Positions 1 through 49,083 of a DNA stretch of 49,083 nucleotides are shown here, piece by piece. The notes beneath the pieces are model-generated. The model worked only from the letters and a program-made list of their open reading frames with translations. It was not told where the DNA came from and ran no database searches. A program made the position numbers and the translations under genes. Numbering within the stretch: position 1 is the stretch's first letter; each line of letters opens with the position of its first letter. The stretch spans positions 1-49,083 of the forward strand of contig CACXGR010000262.1 of the NCBI GenBank assembly GCA_902767235.1. Direction: 5' to 3'. The stretch comes from an uncultured Lachnospiraceae bacterium. Lineage in GTDB: Bacteria; Bacillota; Clostridia; Lachnospirales; Lachnospiraceae.

Positions 1-2196
1 GAGAGCGAGAAGACAAAGGGGGAGATCTTTATCTCCCCGGACATTGCGATCTGCGACGACTGCAGGAGAGAACTTGAGGACCCCGGTGACCGCAGATACC
101 TGCATCCCTTCATCAACTGCACCTGCTGCGGCCCCAGGCTCACCATACTGGATGCCCTTCCCTACGACAGGGAGCGGACCAGCATGAAAATGTTCCCCAT
201 GTGCCCGGTATGTGAGCGGGAATACCACTCCCCGCTCAGCAGAAGGTACGACGCACAGCCTGTCTGCTGCAACGACTGCGGACCGGAGGTGTATCTGGCG
301 GGCGATCATGAGGTGAGGGGGCGCGAGGCCATCACATACACCCGGCGTGTCATTTCGCAGGGCGGCATTGCCGCTGTCAAGGGGATCGGCGGATTTCATC
401 TGTGCTGCGACGCGTCCAATGAGGAGGCGGTCGCAGAGCTCCGCAGGAGAAAGAACAGACCTGCAAAACCCTTTGCCGTGATGATGCGGGATGAGAAGGC
501 CGTGGAGCGGGAGTGCGAAATGAGCGCGGCACAGCGGGAGATCCTGACCGGGCACCAGAAACCGATCCTGCTGCTGTCAAAGAAAGAGGGCGGAAAGCTC
601 TGCAGGGGGATCGCGCCCGGCAATCCCACCGTCGGCGTCATGCTGCCCTATGCCCCGGTGCAGGTGCTTCTCTTTGACTACCCGGACGGCATCACCATGC
701 CGGACTGTCTGGTCATGACCAGCGGCAACATATCGGGCGCACCGATCTGCCGGGACGACACAGAGGCGATGCAGGAGCTGGGAAATATCTGCGACTGCAT
801 TTTGTCCCACAACCGAAAGATACGGATCCGGGCGGACGACTCCGTCATGGATTTCTTTGAGGGAGCGCCCTACATGATCAGAAGGTCCCGCGGATATGCG
901 CCGCTTCCCTACATGCTCTCCAAGTGGGATGAAGCTGCAGAGAAGATCTCCGGCGCCGGCGTGCTGGCCATCGGAGGAGAGCTCAAGAACACATTTTGTA
1001 TCGGGACAGGGGGGCTCTTTTATCCCTCGTCCTATATCGGGGATCTGGCGGACGTCCGAAGCGTGCGGGCGCTGGAGGAGACGATCGAGCGCTATGCATC
1101 CCTTCTGGAAGTCAGGCCGGATGTGATCGCCTGTGACCTGCATCCGAGGTACAATTCCCTTATCGTTGCGGAGAAAATGGCGGAGCGAATGGGCGGGGAA
1201 AACGGCAGCGGTCCGCTTCCCGTCATCAAAGTACAGCACCACTACGCGCACATTCTCAGCTGTATGGCGGAGAACGACCATCACGGCCCGGTCATCGGCG
1301 TGTCCATGGACGGGACCGGTTTCGGAACGGACGGGACCATATGGGGCGGCGAGATCCTGACAGCGGACTACAGGGGCTTTACCAGAGACGCCTCGATAAA
1401 GCCCTTCCTGCAGGTGGGCGGTGACATGTCGTCCCGGGACGGATGGAGGATCGCGGTGTCCATGCTCAGCACAATGGCCAGCCGCGGGGTATTTGAAAGG
1501 GAGGATGCAGAGCCGGGAGAGACGGCCTCTTTACCGGATGTGACAGAATTAGCCGGACTTTTGGGCCTGTGCACGGCACAGGAAGCATCGGTCATATCGA
1601 AGATGGCGCGCAGGAAGATGAACGCGGTGACATCCACCAGCGCGGGCCGGCTGTTTGATGCGGTCAGCGCGATCTGCGGCATATGCAGGCACTCCACATT
1701 CGAGGGAGAGGCTTCAATGGCGCTGGAGTTTGCGGCGGAGCGCTATGAGAAAGGGGCGGCAGAGGCGGAGATGGAAACCGCGCAAAAGAGCGATGCGTAT
1801 GGGCGCACAGGAGGTCCCGCGGACATTCCGGCCAGGGAGGCGGGGAGATGGATCCTGCCGACCGGGGAGATCGTCGCGGATATCGTGCGGCAAAGGCTGG
1901 AGGGAGAGGATCCGGACCGGCTGGCGTGGATCTTCCACAGGCGTCTGGCGGACCAGGTCATCGCCTGCTGCGTCCGCATCAGAGAGGAAAAGGGGATCAC
2001 AGCTGCAGCGCTGAGCGGCGGCTGTTTCCAGAACAGACTGCTGCTCGGATTTGTGAGGGACGGCCTGCGGGCAGAGGGATTTGAGGTGCTCACGCATCAT
2101 CTTGTGCCGCCCAATGACGGCGGGATCGCCCTGGGACAGGCCGCTGCCGCCATGCAGGCGCTGGCAGACGGAAGGATAGAGATCAGGAAGCAGTAA
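1..2196 (+). CDS. hypF: Carbamoyltransferase HypF (5' end lies upstream of the window)
   Basis: Frame is open from base 1 (ESEKTKGEIFISPDIAICDDC...FINCTCCGPR...CPVC). It has zinc-finger motifs, KGIGGFHL, RRSRGYAP, the Kae1-like QHHYAH and DGTGFGTDG motifs, and C-terminal PPNDGGIALGQ. Confidence 0.97.
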   Translation, partial: ESEKTKGEIFISPDIAICDDCRRELEDPGDRRYLHPFINCTCCGPRLTILDALPYDRERTSMKMFPMCPVCEREYHSPLSRRYDAQPVCCNDCGPEVYLAGDHEVRGREAITYTRRVISQGGIAAVKGIGGFHLCCDASNEEAVAELRRRKNRPAKPFAVMMRDEKAVERECEMSAAQREILTGHQKPILLLSKKEGGKLCRGIAPGNPTVGVMLPYAPVQVLLFDYPDGITMPDCLVMTSGNISGAPICRDDTEAMQELGNICDCILSHNRKIRIRADDSVMDFFEGAPYMIRRSRGYAPLPYMLSKWDEAAEKISGAGVLAIGGELKNTFCIGTGGLFYPSSYIGDLADVRSVRALEETIERYASLLEVRPDVIACDLHPRYNSLIVAEKMAERMGGENGSGPLPVIKVQHHYAHILSCMAENDHHGPVIGVSMDGTGFGTDGTIWGGEILTADYRGFTRDASIKPFLQVGGDMSSRDGWRIAVSMLSTMASRGVFEREDAEPGETASLPDVTELAGLLGLCTAQEASVISKMARRKMNAVTSTSAGRLFDAVSAICGICRHSTFEGEASMALEFAAERYEKGAAEAEMETAQKSDAYGRTGGPADIPAREAGRWILPTGEIVADIVRQRLEGEDPDRLAWIFHRRLADQVIACCVRIREEKGITAAALSGGCFQNRLLLGFVRDGLRAEGFEVLTHHLVPPNDGGIALGQAAAAMQALADGRIEIRKQ

Positions 2197-2207
2197 AGGA
2201 GATCAAT

Positions 2208-2420
2208 ATGTGTGTCGGATTATCAGCAAGAGTAGTGAAGATCAATGAAAACGGGATGGCGCTCGTGGACGCCAGCGGTGCCAAAAGACAGGTCTCCGCA
2301 CAGCTTCTGCAGGACCTGGAGCCCGGCGACTATGTCATGGTCCACGCCGGTGCGGCCATCGCAAAGATCACAAATGACGATGTGACAGAGACAGAGGAGC
2401 TGCTGGAGGAATACTTATGA
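2208..2420 (+). CDS. hypC: HypC/HupF family chaperone
   Basis: 70 aa, N-terminal Met-Cys (MCVGL), PGDYVMVHAGAAI with the conserved His; lies between hypF and hypD; RBS AGGAGA. Confidence 0.95.
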   Translation: MCVGLSARVVKINENGMALVDASGAKRQVSAQLLQDLEPGDYVMVHAGAAIAKITNDDVTETEELLEEYL

Positions 2421-3487
2421 CGGCCGCAGAGGGAAAGGAAAAGAGAGACGCGGGCAGAAGATCGGCGCTGGAGATCCTGAAAAACTACAGCGGCCCGGAC
2501 GTCCGGATCATGGAGGTGTGCGGGACCCACACACACGAGATCTTCAGGCTGGGGATCCGGAAGATCCTTCCTCCGTCCGTGAAGATGATCTCCGGGCCGG
2601 GATGTCCGGTGTGTGTGACGCCGGTCAATTATATCGACGAGGCACTTATGCTGGCCGGGGAGCACGGCTGCACGATCTGCACCTTCGGGGACCTCGTGAG
2701 AGTTCCCGGCACATCGTCCAGCCTGCAGAAGCAAAGAGGCGCCGGGGCAAAGGTAAAAGTGGTCTACGCTCCTTCTGACGCAGTGGAATACGCCGCAGCC
2801 CATCCCGGGGAGCAGGTCGTCTTTCTCTCGGTCGGATTCGAGACGACGACGCCGTCGGTCTGCCTGGCGGTGAAAGACGCCATGGAGAGGGGCGTGGAGA
2901 ATTTCTCTGTCTTGACAGCCAACAAGACCATGCCGGGCGCCTATGAAGCCATGAAGGACAGCACAGATCTCTTTCTGTATCCGGGACACGTGCATGCGAT
3001 CATAGGGACCGGGATCTGCGAGCAGCTGGCGGAGAGAGGCGTCAGCGGCATTTGTGCCGGATTTACGGCCCCGGAGCTCGTGACCGCGCTCGCTGTCGGC
3101 GTGACCCGGTTTGAGAGAGGGGAGCCTTTCTTTGTAAACTGCTATCCCAGAGTCGTCAAAGCGGAGGGACAGCCCGCGGCGGTCCGGCTGGTGGCGGAGA
3201 TGATGGAGCCCTGTGACAGTGAGTGGAGAGGGATCGGAGAGATCCCCCTGTCCGGTATGAAGCTCCGGGAGAAGTATGCGTCGTATGACGCAAGGGTCCG
3301 ATTCAGTCTGCCCAAAGTCACAGGCAGGGTCAATCCCGCCTGCCGCTGCGGCGAGGTGCTTCAGGGCAAGTGCCTGCCCTCGGACTGCCCGGTCTTTGGA
3401 AAAGGATGCACGCCCGAGCACCCGGTGGGCGCCTGTATGGTGTCGGGTGAAGGCGCATGTTCGGCGTTTTATTTGTACGGAGGTTGA
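2417..3487 (+). CDS. hypD: Hydrogenase formation protein HypD
   Basis: MEVCGTHTH, GPGCPVC, GFETT, PGHV and C-terminal CRC...C...C...CMVSGEGAC motifs; ATGA overlap with hypC. Confidence 0.97.
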   Translation: MTAAEGKEKRDAGRRSALEILKNYSGPDVRIMEVCGTHTHEIFRLGIRKILPPSVKMISGPGCPVCVTPVNYIDEALMLAGEHGCTICTFGDLVRVPGTSSSLQKQRGAGAKVKVVYAPSDAVEYAAAHPGEQVVFLSVGFETTTPSVCLAVKDAMERGVENFSVLTANKTMPGAYEAMKDSTDLFLYPGHVHAIIGTGICEQLAERGVSGICAGFTAPELVTALAVGVTRFERGEPFFVNCYPRVVKAEGQPAAVRLVAEMMEPCDSEWRGIGEIPLSGMKLREKYASYDARVRFSLPKVTGRVNPACRCGEVLQGKCLPSDCPVFGKGCTPEHPVGACMVSGEGACSAFYLYGG

Positions 3488-3488
3488 G

Positions 3489-4508
3489 ATGAAAAATGAA
3501 GCAGTAAGCGGCACGGTCACACTGGCGCACGGAGCGGGAGGAAAGCAGACCTCCGAGCTCATTGACAGGATATTCAAGCGGCATTTTGCCAACCCCCTCT
3601 TCACGGCCGACGACGCCGCCGTGATCGAGATGGAAAAGGGACGGATCGCGATGTCGACAGACAGCTTTATCGTATCCCCCGCCTTCTTTGCGGGCGGAAA
3701 CATCGGCAAACTGGCGATCTGCGGCACTGTCAACGATCTGGCCTGCATGGGCGCTGTGCCCAAATATCTCACCTGCGCCTTCGTGATCGAAGAGGGATTT
3801 GAGATCAAAAAGCTGGAGGAGATCGCGGAAGCGATGGAAAAGACCGCGCTGGAGGCAGGCGTCTGCATCGTCGCGGGTGACACCAAAGTGACGGGCAAAG
3901 GACAGGCAGACGGCGTTTTCATCAACACCACGGGCGTGGGCATCATTCCGGAAGGAATCCGCACGTCCGGCGCGCTTGCCGCGCCAGGAGACGTCGTCAT
4001 TGTCACCGGCGATATCGGGCGGCATGGCTGCACCATCCTTTTGGAGAGAGATGACTTCGGGATCGAGGCAGATGTGACCAGCGACTGCGCACCGCTGGGA
4101 AAGGCCGTGCAGGCTGCCCTGCAGGCGGTGCCGGACATCCATGTGATCCGGGACGCCACCAGGGGCGGCGTCGGAACGGTACTGTATGAGATCGCGGGCC
4201 AAAGCGGCGTGGGCGTCAATCTCGACGCGGCGTCCATACCCGTGGATCCGTCTGTCAGGGGCGTCTGCGGCCTTCTGGGGCTGGAACCGCTCTATCTGGC
4301 CTGCGAGGGAAGACTGGTGATGGTGTGCCCCGAAGACAAGGCCCCGCAGCTTCTTGAGGCGCTCCGCGGCTGCAGGTACACGGAAGGCGCTGCCGTGATC
4401 GGCAGGATCACGAAGGAGATGCCGGGCAGAGTCACAATGACGACGCAGATCGGGGCGCAGACGCTCCTCCCGCAGCCCGGAAATGAGCTGCTGCCCAGGA
4501 TCTGCTGA
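3489..4508 (+). CDS. hypE: Carbamoyl dehydratase HypE
   Basis: TLAHGAGG, GTVNDLA, GDTKV, RDATRGG and the C-terminal LPRIC cyanation site; start placed at ATG 3489 after GGAGG. Confidence 0.97.
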   Translation: MKNEAVSGTVTLAHGAGGKQTSELIDRIFKRHFANPLFTADDAAVIEMEKGRIAMSTDSFIVSPAFFAGGNIGKLAICGTVNDLACMGAVPKYLTCAFVIEEGFEIKKLEEIAEAMEKTALEAGVCIVAGDTKVTGKGQADGVFINTTGVGIIPEGIRTSGALAAPGDVVIVTGDIGRHGCTILLERDDFGIEADVTSDCAPLGKAVQAALQAVPDIHVIRDATRGGVGTVLYEIAGQSGVGVNLDAASIPVDPSVRGVCGLLGLEPLYLACEGRLVMVCPEDKAPQLLEALRGCRYTEGAAVIGRITKEMPGRVTMTTQIGAQTLLPQPGNELLPRIC

Positions 4509-4524
4509 CCCCGGAGGATGAACC

Positions 4525-4794
4525 ATGAGCAAAGACACAAGAGTAGCCGTGATCTCGATCATCGTGGAGAACGAGTCGGTCACGCAGAAGATCAATGAGA
4601 TCCTGCACGAGTACCGCGCCTGCATCATCGGGAGAATGGGCATTCCTTACAGAGATAAAGGGATCAGTATCATCAGTGTGGCTGTGGATGCGCCGCAGGA
4701 AGAGATCAGTGCGCTCTCCGGCAAGATCGGCAGACTTCCGGGCATCAGCACCAAGACGGCATATTCCAACGTCATAACAAAGGCGGAAATATAG
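4525..4794 (+). CDS. TM1266-family iron-only hydrogenase system putative regulator (NikR C-terminal/ACT-like fold)
   Basis: 89 aa with [19 protein letters not shown] and [14 protein letters not shown], typical of the family usually found beside hydEFG; RBS GGAGGA. Confidence 0.88.
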
Positions 4795-4807
4795 AGGCGG
4801 ATTGATC

Positions 4808-7006
4808 ATGATCAGATTGGCATTTTACGGAAAAGGCGGTATCGGCAAATCGACCACGGTGTCGAATCTGGCTGTGTGCTGGTCGCGCAGAGGATTGACC
4901 GTTCTGCTGATCGGATGCGATCCCAAGGCGGATGCATCGATCTTCATACGGGAGGGAGCGAAGATCCCCACTGTAATGGATAAGGTCCGGTCCAGGGAGC
5001 CTTTTTCTGTCGGCGACATCGTATATGTGAAAGAGACAGAAAACGGCGGCAGGATCATCTGCGCGGAGGCGGGCGGTCCCCTTCCCGGCAGAGGCTGCGC
5101 CGGCAGAGGCATCATCACTGCGCTGGATACCCTGAGGGAAAAGGGGATCATGGACAAATACAGGCCGGACATCGTGCTCTACGATATTTTGGGAGACGTC
5201 GTATGCGGCGGATTTGCCATGCCCATGCGCGACGGATATGCGGACCGTGTGTACATCGTCACGTCAGGGGAAAATATGTCGATCTATGCGGCGGCCAATA
5301 TAGGGCTCGCCGTGGAGCAGTACAGAGAACGCGGCTATGCGCGGCTCGGCGGCCTCATCCTGAACGAAAGAAAGGTCAAAAGAGAGCCGGAAAAGGTTCA
5401 GGAGCTGGCAGACGAGCTGGGAACTTCTGTGATCGGAACGGTTCCCCGGTCGGACCTCGTCCAGGAGGCGGAGGAGATCGGCAAAACGGTCAGCGAGGCC
5501 TTTCCCCGCTCTGAGATCGCAAAGCGCTACGCGGATCTGGCAGACCGGATCGCCGGAGAATGCAGCATAGCGTATCCGGCCGCCCAGGAGCCGGACCCGG
5601 TACCTGCCGGACACCTGTCTATGGCTGATCCCTTAAAGGATCTCAGTGCGGCTTGCAGGATCCCGGTGGGACAAGCTTCTTTTCCGGCGCCCTTTGCCGC
5701 CGGCCTGGAGTTCAATCCGCCTGTTCACGAGACCTGGAACATCGTGCACATCGGCATGCTGATGCCGCAGTCTCATCAGATCTATATCTGCGCCGACAAC
5801 TGCATGCGGGGTGTCGTCATGACGGCGGCGGAGATGAATGCCATGGACAGGTTTTCCTGTGTGGTGCTGGAAGAAGCGGACATCCATGCCGGAAATCTCG
5901 AGGAGATCACGCTGGAGGGGGTCACAGACGTGCTTGAAAAGCTTCGGAAAAGGAGGGGGGAGGACAAAATGCCGAAGGCGGTCCTGATCTTTCCGGTCTG
6001 CCTGCACCACTTCATGGGATGTGACATGAAATACGTCTACGAACAGCTGGCGGAGCGATTTAAGGAGATCACGTTTGTCAAAGGGTGGATGGATCCGATC
6101 ATGCAGAAGACGGGTCCCTCGCCGGACCAAAAGCTGAGAAAAGCCATGATGGATGTCCTTCAGCCCTCCGCATCAGAAAAGGCCGGAACGGCGCTGCTGG
6201 GAGATATCTACGCACTGGATCCGGACAGCGAGCTCATGCGCCTGATCAAAGCGGCCGACAAAAAGGCGGGCATCCGTTCCCTGCCTCTTCAGATCCAGGA
6301 CTGCCGCACACTGGCGGAGTACCGCGCCCTGTCCGCAAGAAGCGTGCTGATCACCAGAAGCCCTCTTGCGGCGGCTTCGGTCAGACAGACAGCGCGCAGG
6401 ATCGGGGCGCAGGCGCTCTGTCTGCCCGCGGAGACCGGATATGCAAAGATACGGGAACAGCTTGAGGCAGCGGCCCAGGTGATGGGTATATCGCTCGCGG
6501 AAGCCGGGATCGACACAGGAGCGGAAGAAGAGCGCTGTGAGCGGGCGCTGGGCAGACTCCGCGAGAGGATCTCGGATACGCCGATCGCACTGGACGCGGT
6601 CTCTGTCTCGAGGCCGCTGGGCTTTGCCCGCCTCCTCATCGAACACGGATTGAATGTGAGAGAGATCTATCTGGACGCGATCCTTACAGAGGAGGAGAGC
6701 GATTTTACGTGGCTTGCAGATCATTCCCCCGATCTCCTTCTGTGCAGCACGATCCATGTAGGCGGACGCTTTCTTCACGCCGGGCGGCTGGGCAAAGACC
6801 ACAGCCGGTATCTGGCTGTGGGGCCCAAGGCCGCCTGGTATTGCGGCACGGCCCATTTTGTGAACCTGGTCGACCAGGGCGGCATGTGGGGATACAGCGC
6901 GATCCGCAAGCTGGCAGCCCTCATGGAGGAGGCCTGCCGCATCGCCAAAGACACACGGGATCTTGTGCCCAGAAAGGGCCTGGGCTGTGAGAGCATGCTG
7001 CTTTGA
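4808..7006 (+). CDS. Fusion of a NifH-like Fe protein and a nitrogenase component-1-like subunit
   Basis: N-terminal ~255 aa have [30 protein letters not shown] and [15 protein letters not shown] Pro/Ala-rich linker precedes an oxidoreductase component-1-like region ([29 protein letters not shown]). One uninterrupted ORF. Confidence 0.88.
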
Positions 7007-7065
7007 CGGACGGACCGCAGCGGAGCATCCGCTAAGGCGCAATGCGCCTTCACATGGAGGATAAT

Positions 7066-8256
7066 ATGAGACAGACTTACAGGATCCTGCCGGTTTATTC
7101 CGGGGACGTCTCCGGCGTATGTTCGGCGCTGTATGAGCTGGGCGGGATGGTCGTGATGCACGACCCGTCGGGCTGCAATTCCACCTACAATACCCACGAC
7201 GAGACGCGCTGGTATGACCATGACAGCCTGATCTTTCTGTCCGGTCTTTGTGAGCCGGACGCCATCATGGGAAATGACGACAAGTTCATAGACGATGTGA
7301 TCAGGGCGGCCGCAGCCTGTTCGCCGGCATTTATCGCGCTGTGCAATTCGCCCGTCCCTTATCTGACCGGGACGGACTTTGCGGGCATCAGCGCGGTCAT
7401 CGAGGTGAGGACCGGTATACCGGTCTTCTATGTCCCGACAAACGGGATGCACGACTACATAAGCGGCGCGGGGATGGCCTGGGAACGGCTGGCACGGAAA
7501 TGGTTCGGCGAAGACAAAAACCGTCCGGCGCACGCCGGATCTTGTCCCGGTGCCCCAAAGGTCAGTGTGCTCGGCATGACGCCGCTGGATTTTGCCGCCG
7601 CCGGATGCGGGGACGCTCTCCAAAAAGTGCTGAGAGAGGGCGGCTTTGCGGCAGGCCCGGTATGGGCTATGGGCAGCTCCCTGCGGGAAATAGAGAAAAC
7701 GCCCTCGGCAGACGTCAATCTGGTGGTATCGGCGTCCGGTCTTCCCCTCGCAAAGTACCTGCACAGGCGGTTCGGGACGCCATGGACAGCCGGACTTCCC
7801 CTGCCCGGCCATACCGGCGGCGTGTTCCGCTCAATTGAGGAGGCAGTGGACAGCGGCAGCTGCGGCTGTGCTTACATGAGGGACCTGCCGGAAGGCTCCT
7901 GTGCATGCACAGCGCCGGAGGTCATCGTGATCGGTGAGCCGGTCAGCGCCTGCAGCATCGCTTATGTCTGCGAATCCAAAGGGTTGACCACCCGGGTCAT
8001 TGCCGCCACAGAAGGCAGTGAAGACCTGATCCGCCCCGGCGATCTCGTCTGCCGCGGCGAAGAAGAGACAGAGAACGCGCTCAGCGGCTTGTGCCGGCCG
8101 GGCACCAGGGTCCTTGCGGATCCCATGTACGAACGGATCTGCCCGGCGGGAACGGACTTTATCCCGATCCCTCATCTTGCTTTTTCAGGCAGGGTATACC
8201 GGAGCAGATTTATGAATCTTTTTGAAGCGGAAACCGCCCGCGGAATATTCGGCTGA
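7066..8256 (+). CDS. Nitrogenase component-1-like subunit (NifK/BchB/CfbD-like)
   Basis: VMHDPSGCNSTY resembles NifK HGSQGC and BchB HGPQGD; also DAIMGND, PYLTGTDF, ADVNLVVSASG, and LAKYLHRRFGTPW; RBS GGAGGA at 7056-7061. Confidence 0.85.
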   Translation: MRQTYRILPVYSGDVSGVCSALYELGGMVVMHDPSGCNSTYNTHDETRWYDHDSLIFLSGLCEPDAIMGNDDKFIDDVIRAAAACSPAFIALCNSPVPYLTGTDFAGISAVIEVRTGIPVFYVPTNGMHDYISGAGMAWERLARKWFGEDKNRPAHAGSCPGAPKVSVLGMTPLDFAAAGCGDALQKVLREGGFAAGPVWAMGSSLREIEKTPSADVNLVVSASGLPLAKYLHRRFGTPWTAGLPLPGHTGGVFRSIEEAVDSGSCGCAYMRDLPEGSCACTAPEVIVIGEPVSACSIAYVCESKGLTTRVIAATEGSEDLIRPGDLVCRGEEETENALSGLCRPGTRVLADPMYERICPAGTDFIPIPHLAFSGRVYRSRFMNLFEAETARGIFG

Positions 8257-8313
8257 TCCGGTGTATCCGGCACAGCGGCGGTCAGGGACATATGACAAAC
8301 GGAGGTGATCAGT

Positions 8314-9531
8314 ATGGGACTGAATGCAGCGCCGACAGGGGAACGCGTCCACATCGGTTTTTTCGGGAGAAGAAACGCCGGGAAATCGAGTCTGGTCAAT
8401 GCGGTCACAGACCAGGAGATCTCCGTGGTATCGGACACCAAGGGCACCACGACGGATCCGGTGAATAAATCCATGGAGCTCCTTCCGCTGGGACCGGTGG
8501 TCATCATAGACACGCCCGGTTTCGATGATGAGGGCGCGCTGGGCGAAAAGCGCGTGCAGCGGGCCAAAAGAGTGCTCAACCGCACCGATATCGCTGTGCT
8601 CGTCGCAGACGCAGTGAGCGGTATGGGAGAGGCGGACAGGGAACTGGTCCGGCTCTTTGAAGAGAAAGAGATCCCCTATGTCGTCGTATTCAACAAGGCG
8701 GATCTGATCGGAAAGATCCCTTGCAAAGGCGCAGAAAATGCGGAACCGGGGAGAGAACCCCTTTATGTCAGCGCCCTGACCGGCGCCGGCATCCATGCAC
8801 TCAAGGAGAGACTGGCCGGCATGGGACAGACCGGCAGCCGGCATACCCCCCTTGTCGAGGATCTGGTCAGCCCATCGGAGATCGTCCTGCTGGTGATCCC
8901 CATTGACAAAGCTGCTCCTAGAGGAAGGCTGATCCTGCCGCAGCAGATGACCATCAGAGGCATACTGGACGCGGACGGGATCCCGGTCTGCGTCAAGCAG
9001 GACAGGCTTAAGGAAGTGCTGGAGAGATTCGGAGATGATCCCGCCGGCCGGCCGGGGCTTGTCATCACAGACAGCCAGGTCTTTGAGGAAGTGGCCGCCG
9101 CCGTACCGCAGAGCATACCGCTCACTTCCTTTTCTATTTTGATGGCGAGATACAAGGGATTTCTGAACGCGGCCCTGGAAGGCGTGAAGCAGATCGACGC
9201 CCTGACGGACGGGGACACGGTCCTGATCTCGGAGGGATGCACCCACCACAGGCAGTGCGGCGATATAGGGACCGCAAAGCTGCCCGCCTGGATCCAAAAG
9301 CGGACCGGGAAAAAGATCCGCTTTGAGACTTCATCGGGGACCGGATTTCCGGAGGACCTTGGAAAATATAAAATGGTCATCCACTGCGGCGGCTGCATGC
9401 TGAACGAGAGGGAGATGCGCTTTCGGATGAAATGCGCCGCGGACCAGGGTGTCCCTTTTACCAATTACGGGACGGCCATCGCCCATATGAAGGGAATCCT
9501 GGACAGAAGTACCGCGATCGTGCGGAAGTAA
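8314..9531 (+). CDS. hydF: [FeFe]-hydrogenase H-cluster maturation GTPase HydF
   Basis: GRRNAGKSS, GTTTDPV, DTPG and NKAD GTPase motifs; GRLILPQ; Fe-S motif EGCTHH...HCGGC. Confidence 0.96.
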   Translation: MGLNAAPTGERVHIGFFGRRNAGKSSLVNAVTDQEISVVSDTKGTTTDPVNKSMELLPLGPVVIIDTPGFDDEGALGEKRVQRAKRVLNRTDIAVLVADAVSGMGEADRELVRLFEEKEIPYVVVFNKADLIGKIPCKGAENAEPGREPLYVSALTGAGIHALKERLAGMGQTGSRHTPLVEDLVSPSEIVLLVIPIDKAAPRGRLILPQQMTIRGILDADGIPVCVKQDRLKEVLERFGDDPAGRPGLVITDSQVFEEVAAAVPQSIPLTSFSILMARYKGFLNAALEGVKQIDALTDGDTVLISEGCTHHRQCGDIGTAKLPAWIQKRTGKKIRFETSSGTGFPEDLGKYKMVIHCGGCMLNEREMRFRMKCAADQGVPFTNYGTAIAHMKGILDRSTAIVRK

Positions 9532-9553
9532 GACCTTTGACGGGAGGAACACG

Positions 9554-10687
9554 ATGCACGTCGAAGAACTGGTGAAAAGCCTGAGAGAGAACAGTATACT
9601 GAGCAGAGAGGAGCTGCGGCAGCTTCTGTCCGGTTACGGGGTGCTTGAGGAGAGATCTCCTGTGCGGGACGTAAAGATGTGCGAAACACTGCCGGGGGCA
9701 CGCTGCACAAAAGAGGAGTCCTTTTTATTTGAAAACGCGCGGCAGGTCCGGGAGAGATCCTACGGCAAAGATGTCTATCTGCGCGGCCTGATCGAGTTTA
9801 CCAATTACTGCCGATGCGACTGCCGCTACTGCGGGATCCGCAGGAGCAACACGGTGGCACAGAGATACCGGCTGAGCAGAGAGCAGATACTGGACTGCTG
9901 CGAAGAAGGATACGGCCTGGGCTTTCGGACTTTTGTCCTGCAGGGCGGAGAGGACATGGCTTATTCGGACGGACAGATCTGCGAGCTGGTCTCTTCCATA
10001 AAGAGCAGATACGGGGACTGCGCCGTGACGCTGTCAATAGGGGAGCGGAAAAGAGAGTCCTACCGGGCCTATTTTGACGCCGGCGCCGACCGCTATCTCC
10101 TCAGACAGGAGACTTCCGACCCCGCGCATTACCGCTATCTTCATCCCGAACAGCAGACGATCGAGAACCGAAAGAGATGTCTCTGGGATCTGAGGGAGAT
10201 CGGATACCAGGTCGGCTGCGGCATAATGACGGGCTCACCGGGGCAGACGACGGAGCACATCATTGAGGACCTGCTCTTTATGAAGGAACTGTCGCCGCAA
10301 ATGATCGGGATCGGGCCCTTTATACCGCACAAAGACACCCCATTCGCCCGGGAAAAGGCAGGTACCCTGCAGGACACGCTGATCCTGCTGGCCGTGATCA
10401 GGCTGATGATGCCGGACGTGCTCCTGCCCGCGACGACGGCGCTCGGCACGATCGATCCCCTGGGAAGGGAGAGGGGACTCTTAGCCGGCGCGAATGTGAT
10501 CATGCCCAATCTGTCGCCTGCCGGCGTCAGAGGCAAATACCTTCTCTACGACGGCAAAATATGCACCGGCGATGAGGCGGCGCAGTGCCGGATCTGTCTG
10601 GAAAAGCGGGTCGAAAGGACGGGGTACAGGGTGATCATGTCCAGGGGTGACTGCGCCGGCTTCGTCCGCAGGCAAAACAGAGAGTAA
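9554..10687 (+). CDS. hydE: [FeFe]-hydrogenase radical SAM maturase HydE
   Basis: RGLIEFTNY-CxxxCxxC (CRCDCRYC), LQGGED, GADRYLLRQET, GIGPFIPHKDTP, GANVIMPN, YLLYDGK and the auxiliary Cx7Cx2C motif (CTGDEAAQCRIC). Confidence 0.93.
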   Translation: MHVEELVKSLRENSILSREELRQLLSGYGVLEERSPVRDVKMCETLPGARCTKEESFLFENARQVRERSYGKDVYLRGLIEFTNYCRCDCRYCGIRRSNTVAQRYRLSREQILDCCEEGYGLGFRTFVLQGGEDMAYSDGQICELVSSIKSRYGDCAVTLSIGERKRESYRAYFDAGADRYLLRQETSDPAHYRYLHPEQQTIENRKRCLWDLREIGYQVGCGIMTGSPGQTTEHIIEDLLFMKELSPQMIGIGPFIPHKDTPFAREKAGTLQDTLILLAVIRLMMPDVLLPATTALGTIDPLGRERGLLAGANVIMPNLSPAGVRGKYLLYDGKICTGDEAAQCRICLEKRVERTGYRVIMSRGDCAGFVRRQNRE

Positions 10688-10724
10688 TCATACACAGTTC
10701 ATTCATGATCGGAGGAAAAAGCAC

Positions 10725-12089
10725 ATGGGATACAGGATCGAACATGACTCGATGGGAGAGATGATGGTGCCCGAGGAGCGCCTGTGGGGCGCACAGACGC
10801 AGAGAAGCTATCAGAATTTTAAGATCGGCACAGAGAAGATGCCGCAGGAAGTGATCAGGGCCTTTGCGGTCCTGAAATCGGCTGCCGCCATCGCCAACAA
10901 CAGGATCGGCAAACTGGACGATGAGAGATGCAAACTGATCGGAAAAGTCTGTACGGAAATCCTTGAAGGCGGCATGTATGACGAATTTCCGCTCGTGGTA
11001 TGGCAGACCGGAAGCGGCACGCAGTCCAATATGAACGTGAATGAGGTCATCGCGAACCGCGGAAATCAGATCGCGGGCCAAAAGCTTCTTCATCCGAACG
11101 ACACGGTCAATATGTCACAGAGCTCCAACGATACCTTTCCGACCGCAATGAATATTGCCGCCGTCATGTCTCTGAAAAACCGTCTTTATCCGGCCATGGA
11201 GGCACTGATCGCAGAACTCAGACGCCTGGAGAAAGAGAATGAAGGGATCGTAAAGAGCGGGAGGACTCACCTTCAGGACGCCGTCCCGATCGCCTTTTCC
11301 CAGGAGATCAGCGGATGGAGAAATATGATCGAAAAGTGCCGGGATATGATCAGGGACTCGGAAAAAGGCCTCAGAGAGCTGGCACTGGGAGGAACAGCCG
11401 TGGGAACCGGTCTGAACGCACCGGAAGGATTTGCCAAGGAAGCGGCAAAGGCAGTCTCCGAACTTACGGAAGTGGAGTTCTGTTCGGAGGAGAACAAGTT
11501 CCATGCTCTTTCCGCCAAGGACGCGATCGTATTTTCACACGGCTCTCTCAAATCGCTGGCGGCGGACCTTATGAAGATCGCCAACGATGTGCGCTGGCTC
11601 TCCAGCGGTCCCAGATGCGGTCTGGGAGAGATCCTGATCCCCGAGAACGAGCCCGGCAGTTCCATCATGCCCGGAAAGGTAAACCCCACCCAGTGCGAGG
11701 CGGTGACCATGGTGGCCGTGCAGGTCATGGGAAATGACGCCGCCGTCGGATTTGCGGCGTCCCAGGGCAATTTTCAGCTGAACGTATTCATGCCGGTCAT
11801 CATCTACAATTATCTGCAGTCGGTCAGACTGCTCGCGGACTGTATCGATTCCTTTAGGACCAACTGTGTGAGCGGCATAAGGCCCAACAGGGAAAAGATG
11901 GCCCATAATCTCCACAATTCGCTGATGCTGGTGACCGCCCTCAATCCCTACATCGGGTATGAAAATGCGGCGAAGACAGCCAAGCTGGCCTACAAGGAGA
12001 ATATTTCCCTCCGAGAGGCCTGTATACGGCTCGGTTTCCTGACGCCCGACAGATTTGACGAGGTATTTCATCCGGAAGAAATGGTCTGA
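10725..12089 (+). CDS. fumC: Class II fumarate hydratase
   Basis: RIEHDSMG, WQTGSGTQSNMN, GRTHLQDA and the signature GSSIMPGKVNPTQCEA (TQCEA is FumC-type rather than AspA-type). Confidence 0.93.
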   Translation: MGYRIEHDSMGEMMVPEERLWGAQTQRSYQNFKIGTEKMPQEVIRAFAVLKSAAAIANNRIGKLDDERCKLIGKVCTEILEGGMYDEFPLVVWQTGSGTQSNMNVNEVIANRGNQIAGQKLLHPNDTVNMSQSSNDTFPTAMNIAAVMSLKNRLYPAMEALIAELRRLEKENEGIVKSGRTHLQDAVPIAFSQEISGWRNMIEKCRDMIRDSEKGLRELALGGTAVGTGLNAPEGFAKEAAKAVSELTEVEFCSEENKFHALSAKDAIVFSHGSLKSLAADLMKIANDVRWLSSGPRCGLGEILIPENEPGSSIMPGKVNPTQCEAVTMVAVQVMGNDAAVGFAASQGNFQLNVFMPVIIYNYLQSVRLLADCIDSFRTNCVSGIRPNREKMAHNLHNSLMLVTALNPYIGYENAAKTAKLAYKENISLREACIRLGFLTPDRFDEVFHPEEMV

Positions 12090-12164
12090 AGACGGGAACG
12101 GCAGCCTGTGAACGGAAAAAATGAAAGAACAGCCCGGGAAATGCATGATTATGCAAAAAGTTTC

Positions 12165-12193
12165 TTGAAACAGCGCATGGAAGTGCATATAAT
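12165..12193 (+). promoter_or_regulatory. Sigma70/SigA-type promoter for the ABC transporter operon
   Basis: TTGAAA (12165-12170), 17 bp spacer, TATAAT (12188-12193). Confidence 0.7.
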
Positions 12194-12268
12194 AGACGTT
12201 GAATTTCCTGTATACAATAGTACAGATTGTTGTATAAAGAAGTATGGGAAGAGAACGGAGGAAAAAAT

Positions 12269-13114
12269 ATGAAAAAGTTATTAGCAATGCTGCTCACAGC
12301 AGCGGTCTCTGTCAGCCTCATTGCCTGCGGCGGTTCATCCGCACCTGCATCCGGCAGTGATTCCAAGGAAGAGACCCAGGAGGAAGCGGCACCGGCAGAG
12401 GCAGCTCAGGACGCAGTTTCGGAAGCGCTCGCAGACGGCAAGCTGGTCGTCGGTACGAACGCGGAATTCCCGCCTTTTGAGTATCTTGGCGACAACGGCG
12501 ATCCGGACGGCTTCGACATGGCGCTGATCAAGGCGATCGGTGAGAAGCTCGGCGTGGAAGTCGAGATCCAGAACATGGAGTTCGGTTCTCTGATCACTTC
12601 GATCGGATCCAAGATCGACATCGCCATTGCCGGCATGACGGTCACGGATGAGAGAAAGAACGCGGTTGATTTCTCCGACCCCTATTACGATGCTGTTCAG
12701 TATGTGATCCTGCCCGCGGATTCCGCCATCGCTGCCAAAGAAGACCTTCTCGGCAAGACCATCGGCTGCCAGCTCGGAACGACCGGCGAATACCTGATCG
12801 ACGATATCATCGCGGAAGACGGCGCGACCCAGAAGAAGTCCTATAACAAAGCAGTTGACGCTGTCAACGATCTTCTCAACGGAAGACTTGACTGTGTCAT
12901 CATCGACAGGAATCCCGCTATGGTATTCCAGTCCAACTATCCCGATCAGATCAAGCTCAGCGACGGCGCTGACTTCGGCTTCGAAGCGGAGCAGTACGCG
13001 ATCGCGATGCCCAAGGGCGACACCGCTCTGGTTGAGCAGGTCAATGCGGCGCTTGCCGAGCTCAAGAGCGACGGAACCTTCGACAAACTCGTCGAGCAGT
13101 ACATCGAGAACTAA
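12269..13114 (+). CDS. Polar amino-acid ABC transporter substrate-binding lipoprotein
   Basis: Lipobox LIAC; VGTNAEFPPFEY, GMTVTDER, DFSDPYY. Confidence 0.93.
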   Translation: MKKLLAMLLTAAVSVSLIACGGSSAPASGSDSKEETQEEAAPAEAAQDAVSEALADGKLVVGTNAEFPPFEYLGDNGDPDGFDMALIKAIGEKLGVEVEIQNMEFGSLITSIGSKIDIAIAGMTVTDERKNAVDFSDPYYDAVQYVILPADSAIAAKEDLLGKTIGCQLGTTGEYLIDDIIAEDGATQKKSYNKAVDAVNDLLNGRLDCVIIDRNPAMVFQSNYPDQIKLSDGADFGFEAEQYAIAMPKGDTALVEQVNAALAELKSDGTFDKLVEQYIEN

Positions 13115-13176
13115 GAGTCACCGAGGGACCACTTTATAAGAGCGGCCGCCGGCGGCGTATCATAGAAGGATGTTTC

Positions 13177-13205
13177 TGCCGGGCGGGAGTGACTCCTGCC
13201 CGGCA
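13177..13205 (+). other. Intergenic stem-loop after the binding-protein gene (mRNA stabiliser or partial terminator)
   Basis: TGCCGGGCGGGAG-TGA-CTCCTGCCCGGCA inverted repeat. Confidence 0.6.
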
Positions 13206-13234
13206 ATTATGTTAAACAAGCACAGGAGAAACCG

Positions 13235-13921
13235 ATGAGTGTCAGTGAATTATTCAGAATCGCCTTTATAGAAAAGGATCGCTGGAAACTGTATCTGCAG
13301 GGACTGGGGATCACGATCCAGGTATCGGTCTTCGCCGCTTTGATCGGCCTTGTGATCGGAACGGTCGCAGCCCTGATGAAGCTGCATACGAACCGAAGCG
13401 GAAAGACTACGATCCTGGGAAAGATCGCAGATGTTTATATCGATGTGATCAGAGGCACGCCCTCTGTTCTGCAGCTCATGATCATGTGGTTCATCATCAT
13501 GAAAAACTTCACGAACGGAATACTGGTAGCCAGTCTTTCCTTCGGCATCAACTCCGGCGCCTATGTGGCGGAGATCATCCGCGCGGGCATTCTGGCAGTG
13601 GATTCGGGGCAGATGGAAGCCGGCCGGTCGCTGGGCCTTTCCCGCTTCCAGACTATGCGCTACGTCGTGCTGCCGCAGGCTTTCAAGAACGCGCTGCCTC
13701 CTCTGTGCAATGAGTTCATCACGCTCCTGAAGGAGACAGCGATCGTGGGATACGTCGGAATGAGTGACCTGACCCGCGTGGCCAATCAGATCTCATCGGC
13801 TACCTATCAGGCCTTCATGCCGCTGATCGGCGCCGCCGTGATCTATCTGATCGTTGTCAAAATACTGACCATCCTGTTCGGTAATCTGGAAAGGAGGATG
13901 AGACAAGGTGATAACCGTTAA
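13235..13921 (+). CDS. Amino-acid ABC transporter permease
   Basis: [28 protein letters not shown] (EAA loop), [10 protein letters not shown]. Confidence 0.95.
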
Positions 13922-14630
13922 AAACCTTCACAAGAGCTTTGGTGACAATGAAGTCCTCCGTGGTATCGATTATACGGTTCATGACGGGGAGAAGATCGTT
14001 GTGATCGGGCCCTCCGGCTCGGGAAAATCCACATTTCTGCGCTGCCTGAATCTCCTGGAGATCCCCACCAGCGGAGAGATATGGCTGGATGACACCCTGA
14101 TCACGGATCCGAATGTCGATATCGATAAGGTGAGGCAGAGAATGGGAATGGTGTTCCAGCACTTCAACCTCTTTGCCAACCTGACGATCATGGACAATAT
14201 CACACTGGCGCCCACAAAGCTTGGGATCATGAACAAGGAAGAGGCCAGAGAAAATGCGCTGGCACTGCTAAAGAGAGTCAATCTCTCCGACAAAGCGGAC
14301 GCCTATCCCGCGCAGCTCTCCGGCGGTCAGAAACAGAGGATCGCGATCGTGCGTTCCCTGGCCATGAATCCCGAGGTCATGCTCTTCGACGAGCCCACAT
14401 CGGCGCTGGATCCGGAGATGGTCGGTGAAGTTCTGGACGTCATGCAGGAGCTGGCAAAGGCCGGAATGACCATGGTCGTGGTCACGCATGAGATGGGATT
14501 TGCCAGAGAAGTGGGCACGAAAGTGCTGTTCGTAGATGAAGGGGTCATCAAAGAAGAGAATACGCCCGCTGAATTCTTTGACAATCCCAAGGATCCCAGA
14601 CTTCAGGACTTTTTGAGCAAAGTCCTTTGA
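13908..14630 (+). CDS. Amino-acid ABC transporter ATP-binding protein (GlnQ-like)
   Basis: [28 protein letters not shown]; GTG start. Confidence 0.95.
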
Positions 14631-14706
14631 CGGGCGTCCAAAAGGGCAGTGAAGAAGAAGCCGCACCGGATACAGGCCGGCTCCGGCAGATGCAAAAAGT
14701 GATCAG

Positions 14707-14755
14707 AAACGCCCCGACGAGGCAGATATTTTTGTCGTCGGGGCGTTTTATTTGT
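14707..14755 (+). terminator. Rho-independent terminator
   Basis: AAACGCCCCGACGA ... TCGTCGGGGCGTTT followed by TATTTGTT. Confidence 0.8.
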
Positions 14756-14783
14756 TGTCATCCAAATTGAAGTAGGGTAAAAT
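14755..14783 (+). promoter_or_regulatory. Sigma70-type promoter for the hisC operon
   Basis: TTGTCA, 17 bp spacer, TAAAAT. Confidence 0.6.
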
Positions 14784-14817
14784 ACGCTGGGGATATTTGT
14801 AAGGACAAAGGAGGAAC

Positions 14818-15900
14818 ATGATGTCCTGGGAGAAAAAAGTCAGAAAGACAGTACCTTATACGGCGGGTGAACAGCCCAAAGACAAGAACATTATCAAACT
14901 CAACACCAACGAATGCCCCTATCCGCCGGCGCCCGGCGTAAAGAAGGCTATGGAGGAGCTGATGGCGCATACGGATGACCTGCGCCTCTATCCGGATATG
15001 AACGCCTCGATGCTGGTGGACGCGCTGGCTGAGCACTACGGGATCGACAGCAGCAGGATCTTTGTCGGCGTGGGCTCCGATGACGTGCTGGCCCTGTGTT
15101 TTCTCACGTTTTTTACGAACGGCGATCCCATCCTCTTTCCGGAGATCACATACAGTTTTTATCCCGTGTGGGCAGAGCTGTACGGGATCGACTACAAGCA
15201 GATCCCGCTGACCAGTGAGCTCACGATCGATTCCTATGAGTATATCCCGCGGCTGACGAAGATGAAGAACGGAGGCGTCATATTCCCCAATCCGAATGCG
15301 CCCACAGGCGTGGAAGAGCCGCTCAGCATCATTGAGCGGATCGTCAAGGGCAATCCCGACAGCGTAGTGATCGTGGACGAGGCCTATATAGATTTCGGCG
15401 GGACGAGCGCGCTGCCCCTGATCGACAAATACGACAACCTGCTCATCGTGCAGACCTTCTCCAAATCACGGTCCATGGCCGGACTCAGGGTAGGATTTGC
15501 CATGGGGAGCGAGAAGCTGATCGGTTACCTGAAGGACGTCAAATTTTCTTTCAACTCCTACACGATGAATCTTCCCTCGATCCTTCTGGGAACGGCGGCC
15601 GTAAAGGACAGGGAATATTTTGAACAGACGACCGGGAAGATCGTGGATACGAGAGAGCGCTTCAAGAAGAAGCTGAACGAGATGGGATTCATATTCCCTG
15701 ATTCCAAAGCCAATTTTGTCTTTGCCTGTCATCCGGACTTCTCGGGCGAGTATCTGTTTACAGAACTCAGAAAAAGAAACATAGTGGTGAGACACTGGAA
15801 CAAGCCGCTGATCAGTGAGTATCTCAGGATCACGATCGGCACGGACGAGCAGATGGACGCCGTGGCGGAAGCGCTCCGGGAGATCACAGCAGCAAATTGA
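14818..15900 (+). CDS. hisC: Histidinol-phosphate aminotransferase
   Basis: KLNTNECPY, PNPNAPTG, VDEAYIDF, TFSKSRSMAGLRVG (PLP lysine), LRITIGT. Confidence 0.9.
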   Translation: MMSWEKKVRKTVPYTAGEQPKDKNIIKLNTNECPYPPAPGVKKAMEELMAHTDDLRLYPDMNASMLVDALAEHYGIDSSRIFVGVGSDDVLALCFLTFFTNGDPILFPEITYSFYPVWAELYGIDYKQIPLTSELTIDSYEYIPRLTKMKNGGVIFPNPNAPTGVEEPLSIIERIVKGNPDSVVIVDEAYIDFGGTSALPLIDKYDNLLIVQTFSKSRSMAGLRVGFAMGSEKLIGYLKDVKFSFNSYTMNLPSILLGTAAVKDREYFEQTTGKIVDTRERFKKKLNEMGFIFPDSKANFVFACHPDFSGEYLFTELRKRNIVVRHWNKPLISEYLRITIGTDEQMDAVAEALREITAAN

Positions 15901-15915
15901 GTAAGGAAGACAGTA

Positions 15916-16413
15916 ATGGAAAGTTTAGCAGCATGGTTTGCAGCACACCTGGGTAAATATATCTCCGCGAAGGCAGTGGTGTTCCTGGTATCTCTGATGC
16001 CGATCCTGGAGTGCCGCGGCGGACTGATCGTGGCGTCCCTTCTGGGCGTCAATATCGTGGAGGCGATCCCGATCTGCGTGATCGGCAATTTCCTGCCGAT
16101 CCCTTTTATCCTTTTGTTCATCAAGAGGATCTTCAAATGGCTGAAAAAATTCGAACCGACGGAAAAGGTAGTCACGAAACTCGAAGACCGCGCCATGAAC
16201 AAGAGTGATGCGCTGGAAAACGGAGAGTTCATCGGGCTGATGCTCTTTGTGGGGATTCCCCTGCCGGGCACCGGCGGCTGGACCGGGTCGCTGATCGCAG
16301 CGCTTTTGGATGTGGAGTTCAAAAAAGCCCTTGTGGCAGAGATACTGGGGATATTGATCGCAACGGTGATCATGTCCATCGTCTCTTACGGACTGCTCGC
16401 GCAGATCCTGTGA
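15916..16413 (+). CDS. Putative small multidrug export family membrane protein (COG2426-like)
   Basis: SLMPILECRGG and FVGIPLPGTGGWTG motifs; hydrophobic. Confidence 0.8.
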   Translation: MESLAAWFAAHLGKYISAKAVVFLVSLMPILECRGGLIVASLLGVNIVEAIPICVIGNFLPIPFILLFIKRIFKWLKKFEPTEKVVTKLEDRAMNKSDALENGEFIGLMLFVGIPLPGTGGWTGSLIAALLDVEFKKALVAEILGILIATVIMSIVSYGLLAQIL

Positions 16414-16464
16414 GCGGCGTGACTGCAGGTTTTGGCGGCATATAACAGAAAGACGGAATTACTT

Positions 16465-17316
16465 ATGTACGAAAGCTATAGAAGCTTTGCTTCGGTTTAT
16501 GATGAGTTCATGGACGGGACGGACTATCAGGAAACAGCTGATAAGATCCAGGATATGATCACACGGTTCGGCCTCTCCAAACCCTCCCAGAAACGGACAG
16601 GTGCCAGTGAGGCGAGAGATGTCCTTCTCGCTGCAGAGAAAAACCTGGTGGTGGATATCGCCTGCGGCACAGGAAAGCTGACGGAGATATTGGCCGGACG
16701 GGGGTATGACGTGATGGGGATCGACCTGTCGGAGGAGATGCTGAGCATTGCCCTGAACAGGCGGGACAAATTGGGCCACAAGACCCTGTACCTGTGCCAG
16801 GACATGAGAGAGTTTGAGCTTTACGGCACGGCGGGCACTTTTGTCAGTGTCGGCGACAGCGTCAATTACCTGACGAGCGACGCTGATATGGTGAAACTCT
16901 TCAAGAGAATCAATACATTCCTCTTTCCCCGGGGGATCTTCGTGTTTGACTTTAAGACGCTCTATCTCTACAGGGACGTGATCGGAGACCGGACCATTGC
17001 CGAGGACAGGGATGACTGCTCTTTCATATGGGACAACTGGTTTGATCCCAAGACCAATATCAACGAATATGATCTCTCCCTCTTTATCAGAGACGCCGGC
17101 AGCGACGGGGAAGACAATGTCTTCCGCAAGTTCCGCGAAGTCCATGAGCAGCGGGGATACACGCTGGAAGAGATGAAACATTATGTGAAGGAAGCAGATC
17201 TGGAATGGGTCACGGAGATGGACAGCGATACGATGGGACCGGTCACGGCAAAGAGCGAACGGATCCTTTGCGTCGTGCGGGAAAAGAACAAGAAACTTCC
17301 GCCCGCAGTGCAGTGA
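16465..17316 (+). CDS. Class I SAM-dependent methyltransferase
   Basis: FASVYDEFM, VDIACGTG, GIDLSEEML, QDMREF, DSVNY. Confidence 0.88.
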   Translation: MYESYRSFASVYDEFMDGTDYQETADKIQDMITRFGLSKPSQKRTGASEARDVLLAAEKNLVVDIACGTGKLTEILAGRGYDVMGIDLSEEMLSIALNRRDKLGHKTLYLCQDMREFELYGTAGTFVSVGDSVNYLTSDADMVKLFKRINTFLFPRGIFVFDFKTLYLYRDVIGDRTIAEDRDDCSFIWDNWFDPKTNINEYDLSLFIRDAGSDGEDNVFRKFREVHEQRGYTLEEMKHYVKEADLEWVTEMDSDTMGPVTAKSERILCVVREKNKKLPPAVQ

Positions 17317-17381
17317 GCGCGGTCTCGGCGCAAAACGCTTCGACATGAAGGCAGAAATGAATCATCTGAAAGGGGACAGGC

Positions 17382-18314
17382 ATGCATATCAATTTCACAA
17401 AGATGGAAGGATGCGGCAATGACTATGTCTACATAGACGGCACTGCAAATGACATACCTTCCGCAGACAAACCGGAACTGGTGAGAAAACTGAGCGACCG
17501 GCACTTCGGCATCGGCGGTGACGGCGTGATCTTTATAAACCGCTCACAGATCGCTGATTTTGAGATGGAAATGTACAATGCGGACGGAAGCCGGGGAGAG
17601 ATGTGCGGAAACGGGATCCGCTGCGTCGGGAAGTTCGTCTATGATCACGGGATGACCGATCAAACGGAGATCACTGTGGAGAGTTTCGGCAAGATCAAGT
17701 ATCTCACGCTTTACCCTGAGAACGGGCTGGTGGAGCGCGTCAGGGTGAACATGGGACCGGCTGTCCTGGAGGCTTCCGAGATCCCGGTCCGTTTTCCCGA
17801 AAAGGACATGCAGACACTGGAACCCGGTGACGGCACGACGGTCCGAAACGCAGTGGTGAATGCGCCGATCACGGTGGACGGACGGACATATCATGTCACA
17901 TGTGTTTCTATGGGCAATCCGCATGCAGTCCTCGTCGTGGACAAGACGGAGGACCTGCCTCTGACACAGATCGGACCGAAATTTGAGAATCATGTCAATT
18001 TCCCCAACCGGATCAACACGGAGTTTATCCGGATCGTGGACCGGGAGCACATTCAGCTCCGAGTCTGGGAGAGGGGATCGGGCGAGACGCTGGCCTGCGG
18101 GACAGGATGCTGCGCGGCGGGCGTCGCCTGCGCTCTCGGCGGGCTCACTTCGGAGAGGATCTTCGTGGATGTGCTGGGCGGAAGGCTCGAGATCGAATGG
18201 GACAGGAAGAAGAACAACGTGTGGATGACGGGACCTGCCAGAACCGTTTTTGAAGGATCCGTCGATACAGAGGCTTTTAAGGGACTTGATATAGGCAGAA
18301 ACGGAGATCTGTGA
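17382..18314 (+). CDS. dapF: Diaminopimelate epimerase
   Basis: FTKMEGCGNDY, EMCGNGIRC, SMGNPH, WERGSGETLACGTG. Confidence 0.96.
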   Translation: MHINFTKMEGCGNDYVYIDGTANDIPSADKPELVRKLSDRHFGIGGDGVIFINRSQIADFEMEMYNADGSRGEMCGNGIRCVGKFVYDHGMTDQTEITVESFGKIKYLTLYPENGLVERVRVNMGPAVLEASEIPVRFPEKDMQTLEPGDGTTVRNAVVNAPITVDGRTYHVTCVSMGNPHAVLVVDKTEDLPLTQIGPKFENHVNFPNRINTEFIRIVDREHIQLRVWERGSGETLACGTGCCAAGVACALGGLTSERIFVDVLGGRLEIEWDRKKNNVWMTGPARTVFEGSVDTEAFKGLDIGRNGDL

Positions 18315-18355
18315 TAGACTCAGAGGAACAAAGACAGAAAGGTGGTTTTTATAAA

Positions 18356-18862
18356 ATGGGTATTTTACAGCAGTGGAGAGACAAAGCGTACGATGAGAAG
18401 GCAAACAAGGGAGACCTCAAGCGGCTCTGGTCTGAATATTTTGCCAAAGAAAAAGATATCTATGCAGAGCTTCTCAAGAATCCGGACGAAGTGGTGACCG
18501 GAACCGTGAAAGAGCTCGCTGACAAATATAATGTCGATCTCATGACGATGACCGGATTTCTGGACGGGATCAATGATTCCCTCAAGGAAGCCAACCCCAT
18601 CGAGGAGATGGAGGAGGACACGGTCGTAAATCTCGGTTTCGACAAGGAACTTCTGTACAAGAACATGGTGGCGGCCGGTGCCGACTGGCTCTATGACCTG
18701 GAAGAGTGGAAATCGATCTTTGACGAGGAGAAGCGGAAGGAGCTCTACAAGGAGCAGAAAGCCAGCGGAACGGTGGTAAAGCCCGCCAAGATCTATCCCA
18801 ATGATCCCTGCCCCTGCGGTTCCGGCAAGAAGTATAAGAAGTGCCACGGAAGAAACCGCTGA
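18356..18862 (+). CDS. SEC-C metal-binding domain protein
   Basis: C-terminal PNDPCPCGSGKKYKKCHG. Confidence 0.88.
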   Translation: MGILQQWRDKAYDEKANKGDLKRLWSEYFAKEKDIYAELLKNPDEVVTGTVKELADKYNVDLMTMTGFLDGINDSLKEANPIEEMEEDTVVNLGFDKELLYKNMVAAGADWLYDLEEWKSIFDEEKRKELYKEQKASGTVVKPAKIYPNDPCPCGSGKKYKKCHGRNR

Positions 18863-18902
18863 TCCCGCCGCAGGAATGCGGAACGACAATGACATATCGC
18901 GC

Positions 18903-18950
18903 AAAAAGAGCGCCGTACAGCACATCAGTCGAGCTGTACGGCGCTTTTCT
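18903..18950. terminator. Bidirectional terminator between convergent genes
   Basis: AAAAAGAGCGCCGTACAGC ... GCTGTACGGCGCTTTTCT. Confidence 0.8.
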
Positions 18951-18977
18951 ACAGATCCGATCAGGAGAAGAGGACGT

Positions 18978-19760
18978 TCAGAGGGGTGTTCTGCCGCAGC
19001 ACAGACCGCCTCCGCCGCAGAACATGTTGAGGAAGAGGTTGAGCAGGCACAGGCGCAGACACCACTGTCCTGAGTCGTAAGGCTGGACATACGTGCTCTT
19101 CCTTTCCTGATACATGCTGCTGCCCCTTGAGAGCTGGGTGACCAGGTTCTGATAGGAGTAGTTATTGGGCTCCATTTCTGCCGCGACCCTGGCCTGCTCC
19201 AGTGCCTGGGCGTGATTGCCGAGGCCTGCGTTCGCGATCGCGCTGTAGTAGTACCAGACGGAGCTGTGGTCCTGAATGCTGTCCAGGACGTTGAGCGCCT
19301 CTGTGTAGTGCCTGCTGTTGATATAGCTGGCGGCGGCCCGGAGATAGCGCTCATCGTCCGTCTCCGGCGCCGTTCTGCGCGCCTGCTGATAATATCCGGC
19401 GTACCCGCTGCTGAAGAAGTCGTTGAAGAAGTCCTCCCAGTTTGTGTAAAACTGTCCGCCGGTGCCGCCCGCGGAGCGGTAGGGATTGCCGTCGCTGTAT
19501 CCGCTCCGGTAAGGATTGGGACCGGCGCCTGTGCCTGCGCTCTGCGAGCCTGCGGAAGAAGCATAGGGATGCTGTCGCTCATAGATGATCTGCTGATACG
19601 CTTCCTGCACAAGCTTGAACATCTCCTCCGCCTTCTCTTTGTTGGGATTGTTGATATTGGCATCGGGATGGTATTTTTTGCTAAGGGTACGGTAGGCCTT
19701 TTTTATATCTTCGTCGGAGGCGTCTCTCTCGACGCCTAGAACCTTATACGGATCACTCAT
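18978..19760 (-). CDS. J-domain (DnaJ-like) protein with a TPR-like region and Cys-rich hydrophobic C-terminus
   Basis: DPYKVLGV...[14 protein letters not shown] (HPD motif); helical repeat region; ends [24 protein letters not shown]. Confidence 0.85.
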
Positions 19761-20667
19761 CTTGTGCGGTCCTTTCTGTGGGAGTATCTGCGGGCACAGA
19801 AGCCGATTCGGCCGCTTTCGCCCGCTTTATGCACTTTTCTTCGAATTTGCACCATATTCCAGAATACAGTATATTTCGAAGGATATCAATATTTTCGACA
19901 ATAGGCAAGGTCTCAAATGCCGCGGAGCACTCAGAAGCTGCCATAGTCAGTATTCCTCTTACATATTCCTCGAGATCGGTTCTTTCTCTGAAAGGCAGGA
20001 GCGGGTTGATGCTTCCCGAAGCCGCGTCCTTCTCCAGATCGTCAAATGCATCCAGTACATAGATGAATCTCCCGAGGAAAAAACCGATCCTGCGCAGGGC
20101 GGGACTCCACATGTCGCCCTTGCAGTCAAATATCTCAGCCATCAGATCGCCGAAAATGCCGCTGGCCCGATCCAGGAGGACCGGAGGGGAGAGCTCGTCT
20201 TTGCCGCTGTCCATAGCGCCGGCTTCCAGCACATGCAGTTCATCCAGCTTGCGGGCGATAAACGCCGCCTTATCGGCATAGATCTGCGATGCCTTCTCAC
20301 ACTTTTTTCTGAGGAGGGAAGCCATCAGCTTCTTCTTGCTGTCCCGCTCGTCATTCCAGTCATCCAGGCAGGCGTGATAGGAGAGGATGATGCCCATATC
20401 CGCGGCATATCCTGTGTATTCATTCTGTCTTGTGGGATGCTTTTCCAGGGGGTGCACGGCGCAGCGCACGTCTCTGAGCCGCTCTTTTGGTTCATACAGA
20501 CTCGTCAGAAGAAGCGCGAGGAAGACTGTGTCATAGCTGAGCGTGAGCCTGCCGGTTTGGCCGTAGGACGCCTTGAGATCCATGCACATACCGCAGTAAT
20601 AGGAACGATAAAGATGATATTCTCTGATCCGCAGCTCAGATTCATTGACAATGACATAACCAAACAT
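19753..20667 (-). CDS. Conserved hypothetical protein (DUF5685-like)
   Basis: MFGYV...YRSYYCGMC...RLTLSYD...[16 protein letters not shown]...ILRNILYSG; overlaps the J-domain gene start. Confidence 0.7.
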
Positions 20668-20707
20668 CAGCCGGCTCCTGCAAAAAATAGTATTGATCCA
20701 ACACACT

Positions 20708-20736
20708 ATTATAACCCAGAGATGATAAAATGCCAA
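20708..20736 (-). promoter_or_regulatory. Sigma70-type promoter for the DUF5685-like/J-domain pair
   Basis: On the minus strand: TTGGCA, 17 bp spacer, TATAAT. Confidence 0.6.
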
Positions 20737-20764
20737 AAAAATAATGGCCGGTCAGACCGGCCAT
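20735..20764 (-). terminator. Rho-independent terminator of the zinc-ribbon gene
   Basis: ATGGCCGGTC-x-GACCGGCCAT inverted repeat followed on the minus strand by TA and a T-run. Confidence 0.7.
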
Positions 20765-20782
20765 ATTCCATTCTTGATCTAT

Positions 20783-21190
20783 TCAGCTCTTTTTGTGGAA
20801 CTCGAAACCGCATTTGGGGCAGCGCACCATGATGTGTCCCTTTCCGCGGGGAATGCGGATCTTCTGGCTGCACTGGGGACACTTATAAATGTGATAGTCC
20901 TTGAGCCGGGAAAAATTGCTCTCCAGGTCCGTGAAGTTCCCCGTGATCTTGTCCTTCAGGTGCAGGAATTTCTGGTTTTCCTCATAGCGCTTGGGAATAT
21001 TGCGCGAGAACATCCTGAAGTAGAGAACCACAAGAAGAGCAAGCGTGATGAGTCCGGAGAAGGGGATCCTGACAAAGAACCCCAGGACAATGATGATCAT
21101 GAGCACGATCGAGAGAAAGCGCGATAAACTGTCTACGCCGTATCTCCCCTGCATGAATTTGGAAAAACGATATTTCAGATCATTAAGCAT
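20783..21190 (-). CDS. Membrane protein with a C-terminal zinc ribbon
   Basis: FMQGRYGVD, two hydrophobic helices, CPQC...RIPRGKG...CPKC. Confidence 0.8.
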   Translation of the reverse strand: MLNDLKYRFSKFMQGRYGVDSLSRFLSIVLMIIIVLGFFVRIPFSGLITLALLVVLYFRMFSRNIPKRYEENQKFLHLKDKITGNFTDLESNFSRLKDYHIYKCPQCSQKIRIPRGKGHIMVRCPKCGFEFHKKS

Positions 21191-21357
21191 ATTTAGTCAA
21201 TCCCTTACATATTACGGTCAATAAGGTGCCGGATGATAACAGCGAAGCACCTTTTAAGGAAAAAGCAATGAAAAAATCTGCATTCGCTTCCATTGTAGTG
21301 TAAAGCCGTGTGAATTCAAGAAAGAAAAGAAAAAAATAGTATAAAAAAACAGTGAAC

Positions 21358-21663
21358 TCAGAGGATCAGTCCGGTCACGAACACGGCTGCGCAGCAGGAG
21401 AGCGCCACGACGAAGAGGTCGCCCTTGTACCAGGCGGTCAGAAGTCCCACAATGAGCGCCGCGATACCGCTGCGGATGTCATTCGTGGCGGTGATGATCG
21501 CCGGAAAGGTCATGACAGCGAGCGTGACATAGGGGACATAGTACAAAAAAGAACGAAGCCAGGTATTGGTGATCTCCCTGCGAAATACCAGAAAAGGGAG
21601 CATTCGGATGCAGTACACAGTGAGACACATGATCAGCAGCGAAGGATATACACCGGGGTTCAT
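21358..21663 (-). CDS. azlD: AzlD-family branched-chain amino acid export subunit
   Basis: About 101 aa, hydrophobic; YCIRMLPF, SFLYYVPYVTLAVMTFP; downstream of azlC. Confidence 0.78.
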   Translation of the reverse strand: MNPGVYPSLLIMCLTVYCIRMLPFLVFRREITNTWLRSFLYYVPYVTLAVMTFPAIITATNDIRSGIAALIVGLLTAWYKGDLFVVALSCCAAVFVTGLIL

Positions 21664-21721
21664 ATTGCTACCTCCGTTATCAAAAAAGATCAAAAGGATC
21701 AGGATTTACAGCAAAAAGTGG

Positions 21722-22477
21722 TCAGGAAGCGGCTTTGGCTTCCTCGACCGGATGAATGAAGGCGGCCGCGCCGGCAATCAGAAGCGTGAGGATGATCACT
21801 TTAAAGCCGCCGGATATATCTCTCAGTACCGGAAGCAGGGAGAACAGTCCGCTCGACGCCATGGAGATCAAAACGAGACCGGCGATGAAGCGGTCCTTTT
21901 TGGAAGGCGGTATGATGATCGCCAGGAACATGCCGTAGAGGGAGACGCTCAGTGCATTGACGGCCCAGTCCGGCATGATATTGCCCATCAGGACGCCCAG
22001 GACGGTGCCGGTCGTCCAGCCAGCCACCGAGACAATGGTCATGCCGTAGGTGTAGAAGGGATTGAGATATCCCTCCACAGCGCTGGAAAGTCCGAAGATC
22101 TCATCCGTTATGCAGTAGGGCAGCAGAAAACGATGGTAAAAGGGAAGATCGGGACTGAGCTTCTGGGAGAGAGAGCAGCTCATAAGGAAATACCGGAGAT
22201 TGACCACGATACAGGTGGTGATCATCTCGATGACGCCCGCGCTGGACTGGATCAGCACAATGGCGGCGAATTCCCCTGCGGAGGCCACCATGCCCATGGA
22301 CATCAGGCCTGCCTGAAGCGCGTTCATGCCGATCCCGCGCGCGGTGATCCCGAGGGCGAAAGAGACGGCAAAATATCCCATGCAGATCGGGATCCCGTCC
22401 CGCAGACCTCTCCGAAACCAGGGGAGATCACCGCCGGGGCTCATATTTTTCACGCTTTTTTTATCAGATTGTGTCAT
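21722..22477 (-). CDS. azlC: AzlC-family branched-chain amino acid export permease
   Basis: GLRDGIPICMGY, ASAGEFA, VNLRYFLMS, ITDEIF. Confidence 0.88.
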   Translation of the reverse strand: MTQSDKKSVKNMSPGGDLPWFRRGLRDGIPICMGYFAVSFALGITARGIGMNALQAGLMSMGMVASAGEFAAIVLIQSSAGVIEMITTCIVVNLRYFLMSCSLSQKLSPDLPFYHRFLLPYCITDEIFGLSSAVEGYLNPFYTYGMTIVSVAGWTTGTVLGVLMGNIMPDWAVNALSVSLYGMFLAIIIPPSKKDRFIAGLVLISMASSGLFSLLPVLRDISGGFKVIILTLLIAGAAAFIHPVEEAKAAS

Positions 22478-22629
22478 AGTACTTTACAATTTATGGTAGA
22501 ATGTTTACGTTGCGAATATGTATTATACCATTTATGAATTGATTCTGCACGGAAGATTCTTGTGTTTATGTTTGTCACGGATGAGATAAACGCATTTTTC
22601 CTGCGCGGCAGAAGGAAAGAGAGGAGATC

Positions 22630-22803
22630 ATGCTGCCTGCCGATCCCGATATGCTGGCCAGCTTTTTGAATATGAAGCTCAGGGACCACTATGCGTCGCT
22701 TGATATTCTTTGCGACGATATGGAACTGGACAAGGAGGAGATCGTACGAAAGCTCAAGGAGGCGGACTACGACTATATTCCCGAGCGCAACCAGTTTCTG
22801 TAA
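22630..22803 (+). CDS. Small DUF4250-like protein (57 aa; not in the ORF track)
   Basis: RBS GAGGAG; MLPADPDMLASFLNMKLRDHYASLDILCDDMELDKEEIVRKLKEADYDYIPERNQFL then stop. Confidence 0.8.
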   Translation: MLPADPDMLASFLNMKLRDHYASLDILCDDMELDKEEIVRKLKEADYDYIPERNQFL

Positions 22804-22848
22804 TCATATGCGCAATCAGAAATCTAAATGATCAAGGAGAAATGAAAA

Positions 22849-25548
22849 ATGCGGAAAATGCTCGCCAAAACCTACGATCCTCAGGGAATCGAGGACCGGA
22901 TCTATAAAAACTGGGAGGATAAGAAGTACTTTCACGCGGAAGTGGACTACAGCAAAAAGCCATTTACCATCGTGATCCCCCCGCCGAATATCACCGGACA
23001 GCTTCACATGGGGCACGCTTTGGACAACACCATGCAGGATATCCTGATCCGCTGGAAGCGCATGCAGGGATATAACGCCCTCTGGCAGCCCGGCACAGAC
23101 CACGCTTCCATCGCCACGGAAGTCAAGATCATCAATAATCTCAAGGAACAGGGGATCAACAAACAGGACCTTGGCCGCGATAAGTTCCTGGAGTACTGCT
23201 GGGACTGGAGAAAGGAATACGGCGGCAGGATCGTAAACCAGCTCAAAAAACTGGGCTCCTCCTGCGACTGGGACCGCGAGCGCTTCACCATGGACGAAGG
23301 CTGCAACAAGGCCGTCACGGAAGTCTTTGTGAAGATGCACAAAAAGGGCTGGATCTACAAGGGCAGCAGGATCATCAACTGGTGTCCGGTCTGCAATACC
23401 TCCATTTCCGACGCCGAAGTGCAGTATGAGGAGCAGGCAGGCCACTTCTGGCACATCAAGTATCCTCTGGTAGAAGAAGACGGCTCCGTTTCCAAGACCA
23501 CTTTCCTTGAATTTGCCACGACCCGTCCCGAGACCATGCTCGGCGATACGGCCGTCGCCGTGCATCCCGAGGATGAGCGCTATAAGGACCTGATCGGACG
23601 CTATGCCTGGCTTCCCTTTGTGGACAGGAAGATCCCGATCGTGGCCGACGAGTACGTGGACAGAGAGTTCGGTACCGGCGTCGTCAAGATCACGCCCGCC
23701 CATGACCCCAACGATTTCGAGGTCGGAAAGCGCCATAACCTGCCCGAGATCAACATCATGAACGATGACGCCACCATCAACGAGAACGGCGGCAAGTTCT
23801 GCGGCATGGACAGATATGAGGCGAGAGCGCAGATCGTCAGAGAACTGGATGAGATGGGTCTTCTTGTCCGCATTGAGGACTACAGCCACAATGTCGGTAC
23901 GCACGACAGATGCGGGACGACGGTCGAGCCCCTGATCAAGCAGCAGTGGTTCGTGAAGATGGACGAACTCATCAAGCCGGCGGTCAAGGCCGTCAAGGAG
24001 GGCGAGATCCGTCTGATCCCCAAAAGAATGGAGAAGACATACTTCAACTGGACAGACAACATCCGCGACTGGTGTATCAGCCGCCAGCTCTGGTGGGGAC
24101 ACAGGATCCCGGCGTATTACTGCGACGAGTGCGGCGAGACGGTCGTCGCCAAAGAAGCGCCTTCCGCCTGCCCTGTGTGCGGCTGCAAGCATCTGACGCA
24201 GGATCCCGATACCCTCGATACCTGGTTCTCCAGCGCCCTGTGGCCCTTCAGCACACTGGGATGGCCGGAGATGACAGAGGATCTCAAATATTTTTACCCG
24301 ACCGATGTGCTGGTGACCGGCTATGACATTATCTTCTTCTGGGTCATCCGCATGATCTTCTCCGGCTATGAGCAGATGGGAGAGAGACCTTTTAAGAGCG
24401 TCCTTTTCCACGGTCTGGTCAGAGACGCCCAGGGCCGCAAGATGTCCAAATCCCTGGGCAACGGCATCGATCCGCTGCAGATCATCAGGGATTACGGCGC
24501 GGACGCGCTCAGAATGACCCTGATCACCGGAAATGCTCCCGGCAATGACATGCGCTTCTACGATGAGAGAGTCATCGCGAACCGCAACTTTGCCAATAAG
24601 ATCTGGAACGCGTCCCGTTTCATCATGATGAACCTCCCTGAGGAGGGCTCGGATGCGGAAGCGGCACTCATGTCCCTCATCGATGCGGACAAGGTCCCCG
24701 AGGGGATCGCCGCGGAGGACAAGTGGATCCTGTCCCGCCTGAACGACACCGTGAAGGCGGTGACGGAAAATATGGAAAAATTCGAGCTGGGCATCGCAGT
24801 CCAGAAGATCTACGACTTTATGTGGGACGAGTTCTGCGACTGGTACATCGAAATGGTCAAGCCCAGGCTCTACAAGACGGATGACGAGGGCAGCAAGACG
24901 GCGGCGCTGTGGACCCTGCAGAAGGTCCTGATCACAGGGCTCAAGCTCCTTCATCCCTACATGCCTTTCATCACAGAGGAGATCTTCACCACGGTCCAGA
25001 GCAAAGAAGAATCCATCATGATCTCCTCCTGGCCCGAGGAAAGGGAAGACTTCCGCTTCCCCCACGAGGAAGAGGCGATCGAGAACATCAAGAACGCCGT
25101 GCGCGCTGTCCGCGCTGTCAGAAACGAGCGCCATGTCGCGCCTTCGAGAAAGGCCAAGATCTTTGTGGTCTCCGACAGAAAAGAGATCCTGTCCATGTTC
25201 GAGGAGAACCGGCTCTTCTTCGAGACGCTGGCTTCGGCATCGGAGACGGCGCTGTGCGAAGACAAATCAGAGGTCCCCGAAGGAGCGCTCAGCGTGATCC
25301 TTCCTTTTGCCGCGCTCTACCTCCCTCTCGCGGACCTGATGGATGTGTCCGCAGAGATCGCAAGACTCGAGAAAGAGGAGAAGAGGCTGCAGGGCGAACT
25401 GAAGAGGAGCGCCGGAATGCTGAGCAACGAGAAGTTTTTGGCGAAGGCTCCCGCCGCCAAGATCGAGGCGGAGAAAGAGAAGCAGAAAGCCTATGAGGAG
25501 CAGATGAGAGGCGTTCGTGAAGAGCTGGAGAATCTCAGAAAGCTTTGA
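22849..25548 (+). CDS. valS: Valine--tRNA ligase
   Basis: [31 protein letters not shown]-terminal coiled coil. Confidence 0.98.
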
Positions 25549-25578
25549 TACCGGATCTCGCTTTCCGGATAAGGATCA

Positions 25579-25608
25579 CAAAGGCGCGGTATACAAGCCG
25601 CGCCTTTG
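25579..25608 (+). other. Stem-loop between valS and folC
   Basis: CAAAGGCGCGG-N8-CCGCGCCTTTG perfect inverted repeat. Confidence 0.6.
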
Positions 25609-25621
25609 CATGTAATGATAA

Positions 25622-27040
25622 ATGACAGCGACAGGATCGGAGGGACCGGTTATGATAACTGCGGGATCAGATGATATCTCCGTCAGGATGCAGAGGGCAC
25701 AGGAGTACCTGAACTCCACTCTGCGATTCACATCGAAGAACACGCTGGATGATCTGAAAGAATATCTGAAGAGGCTCGGCGTGCCGGCAGACGGAATGAA
25801 GATCGTCCACGTGGCGGGGACGAACGGAAAGGGCAGCGTCTGCTCCCAGATCGCATCCTGCCTCAGAGAAGCCGGATTCAGGGTCGGACTCTTTATATCG
25901 CCCCATCTGTCGGACATCCGTGAGCGAATGACCATTGACGGAGAGATGATCTCTGAAGAAAAGTTTCTCGCCTGCTTTGAGACCGTAAGGAAAGAGGCAG
26001 AAGCGGCTGCGGGGGACGGACTGCCGCACCCGCTCTATTTTGACTATCTGTTTCTGATGGCCATGATCTGGTTTTCCGAAGAAAAGCCGGATTATCTGAT
26101 CCTTGAGACCGGACTGGGCGGGCGTCTGGACGCCACGAACAGCATCGACTGCAAAGTGATGACGGTCATCACGAGGATCGGTCTGGATCACACCAAGTAT
26201 CTGGGAGATACCGTGGGAAAGATCGCGGCCCAGAAGGCGGGCATTCTGCGAAAAGACTGCCCGGCCGTCTTTCTGGACGATCCCCGGGAGGCCTTTCTTT
26301 CCATAAAAGAGACAGCCGAGAGGGTCGGCGCGCCCGTCATCGCGGTGACAGGATCCATGTGGGAGGTGCTGCGCAGCGATGAGAACGGCATTGATTTTTT
26401 ACTGCACACTCGGTATGATAAAAATCTGCGGGTCCATATTCCCGGCCGGGCACTGTATCAGTGCGAGAACGCAGCGCTGGCAGCGACCGCTGCCCGGATC
26501 CTCCTTGGCAGAGAAGGCTGCACGGACTGCAATGTGATCCGGCGGGGGATCGAAAACAACCGCTGGCCCGGCAGGATGGAAGAGATACTGCCGGACGTCT
26601 GGATCGACGGCGCCCATAATCCGGACGGGATGAGGGCTTTTCTGGAGAGTATCAGGAATGCATCGGAGCGCGGTGTGAAAGGAGAGCAGCCCGTCAGGCG
26701 GATCCTGCTCTTTTCCTGCATGAAGGATAAGGACTACAGGCAGGAACTCAGAATGATCGGGCGCTCCGGTCTCTTTGCGGAGATCGCAGCGGTCCCCATG
26801 AGCGGCAGCCGGGCATTGGGGGCGGAGGACTTGCGGCATCTGATCGGGGAATGTGCGGACGGCGTCACGGTCCGTTCCTGCGCCTCGGTGAACGATGCGG
26901 TACGGGATTATGTGCTCGCAAAAGAGAGCGGCACGGAAGTATATGCGGCGGGCTCGATCTATCTGATCGGCGAGATCAGGGACCTGGTCGAAAAGCGCCG
27001 CCGGGAAATCAATGAGAACGGAATAACTGAAGGTATATAA
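25622..27040 (+). CDS. folC: Folylpolyglutamate synthase/dihydrofolate synthase (start uncertain)
   Basis: HVAGTNGKGS, SPHL, ETGLGGRLDATN, IGLDHT, WPGRME, DGAHN. Confidence 0.93.
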   Translation: MTATGSEGPVMITAGSDDISVRMQRAQEYLNSTLRFTSKNTLDDLKEYLKRLGVPADGMKIVHVAGTNGKGSVCSQIASCLREAGFRVGLFISPHLSDIRERMTIDGEMISEEKFLACFETVRKEAEAAAGDGLPHPLYFDYLFLMAMIWFSEEKPDYLILETGLGGRLDATNSIDCKVMTVITRIGLDHTKYLGDTVGKIAAQKAGILRKDCPAVFLDDPREAFLSIKETAERVGAPVIAVTGSMWEVLRSDENGIDFLLHTRYDKNLRVHIPGRALYQCENAALAATAARILLGREGCTDCNVIRRGIENNRWPGRMEEILPDVWIDGAHNPDGMRAFLESIRNASERGVKGEQPVRRILLFSCMKDKDYRQELRMIGRSGLFAEIAAVPMSGSRALGAEDLRHLIGECADGVTVRSCASVNDAVRDYVLAKESGTEVYAAGSIYLIGEIRDLVEKRRREINENGITEGI

Positions 27041-28402
27041 ATGATCTTATTCAACAGCCTGAAGTTCATATTCAGGTTTTTTCCCATATTCCTTGCGGTC
27101 TACTATCTGACGCCCGCAAGATTCAGAGAGATCATCCTGTTTTTCGGCAGCATCATATTCTATGCCATGGGAACAGGGCGGATGGCGCTTGCCCTGATCG
27201 GGCTGACGCTGATCAACTATTTCCTGGGAAAACTGGTCTTTTCGAGAAAAACGGGAAATGTGAAGAGCAGCAGCCGGAAGGCTTTTATCGCCGCTATGGT
27301 GATCGATGTCGGCTCTCTGGTCCTGTTCAAGGTGCTGGCCGGCTTCACCAGGGACGTCGTCCTGCCGCTGGGATTCAGTTTCTACCTCTTTAAGATGATC
27401 TCTTATCAGGCGGATCTCTTCCGCGGAGAGATCAAGAGACAGCCGGAGATCCTGGATACGGTCGTCTATTTCACAATGTTCACACAGGTGACCCAGGGAC
27501 CGATCATGCGCTATAACAACGTGGGATTCGAGAAGCGGGAGAGAACCGTGTCGGTGAAAGCCTTTAACGACGGAATGTTCTTTTTTGTCCTGGGACTGGG
27601 CATGAAAGTCCTTGTGGCGGATCCGCTGAGCATTCTGTGGAATGAGATCTCCAAGATCGGATATGAGAGCATCTCCACGCCGCTGGCCTGGATGGGCGCA
27701 GTGGGCTATTCTCTCAGACTATATATGGATTTCTGGGGATATTCCCTTATGGCGGCTGGAATCGGCATGATGCTGGGATTCCACTTCGTGGTAAACTTTA
27801 TGCATCCCTACTGGGCCTACGGAATAGCGGATTTTTACCGCCGTTGGCACACAACGCTGGGGAGCTGGTTCAGGGATTATGTCTACATCCCCTTGGGCGG
27901 CAGCCGGAAGGGCAGACTGCGCACAGCGCTCAACCTGATCGTTGTATGGCTGCTGACAGGCCTCTGGCACGGCATCACGCCCAACTATCTGATCTGGGCA
28001 GGCGTTCTGGTCCTTCTGATCCTATGGGAAAAGTTCGTCGCCGCAAGACTGATGGATGCGCTGCCCATTCTGGGACATCTGCATGTGTGGTTCTTGATCC
28101 CGCTCACCTGGGTGATTTTTGCGATCCCGGACGTAAACGGCATTCTTTCCTATTTTCAGAGGCTGTTTCCCTTCTTCGGGAGCGGGATCAATGTCAACCG
28201 GGGCGATTATATCAAACAGATGATCAATTACTGGCCCTATCTGGGCGCCGGTCTCATGCTGTGCACGCCGCACTGGTACAGACTGATCGTAAAAAACAGG
28301 AGGCGTATGCCCGTCATGATCATCATGGCGGCCGTGTTCTGGATCTCTGTCTACAGGATCGTGATCGCGGCCAGCAATCCCTTCATGTATTTCAGCTTCT
28401 AA
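27041..28402 (+). CDS. MBOAT family O-acyltransferase (AlgI/PatA/DltB-like)
   Basis: LPLGFSFYLF, QGPIMRY, DFWGYS, FYRRWHTTLGSWFRDYVYIPLGG, TGLWHG (catalytic His), NPFMYFSF. Confidence 0.92.
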   Translation: MILFNSLKFIFRFFPIFLAVYYLTPARFREIILFFGSIIFYAMGTGRMALALIGLTLINYFLGKLVFSRKTGNVKSSSRKAFIAAMVIDVGSLVLFKVLAGFTRDVVLPLGFSFYLFKMISYQADLFRGEIKRQPEILDTVVYFTMFTQVTQGPIMRYNNVGFEKRERTVSVKAFNDGMFFFVLGLGMKVLVADPLSILWNEISKIGYESISTPLAWMGAVGYSLRLYMDFWGYSLMAAGIGMMLGFHFVVNFMHPYWAYGIADFYRRWHTTLGSWFRDYVYIPLGGSRKGRLRTALNLIVVWLLTGLWHGITPNYLIWAGVLVLLILWEKFVAARLMDALPILGHLHVWFLIPLTWVIFAIPDVNGILSYFQRLFPFFGSGINVNRGDYIKQMINYWPYLGAGLMLCTPHWYRLIVKNRRRMPVMIIMAAVFWISVYRIVIAASNPFMYFSF

Positions 28403-28459
28403 AGAGGAAGAAAGGCGGGGCGGACATGGATCCGTCCGCTGTATTTTGGAGATATATCT

Positions 28460-29779
28460 TTGAGATTTTTGAAACTCATATGGCGTAAATATACATTATT
28501 GTGCATATTGATCCTGACTTCGCTCCCGATCACGCTGCTGGGATGGGCCGGTAAAAACACCATCTACAGCGGGTACGAGTATAAGCCTGCCGAGAAACCG
28601 CTTCTGGCGCTGGTCCTCGAGGGGATCCACGACGGCGTCTATCCCTGGGAAATGGTCATCAAAGAAAAAGCGGAGGACGCAAAAGAAAAGCCTGCGGAGG
28701 AAAAGGAAGAAGCGGCGCAGGGCACATCTGCCCCGGAACAGACGGCGGAAGGCGCATCTTCCGAGGAAACAGATACGCCGGCGGAAAGCAAAACAGAGAA
28801 GCCGGCTGATACTGCGTCAGAGGGCAAGGAAGAGAAGCCGGCTGATGCAGCGTCAGAGGGCAAGGAAGAAAAGCCGGCTGATGCAGCGGCAGAGAGCAAG
28901 GAAGAAGCGAAAGACGCCGGGAAAGAAGAGGCAGGTACTGAGATCAGTCAGGAAGCGGACGAGAGCGCGGAAGTAGAGCAGATCGAGGTGCTCCCCTCCA
29001 ACGCGATCCACGGAGATCCGGACAAGATCCCGGAGGGGGTCTGCAACCCGGTCATGCAGGCGGAGGATTACGGCGTTGTCAATGTCGCCTTCCTCTCACC
29101 CGACGATACGGAGTACAACACGGATACAGAGGGCATGTTTGCCAAGAACGGGATCTATTATAAGCTGCAGCCAGTGGAACAGGACTACTTCAAAGACGCG
29201 CTCTTCATAGGAGATTCCCGCACGGTGGGCCTGTGCGAATACGGAAGCCTCAAGGAGACGGCCGCATTTCTGGCCAAGGAATCCATCAATGTCTACAATG
29301 TTCTCGACAAGGAACTGCGCTATACAGACTTTGACGGGGAGTCATGGGACAGCACGGTGGAGGAGACACTGGAAAGAGAGACCTACGGCAAGGTATACGT
29401 CAACCTCGGCGTCAATGAGCTGGGGATCGGCACCACTTACATGTACTACGAAAAGTACAGGGAACTGCTGGAACTGATCCGGGCGTATCAGCCGGATGCA
29501 CTGATCTTTATTCAGGGCATCATGCACGTCTCTTATGACAAGAGCAGCTCGGACAGCTGCAGAAACAACACCGTGATCTCGCAGAGAAACTATTCGATCA
29601 GCACGCTGGCCAACGGCAGGGACATTTTCTACATCGACATGAACCCCTATGTCTGCGACGAGGACGGCGACCTCTATGAAGATTACTCGGGAGACGGCAT
29701 CCATCTGAAAGCTTTCGCCTATGAATACTGGGACCGCAGTCTTTTGGAAAATGCCATCGTATACGAGACGGCTCAGTGA
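28460..29779 (+). CDS. Membrane-anchored SGNH/GDSL-family protein with an acidic linker (candidate O-acetyltransferase/esterase)
   Basis: N-terminal TM segment; FIGDSRT (block I), LGVNE (block III), DGIHL (block V). TTG start is uncertain. Confidence 0.8.
   Translation: MRFLKLIWRKYTLLCILILTSLPITLLGWAGKNTIYSGYEYKPAEKPLLALVLEGIHDGVYPWEMVIKEKAEDAKEKPAEEKEEAAQGTSAPEQTAEGASSEETDTPAESKTEKPADTASEGKEEKPADAASEGKEEKPADAAAESKEEAKDAGKEEAGTEISQEADESAEVEQIEVLPSNAIHGDPDKIPEGVCNPVMQAEDYGVVNVAFLSPDDTEYNTDTEGMFAKNGIYYKLQPVEQDYFKDALFIGDSRTVGLCEYGSLKETAAFLAKESINVYNVLDKELRYTDFDGESWDSTVEETLERETYGKVYVNLGVNELGIGTTYMYYEKYRELLELIRAYQPDALIFIQGIMHVSYDKSSSDSCRNNTVISQRNYSISTLANGRDIFYIDMNPYVCDEDGDLYEDYSGDGIHLKAFAYEYWDRSLLENAIVYETAQ
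28796..28903 (+). repeat. 3 x 36-bp in-frame tandem repeat
   Basis: Encodes EKPADTASEGKE / EKPADAASEGKE / EKPADAAAESKE. Confidence 0.9.
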
Positions 29780-29844
29780 CGGGACGCAAAAGAAAAAAGA
29801 ATATGCCAATTATTATCTTCTCATAACAGGAGGCGCGGAGTAAA

Positions 29845-30084
29845 ATGAGAGAGATGGAATTCAAAATGGAGAGGGAGGGACTCCTCAAGAAGGGCGATCA
29901 TGTAAAGATCGTGGAAGGCGTTCTGCCCAGCAATTATTACTACACGATCCATCCTTCTCTTGCGATGAGCGGCAACTATCCCTTTAACCAAAGACTGATG
30001 GCCAGAGAGGGAGAAGTGGAAGAGGTGGAAGAAAACGAGAGAGGTTTCTACGTGAAGGTCAGATTCGAGGAGGAGCAGGACTGA
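29845..30084 (+). CDS. Small hypothetical protein
   Basis: 79 aa ORF with RBS-like GGAG; stop codon overlaps the next start (TGATG). Confidence 0.7.
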   Translation: MREMEFKMEREGLLKKGDHVKIVEGVLPSNYYYTIHPSLAMSGNYPFNQRLMAREGEVEEVEENERGFYVKVRFEEEQD

Positions 30085-31151
30085 TGCGGATTTCCTTTAA
30101 AAAAGTATTGAGCTTTGTGACAGTAATGACTGCGGCGGTGTTCCTTCTGGGATGCAGCCCAGAGATGACCAAGACGATGGCGGAAGCGGAAGAGGCGCTC
30201 GACCAGGGGGACTTTGAAAATGCGGCCCTGCTCTACGATGCGGCCATCGAGGAGGGCAAACAGCTCCAAGCCTGTTACAGGGGCAAGGGTATCGCGCTCA
30301 TGGGAAAAATGGAATACAAAGCGGCTGAGGAGGCTTTTTTGAAATCCCTCGAGAGCGCAAACTTTCTCGAAAAGAACATATACCATGACGGGATGGAAAA
30401 TGATATCCGGAGATATCTCGCAAGCTGCTACATTCATGCGGGAGAGCCGGAGAAAGCAGTCCTGATCTACGACGCCCTGCTTGAGAAAGACGACGAGAAT
30501 GTCACGCTCTGCATGGAGCGCGGAACGGCCAAAGCCGCCTCGGGAGATCTGGAAGGAGCCAAGAGCGATTTTGACAAGGCGATCAACCTGGACAGGAACA
30601 ATTACCAGATGATACTGGAGATCGCGCAGACTTTTGACAAATACGGCGGAAGAGAATACGGCAAGGCCTATCTGGCCGATGTCAGTGCTTCGAGAGAGGA
30701 TGCCATCGATCCGGTCCTGAAGGGCAAGATCCTCTTTTACCTTGAGGATTACGAAGGGGCGGTCAGCCTGCTCACGCCCTATACGGAGTCGGATGAGAAC
30801 GCATCCATGATCGTGTGCAGAAGCTATATCGCCCTCAAGAACTACAAAGCAGCCCTGGAGGTCATCAATAGCTTCGGAGACAAGGTGGACGGATCTCCGG
30901 CGCTCCTCAATCTTCTGGGCTCCGTCTATATGAGACAGAAGAAGTACGCGGATGCCGCTGCGACGTATGAGCGCGCGGTGGCGGCAGCGGCCGGCACGAC
31001 CGAGCTGCAGGACGCCCTCTTTAACAGAGCCGTCGCATATGAATACACGGGCGACTTTGCAAAAGCCAGGGAACTCTTTACGGAGTATCTCAAACAGTAC
31101 TCGGGAGATGCGCAGGCATCCAGGGAATTGAAGTTCCTCAACACAAGATGA
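30084..31151 (+). CDS. Tetratricopeptide-repeat lipoprotein
   Basis: Lipobox LLGC; multiple TPR-like helical repeats. Confidence 0.8.
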   Translation: MRISFKKVLSFVTVMTAAVFLLGCSPEMTKTMAEAEEALDQGDFENAALLYDAAIEEGKQLQACYRGKGIALMGKMEYKAAEEAFLKSLESANFLEKNIYHDGMENDIRRYLASCYIHAGEPEKAVLIYDALLEKDDENVTLCMERGTAKAASGDLEGAKSDFDKAINLDRNNYQMILEIAQTFDKYGGREYGKAYLADVSASREDAIDPVLKGKILFYLEDYEGAVSLLTPYTESDENASMIVCRSYIALKNYKAALEVINSFGDKVDGSPALLNLLGSVYMRQKKYADAAATYERAVAAAAGTTELQDALFNRAVAYEYTGDFAKARELFTEYLKQYSGDAQASRELKFLNTR

Positions 31152-31182
31152 AACAGCCATATGATTTGCAGCAGAAAGGGAA

Positions 31183-32145
31183 ATGAAAACTATGATCCAG
31201 AAACTGATCCGTGAGATCACCAAAAAGGACGCGCCGGTCGTCGTCGGACTTGACCCCAATCTTTCCTTTATTCCCGGAAAGCTCCTTGAAGAGGCAAAGT
31301 CTGCGGGAGAGGGAGAGATCCCGGCGTACTGTGAGAAAGAAAATCTGATCGCCGCGGAGGCGGTATGGCAGTTCAACAAGGCGATCGTGGACGCAGTTTA
31401 TGAGCTGGTCCCCGCCGTGAAGCCGCAGGTGGCAATGTATGAGCAGTTCGGTATTCCCGGAATGATCGCCTACAAGAAGACCGTTGCTTACTGCAGGTCC
31501 AAAGGGCTGATCGTGATCGGAGACGTCAAGCGAGGCGACATCGGATCCACTTCTGAGGCATACGCCAGAGGTCATCTGGCCGGAACGGCTTTTGATGTGG
31601 ACTTTGCCACGGTGAACCCCTATCTTGGTTCCGACGGCGTCAAACCATTTATCGACGTATGCAAAGAACACGACAAAGGCATCTTTGTCCTGGTAAAGAC
31701 TTCCAATCCCTCCAGCGGCGAGTTTCAGGACGTCCTGACGGGCGACGGAAGGGCGATCTACGAGCTTGTGGGACAGAAAGTCAGCGAGTGGGGATCAGAC
31801 TGCATGGAAGGGGTATACAGCAACGTCGGCGCGGTAGTCGGCGCCACTTATCCGGAACAGGCGGCGATCCTGAGAAGGCTCATGCCACATACCTTTATCC
31901 TGGCGCCCGGATACGGCGCGCAGGGAGCGTCTGCGAACGACCTGAGCGGCTTTTTTGATCCGGACGGACTGGGCGCGATCGTCAACTCCTCCAGAGGCAT
32001 CATAGCTGCCTACAAAAAAGACAAGTACAGAGAATTCGGCGAAGAGGGCTTCGCGGATGCCGCCAGAGCAGCGGCAGCGGATATGATCGAGGACCTTCGC
32101 GGTGCGATACACGGTCACAGAACAGTGTGGAACAGCATGCGCTGA
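31183..32145 (+). CDS. pyrF: Orotidine-5'-phosphate decarboxylase
   Basis: VVGLDP, KPQ, GDVKRGDIGST, VKTSNP, GAVVGAT, PGYGAQG, NSSR. Confidence 0.95.
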   Translation: MKTMIQKLIREITKKDAPVVVGLDPNLSFIPGKLLEEAKSAGEGEIPAYCEKENLIAAEAVWQFNKAIVDAVYELVPAVKPQVAMYEQFGIPGMIAYKKTVAYCRSKGLIVIGDVKRGDIGSTSEAYARGHLAGTAFDVDFATVNPYLGSDGVKPFIDVCKEHDKGIFVLVKTSNPSSGEFQDVLTGDGRAIYELVGQKVSEWGSDCMEGVYSNVGAVVGATYPEQAAILRRLMPHTFILAPGYGAQGASANDLSGFFDPDGLGAIVNSSRGIIAAYKKDKYREFGEEGFADAARAAAADMIEDLRGAIHGHRTVWNSMR

Positions 32146-32178
32146 TCCGTACTCAGTCAAAAGAGAGAGGGAACGACG

Positions 32179-32868
32179 ATGGAAGAGTACAAAAAGAGTT
32201 TTATAAACTTCATGGTGGATTCGCAGGTGCTCAGGTTCGGCGAGTTCACGCTCAAGAGCGGAAGAAAATCTCCGTTCTTCATGAACGCGGGCGCATACAA
32301 AACAGGATCCCAGCTCAATAAGCTCGGGGAATTCTACGCCAGGGCGATCAACGACAAATTCGGCCTTGAATTTGACGTGCTCTTCGGACCCGCCTATAAG
32401 GGGATACCGCTGGCAGTGGCGACCGTCATGGCGATCAGCCGCCTGTACGGCCGCGACATCAAGTACTGCGCAAACCGCAAGGAGATCAAGGATCACGGCG
32501 ACAAGGGCATTCTTCTCGGATCCCGTCTCTCAGATGACGACCGGGTCATGATCATAGAGGATGTGACCACCTCCGGCGCCTCGATCGCAGAGACGGTTCC
32601 GATCATCCGGGCCCAGGCCGATGTGGACATCGTCGGGCTGATGGTCTCTCTCGACAGAAGGGAAGTGGGACCGAAGGGAACGGTCAGCGCCCTGGAGGAG
32701 ATCCGGGACGATTACGGCTTTCCGGCCAGTGCGATCGTCACAATGGACGAAGTGCAGTCTTATCTGTACAACCGGCCGGTCAACGGCAGCATACTGATCG
32801 ACGACAAGGTAAAGCATGCCCTTGACAGCTACTATGCCGAATACGGCGTCCAAAAATCCAAACAGTGA
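32179..32868 (+). CDS. pyrE: Orotate phosphoribosyltransferase
   Basis: FGEFTLKSGRKSPFF, FGPAYKGIP, NRKEIKDHG, IIEDVTTSG. Confidence 0.96.
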   Translation: MEEYKKSFINFMVDSQVLRFGEFTLKSGRKSPFFMNAGAYKTGSQLNKLGEFYARAINDKFGLEFDVLFGPAYKGIPLAVATVMAISRLYGRDIKYCANRKEIKDHGDKGILLGSRLSDDDRVMIIEDVTTSGASIAETVPIIRAQADVDIVGLMVSLDRREVGPKGTVSALEEIRDDYGFPASAIVTMDEVQSYLYNRPVNGSILIDDKVKHALDSYYAEYGVQKSKQ

Positions 32869-32966
32869 TGACCAGTCGGCTCCGCCGCCCGCAAGGGCGG
32901 CAGAGCCTCATTTATCTTATAGGAAGATCCCGCAGATGAGGACGGGACCTGAAAGGCAGGACATAT

Positions 32967-35039
32967 ATGGATCTGATCGATCTCAGATACAGGATCGCGA
33001 TGGAAAGGATGCGGGAGATACCGGGGGAGAATGCGGCAGATCCCGTATTCACCGACTATTTTGAACAGGGAGCCCGCTGGTTCATGCAGATGCAGGAGCA
33101 TGCGCGCTTTCTGGCTTCCGAGGAAGTGAATACCTGTTCCGTTGATACGCTCAGAGATATGAACCGGCAGCTCTATGAGGAGATCCGGCCGGGACAATAC
33201 GCGCACAGTTACGCAAATCCGGAATATGCGGTGAATAAGCTGGGCAGAGAATACGGAGCGCTGCTCTCATCGCTCCGGTATGAGATCCGAAGCGTGATCC
33301 CTTTTGTTTACAGAAAGGAGAAGGAGCGCTTCCTGATCCGGGCCGAGCTCTTTTTGGAAGTCTATACCTCTTTTACGGTGGCCTTTGCCGATCACGGCGG
33401 ACGCCCCGCGCCGGAGAATGTGAGGAGCATCATTTATCAATATCTGGCAGACTATTTTGAAGATGAAATGGTCTTCTATCTTCGGGACCAGCTGGTCTGC
33501 GGAGACAAAGGCATTTTCCGCCGCATCATGGACGGGGGACAGGAAGAAAGAGACCTCTATCTCACAGGCGAATATGTGAGCCGGGACGAGATCACAACAC
33601 ACGAATACATAAACAGCCTGGACGAAGACGAGATCGGGCGGATCGCCGATTCGATCACGGAGGGATACAGGCGGGGATTTATCAACAGCGGCAAAAACAT
33701 GGCGTCCAAGAAGAGCGCTGCGGTCATCTTTCATCTGGGCTTTGAGCGGATCGCAAGGCGCTGTATCCGCTCTCTGAAAGCAATGGGACTGAGCGCCGTC
33801 GTCTCCTCCGAGATCCCCACTCTGTTCCATCGGTACCGGAAGGGCGAGATGGGATACGGAGGGGCAGATCCGAATCCCCGGTATTTCTATGACCACAGAG
33901 AAGATCTCGCTCTCTATCTGGATGCATCTCTTCAGATGAGAAGGCTGGAGGGCCTGTCAAATGCATACAGGACGCTGAGAGAAAAGACGCTTCTGTATGC
34001 CGGGCCCGTCGTCATCGAGACTTTCGGCAGCGCTCCTTTTGTGCCGGCCGGACGGAAGGAGGCGCCTGCCTACGACAGTGACCAGAGAGCGATGTCTGCG
34101 GAGTATGAGATCAAGGCCGATGTCCTGTACAGCGACGCAGTGGCGGCTCATAACCGAAGCTTTACGATCATCGCCTTTCCGCTTCCGTCCATCGCCGGGA
34201 GCCGCGACGAATACGAGAAGATCTTTGAGGAAGTGGTCGCGATCAATACGCTTGACTATGCCTTGTATGAAGAAGTGCAGGGGAAAATGATCGACGTCCT
34301 GAACAGATCGTCCCATGTGGAAGTAAAGGGAATGAACGGAAACAGGACAGATCTTCGGATCCAGCTTGCGGAAGTATCCGACCCGGAAAACGAGGCAAAT
34401 TTCGAAAACTGCACGGCCGATCTCAATATACCGGTCGGAGAAGTATACACGACACCTGTGCTGGAAGGAACAAACGGAAAGCTCCATGTGACCGGTGTCC
34501 ATCTGGAGGGGCTTTATTTCAAGGAACTTGAGATCGACTTCAGGGACGGAAGAGTCTGCGGATGCAGCTGCGCGAACTTTGAAGACCGGAAGGAATGCCT
34601 TGCGTATATTGAGGACAATATCCTTTATCATCACAAGGATCTTCCGATGGGAGAATGTGCCATAGGCACGAATACGACAGCCTATGCCGCCGCCGCGAGA
34701 TACGGGATCGCCGACAGGCTGCCCATTCTCATCGCGGAAAAGACAGGGCCCCATTTTGCGCTCGGGGACACGTGCTATGCTCACGAAGAGGACAACCGCG
34801 TCTATAACCCGGACGGCAAAGAGATCATAGCCAAAGACAATTCCGTGTCGATCCGGAGAAAGACCGACGCCTCAAAGGCTTATTTCGGCTGTCACACGGA
34901 CATCACGATCCCCTATGAGGAGCTGGGAGAGTTCACGGCCGTCCGAAAGGACGGGACCAGGATTCCGATCCTGCTGGAAGGAAGGTTTGTGCTGGAGGGG
35001 ACGCAGATCCTCAATGAACCGCTCCTTCGTATCGGATGA
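32967..35039 (+). CDS. Aminopeptidase (M29-like C-terminal domain with a long N-terminal extension)
   Basis: NIPVGEVYTTP, GECAIGTN, AEKTGPHFALGD, CHTDI. Confidence 0.8.
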   Translation: MDLIDLRYRIAMERMREIPGENAADPVFTDYFEQGARWFMQMQEHARFLASEEVNTCSVDTLRDMNRQLYEEIRPGQYAHSYANPEYAVNKLGREYGALLSSLRYEIRSVIPFVYRKEKERFLIRAELFLEVYTSFTVAFADHGGRPAPENVRSIIYQYLADYFEDEMVFYLRDQLVCGDKGIFRRIMDGGQEERDLYLTGEYVSRDEITTHEYINSLDEDEIGRIADSITEGYRRGFINSGKNMASKKSAAVIFHLGFERIARRCIRSLKAMGLSAVVSSEIPTLFHRYRKGEMGYGGADPNPRYFYDHREDLALYLDASLQMRRLEGLSNAYRTLREKTLLYAGPVVIETFGSAPFVPAGRKEAPAYDSDQRAMSAEYEIKADVLYSDAVAAHNRSFTIIAFPLPSIAGSRDEYEKIFEEVVAINTLDYALYEEVQGKMIDVLNRSSHVEVKGMNGNRTDLRIQLAEVSDPENEANFENCTADLNIPVGEVYTTPVLEGTNGKLHVTGVHLEGLYFKELEIDFRDGRVCGCSCANFEDRKECLAYIEDNILYHHKDLPMGECAIGTNTTAYAAAARYGIADRLPILIAEKTGPHFALGDTCYAHEEDNRVYNPDGKEIIAKDNSVSIRRKTDASKAYFGCHTDITIPYEELGEFTAVRKDGTRIPILLEGRFVLEGTQILNEPLLRIG

Positions 35040-35088
35040 CGCCGCATGAAGAGGGAAAAAGAATCTGGTCATGACGGTTCTTTCGAGG

Positions 35089-35117
35089 TTGCACAAAGAA
35101 AATGTTTTCGTTAAACT
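35089..35117 (+). promoter_or_regulatory. Sigma70-type promoter of the pur operon
   Basis: TTGCAC, 17 bp spacer, TAAACT. Confidence 0.55.
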
Positions 35118-35169
35118 AAACTAGTGAAATATATCTTGACAAGGTCAAAGGGAAGAGTAAGGAGGCACA

Positions 35170-35670
35170 ATGGCACAAGTAGGAATCGTTATGGGAAGCG
35201 ACTCGGATCTCTCCGTTATGAGTAAGGCGGCGGAAATCCTCGACGAATTCGGGATCAGTTATGAAATGCATATCATTTCCGCGCACAGAGAACCGGACTT
35301 GTTTTTCAAATGGGCGAAGGGCGCAGAAGAGAGAGGGATCAAAGTTATCATCGCGGGTGCCGGAATGGCAGCGCATCTTCCCGGCATGTGCGCAGCATTG
35401 TTCCCTATGCCCGTGATCGGCATACCGATGCATACGACCTCGCTGGGAGGAAGAGATTCTCTCTACTCCATCGTCCAGATGCCCTCCGGGATCCCGGTGG
35501 CAACGGTGGCGATCGGCGGCGGCAAGAACGCGGGGATCCTGGCAGCCAAGATCCTGGCGGTGTCTGACAGCGCGCTTCTTTCCCGGCTCAAGGACTACAG
35601 CGCGAATATGGCAAAGGAAGTGGAGAAAAAAGATGCGCATCTTCAGGATGCGGGCTATAAGAACTATTGA
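35170..35670 (+). CDS. purE: N5-CAIR mutase / AIR carboxylase catalytic subunit
   Basis: IVMGSDSD, SAHREP, AGAGMAAHLPG, SIVQMPSGIPVATV. Confidence 0.97.
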   Translation: MAQVGIVMGSDSDLSVMSKAAEILDEFGISYEMHIISAHREPDLFFKWAKGAEERGIKVIIAGAGMAAHLPGMCAALFPMPVIGIPMHTTSLGGRDSLYSIVQMPSGIPVATVAIGGGKNAGILAAKILAVSDSALLSRLKDYSANMAKEVEKKDAHLQDAGYKNY

Positions 35671-35700
35671 GGACCACAATACGAAGGAGAATAACAATAC

Positions 35701-36735
35701 ATGGGTTTGGATTATAAGAGTTCAGGAGTGGATATTGAAGCCGGCTATCGCAGCGTCGAGCTTATGAAGCAGTATGTCAGCCGCACCATGCGTCCGGAGG
35801 TCATGGGCGGACTGGGAGGCTTTTCCGGCGCTTTTTCTCTTGAGAAGGTCAAGAAGATGGAAAAACCCGTGCTTTTATCCGGCACAGACGGCGTGGGCAC
35901 GAAGCTCAAGATCGCCTTTCTGATGGATAAGCACGACACGGTCGGCATCGACTGCGTTGCGATGTGCGTCAATGATGTCGCCTGCGCCGGCGGTGAGCCG
36001 CTGTTCTTTTTGGACTATATTGCCTGCGGGAAGAATGTCCCCGAAAAGATCGCGCAGATCGTATCCGGTGTGTGCGAGGGCTGTGTGCAGTCCGACGCCG
36101 CCCTGATCGGCGGAGAGACCGCGGAGATGCCCGGCTTTTATCCGGTGGACGAGTACGACCTGGCCGGTTTCGCAGTGGGCGTCGCAGATGAAAAGGATCT
36201 CATCACGGGCGCGGATATAAAGCCCGGCGACAAGCTGGTGGGCATCGCTTCTTCAGGCGTCCACAGCAACGGCTTTTCACTTGTGAGAAAAGTGTTCGAC
36301 GTCGGCGAGACGAATCTGAAACGATTCTATCCCGAGCTTGGCGCAACGCTTGGCGATACGCTTTTGACGCCTACCAGGATCTATGTGAAAGCGCTTCGCG
36401 CCGTCAGGGAAGCGGGGATCCGCATCAAGGGATGCAGCCACATCACCGGCGGAGGCTTCTATGAGAACATTCCGAGAATGCTCCCCGACGGGATCGTCGC
36501 GAACGTGAAAAAAGACAGCTATCCGATCCTTCCGATCTTTACGCTTATGCAGAAAAAGGGCGGATTGGAAGAAAAAATGATGTACAACACCTTTAACATG
36601 GGCATCGGCATGGTGCTGGCACTTGAGAGCGCGGATGCGGAACTGGCTGTCGAGGTTCTCCGGGCCGCCGGCGAGGAGGCATATGTGATCGGAGAGACAG
36701 CAGCCGGGTCCCGGAAGGGAGTGGAATTATGCTGA
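35701..36735 (+). CDS. purM: Phosphoribosylformylglycinamidine cyclo-ligase
   Basis: [44 protein letters not shown]. Confidence 0.97.
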
Positions 36736-37361
36736 GCGTTGCCGTATGCGTGTCCGGCGGAGGGACGAATCTCCAGGCGATCATCGATGCCGTCGAGAGC
36801 GGCAGGATCGTCAACACGAAGATCGTGAAGGTGATCAGCAATAACCCGAATGCGCGCGCGCTGAAGCGGGCGGCGGACGCAGGGATCGAGGGGATCTGTG
36901 TATCGCCCAGATCCTATGAGACCAGAGAAGCGTTTAATCAGGCGCTGCTCGAGGCGCTTACCGCTGCGGAACCGGATCTCATTGTTCTGGCCGGATTCAT
37001 GGTCGCGGTGCCCGCATGCGTGATCAATGCGTTCAGGGGCCGGATCATCAATATTCATCCGGCGCTCATCCCCTCTTTCTGCGGAAAGGGATATTACGGA
37101 CTTCACGTGCACGAGAAGGTCCTCGAGAGAGGTGTGAAGGTCACGGGGGCGACGGTGCACTTTGTGGACGAGGATCTCGATCACGGGCCGATCCTTCTGC
37201 AGAAAGCGGTGGCAGTAAAAGAAAACGATACGCCTGAGATCCTTCAGCGCCGTGTGATGGAAGAGGCGGAATGGATCCTTCTGCCGAGCGCGATCTCATT
37301 GATCGCACAGGGCAGGGTATGGATCGATGAAAAAGGTATCACGCATATCAAAGAGTCTTGA
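36729..37361 (+). CDS. purN: Phosphoribosylglycinamide formyltransferase
   Basis: [34 protein letters not shown]. Confidence 0.97.
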
Positions 37362-37375
37362 CAGGAGGACAATCC

Positions 37376-38653
37376 ATGAAAGTATTACTGGTAGGAGGCG
37401 GAGGAAGAGAGCATGCGATCGCAGATGCGCTCAGAAGAAGTCCGCAGGTAGATACACTTTACTGTGCGCCCGGCAACGCGGGGATCGCAAGGATCGCGGA
37501 ATGCGTCCCGATCGGGACGATGGACTTTAAAGCACTGACGGATTTTGCCAAAGAAAAAGAGATCGATCTCACCGTTTGCAGCATGGATGATCCGCTCTGT
37601 GCAGGGATCGTCGATGCCTTTGAGGCCGAGGGACTCAGGATCTTCGGCACGCCGGCCAACGCGGCGATCATCGAAGGCAGCAAAGCGTTCTCCAAGGATC
37701 TGATGAAAAAATACGGGATCCCGACCGCTGCTTATGAAGTCTTTGAGGATCCGGAGAAAGCGCTGGCGTATCTTGAGAGCGCCGCGATGCCGATCGTTCT
37801 GAAGGCATCGGGGCTTGCGCTGGGCAAGGGCGTCCTGATCTGCAATACGCTTGAAGAGGCGAAGGAAGGCGTCAAAGAACTGATGACCGACCGGAAATTC
37901 GGCGATGCGGGCAGCAGGATCGTCATCGAGGAGTTTATGACCGGCAGAGAAGTATCGGTCCTCGCATTTGCTGACGGAAAGCACTATAAGCTCATGAGCA
38001 GCTCCCAGGACCACAAGAGGGCCGGCGACGGCGATACGGGACTCAACACGGGCGGCATGGGCACTTTTTCACCCAGTCCCTTTTACACGGATGAGATCGA
38101 TGCGTACTGCAGAGAGAATATCTACCAGCGGACCATGGACGCCATGGCCAAAGAGGGAAGACCCTTCCGCGGCGTTCTGTATTTTGGCCTCATGCTGACA
38201 GCAGACGGTCCCAAGGTGCTGGAGTACAATACGAGATTCGGAGATCCTGAGACGCAGGTGGTCCTGCCCAGGATGAGATCGGACATCATCGATGTCATGC
38301 AGGCCTGCATTGACGGGACGCTGGATCAGATCGATCTGGAATTTGAGGATAATGCGGCGGTCTGTGTCGTCATTGCTTCGGGCGGCTACCCGGGCAGCTA
38401 TGAGAAGGGAAAGGTCATCACGGGACTGGACGCCTTTGAGGGCAGGGAAGGTTACTACTGCTTCCACGCCGGGACAGCCTTTGACAAAGACGGAAATACC
38501 GTGACCAGCGGCGGACGCGTTCTGGGCGTGACCGCACTCGGCAAAACGCTCAAGGAGGCGAGGGCCAACGCGTATAACGCTGCCGGATGGATCCGCTTCG
38601 AAGGACAGTACATGCGCCATGATATAGGAAAAGCCATCGATTCCGCGCAGTAA
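37376..38653 (+). CDS. purD: Phosphoribosylamine--glycine ligase
   Basis: GGGGREHA, APGNAG, EGSKAFSK, QDHKR, NTGGMG, RFGDPETQ. Confidence 0.97.
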   Translation: MKVLLVGGGGREHAIADALRRSPQVDTLYCAPGNAGIARIAECVPIGTMDFKALTDFAKEKEIDLTVCSMDDPLCAGIVDAFEAEGLRIFGTPANAAIIEGSKAFSKDLMKKYGIPTAAYEVFEDPEKALAYLESAAMPIVLKASGLALGKGVLICNTLEEAKEGVKELMTDRKFGDAGSRIVIEEFMTGREVSVLAFADGKHYKLMSSSQDHKRAGDGDTGLNTGGMGTFSPSPFYTDEIDAYCRENIYQRTMDAMAKEGRPFRGVLYFGLMLTADGPKVLEYNTRFGDPETQVVLPRMRSDIIDVMQACIDGTLDQIDLEFEDNAAVCVVIASGGYPGSYEKGKVITGLDAFEGREGYYCFHAGTAFDKDGNTVTSGGRVLGVTALGKTLKEARANAYNAAGWIRFEGQYMRHDIGKAIDSAQ

Positions 38654-38753
38654 GACCGGGACCGTATGCAGAGCAGAAGGATCCTGTCCGGATCAGGGGC
38701 AGATCCTGAATAAGAAGAGTTAGCAGAGTACTGCATCTCAGATTGGAGTAGAA

Positions 38754-40583
38754 ATGAGCAAATGGAGTAAAGGAATCAGAAAAATGCTGTCAGCAGCCGG
38801 GATCAGCTTTCTGATCGCGGCCAATGCGATGGTCATGCCTCTTTGTGCATCCGCAGCCACTGCAGTGACAGACGGCGTCATGATCAGAAATGACGCGTCT
38901 ACGGAAGCCGGGATCATCGGCAGCCTGAACGAAGGCGACGAAGTCACTATTTTGGATGTGGTCCAGTCGGGCGACGGGTATGCCTGGTACTATATCGAGC
39001 TTGAAAACGGCAATACGGGCTATGTACGCAGCGACCTGTTAAACGCAAGCGAAGAGGAACTGAAGGATTTTGGCGGCGCGCCTGTGAACAAGGAAGAGGA
39101 AGCGGCCGAAGAACAGAAGGAAGAGACGGAAGCGCCGGCGCAAGAGACCCAGGAACAGGCAGAAGCAGAGAACAGCAATGCAGAAGCAGAGAACAGCAAT
39201 GCAGAAGCAGGAACGACCCAAGAGGCCGCGCCGGCAGCTGCCACCGGGCAGACGCCTGCTGAAACATCCGGGGATTATGATGCCTCCAAAGACCCCAATG
39301 CTCATTTTTCCGTGAAGTATGAGACAGAAGCGGACGGTTCCGGCAACTGGTATGTCTATAACGATGACAACGGAAGCAGAATTAAGATCAGCGACATAAA
39401 GACAGCTGCAGATAATGCCGGCAATGCGGGCGGGCCCGGAATGTGGAAGCCTGCGGCCATTATCTTCGGCATTCTGACACTCGCTCTGGCTGCATTCGCC
39501 CTGTTTTTGATCAAATCCATCCGCGACGGAAGGAGCAAGAGCTCCCGCAGAAGATCTCTCGAGGTCGCCGGTTATACCCCCTATGAAGAGGACGGCGAAG
39601 AGGAAGAGACCGAAGATGAGTACTATTTCACAGATGACGAGGAGAGCGGGGACGGCGAAGAGAACACGGATTCCACGATCGAAGTCGAAGTACCGCAGGA
39701 GGAAGAACCGGTTGAACTTCCAAGCGGTGACGGAGCGGACGCGGAGATCAGCGCAGTTACGGACAGCTTGAGCAGATCGGTTCAGGACCTCACGGCGGAA
39801 GAAGCAGCTGAAGCGGATAGAGAAGAAGCGGATGCGGCGTCTGCAAATGATCAGGACGAAGCCGATGCGGCTGCTGCCGAAAAAGCAGACGAAACAGCGG
39901 AAACATCTATTGAGACTGCCACATCCGATACGGATGCAGATGCGGCCGATACGGATCCCGCAGCAGAGAAAGACAGCGGATCCGAGCCCGGTCACGCCGA
40001 TGAAACAGAAGTGCCGGACAGCGATCAGGATTACGCCGATGAAGACGAGGCGTACCCGGATGAAGAGGAGTACGAAGAAGAAGATTACGAAGAAGACTAC
40101 GACGATGAAGAATATGATGACGAAGATTATGAGGAAGACGGGGATTACAGTGACGGAGAAAGTACCCGCGTAAGATCCCGCGGTAAGGAAAGCGGCGGCT
40201 TCTTCGGCTTCTTCAAAAAAGTGTTCGGATCCGATTCGAAGGAAGACAGGGAGGACGAAGGAGAGGACTTTGATGAGGAGGAGCACGAATTCGATGAATT
40301 CAGCGAGTATCCGGAGGATGTCGATCTTCTGCCTAAGGAAGAGAATACGGAGGATGATCTCTCCGATGAGGACGACTTCGAGGAAGACGATGATGCCGGA
40401 AGCTCGAACGCCAGAGGCAGGCTGTCCATGCAGCGCGTCATGAAAAATGTCGGCTATAAGGAAGAGGAAAACGATTTCTCCGACAGTGATCCCGTTGAAG
40501 ATGATGAGGATCTCGCTGAGTCGCTGTATGACGATGATGACGACATGTCCTTTTCTTTTATCGGCACCTCCCGGAAGAAATGA
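38754..40583 (+). CDS. SH3b-domain single-pass membrane protein with a long acidic tail
   Basis: Signal peptide; SH3b-like IRNDAST...WYYIELENGNTGYVRSDLL; TM AAIIFGILTLALAAFALFLI followed by basic residues; about 350 aa D/E-rich tail. Confidence 0.8.
   Translation: MSKWSKGIRKMLSAAGISFLIAANAMVMPLCASAATAVTDGVMIRNDASTEAGIIGSLNEGDEVTILDVVQSGDGYAWYYIELENGNTGYVRSDLLNASEEELKDFGGAPVNKEEEAAEEQKEETEAPAQETQEQAEAENSNAEAENSNAEAGTTQEAAPAAATGQTPAETSGDYDASKDPNAHFSVKYETEADGSGNWYVYNDDNGSRIKISDIKTAADNAGNAGGPGMWKPAAIIFGILTLALAAFALFLIKSIRDGRSKSSRRRSLEVAGYTPYEEDGEEEETEDEYYFTDDEESGDGEENTDSTIEVEVPQEEEPVELPSGDGADAEISAVTDSLSRSVQDLTAEEAAEADREEADAASANDQDEADAAAAEKADETAETSIETATSDTDADAADTDPAAEKDSGSEPGHADETEVPDSDQDYADEDEAYPDEEEYEEEDYEEDYDDEEYDDEDYEEDGDYSDGESTRVRSRGKESGGFFGFFKKVFGSDSKEDREDEGEDFDEEEHEFDEFSEYPEDVDLLPKEENTEDDLSDEDDFEEDDDAGSSNARGRLSMQRVMKNVGYKEEENDFSDSDPVEDDEDLAESLYDDDDDMSFSFIGTSRKK
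39159..39210 (+). repeat. About 2.5 x 21-bp perfect tandem repeat
   Basis: GCAGAAGCAGAGAACAGCAAT twice plus a partial copy (AEAENSN). Confidence 0.9.
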
Positions 40584-40626
40584 GCCTTGTGCTGAGGGGA
40601 TCTGCACTGCGTGGTGACAGCCGAAC

Positions 40627-40674
40627 TTGACATACAAATCCACCTGTTATACCATATATATAACAGGTGGATTT
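40627..40674 (+). promoter_or_regulatory. Promoter overlapped by a perfect 16-bp inverted repeat (probable GntR/YtrA operator)
   Basis: TTGACA (40627-40632), 17 bp spacer, TACCAT; AAATCCACCTGTTATA-N7-TATAACAGGTGGATTT. Confidence 0.75.
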
Positions 40675-40706
40675 TGGCTTTTCTTAACAAAAAGGAAGGT
40701 GATATT

Positions 40707-41117
40707 ATGCTGATCGAGATTGATTTCAGCAGTGATGAGGCTATATATCAGCAGTTATGCAATCAGATCATATTGGGGATCGCCACTTCAAGGCTGACGG
40801 ACGGCGATGTTCTTCCCTCCGTGAGGCAGATGGCGGATGATATAGGCATCAACATGCATACCGTCAATAAGGCCTATTCGATCCTGCGCCAGGAAGGCTT
40901 TGTCAAGGTAGACAGAAGACGCGGCGCTTTTGTATCCGTGGATGACAGGAACCGGGAGCGCGCGCTTCGGATCATCGAGAAAGAAATGCGCGTGCTGCTC
41001 GCAGAGGCGAGATGCCGCGGACTGAGCAAGGAGGACCTGCTCATGCTTGTCAACAGGATCTATGACGAATATGACGGCGGAATAAAAAAAACTGACAGAT
41101 ACAAAGAGATAAGATGA
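40707..41117 (+). CDS. GntR family (YtrA subfamily) transcriptional regulator
   Basis: AIYQQL, LPSVRQMA, INMHTVNKAY; short C-terminal domain. Confidence 0.92.
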   Translation: MLIEIDFSSDEAIYQQLCNQIILGIATSRLTDGDVLPSVRQMADDIGINMHTVNKAYSILRQEGFVKVDRRRGAFVSVDDRNRERALRIIEKEMRVLLAEARCRGLSKEDLLMLVNRIYDEYDGGIKKTDRYKEIR

Positions 41118-43555
41118 GAGAAAATTATACCAAAAACGCACAGGAAGTCATAAGACTTGCCAAGAATGCTTCTAAGCACAACAAGCAGAATTATACGGGG
41201 ACCGAGCACCTGCTCCTGGGGCTGATCGCAGAGCCGGACGGTGTCGCATCCAAGGTGCTCAGGGAAAACAACTGCACGCTGGAGCGGATCGGCGACATGA
41301 TCTCACAGCTCAATATACACTCTGCCAACCTGGCGCTCCTCGATCACGAGGGTTTTTCCCCAAGATGCCAGAAGGTCATGCGGATCGCAGCCGGACATGC
41401 TGACAAGTTCCACTCGGAAATGATCGGGACCGAACATCTGCTCATGGCGATCATCACAGAGGGAGAGAATATCGCTCTGAAACTGATCGAGACCATAGGT
41501 GTCAATCCGGCCAAGCTCTATTTTGAGCTGCTGGCTGCCATGGGGGAGAATCCGACCGAACACAAGGATGACCTGAAAAAGGACGGCGAAGGAGGCGAAC
41601 CGGGGATCCTCCCTCAGTACAGCCGGGATCTGACCGCGCTCGCCATGCAGGGAAGACTCGACCCGGTCATCGGCAGAGAAGAGGAGATCGCCCGCGTGAT
41701 CCGTATTCTGAGCCGCCGGACCAAGAACAATCCCTGTCTGGTGGGGGAACCGGGCGTCGGCAAGACAGCGATCGTCGAGGGATTGGCACAGAAGATCGTG
41801 AGCGGCGCCGTTCCGGCCTCCGTAAGGGGCAAGCGTCTTCTGACCATGGACCTCTCCGGCATGGTGGCGGGATCCAAATACAGAGGTGAATTTGAAGAGC
41901 GCATCAAACGGGTCATCGCAGAGGTCATCGAAGCCGGGAATATCATTCTCTTTGTGGATGAGATCCATACGCTGATCGGTGCCGGAGGCGCAGAAGGCGC
42001 CATCGATGCGTCGAATATCCTCAAGCCTTCACTGGCAAGAGGAGAAATCCAGCTGATCGGCGCGACGACGCTGAATGAGTACCACAAATATGTGGAAAAG
42101 GATGCGGCGCTCGAGAGAAGATTCCAGCCGATCCAGGTGGAGGAACCCACTGCCGACGAGGCGGAGCAGATCCTCAGAGGTGTTCTGAGCGCCTATGAAG
42201 AACACCACAAAGTGAAAGTCAATGACGAAGCGATCCGCGCCGCCGTAGACCTGTCAGAGCGATATATCAACGACCGCAATCTCCCGGATAAGGCCATCGA
42301 CGTGATCGACGAGGCCTGTGCGGCAGTGCGCCTCAAAAATATGGGCGGACATGAAGATCCGATCCGAGCGATGGAGAAAGAAGCGGCGGAAGCCGACAAA
42401 GCGATCGCAGCAGCCCTTTCGGACAACAGGATCGATGACGCCAAAGAGATCCGGGCACGGATCGAGGAACTGAACAGGAAGATCGAATCCGCAAAGCGCA
42501 GACGGGAGCGGCGCGACAGCACCCGGATCCCCGAAGTGGGCGTCGAAGATATTGCTCAGGTCATCTCCATGTGGTCCAAGGTACCCGTCAGCAGACTGAC
42601 GGAAAAGGAGAGCGCAAGGCTTTTGAAGCTGGAAGATGAACTCCACAAGAGGGTGATCGGCCAGGAGGATGCCGTACACGCCGTGGCCAAGGCGATCCGA
42701 AGAGGCCGCGTAGGCCTTCAGGATCCCAACAGACCGATCGGCTCTTTCCTCTTCCTGGGGCCCACCGGCGTCGGCAAAACAGAGCTCTCCAAGGCGCTGG
42801 CGGAAGTGATGTTCGGCTCAGACCAGGATATGATCCGAGTAGATATGTCCGAATATATGGAACAGTACGCCGTGTCCAAGATCATCGGCTCCGCGCCGGG
42901 CTATGTCGGATATGAGGAGGGCGGACAGCTCTCGGAGAAAGTGAGAAGGCACCCCTACAGCGTCATACTGTTTGACGAGATCGAGAAGGCGCACAGGGAT
43001 GTGTTCAATGTGCTGCTCCAGATCCTGGATGAAGGACATATCACGGATTCTAAAGGTCACAAAGTAAACTTCAAAAACACAGTGATCATCATGACATCCA
43101 ATGTGGGTGCACAGAAGATCATTGAACCCAAGACGCTGGGCTTTGCCGATAAGCCTACGGCGGAACAGACCTATGAAAAGATGCGCAGCGGCGTAATGGA
43201 TGAAGTGAAGAAAATGTTCAGGCCTGAGTTCATCAACAGGATCGATGAGATCCTTGTGTTCCACTCTCTGAGCGAGGATGAACTGAACCGGATCTGCACG
43301 CTTCTTTGCGAGGACCTGATCCGCAGGGCGGACAAACAGCTGGGCATCCGGCTCAGGATCACGCCGGCCCTGAAAAAGCACATCGTAAAGGAGTACTCGG
43401 ATCCCAAAATGGGCGCGAGGCCCCTCAAGAGGGCGATCCAGAAGGTGATCGAGGACGAATTGTCTGAAAAACTGCTGGCGGAGGAGATCAGGCCCGGACA
43501 GACCGTCACAGCCGGCTTCAGAGGAGGTGCTGTTACGTTCGATGGCAGGGAGTAA
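41114..43555 (+). CDS. clpC: ATP-dependent Clp protease ATP-binding subunit ClpC
   Basis: Two Clp-N repeats (GTEHLL), GEPGVGKT, GPTGVGKT, short middle domain, LGF ClpP-docking loop. Confidence 0.93.
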   Translation: MRENYTKNAQEVIRLAKNASKHNKQNYTGTEHLLLGLIAEPDGVASKVLRENNCTLERIGDMISQLNIHSANLALLDHEGFSPRCQKVMRIAAGHADKFHSEMIGTEHLLMAIITEGENIALKLIETIGVNPAKLYFELLAAMGENPTEHKDDLKKDGEGGEPGILPQYSRDLTALAMQGRLDPVIGREEEIARVIRILSRRTKNNPCLVGEPGVGKTAIVEGLAQKIVSGAVPASVRGKRLLTMDLSGMVAGSKYRGEFEERIKRVIAEVIEAGNIILFVDEIHTLIGAGGAEGAIDASNILKPSLARGEIQLIGATTLNEYHKYVEKDAALERRFQPIQVEEPTADEAEQILRGVLSAYEEHHKVKVNDEAIRAAVDLSERYINDRNLPDKAIDVIDEACAAVRLKNMGGHEDPIRAMEKEAAEADKAIAAALSDNRIDDAKEIRARIEELNRKIESAKRRRERRDSTRIPEVGVEDIAQVISMWSKVPVSRLTEKESARLLKLEDELHKRVIGQEDAVHAVAKAIRRGRVGLQDPNRPIGSFLFLGPTGVGKTELSKALAEVMFGSDQDMIRVDMSEYMEQYAVSKIIGSAPGYVGYEEGGQLSEKVRRHPYSVILFDEIEKAHRDVFNVLLQILDEGHITDSKGHKVNFKNTVIIMTSNVGAQKIIEPKTLGFADKPTAEQTYEKMRSGVMDEVKKMFRPEFINRIDEILVFHSLSEDELNRICTLLCEDLIRRADKQLGIRLRITPALKKHIVKEYSDPKMGARPLKRAIQKVIEDELSEKLLAEEIRPGQTVTAGFRGGAVTFDGRE

Positions 43556-44951
43556 GAGAAAGACAGGATTTTTTTGCCAGGCGTGCGGGTACGAGTCGGC
43601 CAAGTGGACCGGACAGTGCCCCGCCTGCAAAGCCTGGAACACCATGGTGGAGGAGCCGGTCAGGATCACTTCTTCGAGATCCTCCGGCAGCGGATCCCGG
43701 GGGGCATCCGCCAGGTTTTCCCTCGGAGATGCAAATAAGAGTTTTAAGCCGGTTCCCCTGTCCGCCGTGGAAGATCAGGAAGAGATCCGGTTTTCCACCG
43801 GTATGGCCGAACTGGACCGCGTCCTGGGCGGCGGCGCCGTCTCCGGCTCGCTGATCCTGGTGGGCGGAGACCCAGGGATCGGCAAGTCCACGATCCTTCT
43901 GCAGACAAGCTGCAACATGGCTGTGCGGGGGATTCCCGTCATATACATATCTGGAGAGGAGTCCCTGCGGCAGATCAAGATCCGGGCAGCCAGGATTGCC
44001 AAAGCGCCGGACGCCCTGCGCTTTATGTGCGAGACGAATCTGGATATCATCTCAGAGGTCGTGATACGGGAGAAGCCCAAAGTGGTCGTGATCGACTCGA
44101 TCCAGACCATGTTCAGTGAAGACGTCGGTTCCGCGCCGGGAAGCGTATCCCAGGTGCGGGAGACAACAGCCGTTCTCCTGAGGCTGGCCAAGGAGCTGTC
44201 CGTCACCTTTTTCATCGTCGGGCATGTCACAAAAGAGGGTACAGTGGCCGGACCGCGCGTGCTAGAGCATATGGTGGATACGGTTCTCTATTTTGAAGGG
44301 GACCGGTACGCCTCCTACAGGATCCTCAGGGGCGTCAAGAACCGCTTCGGCTCCACAAATGAGATCGGGATCTTCGAGATGAGAAATGAAGGCCTTGCAG
44401 AAGTTCCGAATCCGTCGGAATACATGCTGAGCGGGAGGCCGCTCGGATCGAGCGGGTCCGTTGTGACCTGTTCCATGGAAGGGACGCGCCCCATGCTCAC
44501 AGAGGTGCAGGCGCTGATCGTACAGACAAATTTCGGCTACCCCAGAAGGCAATCCACAGGCACCGATGCAAACCGGGTCAGCGTGCTGATGGCAGTGATC
44601 GAAAAGAGACTGAACGTACCGCTGTCCCAGTTCGACGCCTATATCAATCTTGCCGGCGGCATCAGGCAGACGGAGCCCTCGCTGGATCTGGGCATTGTCA
44701 TGGCTATCCTTTCCAGCTATCGGAACCGGCCTGTTCCGGATGACATGATCGTCTTCGGCGAAGTCGGGCTTTCCGGCGAGGTCAGGAGCGTGAGCATGGC
44801 GGAGATGCGGGTACAGGAAGCAGCCAAACTCGGATTCAGAAGGTGTATACTACCGGCATCTGCGGCGGAAGGGATCAAAGTGCCGGACGGGATGAAACTG
44901 ATCCCCATCAAGGGGATCGGACAGCTGTACGATCATCTTATCAATTCATAA
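43542..44951 (+). CDS. radA: DNA repair protein RadA/Sms
   Basis: CQACG...CPAC zinc finger, GDPGIGKST, KNRFG, GEVGLSGE. Confidence 0.97.
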   Translation: MAGSKRKTGFFCQACGYESAKWTGQCPACKAWNTMVEEPVRITSSRSSGSGSRGASARFSLGDANKSFKPVPLSAVEDQEEIRFSTGMAELDRVLGGGAVSGSLILVGGDPGIGKSTILLQTSCNMAVRGIPVIYISGEESLRQIKIRAARIAKAPDALRFMCETNLDIISEVVIREKPKVVVIDSIQTMFSEDVGSAPGSVSQVRETTAVLLRLAKELSVTFFIVGHVTKEGTVAGPRVLEHMVDTVLYFEGDRYASYRILRGVKNRFGSTNEIGIFEMRNEGLAEVPNPSEYMLSGRPLGSSGSVVTCSMEGTRPMLTEVQALIVQTNFGYPRRQSTGTDANRVSVLMAVIEKRLNVPLSQFDAYINLAGGIRQTEPSLDLGIVMAILSSYRNRPVPDDMIVFGEVGLSGEVRSVSMAEMRVQEAAKLGFRRCILPASAAEGIKVPDGMKLIPIKGIGQLYDHLINS

Positions 44952-44966
44952 CATAAGGGGAAGAAA

Positions 44967-45449
44967 ATGAGAAAAATAGATGAGACCGCTTATATCGCAG
45001 AGGGTGCCAGACTGATCAAGGACGTAGTGCTTGAGAAGAACAGCAGTGTCTGGTTCAATGCCGTGCTGCGCGGAGACGAAGAGCAAATCATCGTCGGTGA
45101 AGGATCCAACGTGCAGGACAACTGCGTCATACATGTGGGCCCGGGCTGCCCTACCATACTTGGAAAAGGCGTGACCGTCGGACATCTGGCCCTCCTGCAC
45201 GGCTGCCGGGTCGGAGACAACACGCTGATCGGCATGAACTCCACGATCCTCAACGGAGCGGTGATCGGCCGGAACTGCATCATCGGCGCCGGCTCTCTGG
45301 TGACAAAGGGAGTCGTGATCCCGGACAACAGCCTCGCCTTCGGCAGACCCGCCAAAATCGTGAGGCAGGTGACGGAAGAGGAGATCGAATCGAATCGCTA
45401 TGACGCGCAGTTTTATATCCGCGAGGCGGAAGAATACAGACAGTCATAG
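44967..45449 (+). CDS. Gamma-carbonic anhydrase family hexapeptide-repeat protein (YrdA/PaaY/CaiE-like)
   Basis: VWFNAVLRGD, SNVQDNCVIH, VTVGH, LHGC. Confidence 0.9.
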   Translation: MRKIDETAYIAEGARLIKDVVLEKNSSVWFNAVLRGDEEQIIVGEGSNVQDNCVIHVGPGCPTILGKGVTVGHLALLHGCRVGDNTLIGMNSTILNGAVIGRNCIIGAGSLVTKGVVIPDNSLAFGRPAKIVRQVTEEEIESNRYDAQFYIREAEEYRQS

Positions 45450-45588
45450 GCATTGACTATGTTTTTTTGCGCTTTAGAGCTATAGAATCGATTGGAGTTT
45501 ATCGAAGATTTCCATTATGATTAAAGTACAGTAATGACGTGTTTTGAAGCGACATATTGTCTATATTTAACAAAAGGAGGGTAATTCA

Positions 45589-46725
45589 ATGGCATTAGTT
45601 TACACCGAGGAGCAGAAAGAACTGATCGCAATGGTCAAGGAAATGGCTGAGAAGGAAGTTAAGCCTCACGTGGCCGAGTGTGACCGCACAGGCAACTGCC
45701 CCATCGAGCTCTTCGCACCCGCTCTGGAGATGGGTCTTCACCTGGCTGAGATCCCCGAGGAGTACGGCGGAATGGGCCTCAGCTTCGAGACAACAGCTAT
45801 GATGTATGAAGAGCTTGCAAAGGTTGATGCCGGTTATGCAGATACGCTTGTTACCACTTTCGTTGCATTCCGTAACGTTATGCTCGCAGGCACACCCGAG
45901 CAGATCCAGTACTTTGCAGACATCGTTCAGGAAGGCAAGTTCGCCTGCTTCGCGATCACAGAGCCCAACGCAGGTTCCGATGCCGGCGCCCTCAAGGCTA
46001 CCGCTGTAAAGGACGGAGATGACTACATCCTAAACGGCACAAAGACCTTCGCTACCAACGGCGAGTGCGCTTCCCTTTACATCAGCTTCTTCCGCACAGA
46101 GGAAGGCATCACCGCTTTCATGATCGATCGCGACACACCCGGATTCTCCGTTGGCGCACACGAGGACAAGATGGGATTCCGTCTCTCCAACACCACAGAG
46201 CTTATCTTCGACAATGTCCGCGTTCCTGAGAGCCGCGTAATCGGCAAGAAGGGCAAGGGACTCAACGTTGCTCTCGGCTGCCTCAACATTTCCCGCGCAT
46301 TCGTCGCTACGCTGGCTGTAGGTATCATGCAGCGAGCGCTCGACGAGGCAGTGGCATATGCCAAGGTCCGTAAGCAGTTCGGCAAGCCCATCATCAAGTT
46401 CCAGATGGTCCAGGGCCTTCTGGCTGATATGGCAATCAAGACAGAGGCTGCAAGATGCCTTGTCAACAACACCATGAGAATGATCGACGCAGGTATGGAC
46501 GTCCGCAAAGAAGGCGCGATCACCAAGTGCTTCGTAACGGATGTTGCTCAGGAAGTTACTTCCAATGCAGTCCAGGTTCTCGGCGGATACGGCTACAGCC
46601 GTGAGTATCCCGTAGAGAAGCTCATGCGTGACGTCAAGATCTTCCAGATCTTCGAGGGAACCAACCAGATCCAGAGACAGACTGTTGCAAAGTGCCTTGA
46701 GAGAGAGTATCCCGATCTTATCTGA
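45589..46725 (+). CDS. Acyl-CoA dehydrogenase family protein
   Basis: IPEEYGG, FAITEPNAGSD, LNGTKTF, RKQFGKPI, GGYGYSREYPVEK, IFEGTNQIQ. Confidence 0.95.
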   Translation: MALVYTEEQKELIAMVKEMAEKEVKPHVAECDRTGNCPIELFAPALEMGLHLAEIPEEYGGMGLSFETTAMMYEELAKVDAGYADTLVTTFVAFRNVMLAGTPEQIQYFADIVQEGKFACFAITEPNAGSDAGALKATAVKDGDDYILNGTKTFATNGECASLYISFFRTEEGITAFMIDRDTPGFSVGAHEDKMGFRLSNTTELIFDNVRVPESRVIGKKGKGLNVALGCLNISRAFVATLAVGIMQRALDEAVAYAKVRKQFGKPIIKFQMVQGLLADMAIKTEAARCLVNNTMRMIDAGMDVRKEGAITKCFVTDVAQEVTSNAVQVLGGYGYSREYPVEKLMRDVKIFQIFEGTNQIQRQTVAKCLEREYPDLI

Positions 46726-46763
46726 TCTGACTTTAATTTACTAACTAATTAATTGCTGCTTTT

Positions 46764-46797
46764 TTCCTGCCGCCGGGCCATTGTTCGGCGGCAGGAA
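46764..46797 (+). other. Intergenic stem-loop (stabiliser or weak terminator)
   Basis: TTCCTGCCGCCG-N10-CGGCGGCAGGAA; no strong downstream U-tract. Confidence 0.65.
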
Positions 46798-46846
46798 TGT
46801 CTTATGGATAAAAACAGCCGTGTAAAATTTTGAAAAGAGGCATCCA

Positions 46847-48529
46847 ATGAGAGTACCAGGAATGAAGATTAACCCGGAGCTAGAGAAACTCTACAAGGAG
46901 CGCGGAGACTGGACAGACGATACGCTGCTCACCCGGTTCGAGAGATCTGTTGAAAAATTCGGAGACAGGGAATTTGTCGTAGATGATCTCGGCAGACGCT
47001 ATACATATAAGGAAATGGACCGGTATTCCGATCAGGTGGCGGCTGTCCTGTATGAGTACGGCGTCCGCGAAGGGAGCATGGTGACTTATCAGATCACACC
47101 CCGCAGCGAATTTGTCGCCGTGATGCTTGCCTGCTTTAAGCTGGGTGCGATCTCGGCGCCTTTGGGCATGTTCTTTGAAGAGAAAAGTCTTCACGATATT
47201 TTGGCATTTCTGGGAAGCAATCTTCATATCAGTGTGGCAAAGTACAGAGGAAGAGACAGAGGCGGCATGATCGAGGAGTCGGTGGCCGGCGTCCTTTCCC
47301 CCAGAAAGATCATCCTGATCGGAGAGAGCCGCACGGCGCCTGAACTGGTCTGCATGGAAGAGCTCCTGATGCAGAGACTTCCCGTTCCGCCAAGGTATAA
47401 GGGGACCGGCACGGATCTGTCCACGATCCTGTGCACGTCCGGTACTACCAGCATGAGCAAGGGCGTAATGCTCACCAATGACAACATCATCTTCTCAGAG
47501 GACGGGTTCAACAAGGAACTGGGGCTGACGGAAGAAGATATCATGTTTATGCCCGCACCGCTCAACCACGCGACCGGGTATCATCACGGGATCATTTCCC
47601 CCATGCTCAGAGGCGGCAAAGTAGTGCTCCAGGAGAGATTCTGCTGCGTGGATGCGATCCATATGATGAACGACGAGAAAGTCACATATTCCATGGGGGC
47701 GACTCCTTTTATTTACGATCTGGTGGCGCAGCTGGACATCAGCGGCGAGAAACTTCCCTATCTGCGGTTTTACATCTGCGGCGGCGCACCGGTCCCTGAG
47801 TTTTTGGTCAACAAGGCATTTAATAATCACGGTATCCTTGTGTGCGAATGCTACGGATCCACGGAGAGTGTTCCCCATCTGTACGTAAGGCCTGCCGAGG
47901 CGCTGGATGTGCACGGCAGATGGTCCGGAAGAGCGATGGGCGGGATCGAAGTGCGGATCGTCGGAAGCGATCACAAGGAAGTCCCGAGAGGCACCGTGGG
48001 AGAAGAAGTCTCGCGCGGTCCCAGCGTATTTGTTGGCTACTATAAAAATGAAGAGGCAACGGAAAAAGCGCTGGATGACGAAGGATGGTGCTACAGCGGC
48101 GATCTCTGCGTGATGGATGAGAACGACAACGTGAAGGTGGTCGGCAGGATCAAGGATGTCATCATCCGCGGCGGTGAGAACCTCAACGCCAATGAGATCG
48201 ACTCGAACCTGGAAGGCTGCCCGGGGATCAAGGATCACACCATCATCGGACGTCCCGAGGAGAGACTGGGAGAGAGGATCTGTGCTTTCATCGTCTGCGA
48301 GCCCGGATGCCAGCCGACCAAAGAAGACATCCTCGACTATCTCAAATCCAAAAGAGTGCCCAAGAGACTGTGGCCGGAATATGTCGAATACATCGATTCG
48401 ATCCCCAGAACAGACAGCGGAAAAGTTCAGAAGTTCAAGCTGGATAAGGTCCTGCGGTCCAGGATGGGGCTTTCGGAGGACCATGTGGCGATCACAGCGG
48501 GAGACGCTGAAAAACACGGATTCAAGTAA
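46847..48529 (+). CDS. Acyl-CoA synthetase / AMP-binding CoA ligase (FadK or cyclohexanecarboxylate-CoA ligase-like)
   Basis: TSGTTSMSKG, YGSTE, SGD, GRIKDVIIRGGEN, PRTDSGKVQK. Confidence 0.88.
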   Translation: MRVPGMKINPELEKLYKERGDWTDDTLLTRFERSVEKFGDREFVVDDLGRRYTYKEMDRYSDQVAAVLYEYGVREGSMVTYQITPRSEFVAVMLACFKLGAISAPLGMFFEEKSLHDILAFLGSNLHISVAKYRGRDRGGMIEESVAGVLSPRKIILIGESRTAPELVCMEELLMQRLPVPPRYKGTGTDLSTILCTSGTTSMSKGVMLTNDNIIFSEDGFNKELGLTEEDIMFMPAPLNHATGYHHGIISPMLRGGKVVLQERFCCVDAIHMMNDEKVTYSMGATPFIYDLVAQLDISGEKLPYLRFYICGGAPVPEFLVNKAFNNHGILVCECYGSTESVPHLYVRPAEALDVHGRWSGRAMGGIEVRIVGSDHKEVPRGTVGEEVSRGPSVFVGYYKNEEATEKALDDEGWCYSGDLCVMDENDNVKVVGRIKDVIIRGGENLNANEIDSNLEGCPGIKDHTIIGRPEERLGERICAFIVCEPGCQPTKEDILDYLKSKRVPKRLWPEYVEYIDSIPRTDSGKVQKFKLDKVLRSRMGLSEDHVAITAGDAEKHGFK

Positions 48530-48556
48530 CAGGAAGAATATAACACGGAGGTTCTC

Positions 48557-49063
48557 ATGAGCATACAGCAGACCGTAAGTCCCACCCGCTATATCGGGAG
48601 AGGAAAACCCAGAAGGACCAGAAAAGACATAGATCTGTTTCATTGCAGCGTTTGCGGCGGATACCTCACGGGATGGCAGAATACAGATGCCTCCCCCTGC
48701 TGCTGCGGACAGGAAATGGAACGAGTTTCCTTTGTGCCCAATGAGGAGCTGGACCCTTCCGTGCAGATCGATTACAAGATCCGCGGAAGTCTCAACAACA
48801 ACTGCATAGTCGTCACATGGGGGAAAGTCAAACCGGTCTGGATCATGCTGGAATCCTTTCGCGGATCACAATTCTTCTATGTGGAGAGCTCCTTCAAGGA
48901 AGTGTTTGCGCTGGCTGGGACCGATGCGTATGCGTACTGCGACAAAGATCCCTGCAAGGAATGTTCCTTCCGCTGCAAGAGAGGGTTCGCGATCTATGCG
49001 AATTTGCCGGGGATCGGGATCGTGAAGCGGGAAGTGGACCGAATCTCGACAGACAAAGGATGA
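48557..49063 (+). CDS. Cys-rich protein with a desulforedoxin-like domain
   Basis: FHCSVCG...PCCCGQEM matches the desulforedoxin CxxC...CCG pattern; C-terminal YAYCDKDPCKECSFRC; RBS GGAGG. Confidence 0.65.
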   Translation: MSIQQTVSPTRYIGRGKPRRTRKDIDLFHCSVCGGYLTGWQNTDASPCCCGQEMERVSFVPNEELDPSVQIDYKIRGSLNNNCIVVTWGKVKPVWIMLESFRGSQFFYVESSFKEVFALAGTDAYAYCDKDPCKECSFRCKRGFAIYANLPGIGIVKREVDRISTDKG

Positions 49064-49083
49064 TGGCAGACCTCTGAGAGGAC

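Follow-up and report, generated by a model that had tools for sequence, protein, structure and literature searches.

A conserved operon of hyp, nitrogenase-like and hyd genes in Clostridia that probably supplies the H-cluster iron unit without HydG

The window analysed here is a stretch of 49,083 nucleotides, of which positions 1–12089 carried ten co-oriented genes. Intergenic gaps ranged from −4 to 59 bp, and every start was preceded by a Shine-Dalgarno-like site. An earlier note on this DNA had described the ten genes as a single run, uninterrupted by a clear terminator and with intact catalytic motifs, and all three points held. The terminator scan returned 13 sites versus 10.2 ± 3.0 in shuffled sequences, the single weak plus-strand site lying inside hypD, and promoter and terminator signals in the window stayed at chance level. 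Catalytic and cluster-binding motifs were found in the operon proteins, and HypF, HypC, HypD, HypE, the TM1266-family protein, HydF and HydE each passed their NCBIfam cut-offs. The genes were as follows.

1..2196, + strand: hypF, carbamoyltransferase (TIGR00143, 664 bits against a cut-off of 466; two zinc fingers and HHYAH)
2208..2420, + strand: hypC, the genome's second copy (TIGR00074 over cut-off; Cys2 and VHAG)
2417..3487, + strand: hypD, cluster-specific paralogue (TIGR00075 over cut-off; CGTHTH, GPGCPVC, GFETT and C-terminal cysteines)
3489..4508, + strand: hypE (TIGR02124 over cut-off; PRIC at the C-terminus)
4525..4794, + strand: TM1266-family putative regulator (TIGR03959 over cut-off)
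4808..7006, + strand: NifH-like ATPase/reductase (H1) fused to a NifD-like subunit (D1) (PF00142 and PF00148; P-loop and both Fe-protein cysteines)
7066..8256, + strand: NifK-like subunit (K1) (PF00148; one invariant cysteine in the alignment)
8314..9531, + strand: hydF, H-cluster scaffold GTPase (TIGR03918 over cut-off; G1–G4, CTHH and HCGGC)
9554..10687, + strand: hydE, radical SAM maturase with the canonical pocket (TIGR03956 over cut-off; CxxxCxxC)
10725..12089, + strand: class II fumarase-like gene (TIGR00979 over cut-off, TIGR00839 under)

The window edge truncated hypF, and its N-terminus was located on contig C258, which overlapped the window start by 87 bases. Upstream of hypF on C258, where the earlier note had suggested looking, there was no [NiFe] operon; a leader hairpin, nifH2 and a fused nifD2-K2 formed a second Nif-like set. 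Joined from the two contigs, the full operon extended beyond the window in the order nifH2-D2K2-hypFCDE-TM1266-nifH1D1-K1-hydF-hydE. Metatranscriptome contigs from four ruminant-gut runs covered the operon in short pieces, which have no bearing on transcript, strand or level. The plasmid search gave one match, at 26%, and no sign of plasmid spread.

The tenth gene scored 717 bits with the fumarase model (cut-off 665) and 440 bits with the aspartase model (cut-off 681), so that an identity as aspartase (TIGR00839) was rejected in favour of class II fumarase (fumarase C). Aspartate ammonia-lyase (AspA) has been linked to hydF (PMC11736057). A fumarase-like gene followed hydE in four close relatives, and more distant clusters (L005 and L010–L012) had at this place a separate gene, labelled aspA-type by similarity and position, to which the window gene was ~36% identical. 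The fumC-like gene is probably a passenger and was not counted among the core genes.

In [NiFe]-hydrogenase maturation, HypF and HypE make CN from carbamoyl phosphate, and HypC and HypD assemble Fe(CN)2CO. The operon's HypC, D, E and F resembled this HypABCDEF system in passing the curated cut-offs and keeping the motifs, but HypA, HypB, the protease and the large subunit were all missing from the operon. HypA, the [NiFe] large subunit and HydA, absent from the window as reported, were present in the genome (77% complete), whose sole HypA and [NiFe] large-subunit matches were on contig C46 and whose sole HydA match was on C174; HypB had no match in this genome. The C46 genes belonged to an Ech [NiFe] operon carrying hypA and hypCDE of its own, and the hypCDE of the window are thus a second set (hypC 40% and hypE 46% identical to the Ech-linked copies). 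A single hypF was seen. In the HypD tree, the cluster orthologues formed their own branch of 30 rows, separate from the Ech-linked HypD. Just 3 of 28 cluster-locus genomes yielded a [NiFe] large subunit; each of these three, like the window's own genome, had a further hypD, located at the [NiFe] operon.

Complex B is the substrate of HydE, and the CO and CN of the H-cluster are taken to come from HydG. No HydG match over the cut-off was found in the window's genome, which is 77% complete. The cluster HydE retained the complex-B pocket, in which 11 positions were identical in 22/22 HydE rows, including M224 and M291, two residues that have been connected with Fe(CO)2CN handling (PMC10114646). 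It formed no separate branch in the HydE tree. The HydA on C174 contained the TSCCP, PCxxKxxE and ExMxCxxGCxxG motifs, HydA domains were present in 28/28 cluster-locus genomes, and the H-cluster motifs were intact in 31 HydA loci from genomes with and without the cluster. Among non-cluster relatives, 20/23 also had a HydA domain, 18 of these with neither HydF nor HydG; HydA presence does not discriminate and was therefore dropped as a test. The cluster HydF was the only HydF in most cluster genomes, and in several genomes hydF or hydE was located away from the cluster. Weak matches to the HydG model (157–218 bits, 8 loci) were considered as a hidden HydG and rejected as ThiH in thiamine operons.

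The cluster shared with the canonical TM1266-hydE-hydG-hydF(-aspA) operon the TM1266-family gene (the usual partner of hydE, hydG and hydF), the unchanged HydE pocket, the GTPase and cluster motifs of HydF (CxH...HCxxC), a leader hairpin and, in several relatives, an aspA-type gene. It differed in that it is found without HydG and includes HypFCDE and two NifH/D/K-like sets. The leader contained a covarying RNA hairpin, and the same hairpin occurred 6–15 nt ahead of the hydG start, over the hydG ribosome-binding site, in 9/40 canonical loci. No Rfam family matched it at the gathering score in five loci (E-value mode gave chance-level matches only), and no paper on it was found in a literature search that left most subscription journals outside its reach.

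The cluster was found in 40 other genomes, mostly gut and soil Clostridia, and its gene order was conserved across several families. HydG was present in 3/40 of them and had no over-cut-off match in 37/40; the anti-correlation with hydG was therefore strong and not absolute. Many of these genomes, including that of the window, are incomplete metagenome-assembled genomes, and Fisher tests overstate the association, since related genomes are not independent. Two single-contig genomes (G383 and G411) had the cluster and HydF with no HydG. In the window's own genus, HydG was found in 0/13 cluster genomes and the cluster in 13/14 genomes with HydF. Genus g88 was divided into four genomes with the cluster and no HydG versus three with HydG and no cluster, and genus g212 into three and three. 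In family f59 (counts omit G171, G402, G479, G516, G525, G530 and G542), 6/9 cluster genomes were without HydG and 3/9 with it, and HydG was present in 123/135 others.

The class survey comprised 328 Clostridia genomes at least 92% complete, with overlaps counted by hand and G171 and G402 omitted. HydG was found in 204, HydF in 218, both in 203 and HydF only in 15. A D2 match of at least 588 bits occurred in six genomes, all HydF-only, and Hyp-linked D2 in 0/203 genomes having both HydF and HydG. D1 reached at least 549 bits in 7/269 scored genomes, none of which had HydG. Nif-like genes, importer-type D1 loci included, were present in 10/15 HydF-only genomes; the other five, as well as G021 and G057, had no D1 match, which indicated that HydG can be missing without the cluster. 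Two genomes (G066 and G067) combined HydG with a partial D1K1-hydF copy and had neither D2 nor HypD. Several acetogenic Clostridium species are known to contain hydE, hydF and hypCDEF and to lack hydG and hypAB, which was published as a puzzle (PMC9431212). A D2-family protein was on record for 5/5 of the acetogenic Clostridium species without hydG in that study, according to protein records, Clostridium ljungdahlii among the species with such a record, and Anaerobutyricum hallii carried the cluster.

With a NifH-type Fe protein and a PF00148 component-1 pair, the two sets belong to the NFL superfamily. The AlphaFold model of D1 (pLDDT 77.7) had the nitrogenase component-1 fold. Its best Foldseek match was BchN (3aek_A, E 4e-13, TM ~0.4), with nitrogenase and MAR chains scoring alike, so that the model confirmed the fold without distinguishing DPOR from either nitrogenase or MAR. 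The D subunits kept two cysteines, and invariant cysteines numbered one in K1 and two in K2; there are about three at the interface, which suffice for one [4Fe-4S] cluster. No FeMo-cofactor ligands were recognised by eye in the D/K alignments, the six P-cluster cysteines were not kept, nitrogenase family scores were far under cut-off, and NifB was over cut-off in 0/5 genomes. DPOR/COR (BchL-BchNB) and CfbCD share this fold and a similar set of interface cysteines, whereas identity to them was 17%, family scores were far below cut-off and the annotated loci contained no tetrapyrrole genes. Methylthio-alkane reductase MarBHDK has the same NifH/D/K-type architecture but retains six P-cluster cysteines and depends on either MarB or NifB.

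The D1 branch comprised 36 rows. D2 adjoined hypF in every locus reaching far enough, and D1K1 also travelled with hydE/hydF without Hyp genes. The closest relatives of D1 and D2 were beside FecB/FecCD-type importers, some of them also with CobW-type GTPases, and without hyp or hyd genes. A predicted complex of HypC, D2 and K2 scored 0.00, which carries no weight either way. Dos Santos et al. (2012) described, in the passages on it, a 'NifHEN-like' clade in Coprococcus catus and Dorea longicatena beside hydrogenase maturation genes and guessed at a role in active-site assembly (PMC3464626). By that description the clade resembles the present proteins in its two linked copies, nifH-nifE fusions and conserved cysteines (two in D, one in K), the positions of the D cysteines matching its pattern. 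Those passages give no pathway, link to missing hydG, D1/D2 split, importer variant or RNA element.

The gene content, its conservation, the near-exclusion with hydG and the leader hairpin common with hydG suggested that the operon replaces HydG, providing the H-cluster iron unit by a HydG-independent route whose chemistry is inferred; we put the probability of this reading at about 0.75. The operon would build the Fe(CO)2(CN)-cysteine unit (complex B), which HydE and HydF would convert to the [FeFe]-hydrogenase H-cluster. The CO:CN ratio of Fe(CN)2CO is wrong for an Fe(CO)2CN unit, and this counts against the replacement. H2-D2K2, encoded beside hypF, could accept the HypCD product and, with ATP-driven electrons passing through one [4Fe-4S] cluster, start the change from two CN and one CO to one CN and two CO. 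H1-D1K1 might then complete the exchange, load cysteine and pass the unit to HydE. This division of labour is a tentative proposal, somewhat doubtful as it stands. Where a genome has D1K1 together with a metal-chelate importer and lacks Hyp genes, the precursor may be imported rather than made. Taken together, these steps would amount to a second H-cluster pathway, conceivable though a little short of an even chance, in which Nif-like ATP-driven reductases remodel Fe(CN)2CO to Fe(CO)2CN-cysteine, the intermediate is stable enough for import by neighbours keeping only D1K1 and an ABC transporter, and control over whichever source of CO/CN-iron is present lies with a dedicated RNA hairpin, probably read by TM1266.

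Here, three other explanations were weighed. Maturation could be HydG-independent but follow a different course, with the Hyp proteins giving CN and CO directly to HydE/HydF, either as free ligands or bound to iron, and the Nif-like sets supplying iron or sulfur (by cleaving C-S bonds in the manner of MAR or isethionate reductase) or freeing metal from an imported chelate. The importer neighbourhoods of the nearest D1 and D2 relatives, the C-S bond cleavage by characterised group IV nitrogenase-like enzymes, and the low-level HydA activation given by HydE and HydF and raised by added CO or CN (cited in PMC9431212) would suit this course. It appeared unlikely, as the constant place of D2 beside hypF is easier to reconcile with delivery from Hyp than with a general supply of sulfur, the surroundings of the clusters showed no genes of sulfur metabolism, and NifB was over cut-off in 0/5 genomes, MarB or NifB being a requirement of MAR. 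The Hyp and Hyd proteins could also jointly make a new Fe-CO/CN cofactor that the Nif-like proteins would use as end enzymes of some reduction. The two D/K pairs do resemble the NifEN/NifDK scaffold-plus-catalyst layout, lack FeMo-cofactor ligands, and mostly occur in operons without a hydrogenase gene; yet such a cofactor would leave the exclusion with hydG, the hydG-type hairpin and the unchanged HydE pocket unexplained, and it agrees poorly with a HydE without its own branch and a HydF that is mostly the only one. The suggestion that the Nif-like protein is itself the recipient of the cofactor thus lost ground and is decidedly improbable.

The locus could also be a co-location of two ordinary maturation sets, HypFCDE serving Ech and hydG either missing from the assembly or having its place taken by ThiH or some divergent radical SAM enzyme. 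The incomplete genome with its Ech operon and one hypF, and ThiH-like genes in 5/13 cluster genomes of the genus, are what this would predict. Against it, Ech has its own hypCDE, 25/28 cluster-locus genomes showed no [NiFe] large subunit, the ThiH-like genes belong to operons of the thiG-thiH-thiE type and the window's genome yielded none, and the closed genomes G383 and G411 contradict it. It is very improbable. A canonical hydG and an upstream [NiFe] operon with hypAB were looked for and not found, and the HydG-independent route that the earlier note had put forward was strengthened by these results.

The gene linkage was noted in 2012, in the clade description of PMC3464626, and the missing HydG in 2022 (PMC9431212). 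Within the same literature search, no paper was found that joined both or described a HydG-independent route. If replacement of HydG by this operon is true, the route from carbamoyl phosphate through Hyp would link both hydrogenase cofactor pathways, and an uncharacterised nitrogenase-like clade would gain a metal carbonyl as substrate. It would explain the acetogen puzzle, that is, the occurrence of hydE, hydF and hypCDEF without hydG or hypAB in several industrial acetogens (PMC9431212), and it would alter how H2 producers are annotated in genomes from rumen and gut.

The ten co-oriented genes reported in the earlier note were confirmed to share a strand, each −4 to 59 bp from the next, and the catalytic motifs described there as intact were intact in a motif check. 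HypF, HypC, HypD, HypE, TM1266, HydF and HydE of the window scored above their curated cut-offs. For the NifH and component-1 domains, matches were to their own Pfam families and to no named nitrogenase family. The final gene was a class II fumarase by family score; an aspA gene beside hydF is explained in a passage of PMC11736057. The window starts within hypF, and the sequence 5′ of it was found on contig C258, which shares 87 bases with the window. This contig contains the 5′ end of hypF, preceded by a NifD-NifK-like fusion gene (850 aa) and a NifH-like gene (256 aa), with spacings of 19 and 11 bp. The overlap thus gives a unit of nifH2, nifD2-K2, hypF, hypC, hypD, hypE, TM1266, nifH1-D1, nifK1, hydF and hydE, with two Nif-like sets. 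The G+C content was 60% in the operon (window 1–10687), 54% in the remaining window and 55% in the genome.

The source genome is 2.0 Mb and 77% complete, and a gene absence in it, taken singly, weighs little. The absence of hydG and hypB noted for the window extended to this assembly, but that of hypA and of hydrogenases did not. The HydG model matched only HydE (53 bits against a cut-off of 312), a BATS domain search gave no match, and HypB had no match in the 77% complete genome. One HydA with intact H-cluster motifs was encoded on contig C174. Contig C46 carried a [NiFe] operon that includes hypA and separate copies of hypC, D and E (40–46% identity to the window copies). From its gene layout, we take this operon to be Ech-type. 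A single hypF was assembled, and the Ech operons of C46 (locus L083) and locus L189 contained hypC, D and E and, over the part covered, lacked hypF. The cluster HypF may serve both pathways.

The cluster was found in 40 other genomes with gene order mostly kept, a count including some in which it was split over contigs: 13 of 36 genus relatives, 13 named records, 6 class-sample genomes and 8 further genomes of family f59. The named records belonged to Oscillospiraceae, Anaerobutyricum (including A. hallii DSM 3353), Coprococcus, Megasphaera and Ruminococcus. Fusions differed, genus g88 had one nifH, and hydE or hydF was at times located elsewhere. In genome G294, a HydA gene (L137:1450-3183) lay directly 5′ of the cluster. 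The operon is a real, conserved system. Its Hyp set is uncoupled from [NiFe] enzymes: their large subunit was detected in 3 of 28 cluster-locus genomes, and those three also had a second hypD. Trees had been proposed to see whether the Hyp and Hyd proteins fall into clades of their own; the 30 cluster HypD rows formed one branch (FastTree, support 100) apart from 8 others, but the cluster HydE rows formed none.

The anti-correlation with hydG raised in the earlier note was largely borne out, HydG exceeding its cut-off in just 3 of 40 cluster genomes, but those three, from family f59, have both. HydF was detected in 36 of 37 cluster genomes tested. Among 328 scored, evenly drawn class genomes at least 92% complete, HydG occurred in 204, HydF in 218, both in 203 and HydF alone in 15. 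D2 matches of at least 588 bits were found in six genomes, every one HydF-only (6/15), and in 0/203 with both proteins. Four more HydF-only genomes (G172, G309, G365, and G393) had nifH1-D1-K1 and no D2. In G172, G365 and G393, which had no HypD match, this set adjoined a FecB/FecCD-type importer along with hydE, hydF or both; G309 showed a similar layout with two TM1266-like genes (seen without a Pfam scan). Hyp-less variant loci (L138, L139, L140, and L220) combined nifH1-D1-K1 and an importer with hydE, hydF or TM1266 in HydG-negative genomes; an ABC ATPase was fused to a TM1266 domain in L138, and L220 looked alike. A D1 search of 269 genomes, presumably the first part of the class list with ~171 HydG genomes, gave strong matches in seven, none with HydG.

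Within family f59, HydG was absent in 6 of 9 carriers vs. 12 of 135 non-carriers, and cluster and HydG were mutually exclusive within genera g88 (4 vs. 3 genomes) and g212 (3 vs. 3). Genomes G066 and G067 (loci L010 and L011) had a canonical hydE-hydG-hydF operon plus a partial cluster of split or cut nifH1, D1, K1, hydF and an aspA-type gene, and D2 and HypD had no match in either; this may be what is left after degradation once HydG had been reacquired, or an effect of contig breaks. Seven genomes had HydF with neither HydG nor a D1 match (G021, G056, G057, G131, G148, G201, and G226); TM1266, hydE and hydF were adjacent in G056. In 18 of 23 non-cluster relatives, a HydA domain was present with HydF and HydG both undetected, and HydA motifs were intact in such genomes of genus g1 (e.g., G003, G004, G006, and G008). 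These three groups of genomes, like the three f59 genomes with both, count against the proposed link between the cluster and missing HydG.

D1 and D2 formed distinct branches (support 100). D2 was located only adjoining hypF in the loci seen; D1 accompanied HydF genomes with Hyp present or absent, and in its tree the importer-type rows diverged early. The nearest relatives of both in this sample were NifH/D/K-like trios beside metal-chelate importers, lacking hyp or hyd genes, which possibly release metal reductively from imported chelates. Such trios (L020, L053, and L141–L145) stood with FecB/FecCD importers, some also with CobW-type GTPases. A K1 relative (P0117, 632 aa) had an extra ThiF-family domain (PF00899). 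Invariant cysteines numbered one in K1 and two in K2; D1 and D2 each kept two at interface-like positions, plus extras. NifB exceeded its cut-off in 0/5 genomes. Together, the cysteine pattern and the lack of a NifB match fit one [4Fe-4S] cluster per D/K pair, rather than a P-cluster plus FeMo-cofactor. In this they would resemble DPOR, which has one such cluster per pair according to a passage of PMC13474568.

A candidate regulatory hairpin was found in the leaders:

Contig C258, 3897–3939, minus strand: candidate regulatory hairpin 5′ of nifH2 (L082), with two CUGA-N4-RAAG halves in two-fold symmetry
Loci L243–L282: hairpin in further loci

In Nif/Hyp leaders it was followed by a terminator, and the one on C258 holds the complement of the hairpin 5′ end. 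Across 18 aligned leaders, 77% of cells paired vs. 66 ± 2% when shuffled (0/500) and 22–55% when slid, and two-sided changes occurred at 6 of 10 pairs. A model built from 17 Nif-type loci and one canonical locus, with rough E-values, matched 16 of 40 regions 5′ of canonical hydG at E ≤ 0.4, nine of these at < 0.01. At nine canonical loci, the match ended 6–15 nt 5′ of the hydG start, covering or abutting the ribosome-binding site. In 1.03 Mb of other loci, all 12 matches at E ≤ 0.1 were 5′ of Nif/Hyd operon genes, and four weaker ones lay elsewhere; none at E ≤ 0.1 occurred in the window, 30 hydA loci or Ech loci, and no Rfam family matched. The shared hairpin ties the operon to the hydG control point, independently of gene counts. 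From symmetry and linkage, we would guess that TM1266 binds it.

Passages of an earlier paper (PMC3464626, 2012) describe a linked pair of NifHEN-like copies next to the genes for hydrogenase maturation in Coprococcus catus and other Firmicutes; its authors' guess was that they act in assembling the active site. For acetogenic Clostridium species, the portion seen of PMC9431212 (2022) gave hydE and hydF in 8/8 and hydG in three, with hypCDEF without hypAB in five, left unexplained there. D2-family proteins were on record for 5/5 acetogens without hydG (protein records, not gene order) and also for two with hydG. Passages retrieved by term from 2026 papers on nitrogenase-like enzymes held none on a Nif-like/HydG link, and a literature search found no paper on a HydG-independent route as proposed here.

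The cluster HydE and HydF look ordinary in sequence: 11 HydE pocket positions, numbered by hand on a T. maritima alignment, were identical in 22/22 rows from cluster and canonical operons. For positions other than M224 and M291, the role is taken from general background on HydE. The normal product of HydG is complex B, an Fe(CO)2(CN)-cysteine unit. In the part of PMC10114646 available, HydE takes complex B as substrate, M224 and M291 handle an Fe(CO)2CN species, and synthetic complex B can replace HydG. Conservation of the pocket suggests that the substrate is the same and must then have another source. That source would be Fe(CN)2CO, the HypCD product, converted to complex B; we infer every intermediate step, including the second CO source. 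The proposal draws on the observed parts, their conservation, the HydG exclusion and the common leader, and on Hyp chemistry and a HydE substrate established for homologues. We found no characterised counterpart of the replacement chemistry proposed for this form of [FeFe] maturation. The operon probably provides a way of making the H-cluster that does not depend on HydG.

Follow-up and report, generated by a model that had tools for sequence, protein, structure and literature searches.

In genomes that keep the H-cluster maturation GTPase HydF, the nitrogenase-like subunit D1 and the maturase HydG are near-completely mutually exclusive, and the operon carrying D1, almost confined to gut bacteria that have hydrogenases and two of the three maturases, probably stands in for the third, HydG, which is regarded as essential to H-cluster synthesis. 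This replacement is likely the larger point of the operon, beyond the natural fusion of a NifH-like Fe protein with a component 1 subunit on which a preliminary description had centred. The DNA analysed, hereafter the window, is a stretch of 49,083 nucleotides from an uncultured Lachnospiraceae bacterium (GCA_902767235.1 CACXGR010000262.1:1-49083), in which the following features were recognised:

1..2196, + strand, hypF, carbamoyltransferase (TIGR00143, 561.6 bits vs. a cut-off of 466)
2208..2420, + strand, hypC, with an N-terminal Cys, MCVG (PF01455, E 7.7e-23)
2417..3487, + strand, hypD, cluster type (TIGR00075, above cut-off)
3489..4508, + strand, hypE, with a C-terminal PRIC (TIGR02124, above cut-off)
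4525..4794, + strand, putative regulator of the TM1266 family (TIGR03959, above cut-off)
4808..5581, + strand, H1 domain, NifH-like Fe protein with P-loop, Cys97, Arg100 and Cys133 (Pfam, alignment)
5582..5662, + strand, linker of about 27 residues, flexible, poorly conserved, with no conserved start codon (model, contigs)
5663..7006, + strand, D1 domain, nitrogenase-like alpha-type subunit (model, profile alignment)
7066..8256, + strand, K1, nitrogenase-like beta-type subunit, 396 aa (PF00148, E 5.8e-24)
8314..9531, + strand, hydF, H-cluster maturation GTPase (TIGR03918, 544 bits vs. a cut-off of 325.6)
9554..10687, + strand, hydE, H-cluster radical SAM maturase (TIGR03956, 546.7 bits vs. a cut-off of 254.6)
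10725..12089, + strand, fumarase/aspartase-family lyase (fumC_II above cut-off, aspA below)

The 5' end of hypF is found on another contig, C258, the overlap being with the start of the window; upstream of hypF, C258 carries the gene of a free Fe protein, H2, and a fused D2K2 gene. When the HypF of locus L002 was searched by tblastn, C258 matched its residues 1-123 and C262 its residues 96-795, and the contig ends share sequence. As this overlap falls inside hypF, the operon order is H2, D2K2, hypF, hypC, hypD, hypE, TM1266, H1D1, K1, hydF, hydE, lyase; H2 and D2K2 were located on L083. The MCVG start is found in 43/43 HypC copies and the PRIC end in 38/38 complete HypE copies. HydE aligns with that of T. 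maritima without long gaps (E 3.5e-87), and in the five genomes whose operon is without hydE, HydE is encoded elsewhere in all five. As for the lyase, a member of its family occurs in 11/80 loci, and its tie to the system is weak, because it lies behind hydE in this clade only; aspA is described as common beside hydF in the part of PMC11736057 that deals with it. No hydG, hypA, hypB or [NiFe] large-subunit gene was found in the operon, and no Rfam family reached its gathering score in the window or on L083. Elsewhere, the source genome holds one [FeFe]-hydrogenase and, apart from the present operon, an Ech-type [NiFe] operon that includes hypACDE genes of its own; the canonical hypD among them, on contig C46, shares 42% identity with the cluster-type copy.

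The exclusion was scored in two samples: a family sample of 250 genomes, with each genus represented once and a completeness of 90% or more, and a class sample of 299 scored genomes, from which G393 was left out. D1 orthologues were counted at E<=1e-60, a cut-off set on a gap in the match list and applied once the HydG and HydF lists were known. In the family sample, 107 genomes have both HydF and HydG, 28 have only HydF, 3 only HydG and 112 have neither, so that 28 of the 135 genomes bearing HydF are HydG-less. D1 was found in 25/28 genomes with HydF alone, in 1/107 with both maturases and in 1/115 without HydF; when the cut was loosened to include all 33 matches at E<=1e-10, these counts became 25/28, 2/107 and 6/115. 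The corresponding class figures were 7/12, 0/189 and 0/98 (7/12, 2/189 and 2/98 when four weak D1 matches are included), the seven D1-bearing genomes belonging to four other families. HydG was not found in 26/27 D1 genomes of the family and in 7/7 of the class. Related genomes are not independent, and a Fisher P for the family counts is therefore an overstatement.

The same exclusion is seen within a single genus, g310, in which four genomes with D1 have no HydG and two with HydG have no D1. Locus L107 there reads TM1266-hydE-hydG-hydF, the arrangement of canonical operons in which TM1266 is likewise the first gene, and L105 and L106 read TM1266-D1-K1-hydF. Among 50 genomes reached from the loci (Bacillota, Lentisphaerota and Actinomycetota, of completeness not given), HydG exceeded its cut-off in one, and in 39 no match appeared even at E 1e-30. 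A divergent HydG was considered for the ten genomes with matches below the cut-off (171-196 bits), which are probably ThiH-like. No HydG was matched in the source genome, an absence that is weak when taken alone, the genome being 77% complete. As exceptions, D1 and HydG are found together in G293 and G019, and D1 without a HydF match in G245. D1 is also missing from some genomes with HydF and without HydG (3/28 in the family, 5/12 in the class), of which some may reflect assembly gaps and one, G104, has no [FeFe] domain. An [FeFe]-hydrogenase domain is present in 49 of 50 genomes chosen for closer analysis, including every one with D1 and hence all 27 from the family.

These 50 chosen genomes comprised the 27 family D1 genomes, 3 with HydF and neither HydG nor D1, 4 with a distant D only and 16 reached via the loci. 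D2 (E<1e-100) and cluster-type HypD (at least 60% identity) were found in the same 25 of them. The [NiFe] large subunit (PF00374) is encoded in five of these 25, each of which also has a second, canonical HypD; the cluster Hyp proteins are thus mostly without a [NiFe] client, since the other 20 genomes have no such subunit. Ten family D1 genomes are without D2 and Hyp, and in nine of them an importer is found inside the H1-D1-K1 operon, the tenth being cut by a contig end. This importer consists of a FecCD permease, an ATPase, often fused to TM1266, and a Peripla_BP_2 binding protein. At the locus level (79 related loci plus the window, 59 of which hold a D1 orthologue), 47 of the 59 D1 loci have the make module, H2-D2K2 with the Hyp genes, eight have the importer, four have neither within the available DNA, and none has both. 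The simplest reading of this alternation is that the product of the make module would be the cargo of the importer, to be used by H1D1K1 with HydE and HydF. The importer belongs to the iron-chelate/B12 class; its binding protein gave no clue to a ligand, the best solved relatives being periplasmic binding proteins that are uncharacterised (4ovk, E 1.7e-39) and BtuF matching at about E 1e-4; what is taken up could be a tetrapyrrole or some other chelate.

Concerning the proteins themselves, the C-terminal 450 residues of the fusion, with D1, fold confidently in a separate model (mean pLDDT 90.8), which resembles the component-1 chains of nitrogenase, DPOR, NifEN and Mar about equally distantly (TMq about 0.6, 10-18% identity); with the full-length fusion model, only Fe proteins were among the best 50 Foldseek matches. 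Conserved residues of D1 are His314, Cys328, Cys332, Cys398 and a C-terminal KGxGC whose cysteine, Cys727, is kept in 56/58; those of K1 are Asp14, His32-Asp33, Cys37 and a DExRW motif. Cys398 aligns with the cysteine of NifE NTCVP and K1 Cys37 with that of the NifN-type HGAQGC, whereas Cys332 was assigned to a P-cluster-type site by position only. The cysteine that ligates the FeMo-cofactor is not found in D1, the cysteine of NifE NMMVCSK aligning to a non-Cys position of the D1 profile. NifE is the best profile match of D1 among solved structures, and D2 is a distant paralogue of D1 (hhalign probability 100%, E 1.9e-48, 20% identity). A predicted complex of HypC with D2 and K2, run twice without folded controls, scored 0.00 and is given no weight here.

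In [NiFe]-hydrogenase maturation, HypFCDE make Fe(CN)2CO. HydG makes [Fe(CN)(CO)2(cysteinate)], a product that is bound by HydE and of which a synthetic version substitutes for HydG as donor in vitro, according to the relevant passages of PMC8855341. Set beside these two pathways, the operon and its distribution lead us to lean, somewhat, towards a substrate relay, in which the operon would supply an Fe-CO/CN unit to HydE and HydF in an ATP-driven and HydG-independent manner, the unit being either made or imported. HypF and HypE would make cyanide and HypC and HypD assemble an Fe(CN)x(CO)y unit, both pairs acting as in [NiFe]-hydrogenase maturation. From H2-D2K2 this unit would emerge, converted or released, in the form of a small stable complex, to be taken up by importer-only species. 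H1-D1K1 would then use ATP-gated low-potential electrons to remodel the complex to an Fe(CO)2(CN)-thiolate accepted by HydE. The electrons would travel through a [4Fe-4S] cluster that is predicted where D1 and K1 meet, held by Cys332, Cys398, K1 Cys37 and either Cys328 or an Asp, and Cys727 at the C-terminus of D1 might carry the iron; both assignments are drawn from residue conservation. We know of no chemistry that converts Fe(CN)2CO to Fe(CO)2CN, and no gene supplying cysteine or making CO is conserved across the loci. All functional steps of this scheme are read from co-occurrence.

Taken further, the scheme suggests, tentatively and with a good deal of doubt, that HydG-less gut and rumen anaerobes make, share and import an organometallic "vitamin", which a second nitrogenase-like enzyme would then convert to the substrate of HydE. 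The makers would be repurposed [NiFe] maturases together with one nitrogenase-like enzyme, uptake would be through the dedicated ABC transporter, and the converting enzyme would here be the single-chain fusion of Fe protein and catalyst.

HydG could also be replaced through a cofactor relay, which we think rather unlikely. H2-D2K2 and HypFCDE would here act as a NifEN-like scaffold building a cyanide-bearing metal cofactor for D1K1, the importer-only species would import that cofactor as they would a vitamin, and holo-D1K1 would make CO and/or the iron unit of HydE, for example from CO2. The paralogy of D1 and D2, which is that of NifD and NifE, and the NifE match of D1 agree with such a relay, and co-occurrence supports it equally to the substrate relay; against it, D1 has no cysteine at the position of the FeMo-cofactor or L-cluster ligand, and H1 has been dropped from several make-type operons. 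Because the HydG products, CN and CO on iron, match those of HypFCDE, the substrate relay is favoured. Replacement of HydG is nonetheless common to both relays, and it is from their combined weight that we consider it probable overall.

In a further alternative, which appears to us improbable, the nitrogenase-like enzyme would itself be the recipient of a new Fe-CO/CN cofactor, for whose synthesis HydE, HydF and the Hyp proteins would have been recruited, and it would reduce an imported or cellular sulfur compound or tetrapyrrole, the [FeFe]-hydrogenases being matured otherwise or not at all. The operon usually lacks hydA, which suits this alternative, as do the iron-chelate/B12 class of the importer and the use of sulfur compounds or tetrapyrroles by other Group IV enzymes (in sections of PMC13753814 and PMC11423573). 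In the same direction, distant H-D-K operons with the importer occur without hydF (L103, L104, L068 and L073), from which it follows that the wider family and the importer serve another use. The near-absence of D1 from genomes with HydG would, however, be left unexplained, as would the presence in the D1 genomes of just one hydF, in some cases well away from the operon (1.1 Mb off in the one-contig genome G256), together with one to seven [FeFe] domains. Moreover, in L106 and L114 the gene immediately before H2 is hydA-like.

The fusion of H1 and D1 is confirmed at the DNA level. Positions 4808-7006 translate as a single stop-free frame of 732 aa, and the domain scan that had been proposed as a check placed Fer4_NifH at residues 3-257 (E 5.5e-82) and, slightly below its family cut-off, Oxidored_nitro at residues 385-623 (E 5.3e-06). 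Together with the component-1 fold, this bears out the claim that one Fe-protein domain continues in frame into a catalytic-type subunit. The Fe-protein domain is complete, as had been stated: the P-loop, Cys97 and Cys133 do not vary across the 52 H1 domains aligned, and Arg100 is found in 51 of them. Between the two domains, the linker (approximately residues 258-285) is predicted without structure when the whole chain is modelled (pLDDT <50 at 261-281), and its sequence varies among relatives. Its Met272 is preceded by an SD-like match of 3 bases, compared with 4-6 at the nine real starts of the operon, in agreement with the remark that this Met has no good ribosome-binding site, and residues 246-300 are without any in-frame start codon in six of nine fused relatives (L001-L003, L005, L006 and L009).

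The source assembly, at 77% complete and in 341 contigs, might suggest an artefact of assembly or sequencing, or else a recent functionless loss of a stop, to which we attach practically no weight and which is already refuted at the DNA level. Single contigs from four separate studies cross the linker with 0 indels, no substitution being listed in 5540-5680, so that the read-through check asked of this region is answered by assembled contigs rather than raw reads; no stop or frameshift was found in them. Furthermore, a protein search covering proteins of similar length only listed about 90 fused relatives of full length at 64-83% identity and four more at 44-48%. The close homologues are not all split, and the clade of fused forms has an SH-aLRT support of 99%. 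A D-only protein at 71% identity, P0107, was examined as a close split form and is a gene-caller fragment of the fused P0036 (branch 0.0035). One RNA-library contig, corresponding to 5289-5723, crosses the linker with one differing letter; the RNA runs over the operon gave short, low-depth contigs, from which level, strand and a single transcript are not readable.

The count of fused versus split forms showed the fusion to be natural and conserved in its clade, without being the rule: among the 59 D1 loci, 10 are fused, in 44 a separate H immediately precedes D, and in the other 5 no H is adjacent. On the D1 tree (a quick IQ-TREE maximum-likelihood search), the fusion of the window belongs to one rumen Lachnospiraceae clade nested among split forms, and two further fusion lineages lie elsewhere, which makes at least three origins. 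In the split operons, the gap between the H stop and the D start has a median of -7 nt, and 23 of 29 measurable junctions fall within -25 to +15 nt; as these genes usually abut or overlap, one lost stop is enough for a fusion, and the loss of a stop codon between overlapping genes is its most likely origin. Joining of genes is also seen between other subunits: D2 and K2 are fused in the clade that carries the H1-D1 fusion, and among the best 150 representatives at 50% identity, one H-D fusion and five D-K fusions were counted.

The preliminary description had further deduced a fixed stoichiometry of one Fe-protein dimer per two catalytic protomers and, from it, an unusual electron-transfer architecture. 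The arithmetic stands, there being one H per D, so that an H dimer needs two D chains. The stoichiometry is fixed only if H2 takes no part, and it need not be so, since H1 is missing from several operons that keep the free H2 (L017, L064, L075, L077, L105, L106 and L114). The unusual architecture finds no support in orthologues that are mostly split (44 vs. 10 fused). That the tether was selected for that stoichiometry, with a distinct alternating electron-transfer cycle, is highly improbable in our view. The in-frame fusion has, it is true, been retained throughout the clade, where identity is 66-83%, the linker varies and an internal start is mostly missing, and it has arisen repeatedly; yet the split form is the commonest, overlapping genes are a single mutation away from fusion, D1-K1 fusions are commoner than H1-D1 fusions, the clade has fused D2 with K2 as well, and H1 is dispensable in at least seven loci beside a free H2. 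The H1 of the window has also drifted at two near-invariant positions, Gln34 to Leu and Ser43 to Ala, each conserved in 51/52 domains. The tether, which would keep the reductase local, is not needed, because H and D are separate in most orthologues and the operon itself encodes a free Fe protein, H2. The preferred reading of the fusion is one of repeated compaction of the operon, tolerated via a flexible tether; two genes that are normally separate have been joined in a limited lineage, and this is not a special architecture of the enzyme. In the literature, nifH-nifE-like fusions were mentioned in 2012 as "data not shown" in a passage of PMC3464626, and the fusion alone is a known type of event within an uncharacterised clade, a modest curiosity. 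As a two-gene version of the enzyme, it nevertheless provides a natural test of whether the Fe protein must dissociate in every cycle.

Replacement of HydG by these genes was not found described in the open-access literature, subscription journals and most supplements being outside this scope. The Group IV papers leave other clades without function in the sections concerned (PMC13753814, PMC11423573), and the word "hydrogenase" is nowhere in the main text of the former. The puzzle of acetogens with HydE and HydF and no clear HydG is raised in PMC9431212, where the passage on it offers no such route. If true, the replacement would be a second route to the H-cluster and the first known role of a nitrogenase-like enzyme in the assembly of a carbonyl/cyanide cofactor. 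It would directly connect the maturation machinery of [NiFe]-hydrogenases with that of [FeFe]-hydrogenases, and might involve an organometallic metabolite, passed on by cross-feeding, that has a bearing on the H2 produced in rumen and gut. Two matters become testable with it: the role of the orphan Group IV clade of 2012 and hydrogenase maturation in HydG-less bacteria.

As compared with known systems, the profiles of the characterised families were not reached. For nitrogenase (NifHDK, Vnf, Anf), H1 scored 294 bits against the TIGR01287 cut-off of 394 for NifH, K1 scored 41 vs. 505 (nifE) and 25 vs. 654 (nifD), and D1 had no nifD or nifE match. The set of six P-cluster cysteines is incomplete (Cys328, Cys332 and Cys398 in D1, only Cys37 in K1) and the cysteine ligand of the FeMo-cofactor absent. 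There is no nifB, nifE or nifN among the ORF families conserved in the loci, and in the source genome H and D/K were each found in two sets only. The cut-offs for DPOR/COR (Group V) were also missed, with 170/345 and 165/331 bits for BchL/BchX and 27/324 and 22/490 bits for BchN/BchB, as was that of CfbC (290 vs. 402 bits), and two different catalytic subunits, D1 and K1, are found instead of the single homodimeric one of CfbCD. As for Mar (MarBHDK, Group IV-C), its defining features, six mar1 cysteines, a Cys/His pair for mar2 and marB, are given in a section of PMC13753814; here the cysteine set is incomplete, identity to the Mar chains is 14-16%, marB is absent from the cluster and the sole radical SAM gene there is hydE.

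H1D1K1 nevertheless resembles NifH with NifEN or NifDK, DPOR/COR, CfbCD, MarHDK and IsrHDK in its Fe-protein fold and motifs and in its component-1 fold (TMq about 0.6), and likely shares with them the ATP-gated delivery of electrons to an interface Fe-S cluster. The differences from these systems are the missed cut-offs, the 10-18% identity, the reduced cysteine set, the lack of nifB and marB in the cluster and the covalent joining of the Fe protein. With canonical HydEFG, the operon has in common HydE, HydF and TM1266 above their cut-offs, and the genomes have [FeFe]-hydrogenases; here, however, HydG is missing, and a nitrogenase-like trio with Hyp proteins or an importer is found in its place. 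In the same way, HypF, HypC with its N-terminal Cys, HypD and HypE with its PRIC look as intact as in the [NiFe] HypCDEF system, but hypA, hypB and a large subunit are not in the cluster, and the genomes that do have a [NiFe] enzyme keep a second HypD.

A further likeness is with the clade of Coprococcus catus and Dorea longicatena described by Dos Santos in 2012, for which the relevant passages (PMC3464626) report two linked H/D/K sets with hydrogenase maturation genes nearby, two conserved cysteines at the alpha-88 and alpha-154 positions and one at beta-95. Those passages give no function, hydG absence, Hyp/Hyd mix or make-versus-import modules. The two linked sets beside hydrogenase maturation genes are also present here, and the pattern of two plus one cysteines is matched by alignment (two in D1, one in K1); the operon thus matches this clade by its described features, not by their sequences. 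To judge from its profiles and predicted folds, H1D1K1 is a member of none of nitrogenase, DPOR/COR, CfbCD and Mar, and would work like them in its use of an Fe protein.

In the N-terminal Fe-protein domain (H1) of the fused gene, residues 34 and 43 (window:4907-4936), which adjoin the switch I motif, are Leu and Ala, vs. Gln and Ser in 51 of the 52 H1 domains, and these substitutions may represent drift of the tethered copy. The C-terminal component-1 domain (D1) ends in a tail predicted with low structural confidence, which frequently carries two or three Cys in the split forms; tails of this KGxGC type are absent from D2, the component-1 domain of the second nitrogenase-like set. Fusions of D1 with K1, the partner subunit, were also found (P0139, P0170, P0188, P0190 and P0196), so that the H-D and D-K junctions are each fused within the family. 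The features concerned, in the window and elsewhere in its own genome (G000), are as follows.

window:6974-7006: D1 C-terminal tail, conserved, KGxGC(x)nC-type
L083:392-3726 (G000:C258), minus strand: H2 and fused D2K2, directly upstream of hypF
L084 (G000:C46:102-8277): operon for an Ech-type [NiFe]-hydrogenase, carrying separate copies of hypA, hypC, hypD and hypE
window:12227-49083: remainder of the window, with ordinary housekeeping genes for an amino-acid ABC transporter, an aminotransferase, DAP epimerase, Val-tRNA ligase, pyrimidine and purine metabolism, ClpC, RadA and acyl-CoA enzymes

In the second set, H2 is a free Fe protein sharing 48% identity with H1, and D2K2 is a single fused chain of 850 aa, with Cys69, Cys70, Cys127 and Cys130 invariant in D2, and Cys35 and Cys40 in K2. 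Since the incomplete G000 assembly yielded only one hypF, that of the nitrogenase-like cluster, its product may serve both this cluster and the Ech-type operon.

Among the 250 Lachnospiraceae genomes profiled (at least 90% complete), 112 have neither HydF nor HydG, and [FeFe]-hydrogenase domains were present in the three of these that were checked (G054, G119 and G220). Genome G019, whose Lactobacillus label may be a binning error, holds two D1K1 copies with binding proteins (L022:14792-17289) and a full HydG.

Concerning the FecCD-type importer of some D1 operons, its ATPase frequently bears a C-terminal TM1266-like domain (L030:5645-6955, L086:5113-6201), which ties transport control to a putative regulator family of hydrogenase-maturase operons. 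A FecCD importer also lies alongside a more distant group of H-D-K loci, without hydE/hydF, sharing 20-29% identity with D1 (L102, L103, L104, L046, L056, L057, L068, L069 and L073) and hosted by Treponema, Breznakiella, Accumulibacter-labelled bins and Clostridia.
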